In this document: piece after piece, positions 1-39,189 of the stretch
How positions within the stretch are numbered: the stretch's first letter is position 1
Layout of the letters: every line of letters begins with the position of its first letter
The notes under the pieces: generated by a model
Told to the model about the DNA's origin: nothing
What the model saw: only the letters and a program-made list of their open reading frames with translations
The model's database searches: none
Source: Minisyncoccota bacterium
Lineage (GTDB): Bacteria > Patescibacteriota > Minisyncoccia > Phycocordibacterales > UBA2135
Length of the DNA: 39,189 bases
Direction: 5' to 3'
NCBI GenBank assembly: GCA_040879685.1
Contig: JBBDJW010000002.1
Coordinates: 1 to 39,189 of the forward strand
Program-made: the position numbers and the translations under genes

Positions 1-1
1 G

Positions 2-42
2 CTGCCGGACTTGGACTCGAACCAAGATTACAGGTACCAGAG
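2..42 (-). other. 3' portion of a second, interrupted tRNA-Gln-like copy, running to the window edge. It carries loop CTCTGGT, ACCTG, TAAT, T-arm CTTGG/TTCGAGT/CCAAG, acceptor 3' strand TCCGGCA and discriminator G.
   Basis: The reverse complement aligns base for base with the 3' half of the intact tRNA-Gln at 99-169. The T-stem is self-consistent. The acceptor strand is complementary to TGCCGGA at 283-289. Confidence 0.5.
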
Positions 43-98
43 ACCCCGCCTGACACAAGAGGCGAGGAATCTGCCTTTTTCCTTATTCCCGCACAGTG

Positions 99-169
99 CT
101 GCCAGACTAGGATTCGAACCTAGATTACAGGTGCCAGAAACCTGAGTCCTACCATTAGACGATCTGGCA
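99..169 (-). tRNA. tRNA-Gln (anticodon CTG), 71 nt, no encoded CCA
   Basis: The manual cloverleaf on the minus strand is TGCCAGA TC GTCT AATGGT AGGAC T CAGGT TTCTGGC ACCTG TAAT CTAGG TTCGAAT CCTAG TCTGGCA G. U1:A72 and G73 are typical of bacterial tRNA-Gln. Confidence 0.9.
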
Positions 170-237
170 GCACTGCGCATGAATTATCGAAAAATTCCCT
201 TTGGGAACCGGATGAAAAAGAAAACTGATTCTTTCTC

Positions 238-289
238 ATTCCTACCATTAGCCTCGCCCATAGGGCTACGGACGAAGGACGATCCGGCA
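238..289 (-). other. 5' portion of the interrupted tRNA-Gln-like copy (acceptor TGCCGGA and D-arm), with a 27-nt insert in the D-loop
   Basis: The minus strand reads TGCCGGA TC GTC [27 nt, + strand 251-277] TAATGGTAGGAAT. Apart from the insert and 2 substitutions it matches the first 26 nt of the intact tRNA-Gln. The acceptor G:C change is compensated in the 3' piece at 3-9. Confidence 0.5.
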
Positions 290-340
290 AGGGTGCTTTT
301 ACCTTACCATATTTTTTCTCCACCATGGTAGAGTATATTC

Positions 341-2023
341 ATGACACAAGAAGAAGCTCTCAATATTTTAAAGTGCGGGCATAATGCATACATTACCGGC
401 TCTGCGGGGAGCGGTAAGACACACCTTTTAAATACGTATATTAATTATCTGCGGGACAATGGCGTTTCAGTTGGTATTACCGCCTCCACGGGAATTGCCG
501 CGACACATATGAACGGCGTGACGATTCATTCGTGGTCGGGGATTGGAGTAAAAGACTCACTTTCCGACAGTGATATTCACGACCTTGTTAAAAAGAGATA
601 CCTTGCAAAACATTTTGAAAAGACAAATGTACTTATCATAGATGAGATATCAATGCTCCATTCGTTTCAGCTTGATATGGTTGACAGGATTTGCCGAGCG
701 TTTAAACAAAACGATTCTGCATTTGGGGGGGTGCAAGTGGTTCTGTGTGGTGATTTTTTCCAGCTTCCTCCTATCGGCGCCTCACGAGGTACGGATGAAA
801 ATGAGACAAAAGAAGTAACCTCTGTATATATGGCAGAGGCATGGAGCGCGCTTAATCTTAAAATTTGTTATCTAGAAGAACAGTATCGACAAAAAGCGGA
901 AAACGGAGCATATGACAAGCTACTTTCTGTGTTAAACGACATTAGGAACGATAGTGTTAATGGAGACACCCTTGAGCTTTTAAACACATGTAGAGATAGA
1001 TTAGTGGAACACGAAGGTATTATCACTAAGCTTTATACACATAATTGTGATGTTGATCGTGTCAATGAAAGCGCGCTTTCAGGAATAGGTGGGAAGGAGC
1101 ATCGTTATGAGATGTCGTTTTATGGCAATAAGAAACTTGCCGAAACACTTGAGAAAAACTGTCTTGCTCCGGGAGTTCTTTTGTTAAAGAAGGGCGCTAT
1201 TGTCATGTTTGTAAAAAATAATAGAAATGAAGGATATGTAAATGGAACGCTCGGTACGGTAGTTGACGTTAATGAGGCGGGGTATCCTGTTGTCCGCACA
1301 AAAGACGGGAGACTCATCACGGCAGTTCACGAAGCGTGGAGGATAGAAGAGGAGGGAAAGACAAAGGCAGAGATACGACAAATTCCGCTTCGGCTCGCGT
1401 GGGCGATAACTGTCCACAAAAGCCAAGGAATGAGCTTGGACTCCGCCGAGATTGACCTCTCTCATTCATTTGAAAAAGGGATGGGATATGTTGCTCTTTC
1501 ACGAGTTCGTACACTTTCAGGTATTAAACTTTTGGGACTAGGAGAACACGCGCTTTCTATTGATACAAACATTCTCGCGTTTGATAAAGAGTTACTAGAA
1601 AAATCAAAACATGCTCGGGAAGAATTTTCAAAATTAAGCAAAAAAGAAATTGATGAAGCACATAAAATATTCCTAGCGTCTCTTGCTCGTGTATATGAAA
1701 AGAAACTTTCAACACTTGATGAAACGAGAAAGCTTATAGAAGAAAGATTGTTAGTTCCTGAAATGGCGATGCGACGCTCTCTTACCAAAGGTACGATCAT
1801 TTCTCATCTTGAAAAGCTTGTTGCCGAGCGGTTGATAGATATATCGTATCTTCGCGATAATGCTGACTCCAAGCGCCTTAAAAAAGTGGAAGACGCGTTT
1901 AAAAAAGCAGGAGACGATAAGCTCACCCCCGTTCGTACAATCCTTGGCAACAGTTTCTCTTTTGATGAAATTCGCTTTGGCCGGCTTCTTATAAACTTCA
2001 ATACCAAAAAAAATAAAAAATAA
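341..2023 (+). CDS. Pif1/RecD-like SF1B ATP-dependent DNA helicase
   Basis: 560-aa ORF with Walker A GSAGSGKT, Walker B LIIDEISM, and the FFQLPPI and TVHKSQG helicase motifs. A helical C-terminal extension follows. Confidence 0.85.
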   Translation: MTQEEALNILKCGHNAYITGSAGSGKTHLLNTYINYLRDNGVSVGITASTGIAATHMNGVTIHSWSGIGVKDSLSDSDIHDLVKKRYLAKHFEKTNVLIIDEISMLHSFQLDMVDRICRAFKQNDSAFGGVQVVLCGDFFQLPPIGASRGTDENETKEVTSVYMAEAWSALNLKICYLEEQYRQKAENGAYDKLLSVLNDIRNDSVNGDTLELLNTCRDRLVEHEGIITKLYTHNCDVDRVNESALSGIGGKEHRYEMSFYGNKKLAETLEKNCLAPGVLLLKKGAIVMFVKNNRNEGYVNGTLGTVVDVNEAGYPVVRTKDGRLITAVHEAWRIEEEGKTKAEIRQIPLRLAWAITVHKSQGMSLDSAEIDLSHSFEKGMGYVALSRVRTLSGIKLLGLGEHALSIDTNILAFDKELLEKSKHAREEFSKLSKKEIDEAHKIFLASLARVYEKKLSTLDETRKLIEERLLVPEMAMRRSLTKGTIISHLEKLVAERLIDISYLRDNADSKRLKKVEDAFKKAGDDKLTPVRTILGNSFSFDEIRFGRLLINFNTKKNKK

Positions 2024-2053
2024 AGCTGTTCAACATTGGATGTTGAACAGCTT
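2023..2053 (+). terminator. Stem-loop immediately after the helicase stop codon
   Basis: 14-bp perfect stem AAGCTGTTCAACAT / ATGTTGAACAGCTT with a 3-nt loop. The T-run is weak. Confidence 0.55.
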
Positions 2054-2185
2054 GGTATTAATTATTGTTAATAATCTTAAAATAAGAGTGTGTAGTTATA
2101 TGTGGAGCTTTATTTTTTATAACAAGAAATACCAATTCCTCTGCACGTGTCGGGGTTTTCTTTTTGCTCATGGTATACTAATAGT

Positions 2186-2536
2186 ATGGTGCGGATTTTT
2201 AAAAGCCTGAAACATGCTCTCAACGGCTTCAGGGCGGCATACCGCTTTGATAAAAATTTTCGGCTTGAGGTTGTCTGGGGTTTTATTTTTCTCGTGCTCT
2301 TTATCTACAGTATGCCACCTTTGGAGATTTATGAGATTCTTCTCCTTATCCTTGCATATGTCGTAGTTCTTATAGCAGAGCTTATCAATACCGCATTTGA
2401 AACTGCTTTTGCAAAATTGCACCCGGCATATGATAGAATGATAGGCGCCTCAAAAGATATCGCCGCATCCGCTGTTCTTCTTGGAGGATTTTTTGGATTT
2501 ATTGTCGTTCTCTTCATTTTCTTCAATCACTTCTAA
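2186..2536 (+). CDS. dgkA: Diacylglycerol/undecaprenol kinase family protein (DgkA-like)
   Basis: Small protein with three TM segments and the motifs ELINTAFE and SKDIAASAVLL. I prefer the ATG at 2186 over the GTG at 2147 used in the ORF track. Confidence 0.75.
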   Translation: MVRIFKSLKHALNGFRAAYRFDKNFRLEVVWGFIFLVLFIYSMPPLEIYEILLLILAYVVVLIAELINTAFETAFAKLHPAYDRMIGASKDIAASAVLLGGFFGFIVVLFIFFNHF

Positions 2537-2549
2537 TACTACGGCAGAT

Positions 2550-2587
2550 ACAACACTACGACATTCTTGCAAATGTCGTAGTGTTGT
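2550..2587 (+). terminator. Stem-loop after dgkA
   Basis: 15-bp perfect stem ACAACACTACGACAT / ATGTCGTAGTGTTGT with an 8-nt loop, followed by a G8 run rather than a T-run. Confidence 0.5.
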
Positions 2588-2646
2588 AGGGGGGGGTATG
2601 TGGATAGTATTTTAAAATTTTTATCCGCGCGCTATCATAACCGCAT

Positions 2647-3267
2647 ATGAAACAAAATACTTCGCGTATCATGCTTATAGCTTTCATCGCCGGTCTTCTC
2701 GGCGGTTTTGTTGGAAGTAACTTTGGCACATTCTTTGGCTCACCGAGTGAAGAGCTTTTGGTAAAGGAATATTATGATGCTGAGAACGCCGTTGCCGTCT
2801 CACCGCACACTTTGCGTACCCAAATGCACAAGATTGGGAACGAGATTATTATTATTGATGTTCGCTCACGAGAAGATTATGAGCAAGAGCATATTGTCGG
2901 AGCTCTCAATATTCCCGGCTTTTCTCCTGACGATGCTTCTGCAGATGCGGGAAGGGAGAGAATTATTGAGAGTTTTAAAGCACTCGGAGATGGTAAGGAA
3001 ATTATTACCTACTGCTACTCTGGTGCGTGTATGCTCTCGCGGCAAGTTGGGCAGATTTTAGCGAGTGAGGGCATCTTTGTAAAACATCTTAATATCGGCT
3101 GGCAGGAGTGGAAATACTTCTGGAATCTCTGGAACAGTGATACCGAGGAAGCGGGGGCTCCTGCGGCCTTTACGCATCAAGGTCCTGATGCGGGAGTTTT
3201 TAAAGGAAGCGCGCAGGATGAGGCAGGCTCGTGCGTCCCTGACGAGGAAGGAAAACTCAGTTGCTAA
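2647..3267 (+). CDS. Membrane-anchored rhodanese-domain protein (paralog A)
   Basis: N-terminal TM helix, rhodanese motifs IIIDVRSREDYEQEHIVGALNIP, and the catalytic-type loop YCYSGAC. It is a paralog of the CDS at 31911-32543. Confidence 0.8.
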   Translation: MKQNTSRIMLIAFIAGLLGGFVGSNFGTFFGSPSEELLVKEYYDAENAVAVSPHTLRTQMHKIGNEIIIIDVRSREDYEQEHIVGALNIPGFSPDDASADAGRERIIESFKALGDGKEIITYCYSGACMLSRQVGQILASEGIFVKHLNIGWQEWKYFWNLWNSDTEEAGAPAAFTHQGPDAGVFKGSAQDEAGSCVPDEEGKLSC

Positions 3268-3304
3268 AAAGCCTTTTATTGCCGGCTTAGAACCCCTTTT
3301 AAAA

Positions 3305-3883
3305 TTAAAAAAGGAGAGTGTGATTGAGAGCTCCGTCGCCCGGATCTTCCCAGTTTTCAGTTTTAAGAGGAATCGTTTTTATCCCATCATAATCCTTATA
3401 TTTAAGAAAGTTATTTTTAAGCGCAAATTCATAAATTTCTTTTGTAATACGAACATCATCCTTACAATAGCGCTTGAGCTTTTCAATTTCACCTTGCCGC
3501 CACCACTTAACCGCCTCAAGTCCGTCACCTGATTTTTTAATACCGAGCGTTCCTTCTGCTACACTATCAAGGCGAAGGCGTCTTCCGAGAGTATTTTTAA
3601 TTTCGGAAAGAAGGTCAAGACTTTTTATCGCCGTGAGATCTCCCTCGTAGTATTTATTTAAAAGGGGAATATCAAAATGATCAGAATTATATCCGATTAT
3701 CATATCGCTCTCTTCCAACAGCTTCCATAATCGCGGAAAGTCCTCTTCAAGAAAACATTCGTATTGATCAGTTTGGAAATCATATGTTACCAGAAGTGAA
3801 ATATCTAATTTTGTTGGATCACCCCTTCCGCCGACTTCTTGGAAAATGTTCTTTGTTTCAATATCAAGTACTATTTTTCTCAT
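3305..3883 (-). CDS. RNase H-like (DEDD) 3'-5' exonuclease domain protein
   Basis: Motifs LDIET, YNSDHFDIPLL and YCKDDV resemble the Exo I-III motifs. I prefer the ATG at 3883 over the GTG at 3910. Confidence 0.7.
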   Translation of the reverse strand: MRKIVLDIETKNIFQEVGGRGDPTKLDISLLVTYDFQTDQYECFLEEDFPRLWKLLEESDMIIGYNSDHFDIPLLNKYYEGDLTAIKSLDLLSEIKNTLGRRLRLDSVAEGTLGIKKSGDGLEAVKWWRQGEIEKLKRYCKDDVRITKEIYEFALKNNFLKYKDYDGIKTIPLKTENWEDPGDGALNHTLLF

Positions 3884-4022
3884 CCCATTAGAGATAGAGC
3901 GCGTACACACGGATGACTTGCGCTCTCTCGGTTATTTCTGGTAATAGTTTGTTTTTCTGCATATTTTGTTTGATTACAGCGTCTGCGATTTCTAACGGGA
4001 CTCATATACGATAATACACAAT

Positions 4023-4064
4023 AAAGACATCGTATCATATTTCAAAGACATCGTATCATATTTC
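4023..4064. repeat. Perfect 21-bp tandem direct repeat, two copies (AAAGACATCGTATCATATTTC)
   Basis: Direct reading shows 4023-4043 equals 4044-4064. Confidence 0.9.
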
Positions 4065-4075
4065 GTTTTCCTACG

Positions 4076-4121
4076 CCCCCATCCATTATATATTTATACA
4101 TAAATATATAATGGATGGGGG
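4076..4121. repeat. Perfect 22-bp inverted repeat (palindrome) with a 2-nt centre
   Basis: CCCCCATCCATTATATATTTAT (4076-4097) is the exact reverse complement of ATAAATATATAATGGATGGGGG (4100-4121). Confidence 0.9.
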
Positions 4122-4244
4122 ATGGAGTTGGAGGGTTTTTGTATCAGCGGATCTAAGAAGGCAAGATACATAAAAATGTGACGGGGAGAGTGCATCGGAT
4201 GTCATGATAGACTAAATGCCGAGTGTGTGGTTATATAAAAAGCA

Positions 4245-4820
4245 ATGAGCGACGTGCGCGTCACATCGGCAGAATTTGTAAAAGGCATCCGCGGAACAAA
4301 CGGAATTTTATTTAATCGTATGGCGCAGATTGCGTTCATCGGTCGCTCTAATGTTGGCAAATCAAGCGTGATTAACGCACTTGTTGGAAGAAAGAGATTG
4401 GTGAAGGAGAGTTCACAGCCGGGCAAGACAACAGAAATTAATTTTTTTCTTATAAATAACAACCGCTATTTTGTAGATCTGCCGGGATATGGCTTTGCAA
4501 AGCTTCCTGAAAAGAAGCGCGAAGGGCTCCGCAGAATGATTTTGTGGTATTTAGGGGAGCTTGAGATTGAGAATCGCACGGTGGTTTTGATTATAGACGC
4601 CTACGTTGGCCCGTCGGAGTTTGATGAGGAAGTTCTGTTGCTTTTAGAGAGGCGAGGCATTACAACTATTATTATTGCTAATAAATTTGATAAGATAAAG
4701 AAGAGCAAGGAGCGCGAGAGGAAGCAAGCGCTCAGCGAGGCGCTTTCAGGGAGGAGCTATATTCCCTTTTCAGCTCGTACAGGAGAAGGCAAGGAGGAGC
4801 TTCTCTCTCTAATTCTTTAA
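4245..4820 (+). CDS. engB: Ribosome-biogenesis GTPase EngB/YihA
   Basis: G1 GRSNVGKSS, G3 DLPGYG and G4 NKFDK motifs in a protein of typical length (191 aa). Confidence 0.9.
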   Translation: MSDVRVTSAEFVKGIRGTNGILFNRMAQIAFIGRSNVGKSSVINALVGRKRLVKESSQPGKTTEINFFLINNNRYFVDLPGYGFAKLPEKKREGLRRMILWYLGELEIENRTVVLIIDAYVGPSEFDEEVLLLLERRGITTIIIANKFDKIKKSKERERKQALSEALSGRSYIPFSARTGEGKEELLSLIL

Positions 4821-4827
4821 GTAAAGT

Positions 4828-5961
4828 ATGTCATCAAAACACCACGCACAAACCCTGCTTAAAAAGGCAGGCATCACCATAGGGGGTGATAAGCCTTATG
4901 ATATTATTGTCTCAGACGAGAGGTTCTACAACAGGGTTTTTTCACAAGGATCACTCGGTCTTGGTGAGGCGTATATGGAAGGGTGGTGGGATGTGAAGGA
5001 GCTTGACCAATTTTTTGCCAAAGTATTTTCTGCCGAACTAGAAAAGGAAGTGCGGAGAAACGCAACGATCCTTATCCATACCATAAAAGCAAAATTCTTT
5101 AACCGACAGTCTGCCACGCGCGCGTTTCAAGTTGGAGAAGAACATACCGACCTTTACGACATCGGCAATGATCTCTATAGGGCGATGCTTGATACACGGA
5201 TGGTTTATTCGTGTGGTTATTGGAAGCGCGCACAGGATTTAGATGAGGCGCAGGAGCACAAGCTTGATCTTGTTTGTAGAAAACTTCAGCTCAAAAAAGG
5301 AGAGCGTGTGCTTGATATCGGGTGTGGCTGGGGAAGTTTTGCAAAGTACGCCGCCGAGAATTATGGTGTAGAGGTTGTCGGCATTACCATTTCCAAAGAG
5401 CAGGCACACTATGCACGGGAGGTGTGTAAAGGGCTTGCCGTGAAAATTCTTCTTGAGGATTATAGGAAAATGAAAGGAGAGTATGATAAAATCGTTTCAA
5501 TAGGAATGTTTGAGCATGTGGGATACAAAAACTACCATACCTTTATGCATTTGGCTCATAGTCTTTTAAAACCAAAAGGACTTTTTCTTCTTCACACAAT
5601 TGGTTCAAAAAGGTCGGTTACTTCCACGGATCCATGGATAAATAAATACATCTTTCCTAACGGAATGTTGCCATCAATAAAACAGATTGGCGCATCTATT
5701 GAACAGAAGTTTGTGATGGAGGATTGGCACAACTTTGGAGCTGATTATGATACAACGCTCATGCACTGGTTTAAAAACTTTGAAACTCACTGGGAAAAGC
5801 TCATACCTGAATACGAAAGAAGAGTTGGCGGAATGTTTTATAGAATGTGGAAGTATTATCTTCTTGCTTCTGCCGGGTCATTTCGTGCACGAAGAAATCA
5901 ACTCTGGCAGGTTGTTCTCTCTAAAAGTCCACAAGAAGGGCGTTATGATGCAGTGCGCTAA
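4828..5961 (+). CDS. cfa: Cyclopropane-fatty-acyl-phospholipid synthase family SAM methyltransferase
   Basis: SAM motif VLDIGCGWG and Cfa-type N- and C-terminal regions (YDIGNDLY, FEHVG). Confidence 0.85.
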   Translation: MSSKHHAQTLLKKAGITIGGDKPYDIIVSDERFYNRVFSQGSLGLGEAYMEGWWDVKELDQFFAKVFSAELEKEVRRNATILIHTIKAKFFNRQSATRAFQVGEEHTDLYDIGNDLYRAMLDTRMVYSCGYWKRAQDLDEAQEHKLDLVCRKLQLKKGERVLDIGCGWGSFAKYAAENYGVEVVGITISKEQAHYAREVCKGLAVKILLEDYRKMKGEYDKIVSIGMFEHVGYKNYHTFMHLAHSLLKPKGLFLLHTIGSKRSVTSTDPWINKYIFPNGMLPSIKQIGASIEQKFVMEDWHNFGADYDTTLMHWFKNFETHWEKLIPEYERRVGGMFYRMWKYYLLASAGSFRARRNQLWQVVLSKSPQEGRYDAVR

Positions 5962-5967
5962 ATTTCT

Positions 5968-6939
5968 ATGCTTATTGATGATGTCGTAATAACCATACAT
6001 GCGGGCAAGGGCGGCGACGGCGCGGTTGGTTTTAATAAGCTCCCCGGAGCAAAGGGTCCCACAGGGGCCTCAGGTGGCCGCGGAGGAAGCGTGTATCTTG
6101 AGGGTGTTTCAGATCTCGGCGCTCTTAATCAGTTTCGTTTTAAAAAGGAGGTGTCTGCTTCCTCAGGTGGCGGTGGCGACAAAATGATGCATGATGGTAA
6201 GAATGGTGATGATCTTGTTGTGAGGGTTCCTGTAGGGACCGTTGTTCATTTTGAAGATATGGCTGTTGGGCTTTACGAGGAGATTGTTGGTGTCGGCGAG
6301 AGGATTTTAATTGCAAAAGGAGGGAGGGGTGGGAAGGGAAACTTTCATTTCCGCTCATCACGAAACACCTCTCCAAAAGAGGCAGAAAAAGGTAGGCCCG
6401 GTGAGGTTCGCAGCGTGCGTCTTGAACTTAAACTTATTGCTGATGTTGGCTTTATTGGGTTGCCAAGTGCAGGGAAGACGAGTCTTTTAAATGCGCTTAC
6501 CAATACAAATAAAAAAGTTGCAAACTATCCCTTTACCACCCTGGAGCCGAATATTGGAGTCTATGAGAATCTCATTCTTGCCGACATCCCCGGGATTATT
6601 GAAGGAGCCTCCGGAGGAAGGGGGCTAGGAATAAAATTTCTACGGCATATTGAACGAACAAAAATACTTTTTCATCTTATAGCCGCCGATTGCGAAGACC
6701 CTTGCCACGCGTACAGCATAATTCGCACAGAACTTGAGAAGCACAGTGCCGGTTTGGTACAGAAAAAAGAATATGTATTTTTAAGCAAGAGTGACACACT
6801 CTCACCTAAAGAGTGTGAGGAGAAACTCGTCGCACTTAAAACGGTCAGTCCCTCAGCAGAAGCTTTCTCACTCTATGATAAGAGTATAAAGAAGGTAACG
6901 GATGTGCTACAAATAATAATAAAGGAAAAAATAATATGA
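5968..6939 (+). CDS. obg: GTPase Obg/CgtA
   Basis: Glycine-rich Obg fold (GKGGDG, GGRGG, GGRGGKGN) followed by a G domain with GLPSAGKTS and DIPG. Confidence 0.9.
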   Translation: MLIDDVVITIHAGKGGDGAVGFNKLPGAKGPTGASGGRGGSVYLEGVSDLGALNQFRFKKEVSASSGGGGDKMMHDGKNGDDLVVRVPVGTVVHFEDMAVGLYEEIVGVGERILIAKGGRGGKGNFHFRSSRNTSPKEAEKGRPGEVRSVRLELKLIADVGFIGLPSAGKTSLLNALTNTNKKVANYPFTTLEPNIGVYENLILADIPGIIEGASGGRGLGIKFLRHIERTKILFHLIAADCEDPCHAYSIIRTELEKHSAGLVQKKEYVFLSKSDTLSPKECEEKLVALKTVSPSAEAFSLYDKSIKKVTDVLQIIIKEKII

Positions 6940-7448
6940 GACATATAAACGAAACGCTTCTTGGCGCAAAAAAACTTCTCATACGCAACACTATCTTTGG
7001 TGTTGAAGATAGTCTTGTCTCAACGGTAGGTCTTCTTTCCGGAATTGCAGTTGCTGGTGTTCCGACAGAGACCATTATCCTCACGGGCATTATTTTGATT
7101 TTTGTTGAAGCGCTTTCTATGGGGGCCGGGAGCTTTCTTTCCGAGCAGTCGGTACAGGAATATGCACTAGGAAATCATAACGGAAGCATTACAGCAATCC
7201 GAGGAGGTATTATTATGTTTTTTTCGTATTTCTTAGCAGGATTTATCCCGCTCTCTCCGTATTTATTTTTACCAAGCACGGAGGCACTTCTCTCTTCTGT
7301 TGGAATCTCACTACTCGCACTTTTCTTGTTAGGAGCGGTTTTTGCAAGACTTTTCAAAGCGAAAATTGTGGGAAGTGGGGTGCGAATGTTGGTTGTTGGA
7401 GGACTTGCCATCCTGATTGGTATTCTTATTGGAGGTTTTGTACAATAA
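6936..7448 (+). CDS. VIT1/CCC1-family iron/manganese transporter-like membrane protein
   Basis: The FGVEDSLVSTVGLLSGIA motif and multiple TM helices. The start overlaps the obg stop (ATGA). Confidence 0.7.
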   Translation: MRHINETLLGAKKLLIRNTIFGVEDSLVSTVGLLSGIAVAGVPTETIILTGIILIFVEALSMGAGSFLSEQSVQEYALGNHNGSITAIRGGIIMFFSYFLAGFIPLSPYLFLPSTEALLSSVGISLLALFLLGAVFARLFKAKIVGSGVRMLVVGGLAILIGILIGGFVQ

Positions 7449-7461
7449 GATAAAGAGAGAT

Positions 7462-8031
7462 ATGGAAAAAGATTTTTTTATTCCCCTTATATTAGGAACC
7501 AATAGAGAGGGACGACAAAGCGAGTGTGTTGCGCGGGTTATTAGAAAAATATGCGAGGCAGATTCGCGAGTAGAAACGAAGTTGTTTGATGTTCGTGATT
7601 TTGACTTGCCGAGAAGCAATTACGGACAGAGTATAAAAGAGAGCTTCCCGGAGTATCGTGATGCAATTGAGCGCTGTGATGGACTTATTATTGTCACACC
7701 TGAATATAATCATGGTTATCCCGGCGTTCTTAAAAGTGTGCTTGACCTTTTACTCCCTGAATATAAACACAAAGCAGTTGGTCTTGTCGGGGTAAGTGCG
7801 GGTGCATGGGGAGGAGTGAGAGTACTTGAGTCACTTACGGTTGTTGTCCGTGAGCTTGGTCTTATTGTTTCAAGTAAAGATCTTAACTTTCCTAAGGTGG
7901 GCGACATGTTTGATGAGGGTGGAGAGCTTAATGGTGAGCTGAAAGAAGCTGTGCATGAGCGTTGTGAAGGTTTTCTTGAAGAACTTATCTGGCTTGCCGA
8001 TGCTCTACGAGCAAAAAGAAACACAGAGTAA
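7462..8031 (+). CDS. NAD(P)H-dependent FMN reductase family protein
   Basis: Flavodoxin-like motif IVTPEYNHGYPGVLK. The ATG at 7462 avoids overlap with the upstream gene. Confidence 0.8.
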   Translation: MEKDFFIPLILGTNREGRQSECVARVIRKICEADSRVETKLFDVRDFDLPRSNYGQSIKESFPEYRDAIERCDGLIIVTPEYNHGYPGVLKSVLDLLLPEYKHKAVGLVGVSAGAWGGVRVLESLTVVVRELGLIVSSKDLNFPKVGDMFDEGGELNGELKEAVHERCEGFLEELIWLADALRAKRNTE

Positions 8032-8034
8032 CGT

Positions 8035-8391
8035 ATGGAAAAACTTTTAACCATTGCGCATGTTTTCATAGGAGATGTAACGATTTTTCTTTTATTGCAA
8101 GGATTTATCTTAGGTGTTTTTATTTACTCGGCAACGCACCACATAAGAAGAAAGAAGAGTAAAAAAATCACAACACTTAAGGCAAGTGATTTAGTGCTTG
8201 CCTACAGCCTTATTTCGGCGTCACTCATTCAGGCAATTTCATCGGTTGATATCTTGACGCAATTTAAGCTTGGTATTATTCTCACTAATCTTGTTGCCTC
8301 GTTTTATCTTTGCTTCTTCTCGCTGTGGTTTCAGGGGTTTATTGCAGATATCTCATTAAAGATAGGAAGAAGCGCTGTCCGTGCCTCATAA
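8035..8391 (+). CDS. Hypothetical membrane protein
   Basis: 118-aa ORF with 3-4 predicted TM segments, packed tightly in a co-directional array. I recognise no family. Confidence 0.5.
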   Translation: MEKLLTIAHVFIGDVTIFLLLQGFILGVFIYSATHHIRRKKSKKITTLKASDLVLAYSLISASLIQAISSVDILTQFKLGIILTNLVASFYLCFFSLWFQGFIADISLKIGRSAVRAS

Positions 8392-8395
8392 TTTT

Positions 8396-8704
8396 ATGAA
8401 AGATACAACAAATAAAATACTTCTCATTATCCTTATCGTCCTCATTTTTATTGCGGGGGCTTTGGCATGGTTTGTTTTTAAAACACCGGTCACACAACAA
8501 CAAAGTGCGAAAGAGCGCTGTACACAAGAATTTCTTGAGGTGAAAGAGGAGACTTTGGGTGCAATTTGTACAGCTGAATTTGCACATATGCGCTGTTTGT
8601 ATGACAAGACTATTATTAAAGAGGCCGTAAACGGTTGCGAAATTTCATTACTTGAAAGTCTTGGATGGCAACGTACAAAAAGAGATGCCGAAAAAAACGA
8701 ATAA
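8396..8704 (+). CDS. Hypothetical membrane-anchored Cys-containing small protein
   Basis: The ATG at 8396 gives an N-terminal TM helix followed by a soluble domain with 4 Cys. I recognise no family. Confidence 0.5.
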   Translation: MKDTTNKILLIILIVLIFIAGALAWFVFKTPVTQQQSAKERCTQEFLEVKEETLGAICTAEFAHMRCLYDKTIIKEAVNGCEISLLESLGWQRTKRDAEKNE

Positions 8705-9506
8705 CACCATACAACCACAGCGAGCAAAAAAATCACTAGGTCAAAATTTTTTGCGTTCACCGTACATCCTGCGATCTTTTGTGAAAAGTGCGGAGGTTAA
8801 GGAAGGTGAGTGGATTTTAGAAGTTGGTCCGGGGCGCGGTGCAATTACAAAAGAACTTCTTGGCGCCGGTGCTCGAGTTGTTGCTGTTGAAAAAGACGAG
8901 GTGCTTGCCGAAGCACTTCGTGAAAAATTTTCTTATGCGGTCGTTGACGGTAGTCTTATTGTGGTCGCGGACGATATTCTTCACATTAATCCAGAAGAAT
9001 ACTTTAGTGGCTCCTATACCATTGTGGGGAGCATCCCGTATTATATTACTGGCGTTTTTCTTCGTACCGCGCTTGCGTTTTCTCCACAACCTCAACGCAT
9101 CTCCCTTATTATTCAAAAGGAAGTTGCGCGGCGAATTGTTGCGCGGGATGCAAAGGAAAGCATCCTCTCTCTTTCAGTAAAGGCATTTGGTGACCCTGCT
9201 TATATAAAAACAATAAAGGCGAAAGAGTTTTCTCCCTCCCCCAAAGTTGATTCTGCAATACTTGTCATTTCCGCTGTCTCAGATGATTTTTTTAATGGGT
9301 TTAGCAAAGAAGAATTTTTTGCCGCGATAAAAGTTGCGTTTTCTCAAAAAAGGAAACGCGCTGTTACTACTCTTAGTATGCGTTATGATAAAGATACGGT
9401 CGTGTCATTATTTGAACGAGTGGGTATATCTCAAAATGCACGTGCGGAAGATATTGCTCTTCAGGAATGGGGGAAGATACTCTACGCACTTTCCCGAGAA
9501 GAGTAA
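8685..9506 (+). CDS. rsmA: 16S rRNA (adenine1518/1519-N6)-dimethyltransferase RsmA/KsgA
   Basis: Motifs SLGQNFL and EVGPGRGAIT. I chose the ATG at 8685, which gives an N-terminus of typical length. Confidence 0.9.
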   Translation: MPKKTNNTIQPQRAKKSLGQNFLRSPYILRSFVKSAEVKEGEWILEVGPGRGAITKELLGAGARVVAVEKDEVLAEALREKFSYAVVDGSLIVVADDILHINPEEYFSGSYTIVGSIPYYITGVFLRTALAFSPQPQRISLIIQKEVARRIVARDAKESILSLSVKAFGDPAYIKTIKAKEFSPSPKVDSAILVISAVSDDFFNGFSKEEFFAAIKVAFSQKRKRAVTTLSMRYDKDTVVSLFERVGISQNARAEDIALQEWGKILYALSREE

Positions 9507-9509
9507 CTT

Positions 9510-9536
9510 ATAATGAGAAGGGTTTGTTCTCATTAT
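9510..9536 (+). terminator. Stem-loop after rsmA
   Basis: 10-bp stem ATAATGAGAA / TTCTCATTAT with a 7-nt loop. Confidence 0.5.
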
Positions 9537-9592
9537 TAATGAGCACGCAAGAAGCTCCACAAAAAATAAAAAAACCACCTCCGTAGCTTTTT

Positions 9593-10270
9593 ATGACTGA
9601 AAAAAAACTAGAAGAGAGAAAGAAAAAAGCGCGGCGTCTTGTTGATGCGCTTAAAAAGGTCTGCCCCGATGCAGGGATGACACTTCACTTTAGGACTAAT
9701 TGGGAACTCCTTGTTGCTGTGATGCTCTCTGCGCAGTGTACGGATAAAAAAGTTAATGAGGTGACACGGCGACTTTTTTCCGCCAAAGGCGGACCCGCCT
9801 CAGGCGGGAAAAAGTTCAGAACAATTGATGATTTCGTTAATGCCCGTCAGGAGCATCTTGAAAAAATTATTAAGCCGTGTGGATTTTATCATACTAAAGC
9901 GCGGAATATCAAAAAAAGCGCGCGCATCATACAAGAAACATATAACGGGCGTGTCCCTAAAACAATGGAAGAACTTGTCACTTTGCCCGGCGTGGCGCGC
10001 AAAACGGCAAATGTTGTTTTGGGAAATGCGTATGGCGTTATCTCAGGAATCGCGGTTGATACACACGTTATGCGACTTTCCCGTCGCTTTGGGTTAACGA
10101 ATAAAAAAACACCGGAGCAGATTGAGCGCGATTTAATGGAAATTATCCCCCAAAAAGAATGGTTTCACCTCACCTCTCTTTTTATTGAATACGGAAGAAG
10201 GTATTGTCCCGCACGCGGATGTCCGAGGGAGCATCCGCTGTGGCGTTTTGATCTATCTTCCGGTAGCTGA
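9593..10270 (+). CDS. nth: Endonuclease III (Nth) family HhH-GPD DNA glycosylase
   Basis: HhH motif LPGVARKTANVVLG and catalytic-region motif VDTHV. The C-terminus has only 2 Cys. Confidence 0.85.
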   Translation: MTEKKLEERKKKARRLVDALKKVCPDAGMTLHFRTNWELLVAVMLSAQCTDKKVNEVTRRLFSAKGGPASGGKKFRTIDDFVNARQEHLEKIIKPCGFYHTKARNIKKSARIIQETYNGRVPKTMEELVTLPGVARKTANVVLGNAYGVISGIAVDTHVMRLSRRFGLTNKKTPEQIERDLMEIIPQKEWFHLTSLFIEYGRRYCPARGCPREHPLWRFDLSSGS

Positions 10271-10317
10271 GCGGTTTTATTTGCAATTGTCTATTCGCAG
10301 GGTATACTAAGAGCACT

Positions 10318-10845
10318 ATGATGGCACTCTATAACATTCGAGGTCTTATTTTGGCCCTTCTTGTTGGTAGTATTGTCGGTTTGGGTGTTGGTATTGTTAT
10401 CTCAACCAACACTCCCTCTGAGAAAGAGGTTAACGAGGAGAAACTTCAAGAAGAGGGTGATAAAGAAGATACTGCGCAGAAGGAGGCAGTAACCGCTCTA
10501 TCCTCTGGCGAAAATATACTTGTGGTGAATAGCCAGCGTGCGGGAGAGCATGTTATCGTCTCAATGATCGCACTTGATAGGAGCGGCTGGGTTGCGGTGC
10601 ATGAGGTTTTAGATAACAAGCCGAGCCCTGTTATTTTAGGCGCAGCGCGCTTCGGCGCTGGAAAACATTTTGGAGAAAAAATCAACCTCTTGCGTGCCAC
10701 ACAAGCAGAAACTTTTTATATGTTGGTCCTTCATGCGGACGATGGTGATAGTGAGTTTGATTTTAAGAAAGAGATTCCTGTTGCAGATGAAAAAGGAGAG
10801 ATTCTCGCAGAAGAGTTTTTTGTGACACCCAAGATTGAGGAATAA
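10318..10845 (+). CDS. Hypothetical membrane-anchored protein with an acidic linker
   Basis: N-terminal TM helix, an E/K-rich linker, then a domain of about 110 aa (GWVAVHE, LVLHADDGD). Confidence 0.55.
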   Translation: MMALYNIRGLILALLVGSIVGLGVGIVISTNTPSEKEVNEEKLQEEGDKEDTAQKEAVTALSSGENILVVNSQRAGEHVIVSMIALDRSGWVAVHEVLDNKPSPVILGAARFGAGKHFGEKINLLRATQAETFYMLVLHADDGDSEFDFKKEIPVADEKGEILAEEFFVTPKIEE

Positions 10846-10853
10846 GTCCACGT

Positions 10854-10903
10854 ATAAGAAAACAGCTCAGTGCGCCCGCGGGCGCACTGAGCTGTTTTCT
10901 TAT
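10854..10903. terminator. Bidirectional terminator between convergent genes
   Basis: A perfect stem of about 23 bp, ATAAGAAAACAGCTCAGTGCGCC / GGCGCACTGAGCTGTTTTCTTAT, flanked by A/T runs. Confidence 0.75.
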
Positions 10904-10911
10904 ATTTATTT

Positions 10912-12846
10912 TTATGTTCCCAAAATGACCGGGATGACTATAGGATGTTTGTGTGTTTTCCGAAGAAGGAACTTACTGATCTCTTCAGTAAGTTCATTTT
11001 TAATGAAGTCAAAATTAATCGGGCGCGTTTTCCCTGTATTTTTCTCAACGGTTTTTTTCACCAAACCCCGTGCTTCTTTGAGAAGATCTTGCGACTCTCT
11101 TAAATAGACAAAACCACGTGATATAATATCGGGTGATTTGCGTACCTTACCGCTTACGGTATCAAGGGTAATAATGATGACAAACATCCCGTCTTGGGCA
11201 AGCATTTGCCTGTCACGAATGACAACTTCTTGAATGTCTCCAATAGAGAGCCCGTCAACAAGCATCAACCCTCCGGGAGCTCTGTCTTTGTTTACTGACA
11301 TCTCTTTACCATCCTTAATCTCAATGAGCATAGAGTTGTCTGGTATGGTCATATTTTCTTGAGGTATGCCGACTTCTCTTGCTACCTCTGTATGAACACG
11401 AAGCATGTAATGATAGCCATGAAGAGGGATAAAAAAGCGCGCTCCAATATGTCTATGAATCCACTTTGTTTCCTCTCTATTAGCATGACCACTTGAATGC
11501 ACGTCACTTACTTGGTAGTGAATAATTTTTGCTCCCTGTCGTGAAAGATTGTCTTTGAGCTTTTGTACCGACCGCTCATTGCCTGGGACAATAGAGGATG
11601 AGAGGAGTACTGTGTCGGTGTTGTTTATCTTGAAGTGTTTGTGATTTTGATTGGCGATGCGCATCAGTACGGCAAATTCATCTCCTTGTGCACCGGTTAC
11701 TAGTGCAATGAGTTTGTGTGGTGGATAATTATTCATTTCCTCAATGGGGATCAGAGTATCTTTTTTTGGTTTTAGGACACCGGCAAGTTTTGCAATTTCA
11801 ACATTTGTCTTCATACTGCGTCCGTCAATAATGACCTTTCTCCCATACTTTTCTGCAATTTCAATAATATGCGTAACGCGCTCAATCTGCGAAGCAAAGG
11901 TACCGATAATAAGCCTTCCCTTTATGTTTTTTATTATTTCATCAATACTTTCATTGACCTTACTTTCCGGAATAGAAAAACCAGGACGTTCAACATTTGT
12001 TGAGTCAGCCATTAAAAGAAGAACATCCTCGTCCTTGAATTTTGAAAACTCCTCTTCTTCTTGTTGTGTGGGGACACCATCAACATGGTCAAGTTTGAGG
12101 TCTCCTGTGTGCACGATATTCCCGTAGGGAGTTTTTACAATAATACCCATTGCGTCGGGGATGGTGTGGGTTACCGCAAAGAAGGCCACAGGGAAAGAAC
12201 CAATAGAGATTGTGTCATCTTTTTCCACAACGTTAATTGTTAGTGGCGCGAGTGTGGGGAATTCTTCTTGCCGCTTCTTAATCATTAACGCGGTGAGGTT
12301 TCTTGTGTAGATTGCTGGGTTACCAATTTTATTGAGAATATAGGGGATGCCACCAATGTGATCAAGGTGTCCATGGGTGATAAGTAGTCCCTTTATCTTT
12401 TCTTTGCGCTCCTCAAGATATTTTGTGTTGGGAAGAATAAAGTCAATGCCAGGGGTCTCTTGTTCTTTAAATTGAATACCGCAGTCAATGACAAGAATTT
12501 CATCATTATATTCAATGGCGAGCATATTTTTTCCAATCTCTTCCACACCACCAAGGATGACAATGCGCACCGTATCTTTTTCAGGTGGCTTAATGTGTTT
12601 TGAGCTCTTGGCAGTATTATTACTCGCCCCTTGAGGAAGTGCGGGCAGAGAAAAGCGGGTAGTGTGGCGCTTGCTATAGCCAGAGCGTTTTTTTACCGCT
12701 TTCTTTGCGTGCGTCGGCGTTTGTTTTTGTTGCGAACTTTTTCTTCCGCTTATAGGGCGACCCTGTACTCCTCTTGGAGAGGGATGAGTATTTTTACTCG
12801 TTCGTGATGAAACGAGAGGAGTTTTTCGTTTTTCGTTGTTAGGCAT
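10912..12846 (-). CDS. rnj: Ribonuclease J (metallo-beta-lactamase/beta-CASP) with a basic N-terminal extension
   Basis: The HGHLDHIG motif and beta-CASP and C-terminal regions typical of RNase J. I prefer the ATG at 12846 (MPNNEKRK...). Confidence 0.85.
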   Translation of the reverse strand: MPNNEKRKTPLVSSRTSKNTHPSPRGVQGRPISGRKSSQQKQTPTHAKKAVKKRSGYSKRHTTRFSLPALPQGASNNTAKSSKHIKPPEKDTVRIVILGGVEEIGKNMLAIEYNDEILVIDCGIQFKEQETPGIDFILPNTKYLEERKEKIKGLLITHGHLDHIGGIPYILNKIGNPAIYTRNLTALMIKKRQEEFPTLAPLTINVVEKDDTISIGSFPVAFFAVTHTIPDAMGIIVKTPYGNIVHTGDLKLDHVDGVPTQQEEEEFSKFKDEDVLLLMADSTNVERPGFSIPESKVNESIDEIIKNIKGRLIIGTFASQIERVTHIIEIAEKYGRKVIIDGRSMKTNVEIAKLAGVLKPKKDTLIPIEEMNNYPPHKLIALVTGAQGDEFAVLMRIANQNHKHFKINNTDTVLLSSSIVPGNERSVQKLKDNLSRQGAKIIHYQVSDVHSSGHANREETKWIHRHIGARFFIPLHGYHYMLRVHTEVAREVGIPQENMTIPDNSMLIEIKDGKEMSVNKDRAPGGLMLVDGLSIGDIQEVVIRDRQMLAQDGMFVIIITLDTVSGKVRKSPDIISRGFVYLRESQDLLKEARGLVKKTVEKNTGKTRPINFDFIKNELTEEISKFLLRKTHKHPIVIPVILGT

Positions 12847-12878
12847 ACAAATTAGTAAGATGGTTTTTAAAAATAAAA

Positions 12879-14540
12879 TTAGTTTACAAAAATTTTCCAA
12901 AGGCGCTGTGTTTCTATATACCATGTGTGTACATCGAGGAATCGCTCAGAAGGAACAGCGATTGTTCCTGTAGTAATTCCTTGTATTTTTTTGGGGACAA
13001 TATAGACAAAGTCAGGCGAGTATACAAACACTGCCGGGATATCTTTTTGTATTTCTTCTTGGAATTGTTCGTACAGTTCCGTCCGCTCTTCCTTAGGGAA
13101 AGTTTCTCTTCCCTTTTCAAGTAATTTATCAGTAGTGATATTGGTATAGAGCGCGATATTAAGGCCGGGGTCGTTTCTCTGTGATGAATGCCAGAAGGCG
13201 AAAGGGTCTGATTCTCGGCCAATAATCTCTCCAAATAAGAGCGCATCATATCTTCGTGGCCGAATGACATTATTGTTTAAATCACTCACACTCCAGACCT
13301 GCAGATCAACATCTACACCGACTTCTTCCCATGCATTTTTCAACATCTCACCTGTTTTTTTAAGCTCGGGAGTATCTGAGGTAGAGAGAGAAAAAGAAAG
13401 CGTTACTCCTTTATTTTCACGGATTCCCGTCTCTTCATTTATTTTCCATCCGGCACTTTCCAGGAGCACTTTCGCCTCTTCTTTTGGACTCAATAACTCT
13501 TCCTCCGAGGTCTCATTATGATCTTCTGGCGGATTACTCGTAAATCCAAGTGAGCCTGGAGGAAGCGGGCCATCTATCGGTGTACCATACCCGAGCAATA
13601 CCTCGTCAACGATTGCTTCTCGTGGTGTCGAGAGGGCGAGCGCTTTGCGTATGTTGAAATTCGTGAAAAGATTGTTTTGATTTTGGTTGAAAAAAACGCC
13701 AAACACTCTAGGAAGTATGTAAGTTAAAATAGTATGGTTGTGGCTTCTGAGCTCTGCGACACTTTGAAAAGCGATGGCGTTAGCGGCTTCAATGTCTTGC
13801 TTGGTAAAGGCTTGTATTGTCTCCTCCTCGTTTGGATAAAAGTTAATAATAAGGTTTTTCAGATACGGCTCACCAAGTGCGAAATGTTTAAAAGAGGAAA
13901 GTTTATAATTCTCTGGGATACCTGAGCGGTTATTTTTTATGGAGACCATTTTGTAAGGGCCCGAACCGACCGGTCTTATGTTGTAGCGGGAAAAGCCAAA
14001 CTGTTCGGTACTGATATCTTCCCAGATATGTTGAGGTAAGATACCAAGTGTCGTGTTCTCCAGAAAAGGGGAATATGGTCTTTTTAAGATGAAAGAGAGA
14101 GTTTTCTCGTCTACTTTTTCTACACGCACTCCTTCCCAGCTTGCTCGCTTCGGGCTTTTTAATAAGCTGTCCTGCACTCGCTCTATAGTAAAAAGCACAT
14201 CATCGCTTGTTATGGGTTTGCCGTCATGCCAGAGAAGGTTTGATTTTAATGTAAAAGTGTAACTCAATCCATCATCAGAGATTGAATATTTCTCGGCCAA
14301 ATCAGGGATAAGATCACCTTCTGGTGTGGCGCGCAAGAGTCCTGAATAAATCAACATAGTGAGATCGCGATCGGCGTCTGAGAGTGCGAGGAGAGGATTA
14401 ATAAAACGCGGGGCGCCAACAACTCCTTCTTTTAGAGATCCTCCATGAGAAGGAACAGAAACAGTAAACATATTGTTGACCTTAATAAGAAGGCCAAACG
14501 AAGTAACGGTAAAAACAATAAGAAGGATGGAAAACACCAT
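12879..14540 (-). CDS. ABC transporter substrate-binding protein, family 5 (peptide/nickel type), membrane-anchored
   Basis: Family-5 SBP-like sequence throughout. The ATG at 14540 is preceded by GGAAGGAAAAGG and gives an N-terminal signal anchor. The ORF track extends the ORF to a GTG at 14693. Confidence 0.75.
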   Translation of the reverse strand: MVFSILLIVFTVTSFGLLIKVNNMFTVSVPSHGGSLKEGVVGAPRFINPLLALSDADRDLTMLIYSGLLRATPEGDLIPDLAEKYSISDDGLSYTFTLKSNLLWHDGKPITSDDVLFTIERVQDSLLKSPKRASWEGVRVEKVDEKTLSFILKRPYSPFLENTTLGILPQHIWEDISTEQFGFSRYNIRPVGSGPYKMVSIKNNRSGIPENYKLSSFKHFALGEPYLKNLIINFYPNEEETIQAFTKQDIEAANAIAFQSVAELRSHNHTILTYILPRVFGVFFNQNQNNLFTNFNIRKALALSTPREAIVDEVLLGYGTPIDGPLPPGSLGFTSNPPEDHNETSEEELLSPKEEAKVLLESAGWKINEETGIRENKGVTLSFSLSTSDTPELKKTGEMLKNAWEEVGVDVDLQVWSVSDLNNNVIRPRRYDALLFGEIIGRESDPFAFWHSSQRNDPGLNIALYTNITTDKLLEKGRETFPKEERTELYEQFQEEIQKDIPAVFVYSPDFVYIVPKKIQGITTGTIAVPSERFLDVHTWYIETQRLWKIFVN

Positions 14541-14745
14541 CCTTTTCCTTCCTTGAAGGGCAGAGATCTCATGATAACGCCCAAGAATAAAATCGCGTGT
14601 TTTCTTAAAAAACGCGTCTGTGTGTTTCGTGCGTATAAAAAACGAAAGGAATTTTTCTAGTGCCTGTGCACAAAGACGTAACAGTGTTTTCACAATACTC
14701 TTTTTTCAGAAACGTAGACACACCATTGAGGTGTTCATTTCTTTA

Positions 14746-14976
14746 TTATAGTACGAGAGTTAAGAAAGCCGAGAGGCCAAAAAGAACAGCGAGCACAATC
14801 GTTGCTTGAAAGAGAAATTTTTCAAAACCCCGTCTGGTGTGTTTAAAACCCCCTCCATCAGCACCTCCAAAAATACCACCAACACCAGCGCTTGACTGTT
14901 GGAGTAAAACAGAAACTACCAAAAGAATTGACAGAGTAATCTGTATCCAAGGTAAGAGAGTAATAAAAAATTGCAT
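14746..14976 (-). CDS. secG: Preprotein translocase subunit SecG
   Basis: 76 aa with two TM helices flanking a Gly-rich loop (GGIFGGADGGG). Confidence 0.8.
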   Translation of the reverse strand: MQFFITLLPWIQITLSILLVVSVLLQQSSAGVGGIFGGADGGGFKHTRRGFEKFLFQATIVLAVLFGLSAFLTLVL

Positions 14977-15142
14977 GACGGTAATCCTATCTAATTTTGG
15001 CGTGAAAAGAAAAGAGTTGCTTCTCGGTAAAGACTAGGGTGCTGTTGCAGGGCGCTTTTTTAGACCATGCATCTCGTAGGGTTCACTATACCATAGGCGT
15101 ATCGCTCCTGCAAGAGTAGTTGATGCATAGAATGAGGGCTTT

Positions 15143-15171
15143 TTGACTCTTACCTCAAAATGCTTTATTAT
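15143..15171 (+). promoter_or_regulatory. Sigma70-like promoter upstream of groES
   Basis: TTGACT (15143-15148), a 17-nt spacer, then TATTAT (15166-15171), about 60 nt upstream of the groES ATG. Confidence 0.45.
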
Positions 15172-15233
15172 GGAGATACTTTAGAAGTTCGCATAGCATA
15201 ATCGTTGTGCGCTAATAAGGAAGCAAGAAAAAT

Positions 15234-17215
<1,982 letters not shown>

Positions 17216-17258
17216 TTTTTTGCTATACTCTTAACCACAGAGGTAATCTAATTTTTTT

Positions 17259-17822
17259 ATGACCATTCTTTATATTATTTTAGGAACTGTTGTTTTTGTC
17301 GTTTTCTTTGCCATCTTTGCTTACAACAGATTCGTAACACTTTCAAACAGAACGCGGGAAGCGTGGGCTGATATTGATGTACAATTGAAACGGCGTTACG
17401 ATCTTATCCCAAATCTTATCAATACGGTGAAAGGATATGTAACGCACGAAAGAGAAACACTTGAACAGGTAACCAAGGCGCGCACCAGTGCAATGCAAGC
17501 ACAAACACCGCAGGAGCACGCAGAAAAAGAAAATATGTTAAGCGATGCGTTGAAATCTTTGTTTGCTGTTTCTGAAAACTACCCTGACCTTAAGGCAAAC
17601 GAGAACTTTCTTGAGTTACAACGAGAACTTTCCGATACGGAAAATAAAATTCAAGCAGCGCGAAGATTTTATAATGGCAATGTCCGTGATCTTAACATAG
17701 TGATTGAATCGTTCCCCTACAACACCATTGCCCGCCTCTTCTCATTTACACAGTCTGATTTCTTTGAACTTGAGGATGACTCAGCTGAAAAGGAGCCGGT
17801 TAAAGTTAACTTCTCGTCGTAG
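17259..17822 (+). CDS. lemA: LemA family protein
   Basis: N-terminal TM helix plus conserved LemA motifs (RYDLIPNL, ENYPDLKAN, RRFYN). Confidence 0.9.
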   Translation: MTILYIILGTVVFVVFFAIFAYNRFVTLSNRTREAWADIDVQLKRRYDLIPNLINTVKGYVTHERETLEQVTKARTSAMQAQTPQEHAEKENMLSDALKSLFAVSENYPDLKANENFLELQRELSDTENKIQAARRFYNGNVRDLNIVIESFPYNTIARLFSFTQSDFFELEDDSAEKEPVKVNFSS

Positions 17823-17890
17823 TTTTCAAAAAACTTAGCTAAACGGCAGGATAAGATACGTAAATTTTCTGCGTCGTTATTTATTTTTCT

Positions 17891-18784
17891 ATGGCGACAC
17901 TCTACACACATTACGATAGCAACACGCGCCGGACATGGGTCTTAATGGCCGCTTTTTTTATTGCGGTTATTTTTCTCGGATGGGCGTTTAGCTGGATCTT
18001 CAATAATTCTATCATTCTTTATGTCGCAGTCTTTTTGAGTATTGCGATGAACGTCGGAAGCTATTACTACTCGGATAAACTCGTGCTCAAGATGACAGGG
18101 GCGCATGAAGCATCTGAAAAAGAGTATCGCGAGTTACATACTCTTGTAGAGAATTTAGCAATTACCGCAGGGCTTCCAAAACCAAAGGTTTTTGTTATGA
18201 AGGAGACGGCTCCAAACGCCTTTGCTACAGGGCGAAATAAGGAACATGCGGTTGTTGCGGTTACTGAGGGGCTTTTGACGCTTCTTGAACGCACAGAGCT
18301 TGAAGGGGTGATTGCTCATGAGCTTTCTCATATTGGTAATCGCGATATGCTTGTCTCAACCATTGCGGTTACGCTTGTGGGGTTTGTAACACTTCTCTCT
18401 GACTTTTTTTTGCGCTGGTCTTTGTTTGGTGGCGGGGGAGGAGATCGCGATGGACGAATACAAATTATTATGACACTAGTAGGTGTTGTATTGGCGATTC
18501 TCGCACCGCTTGTCGCACTCCTTATTCAACTTGCTATTTCACGCAAGCGAGAGTTTTTGGCGGATGCTTCCGGTGCACTGCTGACTCGTTATCCCGAGGG
18601 GCTCGCAAGCGCGCTTTCAAAGATCGGAAAATACTCCGCGGAAATGAAGCGGGCCAACCATGCAACGGCGCATCTTTTTCTCGCTAATCCTTTTGGCAGT
18701 AAAAAGGAGCGTGGCATACACAGGTGGTTTATGACACACCCTCCCGTCTCGGAGCGCATCAGTGCACTGAGAGGAGAGAGATAA
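17891..18784 (+). CDS. htpX: M48-family zinc metalloprotease HtpX
   Basis: The HELSHI zinc motif, 4 TM segments, and the classic pairing with lemA. Confidence 0.9.
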   Translation: MATLYTHYDSNTRRTWVLMAAFFIAVIFLGWAFSWIFNNSIILYVAVFLSIAMNVGSYYYSDKLVLKMTGAHEASEKEYRELHTLVENLAITAGLPKPKVFVMKETAPNAFATGRNKEHAVVAVTEGLLTLLERTELEGVIAHELSHIGNRDMLVSTIAVTLVGFVTLLSDFFLRWSLFGGGGGDRDGRIQIIMTLVGVVLAILAPLVALLIQLAISRKREFLADASGALLTRYPEGLASALSKIGKYSAEMKRANHATAHLFLANPFGSKKERGIHRWFMTHPPVSERISALRGER

Positions 18785-18871
18785 AAAAGGTTTGTCTTAT
18801 GAGCTTATCTTGTGTAGGCTCATAAGAGAGTGCACAAGCACAAATTCATAAAAGTGTTCGGCATGAACGGA

Positions 18872-18941
18872 GGAGGAGTGGCTGACCACCTCCTTTGGCG
18901 GGGCCTCGCCGTAGGCGAGGGTGGTCTAAGGCGCACGCTTG
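18872..18941 (+). other. 5' portion of an interrupted (outer) tRNA-Ser-like gene, with a 37-nt D-loop insert
   Basis: GGAGGAGTGGCTGA + 37 nt (18886-18922) + GGTCTAAGGCGCACGCTTG. Apart from the insert it is identical to nt 1-35 of the intact tRNA-Ser at 19001. Confidence 0.55.
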
Positions 18942-19000
18942 TTCCCAATTTACACAAGAGCGAAGCGATTGTAATGTAAATTGCAATCCCTGCACATGGC

Positions 19001-19090
19001 GGAGGAGTGGCTGAGCGGTCTAAGGCGCACGCTTGGAAAGCGTGTGAGGGTTTACGCCCTCCGCGAGTTCGAATCTCGCCTCCTCCGCCA
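19001..19090 (+). tRNA. tRNA-Ser (anticodon GGA), class II with a long variable arm, CCA encoded
   Basis: Cloverleaf: GGAGGAG TG GCT GAGCGGTCTAA GGC G CACGC TTGGAAA GCGTG, variable arm TGAGGGTTTACGCCCTC C, GCGAG TTCGAAT CTCGC, CTCCTCC G CCA. Confidence 0.92.
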
Positions 19091-19099
19091 TGTGCAGGA

Positions 19100-19149
19100 G
19101 AAAGCGTGTGGGGTTCATACCCTCGCAGGTTCAAATCCTGTCTCCTCCA
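19100..19149 (+). other. 3' portion of the interrupted (outer) tRNA-Ser-like gene
   Basis: GAAA GCGTG, variable arm TGGGGTTCATACCCTC, T-arm GCAGG TTCAAAT CCTGT, acceptor CTCCTCC, discriminator A. It is complementary to the 5' portion at 18872-18941. Confidence 0.55.
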
Positions 19150-19281
19150 TATTTATAAAACTAAAAAATTTGAGAGAGGAAGGAGAATCTGAAAGAGAGA
19201 GCATCACGCGTGGTTCTCTGGTATGATGAAGGTGGTGTATAGCAAAATTTTTCTTGTAAAAATTTTGCTATACTTACTCGT

Positions 19282-19755
19282 ATGTCAGAGACGACACAAA
19301 ACATTACCCTCCTTCTTTTAACTTCACTTGCGGTGAGTTTTATTTTTCTTTCAGACGCGCCGCAAGAAGCGTCACAAAGTTGTAGCCACACACCGCTTCC
19401 CGTGAGCGAGGTCGCTTTTAAAGAACATACATTAGTTGTTGAGCTTGCAACAACCGTTGTTGCGCGAGAATGTGGTCTTTCATATAGAAAAGAGATCAAA
19501 GAAGGGCATGGAATGCTTTTTGTGTTTGAAAAAGAAGGATACCATGGCATCTGGATGGAGCATATGAGATTCCCTATTGATATTATCTGGCTTGATGAAG
19601 CCCTTCGGGTAGTTTCTATAAAAGAAAATGTCTCCCCCGATTCATTTCCAGAAGTTTTCTCACCGTCCGCTCCTGCTTTGTATGTTTTGGAGGTGAATGC
19701 CGGAGAAGTTTCTTCGCACTCTTTCTTTGTAGGAGACACCATCTTTCTTCGCTGA
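19282..19755 (+). CDS. DUF192 domain-containing protein
   Basis: N-terminal anchor and a DUF192-like core (GLSYRKEIKEGHGMLFVF, MRFPIDIIWLD). Confidence 0.75.
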   Translation: MSETTQNITLLLLTSLAVSFIFLSDAPQEASQSCSHTPLPVSEVAFKEHTLVVELATTVVARECGLSYRKEIKEGHGMLFVFEKEGYHGIWMEHMRFPIDIIWLDEALRVVSIKENVSPDSFPEVFSPSAPALYVLEVNAGEVSSHSFFVGDTIFLR

Positions 19756-19891
19756 TGGTGCTTTGGTAAAAAAGTACTCATCAAAGAGAAAGGAGAGTCT
19801 GTCAACCCTCTCTTTTTTCATGAATTGGAGCGAAATGGTACGACATTCCATAACATCTTTTCCAATAAGCTTGTTATCCACAGAATTCCTT

Positions 19892-19922
19892 AAAAAAAAT
19901 TCTCCACCGAAGAATTTTTTTT
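19892..19922 (+). terminator. AT-rich stem-loop with a U-run, lying between the DUF192 gene and nrdJ
   Basis: AAAAAAAATTCT / AGAATTTTTTTT with loop CCACCGA. The stem is weak (mostly A:T). Confidence 0.3.
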
Positions 19923-19994
19923 GTTACAATGAATATCCGTACAAACAAGGAACAACCTCAACCTCAATTATTACTTGTAATCTACTGGTAACTT

Positions 19995-22358
19995 ATGACA
20001 AGAATATCCTCTAAAAAACAAACCGCATCTCGAGTGAAAAAAGTTTCGTCAAAGAGAAAGATAAACAAAAAAAGCACATTGCGTATTACAAAAATACAAA
20101 AACGAGACCGTAGTATTGCTCCGTTTGATCTTTCAAGGATTAGCAGGGCTGTTTACAAAGCAATGGTTGCCGCACATGAGGGAGTGCGAGGAGATGCTGA
20201 GGTTGTTGCACAAAAAGTTCTTAAAAAATTAGAGGTATGTGCTGAAAAAGACAAGAATTTCATACCGTTTGTGGAAGGTGTACAAGATATGGTTGAGGAG
20301 ACGTTTATGGAAAATGATTTTCCTCACTCGGCAAAGGCATACATCCTCTACAGAGACACTCGTTCAAAGGTTCGCGGGACAAAAGGCGCAATTCCGCAGA
20401 AAGTTAAAGAGCTTGTTGAAGAGAGTAAAAAATATTTTGAGAATCCTCTTTCAGAACATGTTTATTACACAACATATGCGAAGTGGATTAATGAAGAGAA
20501 AAGGCGCGAAACGTGGATTGAGACTGTTGATCGGTATGTTGAGTTTATGAAAGAAAATCTTGGAAACAAATTAAAAAAATCCGAGTATGAAGAAATTCGC
20601 GAGTACATTTTAAATATGAGAGCACTCGGCTCCATGCGGCTTCTCTGGAGTTCGGGTAAGGCCGCGCGCAACAATCACATCACCGCATACAACTGCTCAT
20701 TCATTGCGCCGACATCATGGCGTGATCTTGCAGAGATTATGTACATCTCTATGAGCGGAACGGGCGTTGGTTTTTCGGTGGAGCATCAAAATGTTGAACG
20801 GTTGCCGATGATTCAAAAACAAAAAAAAGCCAAAGTTTCTATTCATACTATTGGAGACAGCAAGGAAGGATGGGCAGAGGCGCTTGTTCTTGGCTTAGAA
20901 ACATGGTCTTCTGGACATGACATCACATTTGATTATTCACATGTGCGTCCGACGGGTTCACGGCTTATGACAATGGGCGGTCGCTCAAGTGGACCGGGGC
21001 CGTTGAAGCAACTTCTTGATTTTACGCGTGAGAGAATGTTAGCTCGGCAAAACAGAAGGCTCACTACCCTTGATGTACATGATATTGTTTGCAAGATTGG
21101 TGATGTCATTGTTGCAGGTGGCGTGCGACGCTCCGCGCTTATCTCACTTTCCGACCTTGATGATGTGCTGATGCGCGAGGCAAAAAACGGTCAATTTTGG
21201 CTTAATAATCCTCAGAGAGCGATGGCTAACAATAGCGCCGTCTATAACGAAAGACCTACCGTTAAAGAGTTTCTTGATGAGTGGCAAAACCTAGTAAAAT
21301 CAGGCTCTGGTGAGCGAGGTATCTTTAATCGGGGGAGTCTCAAGAAACAGCTCCCCGTTCGCAGGTGGAAAAAATTTGAAAAAGACCTTGATAATTGCGG
21401 CACGAATCCGTGCGGTGAGATTGTTTTGAAGTCAAAGCAGTTTTGTAATCTTTCAGAAGTTGTATGTCGTGCGGAGGATACAGAAGATACGCTTATGGAT
21501 AAGGTTCGCATTGCAACAATTCTAGGAACATATCAGGCGTCGTTAACGAAATTTCCCTTTCTTTCAAAAGAATGGAAAGAAAATTGTATCGAGGAGGCAC
21601 TTTTAGGAGTTTCTCTTACCGGTCAGTGGGATTGCACGGCGGTGCGCAACCCGCTTACTCTGCGAAAACTTAAAGAGGTTGCAATTGAAACAAACAGAAA
21701 ATATGCCGCGCGATTTAAAATTAATCCAAGCACCTGTATTACCTGCGTGAAGCCAAGCGGTAATGGTTCACAGCTCTTTAACTCCTCAAGCGGTATGCAC
21801 CCTCGACATGCAAAGTATTATATTCGTCGTGTACGCATTGAGGCGCACAATCCTATTTTTGCAATGTTAAAAGATATGGGTGTTCCTTATCATCCTGAAG
21901 TTGGACAAAACAAAGAGACGGCGAGCACGTTTGTTCTTGAATTTCCCGTAGAGGCTCCTGAAGCAGCAAAATTTTTTAAGGATGATGTGAGTGCATTTGA
22001 TCAACTTGAACACTGGAAGATGGTAAAAGAGAACTATACGGAACATAATCCATCAACAACAATTTCTGTTGGCGAGGAGGAGTGGTTGGAGGTTGGCAAT
22101 TGGGTTTACAAGAATTGGGAGATGGTTGGGGGACTTTCATTTTTACCTCGTAGTGAGCATGTTTATAAACTTGCGCCATACGAAGAGATTACAAAAGAAA
22201 AGTATGAGGAGCTTATGAAGGACTTTCCTGAAATTGATTTTGCAAAAATTGTTCTTTATGAAGAGGATGATACTACACAAGGAGCAAAAGAACTTGCCTG
22301 CAGTGCTGGTACGTGTGAAGTTGATTTTATTTCTCTTGAAGAGGGAGTAAAGAAATAG
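19995..22358 (+). CDS. nrdJ: Adenosylcobalamin-dependent (class II) ribonucleotide reductase with an N-terminal ATP-cone
   Basis: An ATP-cone-like N-terminus (KRDRSIAPFDLSRI), an active-site region (NPCGEI, CNLSEV) and 787 aa. Confidence 0.9.
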   Translation: MTRISSKKQTASRVKKVSSKRKINKKSTLRITKIQKRDRSIAPFDLSRISRAVYKAMVAAHEGVRGDAEVVAQKVLKKLEVCAEKDKNFIPFVEGVQDMVEETFMENDFPHSAKAYILYRDTRSKVRGTKGAIPQKVKELVEESKKYFENPLSEHVYYTTYAKWINEEKRRETWIETVDRYVEFMKENLGNKLKKSEYEEIREYILNMRALGSMRLLWSSGKAARNNHITAYNCSFIAPTSWRDLAEIMYISMSGTGVGFSVEHQNVERLPMIQKQKKAKVSIHTIGDSKEGWAEALVLGLETWSSGHDITFDYSHVRPTGSRLMTMGGRSSGPGPLKQLLDFTRERMLARQNRRLTTLDVHDIVCKIGDVIVAGGVRRSALISLSDLDDVLMREAKNGQFWLNNPQRAMANNSAVYNERPTVKEFLDEWQNLVKSGSGERGIFNRGSLKKQLPVRRWKKFEKDLDNCGTNPCGEIVLKSKQFCNLSEVVCRAEDTEDTLMDKVRIATILGTYQASLTKFPFLSKEWKENCIEEALLGVSLTGQWDCTAVRNPLTLRKLKEVAIETNRKYAARFKINPSTCITCVKPSGNGSQLFNSSSGMHPRHAKYYIRRVRIEAHNPIFAMLKDMGVPYHPEVGQNKETASTFVLEFPVEAPEAAKFFKDDVSAFDQLEHWKMVKENYTEHNPSTTISVGEEEWLEVGNWVYKNWEMVGGLSFLPRSEHVYKLAPYEEITKEKYEELMKDFPEIDFAKIVLYEEDDTTQGAKELACSAGTCEVDFISLEEGVKK

Positions 22359-22379
22359 CACACAAAGAAAATAATAATG

Positions 22380-22409
22380 AAAAAACCGCTCGGATGTGAG
22401 CGGTTTTTT
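22380..22409 (+). terminator. Rho-independent terminator after nrdJ
   Basis: AAAAAACCGCTC GGATGT GAGCGGTTTTTT, a GC core with a T-run. Confidence 0.8.
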
Positions 22410-22553
22410 CATATAAGTACCTTGTGTCTATAAGCCGAATTCTGTACTAATATTATTAACCTGCGGTGAATAAAATTAGCGGCAGTTATTTATCTAGGCC
22501 TCCTATTACTAGGCGGCTCGTGCGGCACAAATCCCGCATGTGCGGGAAGTACG

Positions 22554-22962
22554 ACCTTGCACTCAGGTAAGGATTTAGCCGTTTCACCTCCGACGTTGCC
22601 GTCGGAGCTCGCCCTGTCAAATAAGACAGGGCGTTTTAAATCTTTCGATTTAAAACGTCTCTGCTCGCACCTCTGCCAATCTTGCCCACTGCAAGGTGGT
22701 CTGCAAGATTGAGCATCCCGCCGTAGTCCTAAAGGACGACGGCGGGGGCCCGCCTTCGCGCAATGCTTCGGCGGGACGCTCAATTTTGTGCTCACCTATG
22801 GTCAACAAAATTGGCGACGGGTGTTACCCGCTACCCTGCTGCGACCCCCGCCATAAAGGCAAAGGTGCTCATTTTCGTGATTGTATTATTACAGACAAAA
22901 ATGGCGAGTGTTCGGACTTTCCTCATCCCGTATAAACGGGATGCAACTACCCAACACAAGGT
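22554..22962 (-). ncRNA. rnpB: RNase P RNA (bacterial type A-like)
   Basis: On the minus strand I see a P3 hairpin CATCCCG-TTTATA-CGGGATG followed by GAGGAAAGTCCGAAC (P4 5' strand). GCGGGTAACACCCGT is also present. GGTGAAACGGCTAAATCC is a candidate P4 3' strand. P1 pairs ACCTTG with CAAGGT. A terminator-like hairpin CCCGCA..TGCGGG followed by ATTTGT lies just downstream (22533-22546). The ends are approximate. Confidence 0.8.
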
Positions 22963-23138
22963 AATAAAGATATACCATAAACATTAAAAAAAGCAAGGGA
23001 AGAAATATTCTCACTCATATGAGATTCTTACCTCCTTGCAGAGACGCCTGTTCTTTTATACTATTTATATATTATTTACAAAGAACAAGAGCCGTATGTC
23101 CTTTTTCACTTCGGCACTACTTTACCCTTAATGCAATT

Positions 23139-25514
23139 ATGGAAACTATTGAAGTTTTAGAAGAGCTTGAGTTGTCAAAAAATAACTTTGACGCTCCTAC
23201 AGAAAAAAAGAAAAAAAGAGACTTCTCTCGTCTTGACCGTAGCCTTTTTCAGCTTTTACTTATTCTTGTTTTTCTTTTACCACTTTTTTTTGTCCCTCTT
23301 TTAGGAGTATCGGTTGAGTTAGAAAAATCACTCTTTCTTGCTCTGGGTATTGGTCTTGGTTCTTTTCTTTTTATTCTCGCTCGCTTAACAACAGGAGTCT
23401 ATACAATACCACGCACGCCAATTCTTTTTGGGGGGTTCTTGGTGGTTGTTGCTTTTTTTCTTTCGGCTCTCTTTTCTCCTGCACCGCATGTCTCACTCTT
23501 TGGCGCGGCATTTGAAAGTACAACAGTGATGGCTATTTTTGTTTTGTTTTTGACATTATTTTTCTCTTCTATTGTGTTCCAAAGCGAGAGAAGGGTTACT
23601 GCATTTTATAAAGCGCTCTTTGCTTCATTTGCCGTTCTCTTCCTGTATCATCTTATTCGCATTATCTTTGGTGCTGACCTCTGGTCATTTAATTTGTTTT
23701 TTACAGAAGCGGCAACACCAATAGGAAGATGGAATGATTTTGGTATTTTTGCAGGCATTATTGCGCTTGTATCAATTGTTACGCTTGAGTTTGGTGCGCT
23801 GAGCGCTCTCTCAAGAAAGAGCATGTATGTCTTTCTTGTTGCAGCACTTGTCTCCCTTGCTGTGGTAAATTTCTCACTCCTGTGGATTATACTCGGTCTT
23901 TTTAGTTTAATGTTAGCAGTTTACAACTTTACTGTGCGTCAGAATGGTATTGGTTGGGGAGTTGCAACGCCATCTCTCTTTGTCTTAATTGTTTCCCTCC
24001 TCTTTTTAATTGGAGGAGGCTCACTAGGCAATGTATTTGCAGAGTATAGTAATACACCTCAACTAGAAATACGCCCCTCTTGGGAGGCAACCATTGGTGT
24101 TGCCGCAGACGTGTGGCGAGGAGATCCCCTTTTTGGAAATGGTCCTAACCGCTTTTCACACGCGTGGTCCCTTTACAAACCCGAAGGAATTAATGCTACT
24201 GCTTTCTGGAATACGTCATTTGATTCCGGTGTCGGGACTCTGCCATCATATGCGGTAACGACGGGTTTTCTTGGAGTCTTGGCATTGCTTTTCCTTCTTG
24301 CTTCATATCTTTATTCTGGCGCCAGAGTAGTCTTTTTTGAAGGAAGTCATGTTCATTATCTCACACTCTCACTCTTTCTTTCTTCGTTCTATCTTTGGCT
24401 TTCTCTCCTTTTCTACACACCAAGTATAACGATTCTTTTTCTTACCTTTGTATTAACAGGAGTGTTTATTGCTTTTTCGGTACAGCGAGGTTATATAAGT
24501 AATCTTACCCTTACGCACAAAAAAGATGTGCGCGTTGGCTTTGTTTCAGTGTTATTGCTTATCGTACTCCTTGCTGGGACTGTTGATATGGAGTATGTTG
24601 GCGCGCAAAAATCACTTTCATTATATAACTTTCACAAAGCCGTACTTGCAAACAGAGATGGCGATCGCGAAAATGCAAAAGCATTACTTCTTCAGGCAAA
24701 CCTCTTAAATGAAAATGATCGCTTCTATCGTTCTCTCGTGGAGCTTCAATTGGCTGACCTCAACGAGCTTTTAACGAGAGAAAATGCACGACCTGAAGAG
24801 GTGCGTGCAGAGTTTCAGCAAACACTTGGTAGTGCGATAAGTAGCGCACGCGGAGCTGTGTCGTTTGATGAGAGCAACTACTTGAACTGGCTTTCTCTTT
24901 TCCAAGTCTATGGTAATGTTGTACGACTACAAGTTGTTGAGGGTGCTTATGAGAACGCACAAGAAAGTCTTAACAATGCACAGGCGCGCAACCCGCAAAG
25001 CCCCGCGCTGTTACTTCGCGGGGCAGAGCTTGAACTTGCCACGGGAAATGCTGATACGGCTCGTGCGGCATTACAATCAGCACTTGCCTTGAAAGAAGAT
25101 TATACCGATGCCATCTTCTTACTTGCACAACTTGAAATCAATGAGGGCAATACCCGCTCTGCAATTGATTCTCTTCTACGAGCAAGTCTTATTGACCCGA
25201 ATAATGTAAGCTTGTTCTTTAGTCTTGGGTTGCTCTATTACAACGAACAAAATTTTGTGCAGGCGACAGAGGCGCTTGAGCGAGTGGTCTTTTTAAGTCC
25301 TCAGTACTCTAATGCGAAATATTATCTGGGTCTTTCCTACTATGAGAGAGAAAGAAATGATGAGGCGATTACTGAATTTGAAGAGATACTTACTCTTAAC
25401 CCCGGCAATGAACTTGTCATTACAATTTTGGATAACCTGCGAGAAGGAAGGCCCCCCCTTGCGGGTGTAGGGGAGACGGGAGGAGAAAGTATAGAGCCCC
25501 CCATTATTCAATAG
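23139..25514 (+). CDS. Polytopic membrane protein (O-antigen ligase/Wzy-like region) with a C-terminal TPR domain
   Basis: At least 10 TM segments followed by about 250 aa of TPR-like repeats (ALALKEDYTDAIFLLAQLE, YYLGLSYYE). I prefer the ATG at 23139 (METIEVLE...). Confidence 0.75.
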   Translation: METIEVLEELELSKNNFDAPTEKKKKRDFSRLDRSLFQLLLILVFLLPLFFVPLLGVSVELEKSLFLALGIGLGSFLFILARLTTGVYTIPRTPILFGGFLVVVAFFLSALFSPAPHVSLFGAAFESTTVMAIFVLFLTLFFSSIVFQSERRVTAFYKALFASFAVLFLYHLIRIIFGADLWSFNLFFTEAATPIGRWNDFGIFAGIIALVSIVTLEFGALSALSRKSMYVFLVAALVSLAVVNFSLLWIILGLFSLMLAVYNFTVRQNGIGWGVATPSLFVLIVSLLFLIGGGSLGNVFAEYSNTPQLEIRPSWEATIGVAADVWRGDPLFGNGPNRFSHAWSLYKPEGINATAFWNTSFDSGVGTLPSYAVTTGFLGVLALLFLLASYLYSGARVVFFEGSHVHYLTLSLFLSSFYLWLSLLFYTPSITILFLTFVLTGVFIAFSVQRGYISNLTLTHKKDVRVGFVSVLLLIVLLAGTVDMEYVGAQKSLSLYNFHKAVLANRDGDRENAKALLLQANLLNENDRFYRSLVELQLADLNELLTRENARPEEVRAEFQQTLGSAISSARGAVSFDESNYLNWLSLFQVYGNVVRLQVVEGAYENAQESLNNAQARNPQSPALLLRGAELELATGNADTARAALQSALALKEDYTDAIFLLAQLEINEGNTRSAIDSLLRASLIDPNNVSLFFSLGLLYYNEQNFVQATEALERVVFLSPQYSNAKYYLGLSYYERERNDEAITEFEEILTLNPGNELVITILDNLREGRPPLAGVGETGGESIEPPIIQ

Positions 25515-25520
25515 TGCTTT

Positions 25521-27194
25521 ATGGTAGAGAGATTTTTAAAGTTACTCTATCAGGAAATAGGCGGTCTCCATGAGGCCGCTTTTCTCCTTGCACTTTTTGC
25601 CTTTTTTTCAAAAATTTTAGCGCTTCTCCGTGACAGATTGCTCGCGCAGCATTTTGGAGCGGGGCTTGAGTTAGATATTTATTATGCCGCGTTTCGTATT
25701 CCGGATTTTATTTATGTCTCCCTTGCTTCATTAGTTGCTTCGGCGGTCCTTATTCCTTTTATCGTTCATATTCTTGATGATAGGGATCGGACAAAACAAT
25801 TTATTAACACTATCTTTACAGTGTTCTTTGGTGCTATTGTTCTTGTCTCTGCAGTAGTGTTCTTCTTTATGCCGCAGCTCTCCGGCCTTGTTGCGCCGGG
25901 GTTTACTGAGGATTCTCTCTCCGAGCTTGTTTTACTTTCACGCATAATGATTTTCTCGCCCTTCTTGTTAGGGCTTTCTGGTTTTTTTGCGAGTATTACA
26001 CAGTCATTGCGAAGATTTTTTGTCTATGCGCTTACACCACTTCTCTACAATGCCGGCATTATTATAGGTATTATATTTTTCTACCCACTTTGGGGCCTCC
26101 CTGGGTTGGCTTATGGTGTGGTGCTCGGTGCGATACTTCATATGCTTATTCAGATTCCTGTTCTTATAAAAAGTGGTATTGTTCCACACTTTACCTTTTC
26201 CATTGACTGGAAAAAGATTCGTGAGGTTCTCTCTCTTTCACTTCCTCGTACCGTGACACTTTCTGCACATCATTTCGTAATTTTGGTGCTTGTTGGATTA
26301 GCTTCACTTATGGTAGAGGGCTCTATTTCGGTCTTCAATCTCTCTTTTAATCTCCAGTCGGTTCCGCTCTCTATCATTGGAGTTTCATACTCCATCGCGG
26401 CGTTTCCTACACTAGCTAAACTTTTAGGAAGTGGCAGAAGCGCCGATTTTGTAAAGCATGTTGTTGCCGCAATGCGCCATATTATATTTTGGTCCATTCC
26501 TGTTATTGTATTGTTTGTTGTCTTGCGAGCGCAAATAGTGCGCACGATTTTAGGGACAGGGGAATTCGGATGGGAAGATACGCGTCTCACTGCTGCCGCG
26601 CTTGCATTATTTTCAATCTCTATTCTGGCACAAAGTCTCATTCTTCTTTTTGTAAGGGGGTATTATGCCGCCGGAGAGACAAGAAAGCCACTCATTATTA
26701 ATGTGGCTTCTTCGCTTTTTGTTATCGTACTCGCCTTTTTCTTTGTGTGGCTCGTGAGAGAAATCCCTCTTGTAGCATATTTTATGCACTCACTTTTCCG
26801 TGTTGAGGGAGTTTCCGGCACCGAGATTCTTATGTTACCTCTTGCTTTTTCCCTTGGGGTGGGTGTTAATGTTCTTGTGTTGTGGGAGTTTTTTAGAAAA
26901 GACTTTTCAATTGCTACAGAGGGACTTGGAAGAGTACTGCGACAGAGCATCTTCTCCTCTTTTCTTATGGGTATAGTTGCCTACTTCGCCTTACAGGTTT
27001 TTGATGATATCTTTGATATAAACACATTTCTTGGTATCTTTGGACAAGGTGCTTTGGCAGGGTTTCTTGGAATAGGAGCAGGGATTCTTACTCTCTACCT
27101 TATGGACAATACTGAGCTTTCAGAGATTATTGTCTCTTTGCGCAGAAAATTCTGGAAGAGCGAACATCTTGTTCCTGACCAGGATGAACTCTAG
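25521..27194 (+). CDS. murJ: Lipid II flippase MurJ (MviN family)
   Basis: 557 aa with about 14 TM segments and a MurJ-type N-terminus (LSKILALLRDRLLAQHFGAG, DIYYAAFRIPD). Confidence 0.88.
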   Translation: MVERFLKLLYQEIGGLHEAAFLLALFAFFSKILALLRDRLLAQHFGAGLELDIYYAAFRIPDFIYVSLASLVASAVLIPFIVHILDDRDRTKQFINTIFTVFFGAIVLVSAVVFFFMPQLSGLVAPGFTEDSLSELVLLSRIMIFSPFLLGLSGFFASITQSLRRFFVYALTPLLYNAGIIIGIIFFYPLWGLPGLAYGVVLGAILHMLIQIPVLIKSGIVPHFTFSIDWKKIREVLSLSLPRTVTLSAHHFVILVLVGLASLMVEGSISVFNLSFNLQSVPLSIIGVSYSIAAFPTLAKLLGSGRSADFVKHVVAAMRHIIFWSIPVIVLFVVLRAQIVRTILGTGEFGWEDTRLTAAALALFSISILAQSLILLFVRGYYAAGETRKPLIINVASSLFVIVLAFFFVWLVREIPLVAYFMHSLFRVEGVSGTEILMLPLAFSLGVGVNVLVLWEFFRKDFSIATEGLGRVLRQSIFSSFLMGIVAYFALQVFDDIFDINTFLGIFGQGALAGFLGIGAGILTLYLMDNTELSEIIVSLRRKFWKSEHLVPDQDEL

Positions 27195-27321
27195 GGCATC
27201 TTTGTGGCAGAGGGAAGTATGAAATCTAAGCAAATTAGAAACTTTAATAGTATTGCCTACCCAGCATCCAAACATGCTGTTGTGGGCTTAGCTCGCTGTG
27301 CGTTTGAGGCCATTAGTTTAT

Positions 27322-29109
27322 ATGACTAACATTAGAAATTTTTCCATTATTGCTCATATTGACCATGGGAAATCAACACTCTCTGATAGGATGCTTGAGC
27401 TTACTGCCACTATTGAAAAGCGAAAAATGAAAGAGCAGGTGCTTGACGTTATGGACCTTGAACGCGAGAGAGGTATTACGATTAAAATGCAACCCGTAAG
27501 AATGGAATATACACAGGGGGATGAGCGGTATATTTTTAATCTTATTGATACTCCCGGTCATATTGATTTTTCATACGAGGTATCTCGTTCCTTAAAGGCG
27601 GTTGAAGGGGCAATTCTCTTGGTTGATGCAACGCAAGGAGTGCAGGCGCAAACACTCACCACCTTGAGAATGGCGCAGGAGTTAGGGTTAGTTATTGTCC
27701 CCGTTATCACAAAAATTGATTCATCCTTGGCGCGAATAGATGAGGTGAAAGAGGAAATCGCCGAGCTTCTTCTCTGTGAGAAGACTGGAATTCTTAGTGT
27801 CTCAGGAAAAACAGGAGAAGGAGTACCACATCTTTTTGATGTGATTGTCGCGCGCATTCCGCCTCCAAAAGAATATGAAGAGAGTGCACCACGAGGGCTT
27901 GTTTTTGATTTTGAATATGATGCGCACAGGGGAATTATTATCTACACCAGATTGTTTAGCGGGATAATACAAAAAGGAGACGCAATGAAGTTTGTGGTAA
28001 CAGGAAATACATTCACTGTTCTTGAGTGCGGTATCTTCAAACCACAACAAGAAAAGAGAGACACCCTCTCTTATGGTGAAATTGGTTATGTTGTTACCGG
28101 TATTAAGGATGCTGAAAACGCCGTGGTCGGCGACACGATTGTCTCAGGGAAAAAGCCACTCCCGGCGCTCTCAGGATATCACTATCCTCAGAGTGTTGTG
28201 TGGGCATCGGTCTATCCCGAAGGTCAAGATGAGTTTATTGAACTTCGGTATGCACTGCAAAAACTAAAGCTTTCGGACGCCTCTCTTTCATTTGAAGAAG
28301 AATCTTCCACTGCGCTTGGAAGGGGGTTCCGATGTGGTTTTCTTGGCATGCTTCATCTTGAGATTGTGATTGAGCGACTCAAGCGCGAACACATGCTCAC
28401 CCTTGTCGTTACGGCACCCAGTGTTGCCTATGAGGTTGTGGAGCGCTCCGGCAAGAAAAGAGACATATACACTCCCTCACAATTTCCTGACCACGGGAAC
28501 TACGAAAAGGCGTATGAGCCATGGGTATTGCTTGATATCATTACCAAAAGTGAAACGATGGGAGACGTCATGCGTCTCATCCATACCCATGAGGGAAGCT
28601 TGGGCGAGTCACAATCGCTCCCTGACGGGCGTATTCGCTTTGAGGCTTCTCTTCCGCTTCGAGAGCTGATGAGAGGGTTTTTTGATGAAGTGAAGAGTGT
28701 TTCCTCGGGATACGCCTCGTTTTCTTATGTCATTACGGGCATGCGTGAAGCGAGTGTCACACGACTTGATATTTTAGTGGGGGGAGAGATTGTTGGTGCA
28801 TTTTCACAGGTTGTCTCGCTTGTACGGGTTGAAGAAGAGGCAAAAGCACTTGTTGAGCGTTTGTATAAAATTCTTCCTCGTCAGCTTTTTGTGGTAAAAA
28901 TTCAAGCAGAAGCTCTGGGTCGTATCATTTCTTCTAAAACACTCTCCGCGCTTAAAAAAGATGTAACCGCGAAACTCTATGGCGGGGATATCACACGGAA
29001 GATGAAGCTTCGTGAAAAGCAAAAAAAGGGGAAGAAAAAAATGCGTGAGCGAGGAAGCGTGAATATTCCGCATGATGTATTCTTAAAGATGCTCCGCCAG
29101 GGAGAGTAG
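27322..29109 (+). CDS. lepA: Translation elongation factor 4 (LepA)
   Basis: MTNIRNFSIIAHIDHGKSTL, DTPGH, and the LepA C-terminal domain. I prefer the ATG at 27322 over the upstream GTG. Confidence 0.95.
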   Translation: MTNIRNFSIIAHIDHGKSTLSDRMLELTATIEKRKMKEQVLDVMDLERERGITIKMQPVRMEYTQGDERYIFNLIDTPGHIDFSYEVSRSLKAVEGAILLVDATQGVQAQTLTTLRMAQELGLVIVPVITKIDSSLARIDEVKEEIAELLLCEKTGILSVSGKTGEGVPHLFDVIVARIPPPKEYEESAPRGLVFDFEYDAHRGIIIYTRLFSGIIQKGDAMKFVVTGNTFTVLECGIFKPQQEKRDTLSYGEIGYVVTGIKDAENAVVGDTIVSGKKPLPALSGYHYPQSVVWASVYPEGQDEFIELRYALQKLKLSDASLSFEEESSTALGRGFRCGFLGMLHLEIVIERLKREHMLTLVVTAPSVAYEVVERSGKKRDIYTPSQFPDHGNYEKAYEPWVLLDIITKSETMGDVMRLIHTHEGSLGESQSLPDGRIRFEASLPLRELMRGFFDEVKSVSSGYASFSYVITGMREASVTRLDILVGGEIVGAFSQVVSLVRVEEEAKALVERLYKILPRQLFVVKIQAEALGRIISSKTLSALKKDVTAKLYGGDITRKMKLREKQKKGKKKMRERGSVNIPHDVFLKMLRQGE

Positions 29110-29142
29110 CGCACAGGAGCCGTCTGCGTTATAGTAAAAAGT

Positions 29143-29250
29143 ATGTTTATAGGAAAAAAACGAAAAAAAGTTCTTAGAATTATATCAGTAGTTGTCGGGG
29201 TTCTTGTTATGATTAGTATGGTGCTTCTCTATACGCCGATTTTTTACTAA
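29143..29250 (+). CDS. Possible 35-aa membrane peptide, absent from the ORF track
   Basis: ATG..TAA encodes MFIGKKRKKVLRIISVVVGVLVMISMVLLYTPIFY, a basic N-terminus plus one TM helix. There is no other support. Confidence 0.3.
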   Translation: MFIGKKRKKVLRIISVVVGVLVMISMVLLYTPIFY

Positions 29251-29266
29251 ATATTTCTTATCTACT

Positions 29267-29647
29267 ATGCGAGAAATTAAGGAAAAAAGAAAGTGGCGAA
29301 TGAGGCTTTTTTCTCGTATAACCATCGCTGGTCTCCTCTTTTTTTTACTCTTTATCGCACATGCGACATGGGGCGTCTTTGGAAAATTTTTAGAGACACA
29401 GAGAAACAAGATACGTGCGCAAGAAAATGTTGCTGAACTCTTAAAGCGCGAGGCAGTGCTTGTCGGTGAGATAGAGTATTTAAAAACAACGCGCGGAGTA
29501 GAAGAAGAGATTCGTGAAAACTTTGGCTTTGCAAAAGAGGGTGAAGGGGTGGTGATTATTGTTCGCGACAAAGGAAGGGATACTTCAGAGAAAACCTCGC
29601 AGGGCGGTTTTTGGACACGTATACAGAGGTTCTTTTTAAGAGAGTGA
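29267..29647 (+). CDS. Septum formation initiator (FtsB/DivIC-like) protein
   Basis: N-terminal TM helix, a coiled coil, and the conserved YIEEIAR-like segment (TTRGVEEEIRENFGFAKEGE). Confidence 0.75.
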   Translation: MREIKEKRKWRMRLFSRITIAGLLFFLLFIAHATWGVFGKFLETQRNKIRAQENVAELLKREAVLVGEIEYLKTTRGVEEEIRENFGFAKEGEGVVIIVRDKGRDTSEKTSQGGFWTRIQRFFLRE

Positions 29648-29651
29648 GCAA

Positions 29652-29725
29652 GCGAGATTAGTTTAATGGTAAAATGATTGCTTCCCAAGCAATAGACACG
29701 AGTTCGATTCTCGTATCTCGCACCA
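29652..29725 (+). tRNA. tRNA-Gly (anticodon CCC), CCA encoded
   Basis: GCGAGAT TA GTTT AATGGTA AAAT G ATTGC TTCCCAA GCAAT AGAC ACGAG TTCGATT CTCGT ATCTCGC A CCA. Confidence 0.9.
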
Positions 29726-29766
29726 CACACCACACATATCTTTCAATGCCTTTGTTGGTGTGGGGG

Positions 29767-29888
29767 CAAGCAGTAGACATTCCCGCCACAAGCGCGGGTC
29801 GGGTAGCTCAGATATTTTCGGATCCCGAGCTTGTCGAGGGAGAATGAAAATATTGAGCGAAGCTGACCGATTCTCGCTGGCCGCACCA
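29767..29888 (+). other. tRNA-Gly-derived mosaic: a 3'-half-like copy interrupted by an 88-nt structured insert
   Basis: CAAGCAGTAGACA (29767-29779) matches tRNA-Gly 29686-29698 at 12 of 13 positions. CGATTCTCG (29868-29876) and CGCACCA (29882-29888) match the tRNA-Gly 3' end. The insert contains GGTAGCTCAG and a long hairpin at 29806-29858. Confidence 0.45.
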
Positions 29889-29940
29889 GAGCGAGAAGTG
29901 TGCTATACTAAGGCTATTGTAAGGTAATTTCAAAAAAGGT

Positions 29941-30180
29941 ATGGCAAAAGTGACTATTTACTCAACTCCTACCTGCGGCTTCTGCAAAGCGGCAAAGGAT
30001 TTTTTTGGCGAAAAAGGAGTAGAGTATGAAGATTTTGATGTCTCTACTAATGCGGAAAAAAGGCAGGAAATGATTGAAAAAAGCGGTCAGATGGGCGTTC
30101 CGGTTATTACTGTCGGCGATGAGATAATGGTTGGCTTTGACAAGAACAAGGTCTCAAACCTTCTTGGGCTTTCCGCATAG
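29941..30180 (+). CDS. Glutaredoxin-like (NrdH/Grx family) small redoxin
   Basis: 79 aa with a CGFC active site and the GVPVI motif of the thioredoxin fold. Confidence 0.85.
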   Translation: MAKVTIYSTPTCGFCKAAKDFFGEKGVEYEDFDVSTNAEKRQEMIEKSGQMGVPVITVGDEIMVGFDKNKVSNLLGLSA

Positions 30181-30205
30181 ATTCTCATTCCACTATTCCA
30201 CAATA

Positions 30206-30249
30206 CTTTAACAATCTCATCCCGCCAAGGCGGGATGAGATTGTTAAAG
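30206..30249 (+). terminator. Long perfect stem-loop after the glutaredoxin gene
   Basis: CTTTAACAATCTCATCCCGCC / GGCGGGATGAGATTGTTAAAG with 21-nt arms. There is no clear T-run. Confidence 0.55.
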
Positions 30250-30283
30250 AAATATGGTTATATGTGGTTATATAAAGAGAAGG

Positions 30284-30355
30284 GCCCCCGTAGTTCAATG
30301 GATAGAACAGGCCCGTCCTAAGGGCTCGATGTGGGTTCGATTCCTGCCGGGGGCA
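30284..30355 (+). tRNA. tRNA-Arg (anticodon CCT), no encoded CCA
   Basis: GCCCCCG TA GTTC AATGGATA GAAC A GGCCC GTCCTAA GGGCT CGAT GTGGG TTCGATT CCTGC CGGGGGC A. The T-stem has two G:U pairs. Confidence 0.85.
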
Positions 30356-30703
30356 TCAACCAAAAATACTCACGTTTGCCGTGAGTGTTTTTGATTGGTG
30401 CAGGAATCGAACGGAAGTCTGGGAGGAGACTTCCGCGGGATTTTCCCTGGGAGGAAAATCGATTCCTGCCGGGGGCATCAACCAAAAATACTCACGTTTG
30501 CCGTGAGTGTTTTTGATTGGTGCAGGAATCGAACGGAAGTCTGGGAGGAGACTTCCGCGGGATTTTCCCTGGGAGGAAAATCGATTCCTGCCGGGGGCAT
30601 CAACCAAAAATACTCACGTTTGCCGTGAGTGTTTTTGATTGGTGCAGGAATCGAACGGAAGTCTGGGAGGAGACTTCCGCGGGATTTTCCCTGGGAGGAA
30701 AAT
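30337..30703 (+). repeat. Three perfect tandem copies of a 122-bp unit that begins with the last 19 nt of tRNA-Arg
   Basis: The units start at 30337, 30459 and 30581 and are identical at every base by direct reading. Confidence 0.95.
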
Positions 30704-30748
30704 ATCTATCCAGTTGAAACAAGTATTTTCTTTTGCTACTATAGCGTG

Positions 30749-31033
30749 ATGGATGAGAGAGAGAACAAAGACCTCAAAGCACTTCTAGAAGAGAATACAA
30801 AACTCGCACGCGAGAACCACAGGCTTTTAAAGAAAATACACCGCTCTCAATCATGGGGCAGTTTCTTCCGTCTTCTTTATTGGGCTGTCATTCTCGTATC
30901 TATTTTTGGTGCGTACTATTTCATCCAGCCGTTTATTGATAGTGTGAGGGGAAATGTTGAGAGTGTTCAATCAGGTATTAACACACTTGAGAATATCAAT
31001 AACTTTGATATTAATTCACTTCTCGGTAATTAA
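30749..31033 (+). CDS. Hypothetical small membrane protein with an N-terminal coiled coil
   Basis: The ATG at 30749 (MDERENKDL...) gives 94 aa with one or two TM segments. The upstream part of the 134-aa track ORF is translation of the repeat. Confidence 0.55.
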   Translation: MDERENKDLKALLEENTKLARENHRLLKKIHRSQSWGSFFRLLYWAVILVSIFGAYYFIQPFIDSVRGNVESVQSGINTLENINNFDINSLLGN

Positions 31034-31050
31034 GAGATTCTGATATATAC

Positions 31051-31127
31051 GCCCAGGTAGCTCAGTTGGCTAGAGCATTGGTCTGAAGAACCAAGGGTCG
31101 TCGGTTCGAGCCCGACCCTGGGCACCA
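31051..31127 (+). tRNA. tRNA-Phe (anticodon GAA), CCA encoded
   Basis: GCCCAGG TA GCTC AGTTGGCTA GAGC A TTGGT CTGAAGA ACCAA GGGTC GTCGG TTCGAGC CCGAC CCTGGGC A CCA. Confidence 0.95.
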
Positions 31128-31167
31128 AAACAAAACTTTTCGGAAAAACTTAATAAAATGAATTTGT

Positions 31168-31914
31168 ATGAATGGTCAAGAACAACAACTTACAAAACAA
31201 GAAAAAAGAGAACTAAAACGCCAAGAAAAAGATGCACGGCGCACAAATCAAGAACGAAAGAGAAAGACGCGAAAGTTTTTATCTTGGAGTGCGGGCATTG
31301 CCATGGCCTTTTTGATTATTGGAGGAATAGTTTATCTTATTCAAAATTCAACCCCTACAAACCCCGAGCAGGCCGCTTCGCTTTTAGAGGTTAAGGATAA
31401 TGATTGGACGACAGGAAGTCCCGGCGCCCCAATAACGCTCATTGAATATAGCGACCTCCAGTGTCCCGCTTGTGGCGCGTACCATCCTATTCTTAAGCAG
31501 CTGATTGAAGAATTTGGCAGTGATATTACTTTTGTGTACCGGCATTTTCCGTTGAGACAAATTCATCCCAATGCCGACTTGGCTGCGCGAGCCACTGAAG
31601 CCGCAGGAGCGCAAGGCAAATTCTGGGAAATGCATGACATGCTTTTTGAAAATCAACGCTCGTGGTCAAATGATAGAGACACAAAAGAGTTATTTGTGAG
31701 CTACGCAGAATCATTAGGCTTGGGCGTGGATCAATTCAAAAGCGATCTCGCATCAAAAGGAGTCAAAGCAAAAGTGGATGCGAACTACAAGAGCGGGCTC
31801 GGCTTAGGGGTTAATGCCACGCCAACCTTTTTCCTCAACGGACAAAAACTGCAAAACCCCAGAAGCCATGAAGAATTTAAGACCATTATTCAAAATGCCA
31901 TATCTCAACCATGA
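31168..31914 (+). CDS. Membrane-anchored DsbA-family thiol:disulfide oxidoreductase
   Basis: A basic N-terminus, a TM helix, and a thioredoxin fold with a CPAC active site. Confidence 0.85.
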   Translation: MNGQEQQLTKQEKRELKRQEKDARRTNQERKRKTRKFLSWSAGIAMAFLIIGGIVYLIQNSTPTNPEQAASLLEVKDNDWTTGSPGAPITLIEYSDLQCPACGAYHPILKQLIEEFGSDITFVYRHFPLRQIHPNADLAARATEAAGAQGKFWEMHDMLFENQRSWSNDRDTKELFVSYAESLGLGVDQFKSDLASKGVKAKVDANYKSGLGLGVNATPTFFLNGQKLQNPRSHEEFKTIIQNAISQP

Positions 31915-32543
31915 ACCAACATATTAAAACAATTATACTATCGGCCACTCTTGGAGCTCTGGTCGGAAGCGGAGCGGTTTTTATCTCACAAAAATTGCAG
32001 AAACCAAACGAGGACGAACTGATTAAAGAGTTTTATCTTGTTGAAAATGCGGTGCATGTCAGTCCTCACCACATAAGGAAAGCGATCATGAAAGGAGAAA
32101 CTGATGACTTTATTTTGATTGACTTACGAAGCGAGGAAGAATATGCAGAAGAACACATTGTTGGGGCGATCAATGTCCCAGCTTATAAAGACCGAGAATA
32201 TTCTGACTATGGAGCAATTCAAAGGATTAGGCAATCAGTTAGAGAATTGAAAGAGAAAAATCCAGAAAAAGATATTATTGTTTACTGTTATAGCACTCCC
32301 TGTATGACCGGAAGAAAGGTGGGAAAAATATTGGCTGAGGACGGCATTTATGTAAAACATTTGGGTATTGGCTGGAATGAGTGGCGGCATTTTTGGAAGT
32401 TATGGAATCACCCCCATGAATGGGAAATAACCGATCCGACCGAATATACTGCTTCTGGTCCTGAACCCGGAGTATTTAAGGGCAGGAATTATCTTGAAGG
32501 AGAGCTTCCTTCGGGCTGTGGTGAGGGAGAACTGAGTTGTTGA
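31911..32543 (+). CDS. Membrane-anchored rhodanese-domain protein (paralog B)
   Basis: The start overlaps the DsbA stop (ATGA). It has the same architecture and motifs as the CDS at 2647-3267 (ILIDLRSEEEYAEEHIVGAINVP, YCYSTPC, GIGWNEW, C-terminal GELSC). Confidence 0.8.
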   Translation: MNQHIKTIILSATLGALVGSGAVFISQKLQKPNEDELIKEFYLVENAVHVSPHHIRKAIMKGETDDFILIDLRSEEEYAEEHIVGAINVPAYKDREYSDYGAIQRIRQSVRELKEKNPEKDIIVYCYSTPCMTGRKVGKILAEDGIYVKHLGIGWNEWRHFWKLWNHPHEWEITDPTEYTASGPEPGVFKGRNYLEGELPSGCGEGELSC

Positions 32544-32586
32544 GGTCTATGTAATACAATTATTAAAAGTAACCAAATACATTACT

Positions 32587-33120
32587 ATGGAAGTACAAGA
32601 AGCAATCAGATCACGCCGTTCGGTCAGGGAGTGGGCTGACACGCCGGTTTCTGATGAGCAAATAAAATTACTCGTAGACTCAGGACGTTTTTCTCCCAGT
32701 CCACTTAATTCTCAGCCCTGGCATTTTGTTATTGTAAGAAACAAGGAGCGGCTAGGAGAATTGGCGGAGAAAGCACAGCATGGTTCTTTTCTGGCGTCTG
32801 CGCCGGTAGCGATTATTGCGTTGGTAGATCAAGAAGCAGAAATAGATCAATGGCTACAAGAGCGTGAACAACATTTTTCAAGCGGAGCTTGCGCAGTTCA
32901 GAATATGCAACTCGCAGCATGGGATTTAGGTCTTGGGTGTTGCTGGGTAACTATGGAAGAATCGTTTACAAAAAAGATACTCTCCATACCTGATGCATAC
33001 CGTGTTTTAGGGTCTCTTGCCGTAGGATTTCCGAAAGACAAGCCAAAGCCGCACTCCGAAGAAGATAGACATCCGCTCGAAAGTTTTATCTCCTGGGAAG
33101 AATTTGGACAAAACAGCTAA
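32587..33120 (+). CDS. Nitroreductase family protein
   Basis: The N-terminal RRSVREW motif and SPSPLNSQPWHFVIV are typical of the NADH oxidase/nitroreductase fold. Confidence 0.85.
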   Translation: MEVQEAIRSRRSVREWADTPVSDEQIKLLVDSGRFSPSPLNSQPWHFVIVRNKERLGELAEKAQHGSFLASAPVAIIALVDQEAEIDQWLQEREQHFSSGACAVQNMQLAAWDLGLGCCWVTMEESFTKKILSIPDAYRVLGSLAVGFPKDKPKPHSEEDRHPLESFISWEEFGQNS

Positions 33121-33235
33121 CGTAGGATATTTTGGAAGCCCGCTCAAAAATCACGCCGTCTGTCCAGCAGGCGGGCAAAAAGAAAAGGGGGTGTGGGGGT
33201 TCGCGCAAGGGTTGTTATGTCAGCACAGAGAGATT

Positions 33236-33280
33236 TAAAAAATACCTGCATTAATCACTGAATTAATGCAGGTATTTTTA
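33236..33280. terminator. Bidirectional terminator between convergent genes (nitroreductase and hsp20)
   Basis: TAAAAAATACCTGCATTAAT / ATTAATGCAGGTATTTTTA with a 6-nt loop and A/T runs on both sides. Confidence 0.75.
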
Positions 33281-33317
33281 TTCTCCCCAATATTTTTATA
33301 GGTATAGTGGTACCTTA

Positions 33318-33788
33318 CTATTTTCTCACTTTGAGCTTTTGCGTCTTGTTCTTGTCTATTTTTGGCAAGGAGATAGTGAGAAGTCCATTCTCAACATGCG
33401 CTTCCGACCCCTCCACTTCAATCTCTTGCGGAAGAATAATTGTTCGGGAGAAAGAGCCCCAGTAAAGTTCTTGGTAAAAGTAATCATCGGTATGGGTGGA
33501 CTTTGAGCGGGAGCGCTTTCCTTTTATCTCAACCATCTCACGGTTTATATCAATATCCAAATCATCAGGAGAGACACCGGCGACCATCGCGTGGATGATA
33601 ATCTCCTTAGGAGTTTGGTGCATATCAATGGTAAGCTGGCCCTCGTTGTTTTCTTCCTCCATCCAGTCATTTTCAGTATGATCCTTCTTATTATCTTGGG
33701 CATCTTCTGCCCTTTCGTCATCCTCTTCATAGTCATGATTTATGACATTTACCATCTTTTTTAAAAATGAATCTTTTTCCTTAAACAT
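33318..33788 (-). CDS. Hsp20/alpha-crystallin family small heat-shock protein
   Basis: Alpha-crystallin domain (GSFSRTIILP, NGLLTISLPK) with an acidic N-terminal region. Confidence 0.88.
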   Translation of the reverse strand: MFKEKDSFLKKMVNVINHDYEEDDERAEDAQDNKKDHTENDWMEEENNEGQLTIDMHQTPKEIIIHAMVAGVSPDDLDIDINREMVEIKGKRSRSKSTHTDDYFYQELYWGSFSRTIILPQEIEVEGSEAHVENGLLTISLPKIDKNKTQKLKVRK

Positions 33789-33794
33789 AACGTG

Positions 33795-34514
33795 TTAATG
33801 AGTTGATCTGTAGATCTTTCTAATCTTTTCAAAGAAAAGCAAAAGAATGATTGCCCCAATCCACAGAACGCCAAATGTAATAAAAATATTTTCTGCGCTG
33901 TTGTTATTAATTATAGAGAGATTGAAAAAAGTATGCAACACGATAGCTGTGAATAGCCCGATAACAACTGCGATACGTTTAACCGCCCGACTTTTGTAAA
34001 AGGCAAGTCCCATAGCAACACCAATTAGAGAGCTTGCTACAATATGAAGTACTGTTGCGCCTATAAAGCGCAAGTTGCCCGTGATAAGGCCTACGACCGC
34101 CTCTCCCTCTGCAAATGGGGCGACAAGAAAGAGCGTATTTTCTACTGCGGCGAATCCCAAGGCAACGGTGATAAGATAGATAAGCGGGTCAATCGGCTCG
34201 TCAAGACACTTAGTTCCGTCAATACATACCGCACGAAAGGCCGCCACATACGCGGCGAGGTATTTTATCACCTCTTCAATGATAGCCCACGAGGTAATAA
34301 GAGGTACCCCTTCAGGAAGGAAAGAGACGGCGAGGTGCTCAAGGACAAGGACTATAGGGATTGCTAATACGCCCGCAAAAAATGCCGCAACGATGAGCCG
34401 TTTTGGTTCGGGGTGAGCATCTTCTTTAAGCCAAAACCAAAGCCATAAGAGCGCAGGGAGAACCCCAGTAAGAAGAGCAAAAATAATAGGTTGTAAAAGT
34501 GTTACTTCGGCCAT
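33795..34514 (-). CDS. PrsW-family intramembrane metalloprotease
   Basis: A polytopic protein with EEVIKY, ENTLF and H-containing motifs in the order typical of PrsW. Confidence 0.75.
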   Translation of the reverse strand: MAEVTLLQPIIFALLTGVLPALLWLWFWLKEDAHPEPKRLIVAAFFAGVLAIPIVLVLEHLAVSFLPEGVPLITSWAIIEEVIKYLAAYVAAFRAVCIDGTKCLDEPIDPLIYLITVALGFAAVENTLFLVAPFAEGEAVVGLITGNLRFIGATVLHIVASSLIGVAMGLAFYKSRAVKRIAVVIGLFTAIVLHTFFNLSIINNNSAENIFITFGVLWIGAIILLLFFEKIRKIYRSTH

Positions 34515-36628
34515 GGTGCAAGAAGAAGAAGATTTTTTGAGTCGTTATGGAGAATGCCCCAGAGCTTTTCTGTGATGAACGGCATAAAAGGGTGGAGAAG
34601 CTTGAGGGTTGTTTCAAGTATATGGGAGAGGAGCGCTCTGCGCGATGACCTTATCTTTTCATCACCTTTTTCAAAAATTTCTTTACTCTCCTCAATAATT
34701 TTGTCGGCAACCTCATGCCAGAGGTAATGGTAGAGTGTTTCAGCTGCCAGATGGAAGCGGTCTTTTTCAATGTGCTCCGTTACTGCGGCAGTAATCTCTT
34801 TAAGTTCCTCGCGAAGTGCTTCATCTTGTTTGGTAAGGGGTGCAACGGTATTAGTATTTTCTTTATTCTCTAAAATAAAGCGTGCCACATTCCATAGTTT
34901 ATTTGCAAAATGTTTGTATGCCCGTACTTTATCTTCCGATAAAGCAAGATCCGTACCGGGAGTGTTTCCTACTACAAGCGCCATTCGCAGTGCGTCGGTC
35001 CCAAATTGCCGAGTAATGTCAATGGGGTTCTTAACATTTCCCTTGCTCTTGCTCATCTTCCGCCCTCTCTCATCACGAACCATTCCGTGCAAGTATACTT
35101 TTTTGAAAGGGACATTATCTGTGCGATAGAGCCCGAGCATAAGCATGCGGGCAACCCAAAAAAAGATAATATCAGAACCTGTTTCCATCACAGAGGTGGG
35201 ATAATAGGTTTTAAAATCTTCACCTAGGGGGTAGCCAAGTGCGGCATAGGGCCACTGGCCGGAGGAGAACCATGTGTCAAAGGTGTCCGGGTCTTGTATG
35301 ACATTGCCTCCGCAGGGACATGAGCGGACGGTGTCATCTATATCAACCGTACCTTTTCCGCACTCTGTGCAGAGTTTTGCTGGGATAGGAATACCCCACA
35401 CAATCTGGCGAGAAATGTTCCAGTCTTCTATATTTTTGAGCCAGTGGTTAAAAATCTTTTCATAGTACTCTGTTACAAAAGTAGTTTCTCCTTTTTCTAC
35501 CGCCTTCAATGCTTTTTCTGCAAGTGGTTTTACGGAGATAAACCACTGCTCCTTGAGTTGTGGCTCTATTTCTCTTTCACACTTGTAGCAGACAGGAACA
35601 GAATGTTGATATCGCTCATCTATTTTTACGAGAAGGCCTTTTTCTTTCAGTTTCTGAACAATCTTAGGGCGTGCTTCTTTAAGAGGAGCTCCTGTAAATT
35701 CACCGGCAATCGGCAAGAGTTTTCCTCGCTCATCAATAATCTGTTCATAATCAAGTTTGTGGCGTTGCGCAATATCAAAATCAATCGCCGAATGCCATGG
35801 CGTGATGGTCATTACACCAGAGCCCATCTTGGGGTCGCCTGCCTCATCTTTGATGATTGTTGCGGTTATCGGCCCATTGATCCACTCAAGCTCTATTTTT
35901 TCTCCATGCTTGTAGTGTGAAAACCTCTCATCATCAGGATGCATCACGACATACTTGTCACCAAACTTTGTTTCTGGCCGCGCTGTCCCTATAGTAAACG
36001 GTCCGTATTTGAAATAGTAGAATGGTTCGGTACGGTCTTCATGGGTAAGTTCAAGGTTTGAAAAAGCGGTCTGGTGCTTAGGGCACCAGTTCACACTGCG
36101 CAACCCTCTATAGAGAAGCTTATCCTCATCCAATTTTTTGAACGTATCATAAACAATTTTTATACTATGCTCATCAAGGGTAAATTTTAGACGAGACCAG
36201 TCACAGGAGGCGCCCATTTGGCGAACCTGATTTTCCATCTCGCGTTTGTTCTCCATAGTAAAAGCCATAATTTCGCGGTAAAGCTCCTCGCGTGACATTT
36301 GGAAGCGTGAACGACCTTCTTTCTCAAGTTTTTTCTCATACACAACCTGTGTTTCAAAACCTGCGTGGTCGGCACCGGGAAGCCAGAGCGTCTTAAACCC
36401 GCGCATACGCTTATAGCGAATGAGTACATCTTCAATGGTAAGCATCATTGCATGCCCTGCATGGAGAGAGCCATTGGCGTTGGGGGGAGGCATGATGATG
36501 CAGTATGGTTTGGTATGAGTATCGGGAAGATTGTCGGGGTTAAAAAAACCGGACTCTTCCCAGAGCTTGTAGAGCGTGCTTTCGGATTCTTCCGGATTGT
36601 AAGGTTTACGAAGCTCCTCGGGTATCAT
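34502..36628 (-). CDS. valS: Valine--tRNA ligase (short form, no long C-terminal coiled coil)
   Basis: HIGH-type motif PNANGSLHAGHA, KMSKS, a CP1 editing domain (GTARPET, TPWHSAIDFD) and a Zn-type CxxC pair. Confidence 0.9.
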   Translation of the reverse strand: MIPEELRKPYNPEESESTLYKLWEESGFFNPDNLPDTHTKPYCIIMPPPNANGSLHAGHAMMLTIEDVLIRYKRMRGFKTLWLPGADHAGFETQVVYEKKLEKEGRSRFQMSREELYREIMAFTMENKREMENQVRQMGASCDWSRLKFTLDEHSIKIVYDTFKKLDEDKLLYRGLRSVNWCPKHQTAFSNLELTHEDRTEPFYYFKYGPFTIGTARPETKFGDKYVVMHPDDERFSHYKHGEKIELEWINGPITATIIKDEAGDPKMGSGVMTITPWHSAIDFDIAQRHKLDYEQIIDERGKLLPIAGEFTGAPLKEARPKIVQKLKEKGLLVKIDERYQHSVPVCYKCEREIEPQLKEQWFISVKPLAEKALKAVEKGETTFVTEYYEKIFNHWLKNIEDWNISRQIVWGIPIPAKLCTECGKGTVDIDDTVRSCPCGGNVIQDPDTFDTWFSSGQWPYAALGYPLGEDFKTYYPTSVMETGSDIIFFWVARMLMLGLYRTDNVPFKKVYLHGMVRDERGRKMSKSKGNVKNPIDITRQFGTDALRMALVVGNTPGTDLALSEDKVRAYKHFANKLWNVARFILENKENTNTVAPLTKQDEALREELKEITAAVTEHIEKDRFHLAAETLYHYLWHEVADKIIEESKEIFEKGDEKIRSSRRALLSHILETTLKLLHPFMPFITEKLWGILHNDSKNLLLLAPWPK

Positions 36629-36661
36629 ATCTCTCTATAATAGCACATAGGTAGAGCCTTT

Positions 36662-37897
36662 TTAGGCCTTTTCCCCAAGTCGAGCAGTGCCATGTGCGCG
36701 AATTTTATGGAATGATTCAGGAGTGAAGAGCAAGGCTTTCCCAAGAGTTTTATAAATTACGGCGGTCGTTGCAATCATAAGCGCGTTGTCGGTGGTAAGA
36801 GGAAGTGCGGGAAGAAAGAGTGATACACCCTTTTCGTGAGCAATTTCTCTTGTGAGCATCTCGCGGATTCGTTTGTTGGCACTTACGCCACCGCCGATAA
36901 TAAGTGTCTTTGCGCTATATGCGTGAAGTGCCCCGAGTGTCTTTTTTACGAGTACCTCACTTGCCGCTTCTTGAAAAGCATAAGCAACTTCGTTTATAAG
37001 TGGAGGAGTTACTGTATCAAAAGTGCGTACTTTATTTTTTACAGCAGTTTTGAGTCCGGAAAATGAAAAGTGATAGTTTCCTGAATCAATCATGGGCCGT
37101 GGAAAGGTAATGTTGTGAGAGTGTTTGCTGTCATATAATTCTGCATGTTTTGAAATCTCCGGTCCGCCTGGATAGGGGAGACCGAGTATCCGAGCGACCT
37201 TGTCAAATGCCTCACCTGCGGCATCATCTTGTGTTTCTCCCACAACTTCATAAGAGAGGTGCTCCTTCATTATGACAAGCTCGGTGTGCCCGCCGGATAT
37301 TAAAAGTGCAAGAGCTGGAAACTCCACGATACCTAATGTATAGCACTCATATTTCGTTTGCGTTTTCTTTGTAGGTTGTGTCTTAGGATTTGATGCTTCT
37401 CTCGTGCGCAAAAGAGAACCGTAGATGTGCCCTTCCATATGGTTGAGGGGCATAAGAGGCTTTTTCCAGAGAAACGCAAGCGCTTTCGCAAAGTTGATAC
37501 CGACCCACAATGCCGGTTCAAGGCCAGGTTCGCTTGTCACCGCGATATAATCTAGAGGAGGTATGGCATTTTTTTGTGCATATTCTCTCAGTGCTCTGCA
37601 GAGTTCCGGTTCTCTTTCAAGAAGTTTTTGCAGTTCCACTTCTTTTTCCGGTGTGAAGGAACCTTTTTTCTTCATCTTTGCTTGAGAGAGCGCTTCATCT
37701 AAAACACCAACGAGGTTCTTAGAATGTTCTCTTTTTGCAAGAGAGGGATAGACACCTCCATAGGGCTTGTGGAGCTCCACTTGCGAAAGGACGACGTTGG
37801 CGCGAGCTTTAAGAGAAAGATTTTCTATATCCCCTTGTGCTTCAACAATCGCTATTGCAGTTTCATCACATGATGTTTCTATGGCTAAGATTTTCAT
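36662..37897 (-). CDS. tsaD: tRNA N6-adenosine threonylcarbamoyltransferase TsaD (Kae1/Gcp family) with two insertions
   Basis: Motifs ILAIETSCDETA, HMEGH, SGGHT, GEAFDK and GGGVSAN. I prefer the ATG at 37897. Confidence 0.88.
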   Translation of the reverse strand: MKILAIETSCDETAIAIVEAQGDIENLSLKARANVVLSQVELHKPYGGVYPSLAKREHSKNLVGVLDEALSQAKMKKKGSFTPEKEVELQKLLEREPELCRALREYAQKNAIPPLDYIAVTSEPGLEPALWVGINFAKALAFLWKKPLMPLNHMEGHIYGSLLRTREASNPKTQPTKKTQTKYECYTLGIVEFPALALLISGGHTELVIMKEHLSYEVVGETQDDAAGEAFDKVARILGLPYPGGPEISKHAELYDSKHSHNITFPRPMIDSGNYHFSFSGLKTAVKNKVRTFDTVTPPLINEVAYAFQEAASEVLVKKTLGALHAYSAKTLIIGGGVSANKRIREMLTREIAHEKGVSLFLPALPLTTDNALMIATTAVIYKTLGKALLFTPESFHKIRAHGTARLGEKA

Positions 37898-37971
37898 ATA
37901 GCTAGCATACGGGAAAAACAAAACGGCTACAAGCATATATTCTATGTTTGTAGCCGTTTCCCTTGTTTTTG

Positions 37972-38394
37972 TTAATAGATTTTACGCGGGGTGGACCGTC
38001 TAAAACCAGATTGCAACAAGAGACCTACCTCTTTGTCTGAGAGAAAGAACATTTTCCCACCGCCATTTTTCATGACGAGAAAAAGGTTACCTGTATTTTT
38101 GTAGTTTGCACACACATACGTGGGCGTTGCTTCGTGCCGGAGATCGCCTTCTTTGCACAGCACCTCCCATGTTTCTCCCTCATTTATGGGCAATCCTTGA
38201 GACGCCCAGTTATCATTTTCAGGAAGAGGGGTTCTTTCAAACACCTCGGAAAACGTGAAGCAAAGATTTTCATTTTCTTCCTCGCCATCCACCTTTGCAA
38301 AATGACAAAGGCGGAAGCCATATCGTCCTCCAAAGAGAATAACCCAACTTCCTCTCGCCTCGTTTAGCACACTTTTATTTATGAGCATACCCAT
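37972..38394 (-). CDS. Hypothetical protein
   Basis: A 140-aa ORF co-directional with its neighbours. I recognise no family. Confidence 0.5.
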   Translation of the reverse strand: MGMLINKSVLNEARGSWVILFGGRYGFRLCHFAKVDGEEENENLCFTFSEVFERTPLPENDNWASQGLPINEGETWEVLCKEGDLRHEATPTYVCANYKNTGNLFLVMKNGGGKMFFLSDKEVGLLLQSGFRRSTPRKIY

Positions 38395-38469
38395 CAGAAT
38401 CTCCTCATTTTTCTTAGGGTTGATTTTGGTTTTTAGAACTTTATCGTTCCATTTATTACTATACCGAGC

Positions 38470-39153
38470 CTAGTTTTTAAGGTCAAGGACAGAGTGTGTT
38501 TTCTTGTGAGCAAGAAAAAAAGCGGCGAGAATCGTGCCAACAAAGTTAAAGACAAGGTCAAGCGCAGTGTTTTCATAACCACCGACATTCGTGGAGGGGA
38601 GAAGTACCGTCATAAAAAATTCAATAATTTCATTTAACGCACCAAGCCCAAGCCCTGCCATAGCAACGACGATACCCACACCAAGAAAGCTTGAAGGTTT
38701 TTTTAAATGCGGATATAAGACCGAATACATAACAAGTGTTGCAACAAAGAAGCCGAAGGCGTGGATAATTTGATCATATTTTAAAATGAGGTATGGTTCT
38801 GCTACAAAGGGAATAAGAATAAGTGTATAGATAACATTACCATCTGCCATCTCTACGCCGCCAAGCATATGGAAGAAACTCCACACAAAAAGTCCCCAAA
38901 GCACAAAGTTTGGGTAGCGTACGAATTTATTTGAAAAGAGAACGGCAAAAAGAAGGAGAAGAACAATGGCAACATAGCCAATGAACTCAAAGTTTTGCTG
39001 TGCAATAAAGATTGTCGTAAAAACAAGAAGCGAAGCAACAAAACTCCATAGTATTTTTTTTTGACTCGGATGGATGTACATACTTGTATACGTATAGAGT
39101 ATGGTATATACAAAATAGTTTTTAGCAAGAGGGATGGGACTTAATTTTCTCAT
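38470..39153 (-). CDS. Polytopic membrane protein (possibly DUF2238/YjdF-like)
   Basis: 227 aa with about 6 TM segments and the motif NEIIEF...GGYENTALDL. The family assignment is tentative. Confidence 0.6.
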   Translation of the reverse strand: MRKLSPIPLAKNYFVYTILYTYTSMYIHPSQKKILWSFVASLLVFTTIFIAQQNFEFIGYVAIVLLLLFAVLFSNKFVRYPNFVLWGLFVWSFFHMLGGVEMADGNVIYTLILIPFVAEPYLILKYDQIIHAFGFFVATLVMYSVLYPHLKKPSSFLGVGIVVAMAGLGLGALNEIIEFFMTVLLPSTNVGGYENTALDLVFNFVGTILAAFFLAHKKTHSVLDLKN

Positions 39154-39189
39154 GGAAAATTCCGGGGAAGTCTCCTCCCAGACTTCCCT
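39154..39189 (-). repeat. Diverged inverted copy of the hairpin module of the tRNA-Arg repeat, truncated by the window edge
   Basis: GGAAGTCTCCTCCCAGACTTCC (39166-39187) is the exact reverse complement of GGAAGTCTGGGAGGAGACTTCC at 30413-30434. The adjacent GGAAAAT also matches the unit. Confidence 0.85.

Follow-up and report, generated by a model that had tools for sequence, protein, structure and literature searches.

Near one end of the 39,189-nt stretch of DNA analysed here (the window), an intact tRNA-Gln(CTG) gene on the minus strand (169-99) is enclosed by the 5' part (289-240) and the 3' part (44-3) of a second tRNA-Gln. The same pattern surrounds a tRNA-Ser(GGA) gene farther along the window and recurs in uncultivated groundwater-type (CPR) bacteria, where it is up to three levels deep. 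This nested tRNA-in-tRNA organisation appears to be undescribed; no comparable arrangement was found in the literature searched. On balance, and with modest confidence, we favour a DNA-level insertion of a cassette that lacks a reading frame and carries its own replacement tRNA, the outer halves being relics that were later colonised by GC-rich hairpins.

Anatomy of the two nested loci

Read along the minus strand, the outer tRNA-Gln begins with its acceptor 5' strand TGCCGGA and nucleotides 8-12 (TCGTC), together TGCCGGATCGTC (278-289), identical to the inner tRNA at 11 of 12 positions and pairing 7/7 with the acceptor strand at 9-3. The D loop is then interrupted by a 27-nt GC-rich insert, CTTCGTCCGTA-GCCC-TATGGGCGAGG (251-277), which MFE and centroid predictions alike fold into an 11-bp hairpin and which has CYTCG-CCGTAG...GGCGAGG in common with the D-loop insert of the Ser locus. 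The remaining D loop and the 3' strand of the D stem, TAATGGTAGGA (240-250), match the inner tRNA at 11 of 11 positions. Position 25 of the outer copy is A, giving a G10:A25 mismatch, and the next five nucleotides (ATGAG, 239-235) are an ambiguous continuation of this piece. Spacer 1 (208-237), delimited from sequence and fold, consists of the hairpin GAGAAAGAA-TCAGTT-TTCTTTTTC followed by ATCCGG; as read directly from the sequence, its arms are also able to pair with spacer 2 (GAATC/GATTC and CTTTTTC/GAAAAAG).

The inserted cassette (87-207, minus strand) is 121 nt long, runs from TTCCC to GGGA and contains no reading frame. A TTCCC-AAA-GGGAA hairpin lies within it at 207-195, and its ends and helix are those of the tRNA-Ser cassettes in the window, in L132-L138 and in L146. 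The intact tRNA-Gln(CTG) that it carries (99-169; 98-169 according to ARAGORN) matches Rfam RF00005 with 60 bits (E = 1e-10), and its CCA is not encoded. The leader strand CATGCGCAGTGC (170-181) prolongs the inner acceptor stem by pairing with the trailer strand GCACTGTGCGGGA (87-99), whose first G is the discriminator base and whose TGTGCGGGA is conserved in the Ser cassettes. The earlier note described this helix as GCGCAGTGC/GCACTGTGC, with 8 Watson-Crick pairs and 1 G:U; this is correct, and the pairing extends further, to 11 of 12 positions.

Beyond the cassette, spacer 2 (44-86, minus strand; sequence and fold) comprises ATAAGGAAAAAGGCAGATT and then the hairpin CCTCGCC-TCTTGTGTCA-GGCGGGG, which overlaps a possible 5' strand of the outer anticodon stem (TCAGG, 53-49). 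The earlier note had found no such strand in the outer tRNA-Gln. Two alternatives in fact exist, either CAGG at 52-49, after which 5 nt (CGGGG) are inserted, or GAG at 237-235. With the strand at CAGG or GAG, the Gln gene is broken between D arm and anticodon stem, unlike the Ser locus, which is broken in the anticodon loop. The outer 3' part (3-44, minus strand) contains the anticodon loop (CTG), ACCTG, TAAT, the T arm CTTGG-TTCGAGT-CCAAG and the acceptor 3' strand TCCGGCA, and is identical to the inner tRNA at 38 of 44 positions. ARAGORN additionally reports a "tRNA-Lys(ctt)" at 1-93; we reject it as a false call made up of the outer 3' half and the spacer, with no Rfam match there.

The contig stops 2 nt beyond the outer 3' part. 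The Gln locus is a single example, truncated by the contig edge. This position, and the frequency with which contigs break at nested loci, might suggest that reads from different tRNA-Gln genes were joined into a chimera at the contig end. We regard such an artefact as very improbable, given that an independent Logan contig contains the same sequence and that the same architecture is found at the internal Ser locus of the window and within longer contigs from different projects and assemblers. Extending the locus leftwards was not possible, as just one further contig (Logan) contains the neighbouring Pif1 gene, and it begins at the same base. No orthologous Gln locus was found: the nearest Pif1 homologue is 58% identical with synteny lost, and the three relatives examined have other neighbours and no tRNA.

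At the sister locus on the plus strand (18872-19149), two inserts interrupt an outer tRNA-Ser(GGA) copy: a 37-nt D-loop hairpin (18886-18922) and a cassette (18942-19099) whose intact tRNA-Ser(GGA) (19001-19090) stands on a 12-bp helix. Directly after the cassette comes the outer 3' part (19100-19149). The likeness between the two loci that the earlier note drew is borne out, since one degenerate helix pattern matches both and nothing else in the window, with no match expected by chance. The two nested tRNAs have 12 of 12 and 11 of 12 helix pairs, compared with 2-4 of 12 for the un-nested tRNA-Gly, -Arg and -Phe of the window. Promoter and terminator scans of the Gln and Ser loci gave nothing above the shuffled background. 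The window also contains an RNase P RNA gene (22415-22962).

Relationship between outer and inner copies

The inner 5' half of the tRNA-Gln resembles only the upstream flank and the inner 3' half only the downstream flank (0 of 2000 shuffles were as good in either case), while the reciprocal half-versus-flank comparisons are at chance level. Relative to the inner tRNA, two stem pairs of the outer copy are compensated, namely 5:68 (A-T to G-C) and 51:63 in the T stem (A-T to T-A). Together with the fully paired acceptor strands, this directional similarity upholds the proposal that the flanking pieces are mutually belonging halves of one tRNA-Gln copy. Because the base pairs are compensated, comparison of the two copies shows that the outer one once worked as a tRNA, in a lineage distinct from that of the inner copy; a present function is not implied. 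A simple tandem duplication followed by decay is ruled out because the two copies differ by compensated pairs, and an integrase att-site duplication because the 5' and 3' halves lie on opposite sides of an intact gene.

In an unconstrained fold of 291-1, the outer acceptor strands are paired in both the MFE and the centroid structure (z = -8.3), and every hairpin listed in the earlier note forms; the sequence elements that it named are likewise all present where it had placed them. The Ser locus folds with z = -7.7. In the family alignment, the Gln helix pairs at 12 of 13 positions, and helix plus acceptor stem (20 pairs) are 97% paired, with ten pairs changed on both sides. The score observed for these 20 pairs was reached by none of 500 shuffles. 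This covariation supports the predicted leader/trailer helix.

Recurrence, insertion sites and decay

In all seven metagenome contigs retrieved by the helix pattern, a tRNA-Ser stands on this same helix; nesting is found in six of them and is three deep in L135. A further nested locus, L146, was found independently via its neighbouring M48 peptidase gene. In addition to the two cassettes of the window, related cassettes are thus present in eight further contigs with differing neighbours, and outer and inner copies share the anticodon in every nested case. Conservation between the window and L138, which differ in genomic context, is mosaic, with identities of 97% over the 5' part of the insert, 83% over the inner tRNA and 44% over the outer 5' piece. 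Relatives with GroEL-LemA-M48 synteny have a plain tRNA-Ser at the corresponding place, among them L147, which is un-nested and lacks the helix, and the D loop is uninterrupted in L144 (M48 84% identical). A genome query with the ribonucleotide reductase beside the Ser locus returned seven loci from Patescibacteria, Saccharibacteria and Babeliales MAGs (58-67% identity), none of which has an adjoining tRNA. A nestedness score computed over 912 tRNAs gave one possible case, and the window scores above the 99th percentile. Assemblies tend to break at nested loci, as the window edge, L137 and L144 each end inside one. On viral contigs, the generic pattern of two T loops 44-68 nt apart proved too unspecific, and the five matches to the helix pattern, none with a tRNA, were chance inverted repeats in GC-rich phages.

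Across all Ser loci, insertion follows CTTG^ or RTTG^ (consensus CTTG^RAAA), with hairpins near both cassette ends. The inserts follow G and end in A (GGGA^), and their removal is nucleotide-exact and restores a 7-nt anticodon loop. CTTG^ falls at position 34/35 in GGA tRNAs and at 35/36 in TGA tRNAs, which indicates that the insertion rule is based on sequence and not on structure. The Gln site (CCGG^...^ATAAGG, between D arm and anticodon stem) does not match the Ser consensus, and T-loop insertion sites are TTC^. A module of the form TTCC-hairpin-CAATCC-hairpin-GGA, tRNA-less and reversed, occupies two T loops of L134, and L145 has hairpin-only inserts at CTTG^GAAA. The Gln and Ser junctions show no direct repeat indicative of a target-site duplication; the only such repeat, a 3-nt TCC, lies around the internal "Pa" hairpin, the empty site of which is seen in L137. 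GGCGAGG/CCTCGCC is not a genome-wide repeat, with only a few scattered copies in the window outside both nested loci. D-loop hairpins analogous to the one in the Gln locus occur in L132, L134, L135, L146 and L150. The small hairpin inserts of outer copies are confined to D or T loops and never occur in stems, a placement with a probability of about 1e-5 if random (a rough estimate), and this could reflect selection preserving the cloverleaf.

The outer copies show various degrees of decay. Those of the window are nearly intact, and without their inserts ARAGORN calls them tRNA-Gln and tRNA-Ser. Overall, once all inserts have been deleted in silico, ARAGORN fails to recognise 5 of the 10 outer copies. 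Neither T arm nor acceptor is left in the outer copies of L136 and L146, the 3' half is missing from the outermost layer of L135 and the 5' half from the middle layer of L134, and in L137 no upstream outer piece can be recognised beside the cassette helix.

These losses bear on the idea that the outer halves are a cis-acting scaffold, i.e., a tRNA-like clamp on the primary transcript that never becomes a tRNA and either recruits RNase P or protects the inner pre-tRNA and helps it to fold. The very stable and well-defined folds with paired outer acceptors would suit such a clamp, and the loop-restricted hairpins suggest that a cloverleaf outline is tolerated or preserved. Nevertheless, many loci are missing one outer half or acceptor strand while the inner tRNA is still intact, the L137 helix does without its upstream piece, and the un-nested tRNA-Ser genes of L147 and L150 have no clamp. 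We therefore consider this role unlikely.

The nested architecture put forward in the earlier note stands, but the joining of the outer halves as exons that it implied is not supported by the wider family, because outer copies are broken, the module occurs tRNA-less and reversed, and insertion tracks CTTG^. Joining would make the locus a Russian-doll pre-tRNA in which the outer halves are exons and the tRNA cassette an intron; with the hairpins removed as well and the halves ligated, for example after excision by double-strand-specific and tRNA-end nucleases, one locus would yield two tRNA-Gln. Several observations are as expected from this: the acceptor and T stems of the outer copy are perfectly paired, with compensated differences from the inner tRNA, the Ser insertion is exact, the outer copies of the window become recognisable tRNAs after in-silico excision, the small inserts lie in loops only, and the unconstrained fold unites the outer halves. 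On the other hand, the outer copies found elsewhere are broken in half of the cases, the cut site is set by sequence and not by tRNA geometry, and the insert module is also found reversed. CPR/Patescibacteria lineages are known for small genomes, and in a small genome a spliced product with the same anticodon as the inner tRNA would be redundant. Moreover, the outer Gln copy requires three excisions and even then keeps G27:G43 and G10:A25 mismatches, the outer Ser copy has A73 whereas all inner tRNA-Ser genes have G73, no bulge-helix-bulge was evident on inspection of the junctions, no known ribozyme was found, and roughly 40 reading frames scanned in the window include no splicing endonuclease or RNA ligase gene. 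We give splicing of this kind little credence, and slightly less still to its extension to CPR bacteria at large, where pre-tRNAs nested up to three levels would have D- and T-loop hairpins as further introns and a bacterial protein machinery would excise all of them and ligate the halves. Broken outer copies, reversed tRNA-less modules and the CTTG^ rule fit a DNA-level insertion that leaves a relic.

Two further observations concern rearranged tRNA pieces. Downstream of several tRNAs (the tRNA-Arg array of the window and those of L138, L145 and L147), tRNA 3' ends are present as direct copies alongside inverted copies of T arms. In L150/L152, a displaced tRNA-Ser 5' fragment, which has a D-loop hairpin, and an intact tRNA-Ser are separated by a GIY-YIG nuclease gene. 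Both would be expected if tRNA genes broke repeatedly in situ, e.g., at a nuclease site or a replication barrier, and copying or fold-back repair produced duplicated, inverted and nested pieces with no dedicated mobile element; the lack of target duplications points the same way. This origin nevertheless seems improbable to us, as the compensated pairs mean that the inner copy is no recent duplicate of the outer one, and identical cassette ends and helix surround two isotypes in many genomes and contexts. The L150/L152 arrangement also counts in favour of cassette insertion.

Known systems and a proposed route

Integrative elements and islands in tRNA genes reportedly use anticodon-loop and T-loop sublocations. 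The hot spots here are likewise the anticodon loop and the T loop, and in both cases tRNA sequence supplied by the element preserves gene function. Islands, however, supply only the 3' part of the tRNA, with direct repeats attL and attR kilobases apart and an integrase gene adjoining, whereas here a complete tRNA is supplied and both old halves are kept ~100 nt away, the 5' half matching upstream only and the 3' half downstream only, with no integrase in the window. Miniature inverted-repeat and IS200/IS605-type palindromic elements are short, ORF-less and hairpin-rich with inverted ends. The cassettes resemble them in inserting after a short conserved sequence (CTTG, Ser) with no duplication, in either orientation and with nesting; they have terminal inverted repeats (TTCCC...GGGA(A) ends plus the 10-13-bp leader/trailer inverted repeat), and copies occur at many sites in both orientations. 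A target-site duplication, expected of miniature inverted-repeat elements, is absent at the Gln and Ser junctions, the Gln site has no CTTG and the window no transposase partner gene, and we know of no element of either type that carries a complete tRNA gene replacing its target. The rRNA processing stems and intervening sequences that RNase III cuts likewise place a structured RNA gene inside a long leader/trailer duplex. The duplex around the inner tRNA differs in that it travels with the cassette; to our knowledge, single bacterial tRNA genes have not been reported to possess such a duplex regularly.

In the tRNA-dependent lysogeny of actinobacteriophages, the inserting element breaks up an essential tRNA gene of the host, does not rebuild it, and compensates with its own tRNA of the same isotype (Guerrero-Bustamante & Hatfull, 2024, PMC10865867). 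The same working principle is found here, as the outer tRNA-Gln(CTG) is split and the inner one intact, and likewise at the Ser loci. The lysogenic element, however, comprises an entire prophage that encodes a tyrosine integrase and uses an att core of ~10 bp (PMC10865867), whereas the insert here is ~120-160 nt, ORF-less, without a visible core repeat, placed within the tRNA body and recursively nested. It is not a temperate phage, with no match among phage records or viral contigs. Group I introns interrupt the anticodon loops of bacterial tRNAs exactly, with exon nucleotides neither lost nor gained (Williams, 2020, bioRxiv 10.1101/2020.01.27.920355), as do the inserts at the Ser loci. Such introns are usually preceded by U and end in G, unlike the Ser inserts, which are preceded by G and end in A; in addition, the insert is mostly tRNA, reversed copies exist and the Gln insert lies outside the anticodon loop. 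A permissive cmscan of 1-340 and 18780-19290 for a group I core, known ribozyme or RNA family gave only tRNA and chance-level matches, and no group I match reached the gathering threshold in the Rfam search.

Archaea have multi-intron, split and permuted tRNA genes with bulge-helix-bulge motifs (PMC3978253; PMC4090602). Shared with these are several interruptions per gene, non-canonical positions (D loop, anticodon stem and T loop) and complementary leader/trailer helices. Here, in contrast, the host is bacterial, the helix belongs to and flanks a complete inner tRNA instead of halves, the halves are collinear and in normal order, and many interrupted copies are decayed. Inspection of junctions and folds showed that a 4-bp TTCC/GGGA helix can form beside both Ser junctions, without two 3-nt bulges. 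Finally, SegB is a free-standing GIY-YIG homing endonuclease of the T4 tRNA gene cluster that drives copying or amplification of tRNA DNA (PMC2988022; PMC13096335). The GIY-YIG gene among the tRNA-Ser pieces of L150/L152 is reminiscent of it, although SegB is phage-borne and no such gene is present in the window.

For the favoured insertion we propose the following route. A resident tRNA-Gln(CTG) gene would have been split at the DNA level by the small ORF-less cassette (207-87), which brought a complete tRNA-Gln(CTG) with its acceptor stem prolonged by the ~12-bp leader/trailer helix. The element would spare its host because a replacement for the interrupted gene comes along, and the inner tRNA would be the working gene. 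A double-strand-specific cut in the long helix probably frees it from a longer transcript, after which RNase P, 3' trimming and CCA addition would complete it. The outer halves would be the remains of the interrupted gene, still matching each other because they were once one functional tRNA of a lineage distinct from the inner one, and GC-rich hairpins would have invaded them later, one in the D loop and one beside the anticodon stem. Counting against this reading are the single Gln example with its deviating insertion site, the nearly intact outer copies of the window, the confinement of small inserts to loops and the failure to find an orthologous Gln locus. No target-site duplication was found either, and roughly 40 reading frames scanned in the 39-kb window include no transposase, integrase or nuclease gene, so that the mobility of the cassette is inferred. 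Its way of moving (e.g., single-strand transposition, or homing at a site cut by a nuclease) and the processing of the RNA are likewise proposals.

Loci of this kind mislead tRNA finders, as the false "tRNA-Lys" illustrates, and false tRNA calls together with assembly breaks at nested loci bias tRNA counts and completeness estimates for CPR bacteria. If outer copies were joined after all, this would amount to protein-dependent tRNA splicing in bacteria. Should the cassette prove mobile, it would be a very small site-specific element with a targeting rule (CTTG^ in tRNA-Ser) that lends itself to elucidation. For some CPR tRNAs, the conserved 20-bp helix points to an unstudied processing route, and the loci as a whole to an unreported mode of tRNA gene organisation and turnover, in which an ORF-less insert brings a whole replacement tRNA and can nest within further copies of its own kind.

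The tRNA-Gln(CTG) locus at the contig edge

The window is a 39-kb chromosome piece of a CPR/Patescibacteria bacterium and encodes Obg, RNase J, GroES/GroEL, a class II ribonucleotide reductase, MurJ, LepA, an aminoacyl-tRNA synthetase and TsaD. The ribonucleotide reductase shares 58-67% identity with reductases of Patescibacteria, Saccharibacteria and Babeliales MAGs, the Pif1 helicase and M48 peptidase have named homologues in Parcubacteria- and Paceibacteria-type MAGs, and phage records searched with the window gave no match. The Gln locus lies at the left contig edge, upstream of the divergently oriented Pif1 gene (341-2023), which occurs in just one other contig; that contig starts at the same base as the window. 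Three independent contigs (the window at position 1 and two contigs from relatives, L137 and L144) terminate within nested or helix-flanked tRNA loci, which suggests that loci of this kind are a systematic breakpoint in short-read assemblies of these bacteria.

Read on the minus strand, the split outer copy begins with its acceptor 5' strand and nucleotides 8-12 (TGCCGGATCGTC, 289-278; 11/12 identity with the inner tRNA), followed by a 27-nt insert predicted to fold into an 11-bp hairpin (277-251) and by the piece TAATGGTAGGA (250-240; 11/11 identity). After a further hairpin (237-214) and ATCCGG comes the inserted cassette (207-87), which opens with TTCCC-AAA-GGGAA and carries the leader CATGCGCAGTGC, the intact inner tRNA-Gln(CTG) (169-99; Rfam 60 bits) and the trailer GCACTGTGCGGGA. 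A spacer (86-68) and the hairpin CCTCGCC...GGCGGGG (67-44) lead to the outer 3' part (44-3). There the CTG-bearing anticodon loop is followed by ACCTG, TAAT, a perfect T arm and TCCGGCA, and 38 of the 44 positions match the inner tRNA.

The earlier note had proposed that an intact tRNA-Gln(CTG) sits between the halves of a second one, and the directional similarity bears this out: the 5' half of the inner tRNA resembles the upstream flank only and the 3' half the downstream flank only, each beating 2000 of 2000 shuffles (0/2000 as good), and the reciprocal comparisons are at chance level. The outer halves also belong together, as had been claimed, their acceptor strands pairing at 7/7 positions and two stem pairs (5:68 and 51:63) being changed on both sides relative to the inner tRNA. 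These compensated differences show that the two copies had separate histories as working tRNAs; the inner tRNA is of outside origin and no recent local duplicate. In an unconstrained fold of the locus, the outer acceptor strands pair in both the minimum free energy and the centroid structure (z = -8.3), and the sister tRNA-Ser locus behaves in the same way (z = -7.7). We consider it unlikely that the outer halves act as a cis-acting scaffold.

A 5' strand for the outer anticodon stem, for which the earlier note saw no obvious sequence, does have candidates. When the D-loop hairpin and positions ~236-45 are removed in silico, ARAGORN calls a 72-nt tRNA-Gln(CTG) with a G27:G43 mismatch and a weakened D stem; the alternative strand is TCAGG at 53-49, with a 5-nt CGGGG insertion. 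Both alternatives place the large insert between D arm and anticodon stem, outside the anticodon loop, and the outer copy is tRNA-like only after two or three excisions. The cassette site (CCGG^...^ATAAGG, where ^ marks the insertion point) has no CTTG and lies within a longer imperfect palindrome built by the two spacers. Being cut by the contig edge, layered with several hairpins and the single Gln-type nest obtained (all other nested cases are tRNA-Ser), with no orthologue for comparison, this locus is the less clean member. A 93-nt "tRNA-Lys(ctt)" called by ARAGORN at 1-93 (minus strand) was rejected as a by-product of the outer 3' half and the spacer; it has no Rfam support and is likely an annotation artefact of such loci.

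A family of nested loci sharing a leader/trailer helix

The sister tRNA-Ser(GGA) locus (18872-19149, plus strand) has an outer copy split by a 37-nt D-loop hairpin and by a cassette inserted exactly between anticodon positions 34 and 35, with an intact tRNA-Ser(GGA) on a 12-bp leader/trailer helix. The outer copy carries A73 and lacks CCA; its inner counterpart carries G73 and encodes CCA. That the two loci share one architecture was confirmed by a degenerate pattern (trailer complement, T loop, leader complement) that matched both nested loci and nothing else in the window (0 expected by chance). Their helices are alike in sequence (TGCGCAGTGC vs TGCACATGGC; trailer ends TGTGCGGGA vs TGTGCAGGA). 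Of 12 leader positions, all 12 pair with the trailer at the inner tRNA-Ser and 11 at the inner tRNA-Gln, compared with only 2-4 at the un-nested Gly, Arg and Phe tRNAs of the window (n = 3); the helix is thus a property of the nested tRNAs.

The same pattern retrieved seven contigs from the JGI/ENA metagenome collection, some of them from Hainich groundwater assemblies. All seven carry a tRNA-Ser (GGA or TGA) on the helix (T)CCCGCACATKGC / GCMATGTGCGGGA, and six show the nested arrangement of the window's Ser locus: the outer 5' half ends in CTTG (RTTG in L136 and L138), mostly followed by TTCC, a hairpin and CAATCC, then by leader, inner tRNA and a trailer ending in GGGA, with RAAA and the outer 3' part at the end. 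In L135 the nesting reaches three levels, every one with its own complementary leader/trailer pair. Within its positions 1-500, an intact tRNA-Ser(TGA) lies inside a second copy with leader/trailer CGCCCCAGAGC/GCTCTGGGGCG and a 20-nt T-loop hairpin, and this second copy in turn sits within the outermost one, whose D loop carries a hairpin and whose 3' half is gone. A further nested contig, L146, was found independently through the M48 peptidase gene that adjoins the window's Ser locus. Across ten aligned cassettes, the 13-bp helix and 7-bp acceptor stem are 97% paired; ten pairs differ at both bases, and neither shuffles nor slid registers came near the observed score. The Gln locus is one of two nested loci in the window, in a family that recurs across CPR-type metagenome contigs; that the arrangement is an assembly artefact is very improbable.

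Proposed DNA-level insertion into tRNA genes and decay of the outer copies

Several observations speak for an insertion at the DNA level, with the old gene copy remaining as a relic. Between the window and L138, identity is 97% in the 5' part of the insert, 83% in the inner tRNA and 44% in the outer 5' piece, and the neighbouring genes differ. Insertion in the Ser loci follows CTTG (or RTTG, as noted), which corresponds to position 34/35 in GGA tRNAs and 35/36 in TGA tRNAs; an enzyme measuring tRNA geometry would not act in this way. Two T loops of outer tRNA-Ser pieces in L134 (795-853 and 900-980) hold inserts of 59 and 81 nt that read, on the opposite strand, TTCCC-hairpin-GCAATCC-hairpin-GGGA. 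This is the layout of the anticodon-loop cassettes without the tRNA, reversed relative to the tRNA gene, with a plain tetraloop hairpin replacing helix and tRNA. In L145, a broken tRNA-Ser holds nothing but hairpins at its CTTG^GAAA site, and an intact tRNA-Ser lies just downstream of it. The hairpin enclosed by TTCC and CAATCC has the look of a small insertion in its own right, with a flanking TCC repeat, and L137 presents its empty site (TTCC^CGCACATGGC). Where relatives share the GroEL-LemA-M48 gene order, a plain tRNA-Ser occupies the Ser-locus site or its vicinity; the L144 contig (M48 84% identical) ends within a tRNA-Ser whose D loop is uninterrupted and which lacks a leader helix, and in L147 the tRNA-Ser(GGA) is un-nested and lacks the helix. 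In-situ break-and-repair rearrangement is an equally unlikely source of these loci as the scaffold is of their retention.

Joining of the outer halves into a tRNA by functional nested splicing would fit the window's own Gln and Ser outer copies, which are still near-intact, but with inserts removed in silico ARAGORN fails to recognise five of ten outer copies, and one of the five recognised (L132) has an aberrant anticodon loop. In L136 and L146 the outer copy is missing its T arm and acceptor strand, the middle layer of L134 lacks its 5' half, and the anticodon-stem strands of L138 mismatch each other; we regard such splicing as improbable. Small GC-rich hairpins occur in D loops (window Gln and Ser, L132, L134, L135, L146, L150) and T loops (L134 twice, L135) and never in stems of outer copies (roughly 1e-5 for random placement), which suggests either an insertion process acting on folded single strands or selection keeping the cloverleaf outline.

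Among known systems, a group I intron was rejected because no core was found and the junction bases are wrong (bioRxiv 10.1101/2020.01.27.920355); a bulge-helix-bulge intron is not recognisable on inspection of the nested loci, nor do these qualify as split or permuted tRNA genes (PMC3978253, PMC4090602). [quoted passage not shown] Unlike the elements of that system, the element here is not a phage, lacks an integrase, measures ~120-160 nt and nests. It resembles miniature inverted-repeat or palindromic elements in its inverted ends, both orientations, nesting and several copies, but differs in that no target duplication was found at the cassette insertions. In the 39-kb window there is no gene for a transposase, integrase or nuclease, and our search of the literature on nested tRNAs, CPR tRNA introns and insertions in tRNA genes turned up no account of the arrangement.

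Other tRNA-linked elements were observed. In L150 (5463-5852) and L152, an intact tRNA-Ser(GGA) is separated from a displaced tRNA-Ser 5' fragment by a small GIY-YIG nuclease gene, whose stop codon falls within the D arm of the intact tRNA; the L150 fragment (nucleotides 1-29) matches the intact tRNA at 100% of 29 nt, apart from a 35-nt hairpin in its D loop. Directly 3' of the window's tRNA-Arg(CCT), three tandem, 100% identical 122-nt units (30337-30703, plus strand) each start with the last 18 nt of that tRNA (TCGATTCCTGCCGGGGGCA) and contain a terminator-like hairpin and an 11-bp inverted T-arm copy around two hairpins with CTGGGAGGA loops. Similar units (inverted T arm, then direct tRNA 3'-end copy) follow tRNA-Ser genes in L138, L145 and L147. 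A conserved element, GCGCGGGTCGGGTAGCTCAGATATTTT...GAAGCTGACCGAWTC, after the window's tRNA-Gly (29790-29907, plus strand) and the L145 tRNA-Ser (4271-4356) is tRNA-like at both ends, with a T-stem/acceptor-like 3' end with CCA, and received no tRNA or Rfam call. Between a glutaredoxin-like gene and tRNA-Arg, a 19-bp perfect palindromic hairpin (30208-30247, plus strand; TTAACAATCTCATCCCGCC-AA-GGCGGGATGAGATTGTTAA) has a core of the TCCCGCC...GGCGGGA type, as in the hairpins inserted in tRNA loops.

Proposed processing of the inner tRNA and persistence of the cassette

On balance, we lean towards a self-compensating insertion into a tRNA gene at the DNA level, with the outer halves left as a relic. 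As the sequences support, a complete tRNA-Gln on a cassette would have entered a resident tRNA-Gln gene. The inner tRNA may then be co-transcribed with the outer 5' piece; a promoter scan gave no prominent separate promoter for it. Helix and acceptor stem would form a continuous duplex of ~19 bp, which a double-strand-specific RNase could cut, followed by RNase P, 3' trimming and CCA addition, the last needed because the inner tRNA-Gln gene encodes no CCA. The window carries RNase J and a class A RNase P RNA gene (22415-22962, minus strand), which at 92.4 bits falls just below the Rfam gathering score of 100 and is missed by a default scan; it measures 548 nt against the 367-nt model, with ~180 nt extra. 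The extra sequence includes a hairpin, TCCCGCA..TGCGGGA (22532-22547), identical in sequence to the cassette helix ends. The outer halves, probably dispensable, would be free to accumulate hairpin insertions, as their sequences indicate, and the cassette may persist by replacing the very function that it destroys.

Follow-up and report, generated by a model that had tools for sequence, protein, structure and literature searches.

A tRNA-Ser(GGA) gene nested within a split tRNA-Ser(GGA) gene of a Patescibacteria genome: probable footprint of a small cassette that disrupts RNA genes and carries their replacement

In the 39,189-nt stretch of DNA analysed here (hereafter the window), an intact tRNA-Ser(GGA) gene lies inside a second tRNA-Ser(GGA) gene, which is split in its anticodon loop. 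The 158 nt that separate the two outer pieces (18942-19099) are a member of a conserved structured element, here named E. Nests of this kind, some of them with three levels, are found in many uncultured Patescibacteria. We consider it likely that E is a small cassette, mobile at the DNA level, that disrupts an essential RNA gene and supplies its replacement, with the inner tRNA being the working copy and the outer halves a relic; that the cassette moves is suggested by the distribution of its copies.

By reading positions 18700-19350 and comparing the two tRNA copies by script, we found that the statements of an earlier note on the sequence of 18872-19149 hold base for base, including the hairpin and the 12-bp helix that it had described (Table 1). 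The 5' part of the outer tRNA-Ser is identical to the inner tRNA save that 37 nt take the place of 2 D-loop nucleotides, and the exact 14-mer GGAGGAGTGGCTGA occurs twice in the window against 0.17 occurrences expected. The 3' piece begins with GAAA and GCGTG, continues with a 4-bp variable arm and a T arm (GCAGG/TTCAAAT/CCTGT), and closes with CTCCTCC and an A; the outer tRNA-Ser has a variable arm (TGGGGTTCATACCCTC) and a T arm (GCAGG/CCTGT) of its own. Once joined, the outer junction reads CGCTTG|GAAAGCGTGTGGGG, the corresponding inner sequence being CGCTTGGAAAGCGTGTGAGGG, and the joined gene minus the D-loop insert folds as a class II cloverleaf with all stems intact and is identical at 78/85 positions (92%) to the intact tRNA-Ser(GGA) of L094 (L-numbers are locus labels of this analysis). 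The inner tRNA was found by ARAGORN and by Rfam RF00005 (55.1 bits against a gathering score of 29), two of the searches that the earlier note had proposed, and its acceptor stem is prolonged by the 12-bp helix. As a whole, the 278-nt stretch forms a cloverleaf inside a cloverleaf, with a minimum free energy of -144.9 kcal/mol (z = -9.3) that none of 200 shuffles matched. A promoter and terminator scan of 18650-19400 found nothing.

Table 1. Parts of the nested tRNA-Ser(GGA) locus (positions counted from the first letter of the window)
Feature	Position	Strand	Remarks
Outer tRNA-Ser(GGA), presumed relic: acceptor 5' strand and start of D arm	18872..18885	+	Equals inner tRNA nt 1-14; 14-mer duplicate
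Small hairpin insert in D loop of outer copy, CCACC..GCGGGGCC..GGGT family	18886..18922	+	37 nt, not in inner tRNA
Outer tRNA: remainder of D arm, CACGC, TTG through G34	18923..18941	+	Equals inner tRNA nt 17-35
Element E, 5' module: TTCC, hairpin HP1 (18946-18983, tip GAGC-GAA-GCGA), CAAT, C	18942..18988	+	Covariance model R1; HP1 stem strands 18946-18954 / 18975-18983
Clamp helix (HP2), 5' strand CCTGCACATGGC	18989..19000	+	Pairs with 19087-19098
Inner intact tRNA-Ser(GGA) with encoded CCA; cargo, presumed working gene	19001..19090	+	ARAGORN, Rfam
Clamp 3' strand GCCATGTGCAGG (overlaps tRNA GCCA) and terminal A of E	19087..19099	+	Conserved ..TGTGCGGG-A family 3' end
Outer tRNA-Ser, presumed relic, 3' half: GAAA, GCGTG, variable arm, T arm, acceptor 3' strand, A	19100..19149	+	

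The window locus is unusual in that the 5' halves of its inner and outer tRNA-Ser are identical, which may reflect gene conversion or a closely related donor. Together with the intact outer stems, this identity would require either a recent insertion or gene conversion, and a gene under selection would fit as well. The discriminator base, which is A in the outer tRNA but G in the inner one, was considered as a sign of decay and set aside as uninformative, as A is found in 7/59 tRNA-Ser(GGA) genes by a crude count.

At least about 118 credible copies of E were found in public CPR genomes and metagenomes. They share one plan: TTCC, a covarying hairpin of 8-9 bp (HP1), CAAT, a covarying clamp helix around a whole tRNA and a final A; without its cargo the element is only ~60 nt long. 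The window element shows all of these parts, namely TTCC, an 8-bp HP1, CAAT and a clamp beginning with CCC(G) and ending in (C)GGG-A. In metagenome contigs the core pattern returned at least 120 loci, with 12 chance or unclear matches removed; since this pattern required a TG 5' of the element, the TG flank is imposed by the search. Among 80 loci retrieved through HtpX, the nested layout was also present in L046, L059, L073, L012, L062 and L002, and took the form of an outer 5' half ending in TTG, TTCCCGATTTGT-loop-ACAAATCGCAATCCC, one strand of the helix, the tRNA-Ser(GGA), the other strand of the helix, GGGA and an outer 3' half starting with GAAAG, while L058 contained an E core with no enclosed tRNA. 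The earlier note had named an assembly error as a way in which its reading could fail; the same architecture is seen in L046, L059, L073, L012, L002, L208 and dozens of metagenome contigs, and because these are independent assemblies, the nesting is no oddity of this contig.

Both helices of E covary. In an alignment of 53 cores, 99.1% of the HP1 positions were paired and 5/8 pairs showed double changes, a result matched by 0/500 shuffles, and two distal pairs lying outside the constraint of the search pattern covary as well (GC 67, AT 11, TA 9, CG 4 for one; TA 80, CG 18 for the other). The HP1 tip often reads GAGC-GNA-GCGA, and d(GCGAAGC) is an exceptionally stable DNA mini-hairpin, a likeness that serves as a lead rather than as a test. 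Covariation of the clamp helix, a check that the earlier note had called for, scored 0.62 against 0.20 after shuffling, in 40 nested elements that were chosen because they pair. An A stands directly 3' of the clamp helix in 66/91 elements. The covariance model R1, built from the alignment of 53 cores, identified a single canonical E in the window (18936-18996, 58.1 bits, E-value 4e-10), which it does by construction, the window sequence being in the seed; L059, L046, L073 and L002, which are not in the seed, scored 35-60 bits. In 585 kb of unbiased HtpX-linked loci the model found 7 copies of E, and 7/7 lay in the anticodon loop of a tRNA-Ser(GGA).

The clamp encloses an intact tRNA in at least 70 copies of E. 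Among the matches listed, the cargo was Ser GGA in 27, Ser TGA in 18, Cys GCA in 10, Ala CGC in 7, Ser GCT in 4 and Arg GCG in 4. Wherever the 3' end of E was located, joining its flanks recreates the anticodon of the enclosed tRNA (for example TTG|GAAA, TTG|AAAA, TG|CTAA and TTG|CGGA, or, on the other strand, CTG|CAAA and TTCG|CAT), and the junctions restore an exact 7-nt loop with no duplicated base. The cargo tRNA is always co-oriented with the interrupted tRNA. E is not confined to tRNA genes: relic copies of 5S rRNA hold it in antisense, and in L100 a complete replacement 5S lies in a CCCCGC...GCGGGG hairpin. In 16S rRNA genes a cargo-free core occupies a non-essential place, the 5' periphery of an intron that is truly of group I (in L120 the intron scores 39 bits with RF00028 and has the R and S elements), where its flanks, TATG|..|GAAAG, resemble the Ser loop. 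E also lies in a hairpin RNA of roughly 70 nt in L142 and in a 5' fragment of tpiA in L172, with a full tpiA gene downstream. A reading of the GGTCGGAATG|E|GGAAGAGG class as SRP RNA was rejected, as Rfam and reading show these to be 5S rRNA relics with E in antisense, and a separate 'tandem' arrangement was dropped, L100 and the Ala loci being nests with an extra mini-E in the outer half (L058 and the tpiA locus L172 excepted).

In every Cys and Ala nest, as in the 5S relics, the E core runs antisense to its host gene, and therefore its conserved strand need not be in the host transcript. Wobble pairs in the clamp were G.T rather than A.C on the element strand (28 vs 5 where E is in sense to the host, 12 vs 3 where it is in antisense). 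The detection rule treats both kinds alike, but the counts are non-independent and dominated by one position, and the asymmetry may be inherited. Because the wobbles are G.T on the element strand in both orientations, they suggest that the element strand itself folds, by analogy with single-stranded-DNA hairpin transposons.

The inner and outer copies differ consistently in their state. Inner tRNAs are uninterrupted in 70/70 nests among the matches listed, whereas removal of E alone leaves at most 24/70 outer genes that are still detected as tRNAs with the expected anticodon and length. The remaining outer genes are truncated or hold extra insertions, and arms are missing in L002, L012, L152, L145, L134 and L197. 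The extra insertions are of three kinds: antisense copies of E placed in the T loop and, in the D loop, either GC palindromes or the CCACC..GCGGGGCC..GGGT insert. This last is the 37-nt insert that the earlier note had mentioned as a detail of the window; it is present as stated, but it is also found at that D-loop site in the 5' pieces of relic tRNA-Ser genes at other loci (L046:5684, L058:3404 (=L115) and L104), and it represents a second, independent insertion family. Among L097, L202 and L103, the inner tRNA-Cys is 100% identical and E, the outer 3' half and the flanks are the same, with the outer 5' half kept only in L097. Among the matches listed, no tRNA interrupted by E was without an intact copy within or beside it. 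The constant presence of an intact copy, together with the decay of the outer genes, therefore argues that interruption by E inactivates the gene.

Nests two and three levels deep, with a different allele at each level, were found in L160, L093, L104, L190 and L121, a pattern to be expected if whichever copy was functional at the time had been invaded again and again. Inner and outer copies that are both intact represent different alleles: their 5' halves are 51-89% identical and their 3' halves 52-85%, and the differences in their stems are compensatory. L143 and L152 carry cargo that is 100% identical in cores that are 85% identical, yet their outer halves are 69% and 50% identical and their flanks unrelated. 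Such differences between inner and outer alleles, and such sharing of cargo, indicate that the cargo is foreign to the gene that holds it. Joined outer genes match uninterrupted tRNAs of other genomes, which stand in for empty sites, with identities of up to 97% (L165 vs L121) and of 95% between the outer Arg of L091 and L059; such matches (92-97%) fix the junctions and thus validate TTG|GAAA. No filled/empty pair of alleles within one species was recovered: exact-protein look-ups of HtpX, DUF192 and LemA returned the window alone, and the HtpX proteins of the nearest relatives reach 84% and 73% identity.

The window itself is an ordinary Patescibacteria (Paceibacteria-like) chromosome. It encodes a Pif1-type helicase, Obg, KsgA, RNase J, GroES/GroEL, LemA, HtpX and DUF192, as well as a class II RNR, MurJ, LepA, a class I aaRS and TsaD. 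GroEL matches TIGR02348 with 700 bits, which identifies the host as bacterial, and an archaeal origin of the window was rejected on the basis of GroEL, HtpX and RNase J. The relatives of its HtpX are all Patescibacteria (Paceibacteria/Parcubacteria MAGs), at identities of up to 67% in GTDB genomes and up to 84% in the protein collection, and the order HtpX then tRNA-Ser(GGA) is conserved across their loci. A phage origin was likewise rejected, as blastn against 50,697 phage records gave only ~75% tRNA-level matches, and the core pattern had 5 chance matches in viral contigs, all in coding DNA. No integrase, transposase, RtcB or EndA was found among the 28 window ORFs scanned against Pfam (39 kb of genome), and no transposase, integrase or nuclease is encoded within or beside the window element. 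Clustering of 1,279 ORFs lying up to 3 kb from E at ~118 loci returned syntenic housekeeping genes only, save one GIY-YIG-like ORF in the 16S inserts; there was no recombinase in the window and none that recurred within 3 kb of E. The window also contains a T-loop-anchored array of three 122-nt repeats at tRNA-Arg, and a 'tRNA-Lys' called by ARAGORN at positions 1-93 is a miscalled relic.

Taken together, the copies at no fewer than about 118 loci, in either orientation and in several RNA genes, with an intact copy of the interrupted gene wherever the junction could be reconstructed and with decay of the outer one, support one of the two possibilities raised in the earlier note, namely the footprint of a small element that carries a replacement tRNA. 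Under the disrupt-and-replace reading, a resident tRNA-Ser(GGA) would have been invaded between G34 and G35 (TTG|GAAA) by a 158-nt non-coding cassette. The scaffold of this cassette consists of two hairpins, one with a fixed 8-9 bp stem and a variable tip and the other formed by the clamp helix, whose loop carries a complete, promoter-less tRNA-Ser(GGA). The insertion would destroy the resident gene and the cargo tRNA would take over, and because of this the host would come to depend on the cassette. The inner tRNA would presumably be transcribed from the promoter of the old gene and freed by RNase P and 3' trimming, with RNase III possibly cutting the 19-bp helix, and the outer halves would be by-products of a dead gene that was later hit by a second small insertion in its D loop. 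Because the targets are loops of essential structured genes, selection would be expected to eliminate non-cognate insertions and to let cognate ones survive, an argument that would account for the near-restriction of the observed insertions to the cognate gene. As for the movement itself, our leading guess is a single-stranded-DNA hairpin mechanism acting at the loops of structured genes, in which cognate insertions alone are viable; an alternative is homing by homologous recombination via the outer halves. E would then be a tRNA-targeting, function-restoring mobile DNA whose mobility mechanism is possibly new.

The other possibility raised in the earlier note, a split or intron-containing gene that yields two tRNAs, agrees with the window better than with the family. 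It would have the 158 nt, along with the D-loop insert, removed by an endonuclease and a ligase or by self-cleavage, giving two tRNA-Ser(GGA) isodecoders of which the inner one is an intron-borne passenger. That the joined outer gene folds did stand: all outer stems of the window are intact, and the product minus the D insert is a class II cloverleaf. In the family, too, up to 24/70 outer genes become recognisable tRNAs once E is removed, the inserts occupy cloverleaf loops as they do in archaeal multi-intron tRNAs, and both the conservation of nucleotides at the junctions and the covariation of the helices are RNA-like traits. We nevertheless regard this reading as unlikely. The core is antisense in all Cys, Ala and 5S cases, so that the host transcript would hold its complement; the clamp wobbles track the element strand and not the host strand; many outer genes are truncated or lack arms; and an intact copy accompanies every interrupted gene, although an intron capable of splicing would make such a copy unnecessary. 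Even at an E-value of up to 10 there was no match to a known family of ribozymes or introns, and no bulge-helix-bulge can be drawn with both junctions in the same 7-nt loop. Somewhat more doubtful again is the broader proposal that E and the D- and T-loop inserts are all RNA-level introns, cut out by a novel Patescibacteria pathway (an endonuclease and a ligase, or self-cleavage); were it true, these would be multi-intron tRNA genes like those of Thermoproteales archaea, the window transcript would give two tRNA-Ser(GGA), and the tRNA carried in the intron would at the same time serve as a handle for processing.

A remnant of integrase-mediated integration would explain the outer pieces as attL/attR-type partial tRNA copies of a mostly deleted phage or island that had entered the anticodon loop. 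Tyrosine integrases classically use this loop with a carried replacement segment, as Reiter in 1989 and Williams in 2002 are said to have described, and the window has its T-loop-anchored 122-nt array at tRNA-Arg; but a single crossover cannot duplicate both a 5' and a 3' half around a complete tRNA, as is seen here, the element is 158 nt long with conserved hairpins and the same boundaries in ~70 nests among the matches listed, and no integrase is encoded in the window or recurs beside E, which leaves this account with a low probability. Still smaller is the chance that a tandem or partial duplication of tRNA-Ser, followed by deletions and gene conversion, came to look nested with no mobile element involved. 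Partial tRNA duplications are common beside tRNA genes and the 5' halves are identical in the window, yet the intervening module is conserved at no fewer than about 118 loci whose host genes differ, the identity between inner and outer alleles is mostly 51-89%, the same cargo is found in unrelated surroundings (L143, L152) and the clamp helix covaries; in our view a local accident is already largely refuted. Least credible of all is a chimeric joining of two tRNA-Ser alleles of a mixed population during assembly. The source is a metagenome-type contig, and the contig of the closest relative (L206) breaks within the 5' part of the tRNA-Ser, from which it follows that such repeats trouble assemblers; the same precise architecture and covarying helices, though, occur in many independent assemblies from different studies and assemblers.

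How E compares with known systems also bears on its nature. Like E in the window, group I introns interrupt the anticodon loop of bacterial tRNAs, at position 34/35 as in tRNA-Leu(UAA), but they have a U at -1, a G at the 3' end and a length of at least about 200 nt, whereas the window element has G18941, A19099 and 158 nt, of which 90 are tRNA. E lacks the group I catalytic core (P3-P9), and yet it sits inside a real group I intron of 16S. A cmscan search of 18780-19290 at an E-value of up to 10 returned tRNA alone, with no Intron_gpI (RF00028), self-cleaving ribozyme or other Rfam family, in agreement with the earlier note's statement that this is not a group I intron. Archaeal disrupted tRNAs (with multiple BHB introns, split or permuted) likewise hold short structured inserts in their D, anticodon and T loops, sometimes several in one gene; the host here is bacterial, there is no bulge-helix-bulge, an intact backup is always present and the interrupted copies decay. 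A BHB (3-4-3) intron was rejected by inspection, as the junctions are opposed in a 7-nt loop and no 4-bp helix between staggered 3-nt bulges is possible.

Integrative elements (phages, islands and ICEs) also disrupt a tRNA gene, often in the anticodon or T loop, restore its function and leave a partial repeat. E differs from them in carrying a whole tRNA between both displaced halves, in being non-coding and composed of 158 nt with two hairpins, in inserting in either orientation, also into 5S rRNA, a group I intron and a protein gene, and in having no linked integrase; the window element shows neither a recombinase gene nor att repeats of one tRNA portion. With MITEs and mobile insertion cassettes E shares its small size, its lack of ORFs, its multiple copies and its structure, and, with the latter, a passenger gene: its at least about 118 copies are dispersed and 70 hold a tRNA. 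Terminal inverted repeats and target-site duplication, in contrast, are not features of E, whose ends (TTCCCG...CGGGA) share ~5 nt and which has no target-site duplication. E further differs from MITEs and from IS200/IS605 palindromes in that its passenger, in every case the gene that was hit, occupies the loop of a hairpin, and in that its targets are loops of structured RNAs. The IS200/IS605-type (PATE) elements resemble E in their hairpins and in lacking a target-site duplication, and the G.T bias of the element strand is suggestive of them, while the TG 5' flank is imposed by the search pattern; the cargo of E, however, lies in the second hairpin and not between hairpins. No ORF for a Y1 (HUH) TnpA was found near E, and we know of no partner transposase for it. 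Finally, E shares with synthetic cleave-and-rescue (ClvR) elements the logic of an inactivated essential gene and a linked rescue copy that is hard to lose, a conceptual analogy only, as E is natural and based on RNA genes, with no nuclease known.

The earlier note knew of no bacterial precedent for a tRNA within a tRNA. This holds for the literature that we searched, which yielded no account of either tRNA introns or nested tRNAs in CPR, but not for the genomes, as the structure is common in those of Patescibacteria. A survey of rRNA insertions in CPR does not mention tRNA and reports no 5S insertions of 100 bp or more (PMC11270868); surveys of long rRNA insertions alone overlook the 5S cases. 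For annotation, the nests matter in that tRNA finders miscall the relics and assemblies break at E repeats (L206). An enzyme able to insert a cassette at one particular phosphodiester bond of a hairpin loop, in either orientation and with no target duplication, would be worth finding. Should the intron account prove right instead, the view that bacteria lack protein-type tRNA splicing would be overturned. If the disrupt-and-replace reading is true, E would be a natural disrupt-and-rescue selfish element made of ~60 nt of structured DNA and a passenger tRNA, which swaps the host's allele of an essential tRNA (or 5S rRNA) for its own and is hard to lose. The nests would then be stacked fossils of earlier invasions, and as such a molecular record, and E would provide a new route by which core translation genes are replaced horizontally across the very large, uncultured Patescibacteria radiation.

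A second nest, an intact gene inside an interrupted relic of its own outer copy, lies at the start of the window, where tRNA-Gln(CTG) occupies 98-169 on the minus strand within 1-289. Its inner tRNA is flanked by sequence resembling E, the conserved cassette in which the HP1 hairpin precedes a clamp helix around a whole tRNA, though the 5' spacer is atypical, and the differences between the outer and inner copies are compensatory pairs. ARAGORN called a tRNA-Lys at 1-93; this is a miscall, and the sequence there belongs to the outer tRNA-Gln relic. On scanning the window, the covariance model built from 53 aligned E cores (R1) gave no match to the tRNA-Gln variant.

Features of the tRNA-Gln nest and of the tRNA-Gly(CCC) locus in the window
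Feature	Sequence	Position	Strand	Remark
tRNA-Gln nest, 3' side	GTGCGGGA	94-87	minus	E-type 3' end after inner tRNA
tRNA-Gln nest, 5' side	TTCCC	207-203	minus	before inner tRNA; spacer atypical
Outer tRNA-Gln, acceptor piece	TGCCGGA	289-283	minus	
Outer tRNA-Gln, D arm			minus	interrupted by ~26-nt hairpin insert
Outer tRNA-Gln, second hairpin insert		239-212	minus	
Outer tRNA-Gln, anticodon arm, T arm and 3' end	TCCGGCA (end)	~45-1	minus	
tRNA-Gly(CCC)		29652-29725		relic Gly 3' parts downstream, within 29760-29890
Relic Gly 3' part	..GTAGACA	29773-29779		
Relic Gly 3' part	GATTCTCGCTGGCCGCACCA	29869-29888		
Small hairpin separating relic Gly 3' parts	TTCCCGCC-ACAA-GCGCGGG	29780-29798		

Of the window's six tRNA genes, four are adjoined by relics or repeats. 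At tRNA-Arg(CCT) (30284-30355), positions 30337-30703 hold 3.0 copies of a 122-nt unit at 100% identity; the repeat starts in the T loop of this tRNA, and the unit includes a T-arm-like GGTGCAGGAATCGAAC on the minus strand. Either an insertion or duplication anchored in the T loop or an effect of the assembly may explain the array. The contig of L206, whose HtpX is the closest relative of the window's (84%), ends at 3900-3918, stopping 19 nt into a tRNA-Ser 5' part, which is consistent with assemblers breaking at duplicated tRNA halves.

The 37-nt insert at 18886-18922, in the D loop of the outer tRNA-Ser, belongs to a separate family of the form CCACC..GCGGGGCC..hairpin..GGGT, further copies of which were found at L046:5684, L058:3404 and L115:3300 and in L104. 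Its D-loop position is identical in every copy, and within the sample examined the family occurs in relic tRNA-Ser 5' pieces only. Another insertion type, unrelated to E and bearing a cargo of its own, also sits in the tRNA D loop, following GAGTGG, and consists of a hairpin, ~60-100 nt and then a clamp helix enclosing a whole tRNA-Ser(GGA). It is present in L005, a chromosome-level assembly (OZ244961.1), and in L016, L057, L074, L093 and L208.

Cargo-free E was observed at L120:5260-5655 and in L137, L144, L089 and L126. There the 16S rRNA gene has a group I intron at GU|GCCAGCAGCC, and E occupies the intron's 5' periphery. In L120 and L137 another 16S insert, lying upstream, contains, on reading its sequence, a putative GIY-YIG-like ORF.

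Protein-gene contexts for E were seen in L172 (core at 3974) and L200. In the tpiA arrangement, a 26-nt tpiA start (MPKLIIVNW) is followed by a small E copy (mini-E), 12 nt more of tpiA, TAACCA and the full tpiA (MKKLIVANWKLN). In L142 (core at 1740), E encloses one copy of a ~70-nt hairpin RNA (CCGGCUGCCACGACGAGCAC...GGAGGUCACC...UGGCAGCCGG), the same RNA forming the outer copy; it matched no Rfam family at or above the gathering score.

A published survey found no insertions of at least 100 bp in CPR 5S genes (PMC11270868). Nesting extends to 5S rRNA genes at L100:1083-1357 and L101:560-1120 and in L099, L102, L122, L135 and L176, where an outer 5S relic encloses a long CCCCGC...GCGGGG inverted repeat with a complete 5S inside, and loop C of the relic holds an additional mini-E in antisense orientation.

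Follow-up and report, generated by a model that had tools for sequence, protein, structure and literature searches.

Hairpins in the D-loops of disrupted Patescibacteria tRNA genes as probable relics of small selfish GIY-YIG cassettes

The Ssn nucleases are single-domain GIY-YIG enzymes that cut single-stranded DNA at flanking hairpin repeats, an example being SsnA of Neisseria meningitidis (CDD model cd10448), which acts with the SRM/NTS hairpin repeats; the paper describing these enzymes makes no mention of tRNA (PMC11893778). SegB of phages T4 and T6 is a free-standing GIY-YIG homing endonuclease found in tRNA gene clusters, where its cleavage in the tRNA region drives gene inheritance and, in T6, tandem amplification of tRNA segments (PMC2330249, PMC13096335). 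REP/BIME sequences, with their RAYT (Y1) transposases, and the ends of IS200/IS605 elements are short, GC-rich, imperfect palindromes, dispersed and often paired, that are read by a nuclease as single-stranded DNA hairpins. Rickettsia palindromic elements (RPEs), reportedly described by Ogata et al. in 2000, are said to be palindromic selfish DNA lodged in the protein and RNA genes of a reduced genome. They are approximately 100-150 nt long, and we know of no preference among them for tRNA D-loops and of no linked nuclease gene. SegB carries extra DNA-binding parts, and to our knowledge no hairpin module has been described for it. We found no description in the literature of cassettes made of a hairpin and a mini-nuclease and lodged in tRNA genes. 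The window analyzed here, a stretch of 39,189 nucleotides that is contig C2 of a 531-kb Patescibacteria assembly, carries hairpins in the D-loops of two tRNA genes, and these are probably the DNA palindromes of small selfish GIY-YIG cassettes that occupy tRNA genes in the Patescibacteria. On the best reading, the window elements are a variant of the Ssn- or REP-type element.

The outer tRNA-Ser(GGA) gene (18872-19149, plus strand) is broken by two inserts, one of 35 nt in the D-loop and one of 158 nt in the anticodon (Table 1). When the pieces at 18872-18885, 18921-18941, and 19100-19149 are rejoined, ARAGORN recognizes a perfect 85-nt tRNA-Ser(gga). That the gene is flawless once both inserts are removed fits a recent disruption and is also compatible with removal at the RNA level. 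The first-pass annotation had the sequences and coordinates of all three window hairpins right; these are at 18904-18920 on the plus strand and at 278-252 and 67-44 on the minus strand. Its 37-nt tRNA-Ser insert is corrected here to 35 nt (18886-18920), placed between A14 and G15, and the CCAC/GTGG closure that it gave the hairpin is withdrawn, because GTGG (18921-24) is the tRNA's own G15-G18; at this place relatives read GA followed by GTGG or by GCGG. The hairpin that it saw in the insert, CCTCGCC-GTA-GGCGAGG, is there, and an imperfect hairpin just ahead of it (18886-18903) had been overlooked, making the insert a double hairpin. The hairpin-A half also occurs alone, on contig C7, beside a GIY-YIG pseudogene.

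The anticodon insert brings in an inner tRNA-Ser(GGA), at 19001-19090, that is the assembly's sole intact gene with that anticodon, and its core of about 48 nt is seen outside tRNA genes as well. Nests homologous to this one are found in relatives G005, G055, G076, G023, G033, and G104. Outer tRNA copies have decayed in relatives: G055 has a truncated 3' half, and stacked remnants are present in G033 and G072. There is no GIY-YIG gene in or beside the window's tRNA-Ser and tRNA-Gln loci, so that at these two loci the link to a nuclease rests on homology and on relatives.

Table 1. Coordinates of the features in the window
Feature	Position	Strand	Basis or remark
Outer tRNA-Ser(GGA), nt 1-14, GGAGGAGTGGCTGA	18872..18885	+	Read from sequence; ARAGORN on rejoined pieces
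35-nt D-loop insert between A14 and G15	18886-18920	+	Double hairpin
Hairpin A, CCACCTCC-TTT-GGCGGGG, imperfect, one T.C mismatch	18886..18903	+	R1 and family alignment
Hairpin B, CCTCGCC-GTA-GGCGAGG, perfect 7-bp stem	18904..18920	+	R1 and family alignment
Outer tRNA-Ser, nt 15-34, GTGGTCTAAGGCGCACGCTTG, ending at G34 of the anticodon	18921..18941	+	ARAGORN on rejoined pieces
158-nt anticodon insert between G34 and G35 of outer tRNA-Ser	18942..19099	+	Holds inner tRNA-Ser(GGA)
Dispersed core (~48 nt) of the 158-nt insert, TTCCCAATTT...GCAATCCC	18942-18989	+	
11-bp acceptor-helix extension in the 158-nt insert	18990-19000 pairs with 19087-19097	+	
Intact inner tRNA-Ser(GGA) within the 158-nt insert	19001-19090	+	
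Outer tRNA-Ser 3' part, nt 35 to end, GAAAGCG...CTCCTCCA, no encoded CCA	19100..19149	+	
Double hairpin TCCGCC-AAA-GGCGGA then CCCGCC-TCA-GGCGGG in the endonuclease III gene (nth)	9779..9808	+	Weak R1 match, E 0.26
Outer tRNA-Gln(CTG), nt 1-11, TGCCGGATCGT	279..289	-	
27-nt hairpin insert CCTTCGTCCGTAGCCCTATGGGCGAGG, 5' edge of the outer tRNA-Gln D-loop	252..278	-	Second hairpin family
Remainder of the outer tRNA-Gln D-arm, CTAATGGTAGGA; inner-tRNA element starts next	240..251	-	
Intact inner tRNA-Gln(CTG)	98..169	-	Assembly's sole gene with that anticodon
Third hairpin, CCTCGCC-TCTTGTGTCA-GGCGGGG, at the junction of the inner-tRNA element and the outer tRNA-Gln 3' part	44..67	-	
Outer tRNA-Gln 3' part: anticodon loop CTCTGGT, T-arm, acceptor strand	1..46	-	

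Relatives carry copies of the tRNA-Ser module that are 84-86% identical to it and are joined to tRNA-Ser 5' ends. A covariance model, R1, was built from five copies including that of the window, which, as one of the five training sequences, scores 56.6 bits (E 2e-10). R1 detects the module in 14 of the 401 genomes of the order, with at least 16 copies in G090, approximately nine in G174, and approximately five in G255; the source genome holds one full copy, one half copy, and one related copy. The module consensus is CCACCGCC-loop-GGCGGGG followed by CCYCGCC-loop-GGCGRTGG. A single 7-8-mer appears here four times in alternating versions, which makes the module a two-fold palindrome that scores on both strands. 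The stem covariation that the first-pass annotation had asked for was found in this family: in 28 copies, not all of them independent, six stem pairs alternate between C-G and T-A, and G.T occurs only once in approximately 390 cells. A long-range pairing of arm 1 with arm 4 was rejected by covariation because it entails many C.A mismatches, and this, together with the C-G/T-A exchanges, indicates that two local hairpins are conserved. The near-absence of G.T suggests selection on DNA rather than RNA, and the restriction of stem changes to Watson-Crick pairs points to a DNA hairpin. The loops vary freely. Those of hairpin B read GTA, ATA, AAA, GAA, TTC, or AGA among the copies, and the GTAG loop start once thought common to the hairpins is not conserved in the family. 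In tRNA-Ser genes the module sits between A14 and G15 in three isoacceptors (GGA, UGA, and GCU), and the gene copy that carries it is always a redundant fragment or an outer copy.

In at least six relatives, a count that is a lower bound, a mini GIY-YIG open reading frame begins from a few to approximately 45 nt downstream of the module (G023, G051:C7, G005, G174:C5, G200, and G044). The full module upstream of these frames measures 35-36 nt and flanks the gene on either side in G174:C5 and G044, and at its far end the frame reaches or enters an intact tRNA copy. The module-adjacent frames of G023 and G174 encode 79-83 amino acids, and matches to PF01541 above the cut-off were obtained for open frames of 80-116 amino acids in six genomes, among them the source genome with its C19 gene and the decayed one on C7. 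The 78-position GIY-YIG profile spans nearly the whole of the mini proteins (79-92 amino acids), which have no separate DNA-binding domains; their nearest solved relatives are the UPF0213 structures 1YWL (E 1e-6) and 1ZG2 (E 1e-4), and no NCBIfam family matched them above its cut-off. Of 20 mini GIY-YIG genes sampled from four relatives, a tRNA lies no more than 400 nt away from 13, and approximately 10, as read by eye, have a tRNA piece and a GC-rich palindrome just upstream. An automatic scan for perfect stems found a palindrome at 13 of the 20, two of these being only the T-arm of the neighboring tRNA. The stem sequences of the upstream palindromes are lineage-specific. The architecture of the window recurs with the open reading frame in G023 and, exactly, without it in G104, and tandem remnants in G051:C18 and G247 have the frame shrunk to a few codons.

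The source genome itself carries comparable arrangements outside the window. On contig C7, nucleotides 1-14 of a tRNA-Ser(GCU) are followed by the half-module CCACCACCTTTGGCGGGG, a GIY-YIG gene with one internal TAA, and an intact tRNA. Contig C19 has an intact GIY-YIG gene of 86 amino acids, at C19:8059-7847, and, in the D-loops of three tRNA-Ala fragments, the 30-nt double hairpin TCAGCC-TAA-GGCTGA followed by CCAGCC-TAT-GGCTGG. Modules are also present in the D-loops of fragments of tRNA-Val (C9), tRNA-Gly (C12), and tRNA-Ile (C8). In G090, the module copies do not adjoin that genome's GIY-YIG genes; there the module forms the center of a longer repeat that lies away from tRNAs and nuclease genes.

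The outer tRNA-Gln(CTG) gene (289-1, minus strand) has a D-loop hairpin, a large insert with an intact inner tRNA-Gln, and a further hairpin at the right junction of that insert. Its 3' part continues into contig C4, where it ends ...GGCAGCCA (the start of C2 and the end of C4 overlap by 55 nt). ARAGORN calls a spurious tRNA-Lys at 1-93. Nested tRNA-Gln loci occur in G099, G008, G072, and G033 as well, with outer D-loops that are intact and free of a hairpin, and in G099, G008, and G072 the third hairpin is not present at the equivalent junction; both tRNA-Gln hairpins therefore appear to be later additions in the lineage of the window. The D-loop placement stands for one hairpin in each of tRNA-Ser and tRNA-Gln, the third lying at the insert's right junction, next to the 3' part of the outer tRNA-Gln. 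In the window, R1 failed to detect either tRNA-Gln hairpin (E<=10, filters off), and we therefore dropped the idea that all three hairpins form one family. What survives of the shared module of the first-pass annotation is the likeness of arms and placement rather than membership of a single family. At least two hairpin families seem, from their sequences, to be involved, and common to both are only the arms CCTCG.CC/GG.CGAGG.

G.T accounts for 4 of the 11 pairs of the tRNA-Gln D-loop hairpin at 252-278, as expected for a decaying DNA palindrome. This hairpin has a twin, CCTCGGTCATAGCCCCACGGGCGAGG, at C8:25790-25815, in the D-loop of a tRNA-Ile 5' fragment upstream of an intact tRNA-Ile gene. 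When the 401 genomes were searched with the pattern TAGCCCNNNGGGCGAGG, allowing one mismatch, the match rate was about that of a reversed control, and many matches were the variable arm of tRNA-Tyr. Copies of the tRNA-Gln type were recognized in G319, G305, and G070 as exact or near-exact matches to the TAGCCCNNNGGGCGAGG-type pattern, the other matches being unhelpful. These three copies lie outside tRNAs with no nuclease gene near, that of G070 apparently within a P-type ATPase gene, as judged from its flanks, and at no copy looked at was a tRNA-Gln-type hairpin found beside a GIY-YIG gene. No homologue of the hairpin at 67-44 was identified.

The recurrence of these stems in the source genome was compared with chance. 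The pattern CYTCGYC...GGCGRGG from the first-pass annotation has only four occurrences in the 531-kb genome, three of them within these two tRNA loci; the remaining one is a terminator-like stem with a T-run after it. This pattern had been fitted after the fact, and the arms were therefore also scanned with an unfitted criterion: with up to two mismatches, CCTCGCC/GGCGAGG gave 42 strand hits, compared with approximately 16 in Markov-simulated genomes. The recurrence is read as exceeding chance. By a crude test, perfect GC-rich hairpins taken together show only an approximately 2-fold excess near tRNAs (12 of 142, compared with 4.2% of the genome); the enrichment is specific to YCNGCC-N3-GGCNGR (double) hairpins.

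These observations suggest how the window loci might have arisen. A full cassette would consist, in order, of a tRNA 5' fragment, one or two hairpins, the remainder of the D-arm, a gene for a GIY-YIG protein of about 80 amino acids, and an intact tRNA copy, with the GC-rich hairpin, single or double, placed within the 5' half of the fragment's D-loop. By analogy with the Ssn nucleases, the hairpin may serve as a single-stranded DNA handle that is recognized by the mini-nuclease and cut beside it, and repair of the break from a cassette-bearing copy would spread the cassette. The outer tRNA-Ser(GGA) would then retain only the 35-nt double hairpin between A14 and G15. It could have reached this state if recombination between the repeated D-arm segments removed both the nuclease gene and the duplicated 5' segment; such a deletion, starting from a state like that in G023, would yield exactly the outer tRNA-Ser of the window. 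The module could instead have landed alone, and since modules also occur alone, solo landing is equally possible. At the corresponding site, the outer tRNA-Gln would carry a decayed hairpin of the second family. The two outer genes are presumed dead, each split by a larger insert that brought a working inner tRNA, and for this reason the hairpins would be orphan relics without a function in RNA today.

The cassette reading has to be weighed against one in which the palindromes are autonomous, REP- or MITE-like elements, mobilized in trans or by replication slippage and neutral in dead tRNAs, with their adjacency to GIY-YIG genes secondary. The G090 copies, which lie away from both tRNA and nuclease genes, are what such elements would look like, as are the in-frame copies in protein genes (nth in the window and, apparently, the P-type ATPase gene of G070) and the tRNA-Gln-type hairpin, which is without a nuclease neighbor wherever we looked; from the copies in G090 and in protein genes it follows that the palindrome can spread without the open reading frame. 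Genes resembling Y1 transposases are, moreover, common in these genomes. Against this, neutral accumulation does not predict that one exact D-loop site should be used in three tRNA-Ser isoacceptors, nor that in at least six genomes the module should immediately precede the GIY-YIG start codon, and the Y1-like gene at C3:2188-2859 is flanked by another, AT-rich hairpin, TGTTCAAC...GTTGAACA. We regard autonomous palindromes as an unlikely account of the D-loop hairpins. The suggestion that the hairpins are merely unrelated GC-rich stems, for example terminator-like ones, that happen to share CCTCGCC/GGCGRGG arms is very improbable. It draws on the stems of this kind that are followed by T-runs at C7:7397, C5:114544, and C15:3888, on the post hoc fitting of the search pattern, and on the third hairpin, for which we identified no homologue. 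The score of the tRNA-Ser module against its family model speaks against it, although that module was a member of the training set; the copies at the same tRNA site in other genomes are independent evidence, the tRNA-Gln hairpin has its twin in a second D-loop of the same genome, and no T-run follows any of the three window hairpins. The D-loop hairpins of tRNA-Ser and tRNA-Gln already refute chance, which remains a rival only for the hairpin at 44-67.

A role at the RNA level, either as a non-canonical D-loop intron or as a handle by which a protein or RNase III would process a composite outer and inner transcript, was one of the earlier proposals, and we consider it highly implausible. In its favor, the outer tRNA-Ser forms a perfect cloverleaf without the two inserts, the whole locus folds far better than shuffled sequences (z -8.7 and -6.4), and full pairing of the tRNA-Gln hairpin requires G.U pairs. 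Each outer copy, however, encloses the assembly's sole intact tRNA of the same anticodon, and because each hairpin-bearing copy encloses or adjoins an intact tRNA of its own anticodon, neither an intron nor a processing function is likely. The outer copies have decayed in G055, G033, and G072, relatives lack the hairpin in their outer tRNA-Gln D-loops, covariation in the tRNA-Ser family shuns G.T, and the same module is found within protein genes. Searches of Rfam at the gathering threshold and at E<=1 returned only the intact inner tRNAs and sub-threshold noise, and a group I or other intron was accordingly rejected. A tRNA intron, whether a bacterial group I intron in the anticodon loop or an archaeal bulge-helix-bulge intron at another site, was likewise rejected: the interrupted copies are not working genes, and 19001-19090 and 98-169 serve those anticodons alone. 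With redundant copies, no match to an intron family, and Watson-Crick stems almost free of G.T, the processing handle and the non-canonical intron of the first-pass annotation are set aside. Its other proposal, a small insertion element or protein recognition module, agrees with a dispersed palindrome linked to mini GIY-YIG genes in at least six relatives.

Set beside the described systems, the cassettes that we propose most resemble Ssn in pairing a single-domain GIY-YIG gene of about 80-95 amino acids with a hairpin-forming inverted repeat of 20-50 nt and in a repeat-gene-repeat layout like that of a mobile element. The Ssn repeat is also dispersed in many copies in some genomes; here G090, G174, and G255 hold several copies each, against one full, one half, and one related copy in the source genome, and those of G090 do not adjoin its GIY-YIG genes. 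The proposed cassettes differ from Ssn in that a duplicated tRNA piece harbors the hairpin in its D-loop and the cassette restores an intact tRNA, and in that many modules are two tandem hairpins with two-fold symmetry. The mini proteins are known from sequence, with the UPF0213 structures as nearest solved relatives, and cleavage of single-stranded DNA is attributed to them by analogy with Ssn. Like SegB, they are encoded beside tRNA genes and are patchily distributed (the module in 14 of 401 genomes; a tRNA near 13 of 20 sampled genes), and the tandem units of tRNA fragments in G051, C19, and C9 are reminiscent of the T6 amplification. SegB, in contrast, is a phage protein, whereas these are bare domains of about 80 amino acids in bacterial chromosomes, and the insertion here lies inside a tRNA D-loop with a duplicated 5' piece. 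The modules share with REP/BIME sequences and IS200/IS605 ends the form of short GC-rich imperfect palindromes, dispersed and often paired, and by analogy they may likewise be read by a nuclease as single-stranded hairpins. The linked gene is nevertheless GIY-YIG rather than a Y1 transposase, and the conserved GTAG/CTAC tetranucleotide beside the REP stem is missing in the module family. The same palindrome does not flank a Y1 gene (the Y1_Tnp gene at C3:2188-2859 has TGTTCAAC-type AT-rich hairpins), and in G090 there is no Y1 gene within 5 kb of the module. An origin from RAYT/REP was rejected because the Y1-type gene of the source genome has a different cognate hairpin. As in RPEs, in-frame palindromes in protein genes (nth) occur alongside copies in RNA genes, here in D-loops; the modules are, at 26-36 nt, far shorter than RPEs.

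A bolder interpretation, which we offer tentatively and think rather doubtful, is that the handle and the bare GIY-YIG domain of about 80 amino acids together make up a mini mobile cassette of a class not described so far, one that is autonomous, homes to tRNA D-loops, and restores the tRNA gene it enters. On this view, the window would represent two handle-marked tRNA genes that were overwritten by elements carrying a whole replacement tRNA and a covarying extended acceptor helix, giving nested, "Russian-doll" tRNAs through serial replacement of tRNAs by selfish DNA. If the cassette reading is true, Patescibacteria tRNA genes are a habitat for tiny selfish cassettes, each with a nuclease of about 80 residues and a DNA hairpin, and the window contains their leftovers, orphan hairpins lodged in the D-loops of tRNA copies that later gave way to nested incoming tRNAs. 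Such loci would lead to false or missed tRNA calls in annotation, and they would bear on the turnover of essential RNA genes in tiny genomes. Nucleases of the Ssn type that cut single-stranded DNA at defined hairpins are also of practical interest as tools, and many nuclease and hairpin specificities may exist here.

In-frame palindromes of this kind would explain odd inserts rich in Gly, Pro, and Ala, such as that in endonuclease III, where the double hairpin at 9779-9808 (plus strand) is 30 nt long, has two perfect 6-bp stems, and is in frame with the gene, coding for SAKGGPASGG.

At two places in the window a whole tRNA gene lies within a split outer copy bearing the same anticodon, a nested or "Russian-doll" arrangement that recurs in relatives, seven of which carry the tRNA-Ser nest and four the tRNA-Gln nest, with nesting triple or deeper at locus L007 of genome G033 and L051 of G072. 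The acceptor stem of each inner tRNA is lengthened by 8 to 11 extra base pairs, the flanks supplying both strands. In the relatives the sequence of this extension differs and its complementarity is kept (for example, ACACAAATC/GATTTGTGT and ATGTTCAATGC/GCATTGAACAT in G072); the extension is a structurally conserved trait of the inner-tRNA element. The T-arm of the window's outer tRNA-Ser matches the inner tRNA of related genome G055, and that of the window's inner tRNA-Ser matches G023's, suggesting that tRNA alleles pass between lineages.

Features in the window and their positions
Feature	Position	Strand	Description
Nested tRNA-Ser	18872-19149	+	Whole tRNA, same anticodon, within split outer copy; split between G34 and G35
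Nested tRNA-Gln	1-289	-	Whole tRNA, same anticodon, within split outer copy; split at about nt 24/29
Acceptor extension, inner tRNA-Ser	18990-19000 paired with 19087-19097		
Acceptor extension, inner tRNA-Gln	170-181 paired with 87-97	-	
Stretch of about 48 nt	18942-18989	+	Left end of tRNA-Ser anticodon insert; TTCCCRATTT-N3-CAAGAGCGAAGCGATTG-N4-6-AAATCGCAAT
Double hairpin, perfect, 30 nt	9779-9808	+	TCCGCC-AAA-GGCGGA then CCCGCC-TCA-GGCGGG; in frame, endonuclease III gene
AT-rich hairpin	2023-2053	+	AAGCTGTTCAACATTGGATGTTGAACAGCTT; directly after Pif1-like helicase gene

The window's first 55 nt and the last 55 nt of contig C4 of the same genome (C4:34877-34931) are identical; C4 also carries the 3' end of the outer tRNA-Gln (…GGCAGCCA) and the gene downstream of it; the assembly is therefore broken within the nested tRNA locus. 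ARAGORN called a tRNA-Lys(ctt) at 1-93 on the minus strand. This call, which is without Rfam support, is false and comprises the 3' part of the outer tRNA-Gln together with the third hairpin (67-44).

Near-identical copies of the stretch of about 48 nt lie away from tRNAs in other genomes (L033 on contig C4 of G076 and L036 on contig C21 of G084), one of them apparently within a protein gene, and the stretch is a dispersed element in its own right. The double hairpin is translated as SAKGGPASGG; the unusual Gly-rich insert of endonuclease III is a palindromic DNA element. The AT-rich hairpin is of the TGTTCAAC type, which also flanks a Y1-transposase-like (RAYT/IS200-type) gene on contig C3 (region 2100-2900). 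This hairpin type and its gene are the genome's second hairpin/enzyme pair, distinct from the first.

Elsewhere in the genome, a GIY-YIG gene lies upstream of tRNA-Ser(GCU) (C7:363-599, minus strand). Its reading frame is interrupted by a single TAA, at a position occupied by Leu in relatives; this copy is in decay, and that on C19 is intact. On C13, a tRNA-like gene (921-1010) has good acceptor and T arms and about 40 extra nucleotides replacing the anticodon arm. Further along lies a heavily decayed GIY-YIG frame (1684-1857; three TGA and one TAA), preceded by sequence resembling 23S rRNA.

Follow-up and report, generated by a model that had tools for sequence, protein, structure and literature searches.

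The tyrT repeat of Escherichia coli, later named RtT, was reportedly described decades ago and is said to have remained an isolated curiosity. To our knowledge, RtT has no accepted function. A second point of reference is provided by the islands that tyrosine integrases place in tRNA genes, which are marked by a regenerated tRNA and a displaced 3' fragment (Islander, PMC4383910). We analyzed a 39,189-nt stretch of DNA from a Minisyncoccota (Patescibacteria) genome, referred to here as the window, in which a tRNA-Arg(CCT) gene is followed by a tandem array. Like RtT, this array lies directly behind its tRNA gene in the same orientation, and its units begin with the last 19 nt of the tRNA, as was verified for RtT units in the E. 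coli reference. In our judgment, the array probably represents a dispersed tRNA-tail cassette that is non-autonomous and has been amplified to three tandem copies by recombination between the copies of the tRNA 3' end (A) that it contains.

The tRNA-Arg(CCT) gene and its array

The features of the window are as follows.

29726-29888, + strand: probable old degenerate cassette behind tRNA-Gly(CCC) (repeat search; sequence)
30284-30355, + strand: tRNA-Arg(CCT) (ARAGORN; Rfam tRNA model, 57.3 bits)
30337-30703, + strand: tandem array, 3.0 x 122 bp, 100% identity (Tandem Repeats Finder; repeat search)
30337-30355, also 30459-30477 and 30581-30599, + strand: A, tRNA 3' end TCGATTCCTGCCGGGGGCA (pattern search)
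30359-30399, repeated at +122 and +244, both strands: t, an A-run, a 7-bp GC-rich hairpin, and a T-run (terminator-like scan, folds, sequence)
30400-30412, also 30522-30534 and 30644-30656, + strand: A', inverted T-loop/T-stem copy GCAGGAATCGAAC (inverted-repeat search; P1 of covariance model R1)
30413-30434, repeated at +122 and +244, + strand: hp2, 8-bp stem GGAAGTCT-GGGAGG-AGACTTCC (sequence, fold, homolog alignment)
30440-30459, repeated at +122 and +244, + strand: hp3, 7-bp stem ATTTTCC-CTGGGA-GGAAAAT (sequence, inverted-repeat search, homolog alignment)
30400-30469, also 30522-30591 and 30644-30714, + strand: full core A'-hp2-hp3-A, predicted three-way junction (cmsearch, model R1)
30703-30714, + strand: degenerate terminal copy of A, TATCTATCCAGT versus TCGATTCCTG.. 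(the third R1 match extends across it)
30714-30742, + strand: promoter-like site TTGAAA-17-TACTAT with TG, outside the cassette and marking its right limit (promoter-like scan)
30749-31033, + strand: gene for a 94-aa membrane protein, no Pfam family (ORF list, Pfam, synteny in relatives)
39134-39189, - strand: second copy of the core, in inverse orientation, cut by the window end (sequence; R1 match)

As the preliminary description had stated, three perfect 122-bp units occupy 30337-30703. Tandem Repeats Finder returned a period of 122, 100% matches, zero indels, and 3.0 copies, the last being the number assembled from short reads, which cannot fix it; the unit starts (30337-30458, 30459-30580, and 30581-30702) were confirmed by the repeat search at 100% each. 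Because the units are 100% identical, their comparison carries no information on selection. ARAGORN and Rfam placed the tRNA at 30284-30355, so the 19-mer TCGATTCCTGCCGGGGGCA is exactly its last 19 nt, again in agreement with the preliminary description; it has three exact matches in the window versus 0.01 expected. This segment covers the 3' part of the T-loop, the 3' strand of the T-stem, the 3' strand of the acceptor stem, and the discriminator, and CCA is not encoded in the gene. The A copies at 30337, 30459, and 30581, together with the degenerate copy at 30703-30714, form direct repeats of the type seen at inserts. Read by eye from a short alignment to A, the stretch at 30703-30714 is probably what remains of the original tRNA tail after displacement and decay. 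No unique spacers separate the repeats, since whole 122-bp units are identical, and the earlier statement that the array is not CRISPR-like holds.

As read from the sequence, the cassette follows the plan A-t-A'-X-A, in which A is the tRNA 3' end, t a hairpin, A' an inverted T-arm, and X a two-hairpin core, with a non-coding insert of 103 nt. The four sub-structures noted earlier (the ACTCACG hairpin, the inverted T-arm copy, the 8-bp stem, and the 7-bp stem) were all located. The ACTCACG/CGTGAGT hairpin, flanked by an A-run and a T-run, lies at 30368-30386, 30490-30508, and 30612-30630; a consensus scan listed it three times as terminator-like on the - strand, and on the + strand the same stem is followed by GTTTTTGATT. 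The t segment reads as a putative intrinsic terminator on either strand. The 13-nt A' at 30400-30412 was 100% complementary to 30335-30347 in the repeat search. In the predicted structures, A' can pair leftward with the preceding A, forming a long hairpin that spans t, or rightward with the next A, forming helix P1; the latter pairing can complete a three-way junction in which the 3' strand of the acceptor stays free. The conserved junction GCGGG (30435-30439) lies immediately 5' of hp3, and compensatory changes among homologs were found in 3 of the 8 pairs of hp2. The three window cores scored 87.6, 87.6, and 53.4 bits in the cmsearch with R1. The array region folded far more stably than shuffled sequences (z = -13 and -14 on the two strands), and the minimum-energy fold of a lone unit favored pairing other than the P1/hp2/hp3 model.

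Two other readings of the array were rejected. The ORFs listed across it were taken as spurious, because a period of 122 is indivisible by 3 and homologs carry loop indels together with compensatory stem changes. A tRNA-like gene on the minus strand would give a Y-shaped RNA of 75 nt with ACCA at its end; this RNA lacks a T-arm, a D-arm, and an anticodon loop, drew no call from ARAGORN or Rfam, has no promoter-like site, and lies opposite the strand that folds better family-wide. An Rfam scan of 29500-31300 at E <= 10 returned three tRNAs only. A Pfam search of 34 window ORFs returned housekeeping families only, with no family of integrases, transposases, recombinases, or RTs among them.

Related cassettes at other tRNA genes

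The preliminary description had proposed a search for the unit and its sub-hairpins elsewhere, and this search yielded a second core in the window and homologs at two other loci. The second core (39134-39189) was matched by R1 with 39.8 bits (E = 7e-7), the match being incomplete on the 5' side. Its hp2 is identical at 22 of 22 positions, its hp3 reads ATTTTC-CATGA-GAAAAT, and a different tRNA-like tail, TAAGTCCCATCCCTCTTGC, follows. By these alignments, the same core occurs twice in the genome of the window, beside two different tRNA tails. At a tRNA-Arg gene in L041, a homolog of the window core was present as a single copy with 82% identity; at tRNA-Ser(CGA) in L136, the A and A' of the homolog were that tRNA's own sequence. 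Within the window, 29868-29888 is a 76% copy of the last 21 nt of tRNA-Gly(CCC) according to the repeat search, and GAGGGAGAATGAA behind the same tRNA, read by eye, is a probable degenerate inverted T-arm copy.

The order tRNA-Arg(CCT), small membrane gene, and tRNA-Phe was kept in 35 species representatives, and the 103-nt cassette sequence was absent from all of them. In relatives, only some tens of nt separate tRNA-Arg(CCT) from the membrane gene (37 nt in locus L032), and in some cases the two lie on opposite strands. As far as these alignments tell, the orthologous loci are mostly empty or carry other core types (L025, L026, L040, and L054). Because relatives keep the synteny but usually lack the array, the array represents an insertion or expansion. 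At the same tRNA in L007, a 22-nt tail repeat flanks a 765-nt single-gene insert. Tandem duplications 5' of tRNA-Phe were also observed in the relatives L004, L016, L021, and L032.

Metagenomes were scanned with the pattern T-arm, N40-70, inverted T-arm, and at least 120 loci with the cassette plan were recovered by a main scan that used one T-arm sequence only. Among the matches listed, exactly one arm lay inside the tRNA 3' end in 112 of 120; the last 14 nt of the tRNA recurred as an additional direct copy in 66 of 103 distinct modules, and at least two A' copies were present in 16 of 103. Family-wide, among the matches listed, A and A' always read as copies of the local tRNA, and the flanking direct repeat measured 17-25 nt. 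When 170 unselected tRNAs were inspected, 15 (~9%) had their own 12-nt T-arm repeated in inverted form no more than 160 nt away, against a chance estimate of ~0.06; one example is a tRNA-Leu module with TTCAAATCCTCTC / GAGAGGATTTGAA. Tandem arrays starting within a tRNA 3' end were present in L058 (110 bp x 2.2), L091 (160 x 2.5), L101 (147 x 2.1), L120 (139 x 2.1), and L121 (152 x 3.1). On this evidence, the cassette is one of a family that occurs behind many different tRNAs.

The stems of the core covary across the family. In the window core type, 94.7% of cells were paired versus 29-59% in slid controls, with compensatory change in 8 of 25 pairs. In the commonest core type, all five pairs of the P3 hairpin showed compensatory changes, and the junction nucleotides GUACNG and the GUA loop were invariant. 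MAFFT and RNAalifold recovered P3 alone in this type, the long P2 hairpin appearing in inconsistent registers; because of this misregister, no model was built. In 26 of 34 cores, the + (tRNA) strand gave the more stable fold of the two strands (p = 7e-4). G-U pairs were rare and about equally frequent on both strands, and the P3 stem was Watson-Crick only, a pattern that would fit DNA-level hairpins as well as RNA. Since the core types are alike in architecture and share little sequence, the family is partly a structural grouping.

The module neighbors at 10 other loci were housekeeping genes, and no integrase, transposase, or RT was found by Pfam adjoining the modules there. At E <= 0.1, no Rfam family matched on the modules of 20 module-bearing loci. 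Hammerhead and hairpin ribozymes, whose cores were compared by eye with the commonest core type, were rejected. A sub-threshold Hammerhead_3 match in L090 falls outside the module. In viral contigs, the hp2 sequence had no matches, and the A..A' pattern had none in 2.9 million contigs; the 28 matches to A'..GTACTG were all antisense tRNAs or chance, and none contained the P3 hairpin. These results lend no support to an origin from phage attP. Literature searches turned up no account of modules of this kind from Patescibacteria, and the family is apparently widespread and undescribed.

Origin of the array

The preliminary description had offered three candidates without ranking them. One of these, a mini-element that targets tRNA 3' ends and amplifies in tandem, agrees best with the comparative evidence, which includes core homologs at other tRNAs and in other genomes, ends matched to each tRNA, patchy presence, and recurrent arrays of two to three copies. 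A cassette would have entered the T-loop of tRNA-Arg(CCT), given the gene a new tail, and displaced the old one, which may persist as the degenerate stretch at 30703-30714. One copy could then have become three through unequal recombination or slippage between identical A segments or, alternatively, through repeated insertion at the regenerated T-loop. The cassette would be non-autonomous, its mover being encoded elsewhere or replaced by ordinary recombination or repair. If the array is transcribed, tRNA 3'-processing would be expected to treat each A as a pseudo-tRNA 3' end, in the manner of E. coli RtT. Gene conversion from the neighboring tRNA could alternatively keep A and A' matched. We infer the mobility of the cassette only from its patchiness and dispersal; no filled-site/empty-site pair from near-identical strains was seen among the loci compared.

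A second candidate, RNAs released by tRNA processing, has a precedent in E. coli rttR, and we regard it as possible though doubtful. The cassette would then be a host-useful, RtT-like RNA produced by read-through of the tRNA, with RNase Z or exonucleases recognizing each A as a pseudo-tRNA 3' end and RNase P recognizing A'/A; structured RNAs of ~115-122 nt would be released as tRNA-like decoys or regulators, and the array would raise their dose. Species of ~115-122 nt ending in ...CCGGGGGCA, with or without added CCA, would be expected. The annotated 3' end of rttR (L156 1267) lies exactly 178 nt, one period, past the 3' end of tyrV (1445), and the matches of RF00391, which scores 133-138 bits on the E. 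coli units, each end where the tRNA-tail copy ends. Many metagenome modules lack a U-tract after the first hairpin and have a strong terminator past the second A (e.g., the tRNA-Glu of L136), which suggests co-transcription, and both the greater stability of the tRNA strand and the invariant GUACNG junction and GUA loop agree with an RNA product. In the window, however, a strong terminator-like hairpin with a T-run opens every unit, so little read-through would be expected. The modules are also dispensable, given that they accompany only ~9% of unselected tRNAs and that orthologous loci are mostly empty; the base-pairing pattern suits DNA hairpins equally, and the precedent itself, RtT, is without known function. 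The third candidate, a regulatory 5' leader of the membrane-protein gene, found no support and is highly improbable. The array does lie directly upstream of this gene on the same strand, but a promoter-like site separates it from the ATG, and three terminator-like hairpins precede the gene. Moreover, relatives keep the gene without the array, some with the tRNA on the opposite strand, and in L041 the tRNA stands between the homologous cassette and the gene.

An artefact of assembly, in which one or two real units were expanded by an arbitrary traversal of a repeat loop, is unlikely, although the perfect 122-bp period is close to a typical read length, so that short reads cannot count the copies, and neither array-flanking protein had an exact match on record in the public assembly index. 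Any such loop requires a real unit-to-unit junction, comparable arrays exist in independent assemblies and in the finished E. coli K-12 genome, and the two-A architecture would be real even with one unit. Still less probable is a neutral, one-off duplication of the tRNA tail and an ordinary trailer by slippage. The complete identity of the units indicates that duplication was recent, and the duplications 5' of tRNA-Phe suggest that tRNA borders are prone to duplication in this clade; slippage alone, however, explains neither the internal inverted T-arm copy nor the degenerate terminal A. Homologous cores with compensatory changes in L041, L136, and the second window site also argue against it, as does the absence of the 103-nt sequence between tRNA and gene in relatives.

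Beyond the favored explanation, a dispersed cassette amplified in tandem, we tentatively suggest that these cassettes may form an undescribed class of non-autonomous mobile elements that, on homing to a tRNA gene at its T-loop, rebuild the target 3' end in both orientations, RtT being a distant relative or a convergent case. Such elements might pass through an intermediate, either RNA or single-stranded, on which RNase P, RNase Z, and the CCA-adding enzyme act; homing through the tRNA-processing machinery would explain both the ends templated by the local tRNA and the tandem pile-up. If the recurrence of the RtT architecture behind many tRNA species in Patescibacteria holds, tRNA-tail cassettes are a general genomic phenomenon and not an enterobacterial accident, and comparative data would make it testable how a tRNA 3' end is copied in both orientations and whether the products are selfish DNA, by-products of tRNA processing, or tRNA-like regulators. 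The cassettes place terminators and long palindromes beside essential tRNA genes in very small genomes, and their pseudo-tRNA tails and perfect repeats may confuse tRNA annotation, island finders based on displaced fragments, and short-read assembly.

Comparison with known systems

Tandem units of structured RNA that can be cleaved to unit length are also found in ToxI repeats (type III antitoxins) and CRISPR arrays. The units of the window array, unlike these, begin inside a tRNA gene and have no unique spacers, and no adjoining toxin or cas gene was found; the downstream gene encodes the 94-aa membrane protein without a Pfam match and is conserved in relatives without the array, which does not agree with a type III toxin-antitoxin system. 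Like MITEs and other miniature elements (REP/BIME, RUP, and Correia), the cassette is small, non-coding, hairpin-rich, dispersed, non-autonomous, and present in several copies per genome. It lacks, however, the fixed terminal inverted repeats and short target duplication of the MITE type: A' is internal, the repeat is a 19-nt tRNA tail, the local tRNA templates both the direct repeat and A', and insertion is limited to tRNA tails.

As with islands in tRNA genes, the insert rebuilds the tRNA tail and leaves a direct tail repeat downstream, and tandem accretion at a single tRNA is known for islands as well; the L007 insert at tRNA-Arg(CCT), with its 22-nt tail repeat, offers a further parallel. 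Williams reportedly listed the T-loop in 2002 among the classical crossover sublocations, and the cassette repeat begins in the T-loop. In contrast to islands, the cassette comprises 103 non-coding nt; no integrase was found in the unit itself, elsewhere in the window, or in the neighborhoods sampled. Inside the cassette lie covarying hairpins and an inverted copy of the target, neither of which is required of an att site. The earlier view that the array is not a simple attL/attR scar was right in detail, but the logic of a regenerated tRNA end and a displaced copy still applies.

The closest architecture is that of RtT. In the E. coli K-12 tyrT-tyrV region, RtT forms an array of 178 bp x 3.1 at 95%, compared with 122 bp x 3.0 in the window. 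Within each RtT unit, the T-arm region recurs as an inverted copy, GGGGAAGGAT, the counterpart of A' in the window. In the Rfam consensus, this copy pairs with the next tail copy and closes a domain of several hairpins; CCA and the 3' strand of the acceptor stay free. As modeled, RtT and the window array have the same A-t-A'-X-A plan. The two nevertheless differ in their core hairpins and host phylum and show no similarity in sequence or model: RF00391 had no match in 29500-31300 at E <= 10 and none in the 20 module-bearing loci at E <= 0.1. A small ORF like tpr of RtT is not conserved in the Patescibacteria modules. Unlike RtT, these modules comprise several core types and accompany many tRNA species, each time with ends that fit the tRNA in question; in Patescibacteria, the RtT-like architecture comes with stem covariation and frequent tandem amplification.

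Anatomy and setting of the array

Tandem Repeats Finder resolved the array into 3.0 copies of a 122-bp period with 100% matches, and an independent repeat search returned three unit copies, each at 100%. The repeat and tRNA coordinates agree, indicating that the unit starts exactly with the last 19 nt of tRNA-Arg(CCT). The preliminary description of three perfect 122-bp copies that open on the tRNA tail and carry internal hairpins was borne out. On either strand, the array region folded with much greater stability than its shuffled controls (z = -13 and -14). The relevant features are as follows.

30284-30355, +: tRNA-Arg(CCT), called by ARAGORN and the Rfam tRNA model
30337-30703, +: array of three units
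A: first part of the unit, 19 nt, TCGATTCCTGCCGGGGGCA; three exact matches in the window versus 0.01 expected
t: A-run, 7-bp hairpin ACTCACG/CGTGAGT and T-run; terminator-like by scan, and a terminator when read either way
A': GCAGGAATCGAAC, 13 nt that repeat the T-loop/T-stem segment in inverted orientation without a mismatch
X: core with hairpin hp2 (GGAAGTCT-GGGAGG-AGACTTCC), junction GCGGG and hairpin hp3 (ATTTTCC-CTGGGA-GGAAAAT)
30714-30742: promoter-like site TTGAAA-17-TACTAT, between the array and the ATG of the membrane-protein gene

Segment A' has two pairing options. Leftwards, it pairs with the preceding A, which generates the long imperfect hairpin of the preliminary description; rightwards, it pairs with the next A to form helix P1, detected by inverted-repeat search. 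In the modeled fold, P1 can close a three-way junction with hp2 and hp3 that leaves the acceptor 3' strand single-stranded. The segment TATCTATCCAGT, 3' of the third unit, looks like a decayed A: the third match to R1, a covariance model of this core type, extends across it, and it was aligned to A by eye. The loops of both unit hairpins (30419-30455 and repeats) display CTGGGAGGA, Shine-Dalgarno-like on the + strand and CCUCC on the - strand, found seven times in the window versus 0.16 expected. These loops are probably not functional, because they differ at two loci with homologous cores (L041 and L136).

The window is ordinary chromosome of a Paceibacteria-like member of the Patescibacteria, with genes for a Pif1-like helicase, Obg, KsgA, RNase J, GroEL, ribonucleotide reductase, MurJ, LepA, a class I aminoacyl-tRNA synthetase and TsaD, among others; Pfam revealed no integrase, transposase or reverse transcriptase among the window genes. 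The product of the gene 3' of the array is a membrane protein of 94 aa that falls into no Pfam family. An inverted repeat at 30198-30257 (29-nt arms, 90% complementary, 2-nt loop) separates the glutaredoxin gene from the promoter region of tRNA-Arg; it probably serves as the terminator of the glutaredoxin gene, though it is unusually long. The tRNA-Lys(CTT) abutting the window start (1-93, -) is 93 nt long by ARAGORN, unusual for a class I tRNA; either an insertion or an artefact of the window edge may account for this. What appears from its sequence to be a degenerate module (our term, like cassette, for such an element at any tRNA) lies at 29726-29888, 3' of tRNA-Gly(CCC). It contains a 76% copy of the last 21 nt of that tRNA, CGATTCTCGCTGGCCGCACCA, with a different acceptor strand, preceded by tRNA-like pieces (GGTAGCTCAG) and by TGACCGAT, a signature also present in other core types; ARAGORN and Rfam made no call there.

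Orthologous loci and homologs of the core

Orthologous loci from 35 species representatives were retrieved with the membrane protein (36-49% identity). Both tRNA-Arg(CCT) and tRNA-Phe(GAA) were near the membrane gene in 33 of them; one exception (L024) was without tRNA-Arg, and in the other (L034) the sequence stops before the expected tRNA-Phe. The tRNA-to-gene distance in many of the 35 was a few tens of nt (e.g., 37 nt in L032). The 103-nt non-tRNA part of the unit was absent from all 35 loci, indicating that the array is an insertion or expansion in the lineage of the window.

The tRNA-Arg(CCT) gene is on the same strand as the membrane gene and tRNA-Phe in 19 of the relatives' loci and on the opposite strand in 15, and has been inverted in place repeatedly. 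In L007 (3139-3903), the tRNA-Arg(CCT) tail is present as a perfect 22-nt repeat on both sides of an insert of about 765 nt. This insert, with a single 179-aa ORF that Pfam does not convincingly place in any family, is a gene cassette occupying the same target as the array. Tandem repeats were seen on the 5' side of tRNAs, mostly tRNA-Phe (L016 4267-4418, L032 4312-4431, L004 4578-4715, L021 4457-4592; also L130 and L105), with units of 42-73 bp, each containing the first ~22 nt of the tRNA (acceptor 5' strand and D-arm), often mutated into a hairpin. Judged by sequence, their D-arm-derived TTGGCA/TTGGTA and TATCAT/TAAATA box may act as stacked promoters. On the 3' side of tRNA-Phe, L016 (4463-4627) carries 2.4 diverged units (67-69 bp, 85%), each starting with the last 23 nt of the tRNA including CCA; the tRNA-derived part is perfectly conserved and the spacer drifts.

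BLAST and R1, with sequences of the window, L041 and L136 as its sources, gave four sets of matches to the core.

Window array: three units
L041 (= L119): at tRNA-Arg(CCT), single copy, 82% identity
L136: at tRNA-Ser(CGA), with A' and A that are that tRNA's own
Window 39134-39189, -: R1 39.8 bits, E = 7e-7, cut by the window end

The 39134-39189 copy matches the array hp2 at 22/22 positions; its tail after hp3 differs (TAAGTCCCATCCCTCTTGC) and, by comparison with L136, seems to resemble a tRNA-Ser tail. Just past 39189, the - strand should carry a tRNA gene, possibly for tRNA-Ser. Thus, one core adjoins different tRNA tails in a single genome, and the tails follow the local tRNA. Among the five distinct sequences of the R1 core, 94.7% of cells were paired and 8/25 pairs changed on both sides; slid controls gave 29-59%.

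A family of tRNA-tail modules

Metagenomes were scanned with the pattern TCGATTCCTGC, N40-70, GCAGGAATCGA, yielding at least 120 loci. Among the 120 matches listed, 112 had exactly one arm in a tRNA 3' end and the other outside any tRNA; the tRNAs were Arg (five different anticodons), Lys, Val and Trp. The common plan in these listed matches was tRNA ending in A, hairpin(s), A', a structured core and a second direct copy of A. In 66 of 103 distinct modules, the last 14 nt of the tRNA were present in an extra copy, which takes in the acceptor 3' strand of that same tRNA. As a control for pattern bias, 170 tRNAs with a T-arm unlike the search pattern were examined; in 15 (including Phe, Gly, Ser, Leu, Val, Cys, Pro and Glu), the 12-nt T-arm of the tRNA itself recurred in inverted form in the next 160 nt downstream (chance estimate ~0.06), indicating that the family is not a product of the pattern. 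For example, in the tRNA-Leu of L058 the T-arm TTCAAATCCTCTC has the counterpart GAGAGGATTTGAA. The window cassette belongs to this family, and its ends are locally templated.

By our reading of the loci, at least five core types may be distinguished. The commonest type combines a long hairpin, the junction GUACNG, which is invariant, and a hairpin of 5 bp whose loop is GUA; this 5-bp hairpin shows compensatory changes in 5/5 pairs (AU, CG, UA and GC at one position) and almost no mismatches. In L037 (6454-6800), two modules of different core types stand in series 3' of one tRNA-Phe, the first ending in a tail copy including CCA, an arrangement suggestive of nested or serial use of a single tRNA.

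Tandem arrays starting inside a tRNA 3' end (locus, tRNA, unit and copies, identity)
L058, tRNA-Leu, full 110-bp unit x 2.2, 100%
L091, tRNA-Lys, 160 bp x 2.5, 99%
L101, tRNA-Arg, 147 bp x 2.1, 98%
L120, tRNA-Arg, 139 bp x 2.1, 99%
L121, tRNA-Lys, 152 bp x 3.1, 100%

Among the 103 modules, 16 had at least two copies of A' and three, the window included, had three. Copy number varies between close relatives: one in L059 versus 2.5 in L091, and one in L041 versus three in the window.

Origin of the array and comparison with known systems

We consider it more likely than not that the array is a dispersed, non-autonomous tRNA-tail cassette. One copy would have entered the T-loop of tRNA-Arg(CCT), supplying a new tail and terminator and displacing the old tail, which would since have decayed; the rise from one copy to three could then have come from slippage or recombination between the identical A segments, or from further insertions. 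This account of how the cassette was inserted and amplified is inferred, as is its mobility. Since homologs of the core occur at other places, a one-time neutral duplication is unlikely. The copy number may also be mis-assembled. The preliminary description had further offered a leader for the membrane-protein gene; this is unlikely, as the gene has its own promoter-like site (30714-30742) separating the array from the ATG, and relatives keep the gene without the 103-nt part.

The main rival, to which we give a distinctly smaller chance, is a host-useful RtT-like RNA excised by tRNA-processing enzymes; it is compatible with the cassette reading. The tRNA strand folded more stably than its complement in 26/34 cores (Wilcoxon p = 7e-4), G-U pairs were rare on either strand (about 4%), and the well-resolved hairpin of the commonest core had Watson-Crick pairs only. 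Folding asymmetry and pairing lean towards RNA on the tRNA strand, and DNA-level hairpins are compatible too. In many modules the hairpin behind the tRNA is without a U-tract and a strong terminator follows the second A, which suggests co-transcription with the tRNA. Each window unit begins with a good predicted terminator, which argues against much read-through into the units.

With integrase-type tRNA islands, in which the target is regenerated and a fragment displaced (PMC4383910), the cassettes share a logic that suits the A repeats, and the L007 insert, with its 22-nt tail repeat around 765 nt and a single ORF, lies at the same tRNA. In contrast to such islands, the cassettes have no integrase, neighbor housekeeping genes, and contain hairpins with covarying stems as well as a copy of the target in inverted orientation. 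None of 2.9 million viral contigs had the A..A' pattern. Any recombinase that takes part would be acting in trans.

The closest parallel is RtT (Rfam RF00391), the E. coli trailer repeat RNA. At E. coli K-12 tyrT-tyrV (L156), a 178-bp unit is repeated 3.1 times at 95%; every unit begins with the last 19 nt of tRNA-Tyr and contains the inverted copy GGGGAAGGAT. RF00391 matched four units (133-138 bits), each match ending exactly at the tail-copy end, and its consensus outer helix consists of the inverted copy and the next tail copy, with ..CCACCA left free. The annotated sRNA rttR has its 3' end exactly one period past the tRNA 3' end. The fourth unit lies between tyrT and tyrV (L156 1564-1695), giving the order tRNA-unit-tRNA-unit-unit-unit. 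The window cassette has this architecture, but Rfam scans gave no RF00391 match at 29500-31300 of the window or on modules of 20 other loci; it is therefore RtT-like but outside the family, and by analogy would work like RtT without sequence membership. We found no description of such modules in Patescibacteria in the literature and no matching Rfam family. The RtT-type trailer repeat containing a tRNA tail is already known from E. coli; what is new is how widely such repeats occur, that both their ends are templated locally, how diverse the cores are and that amplification recurs.
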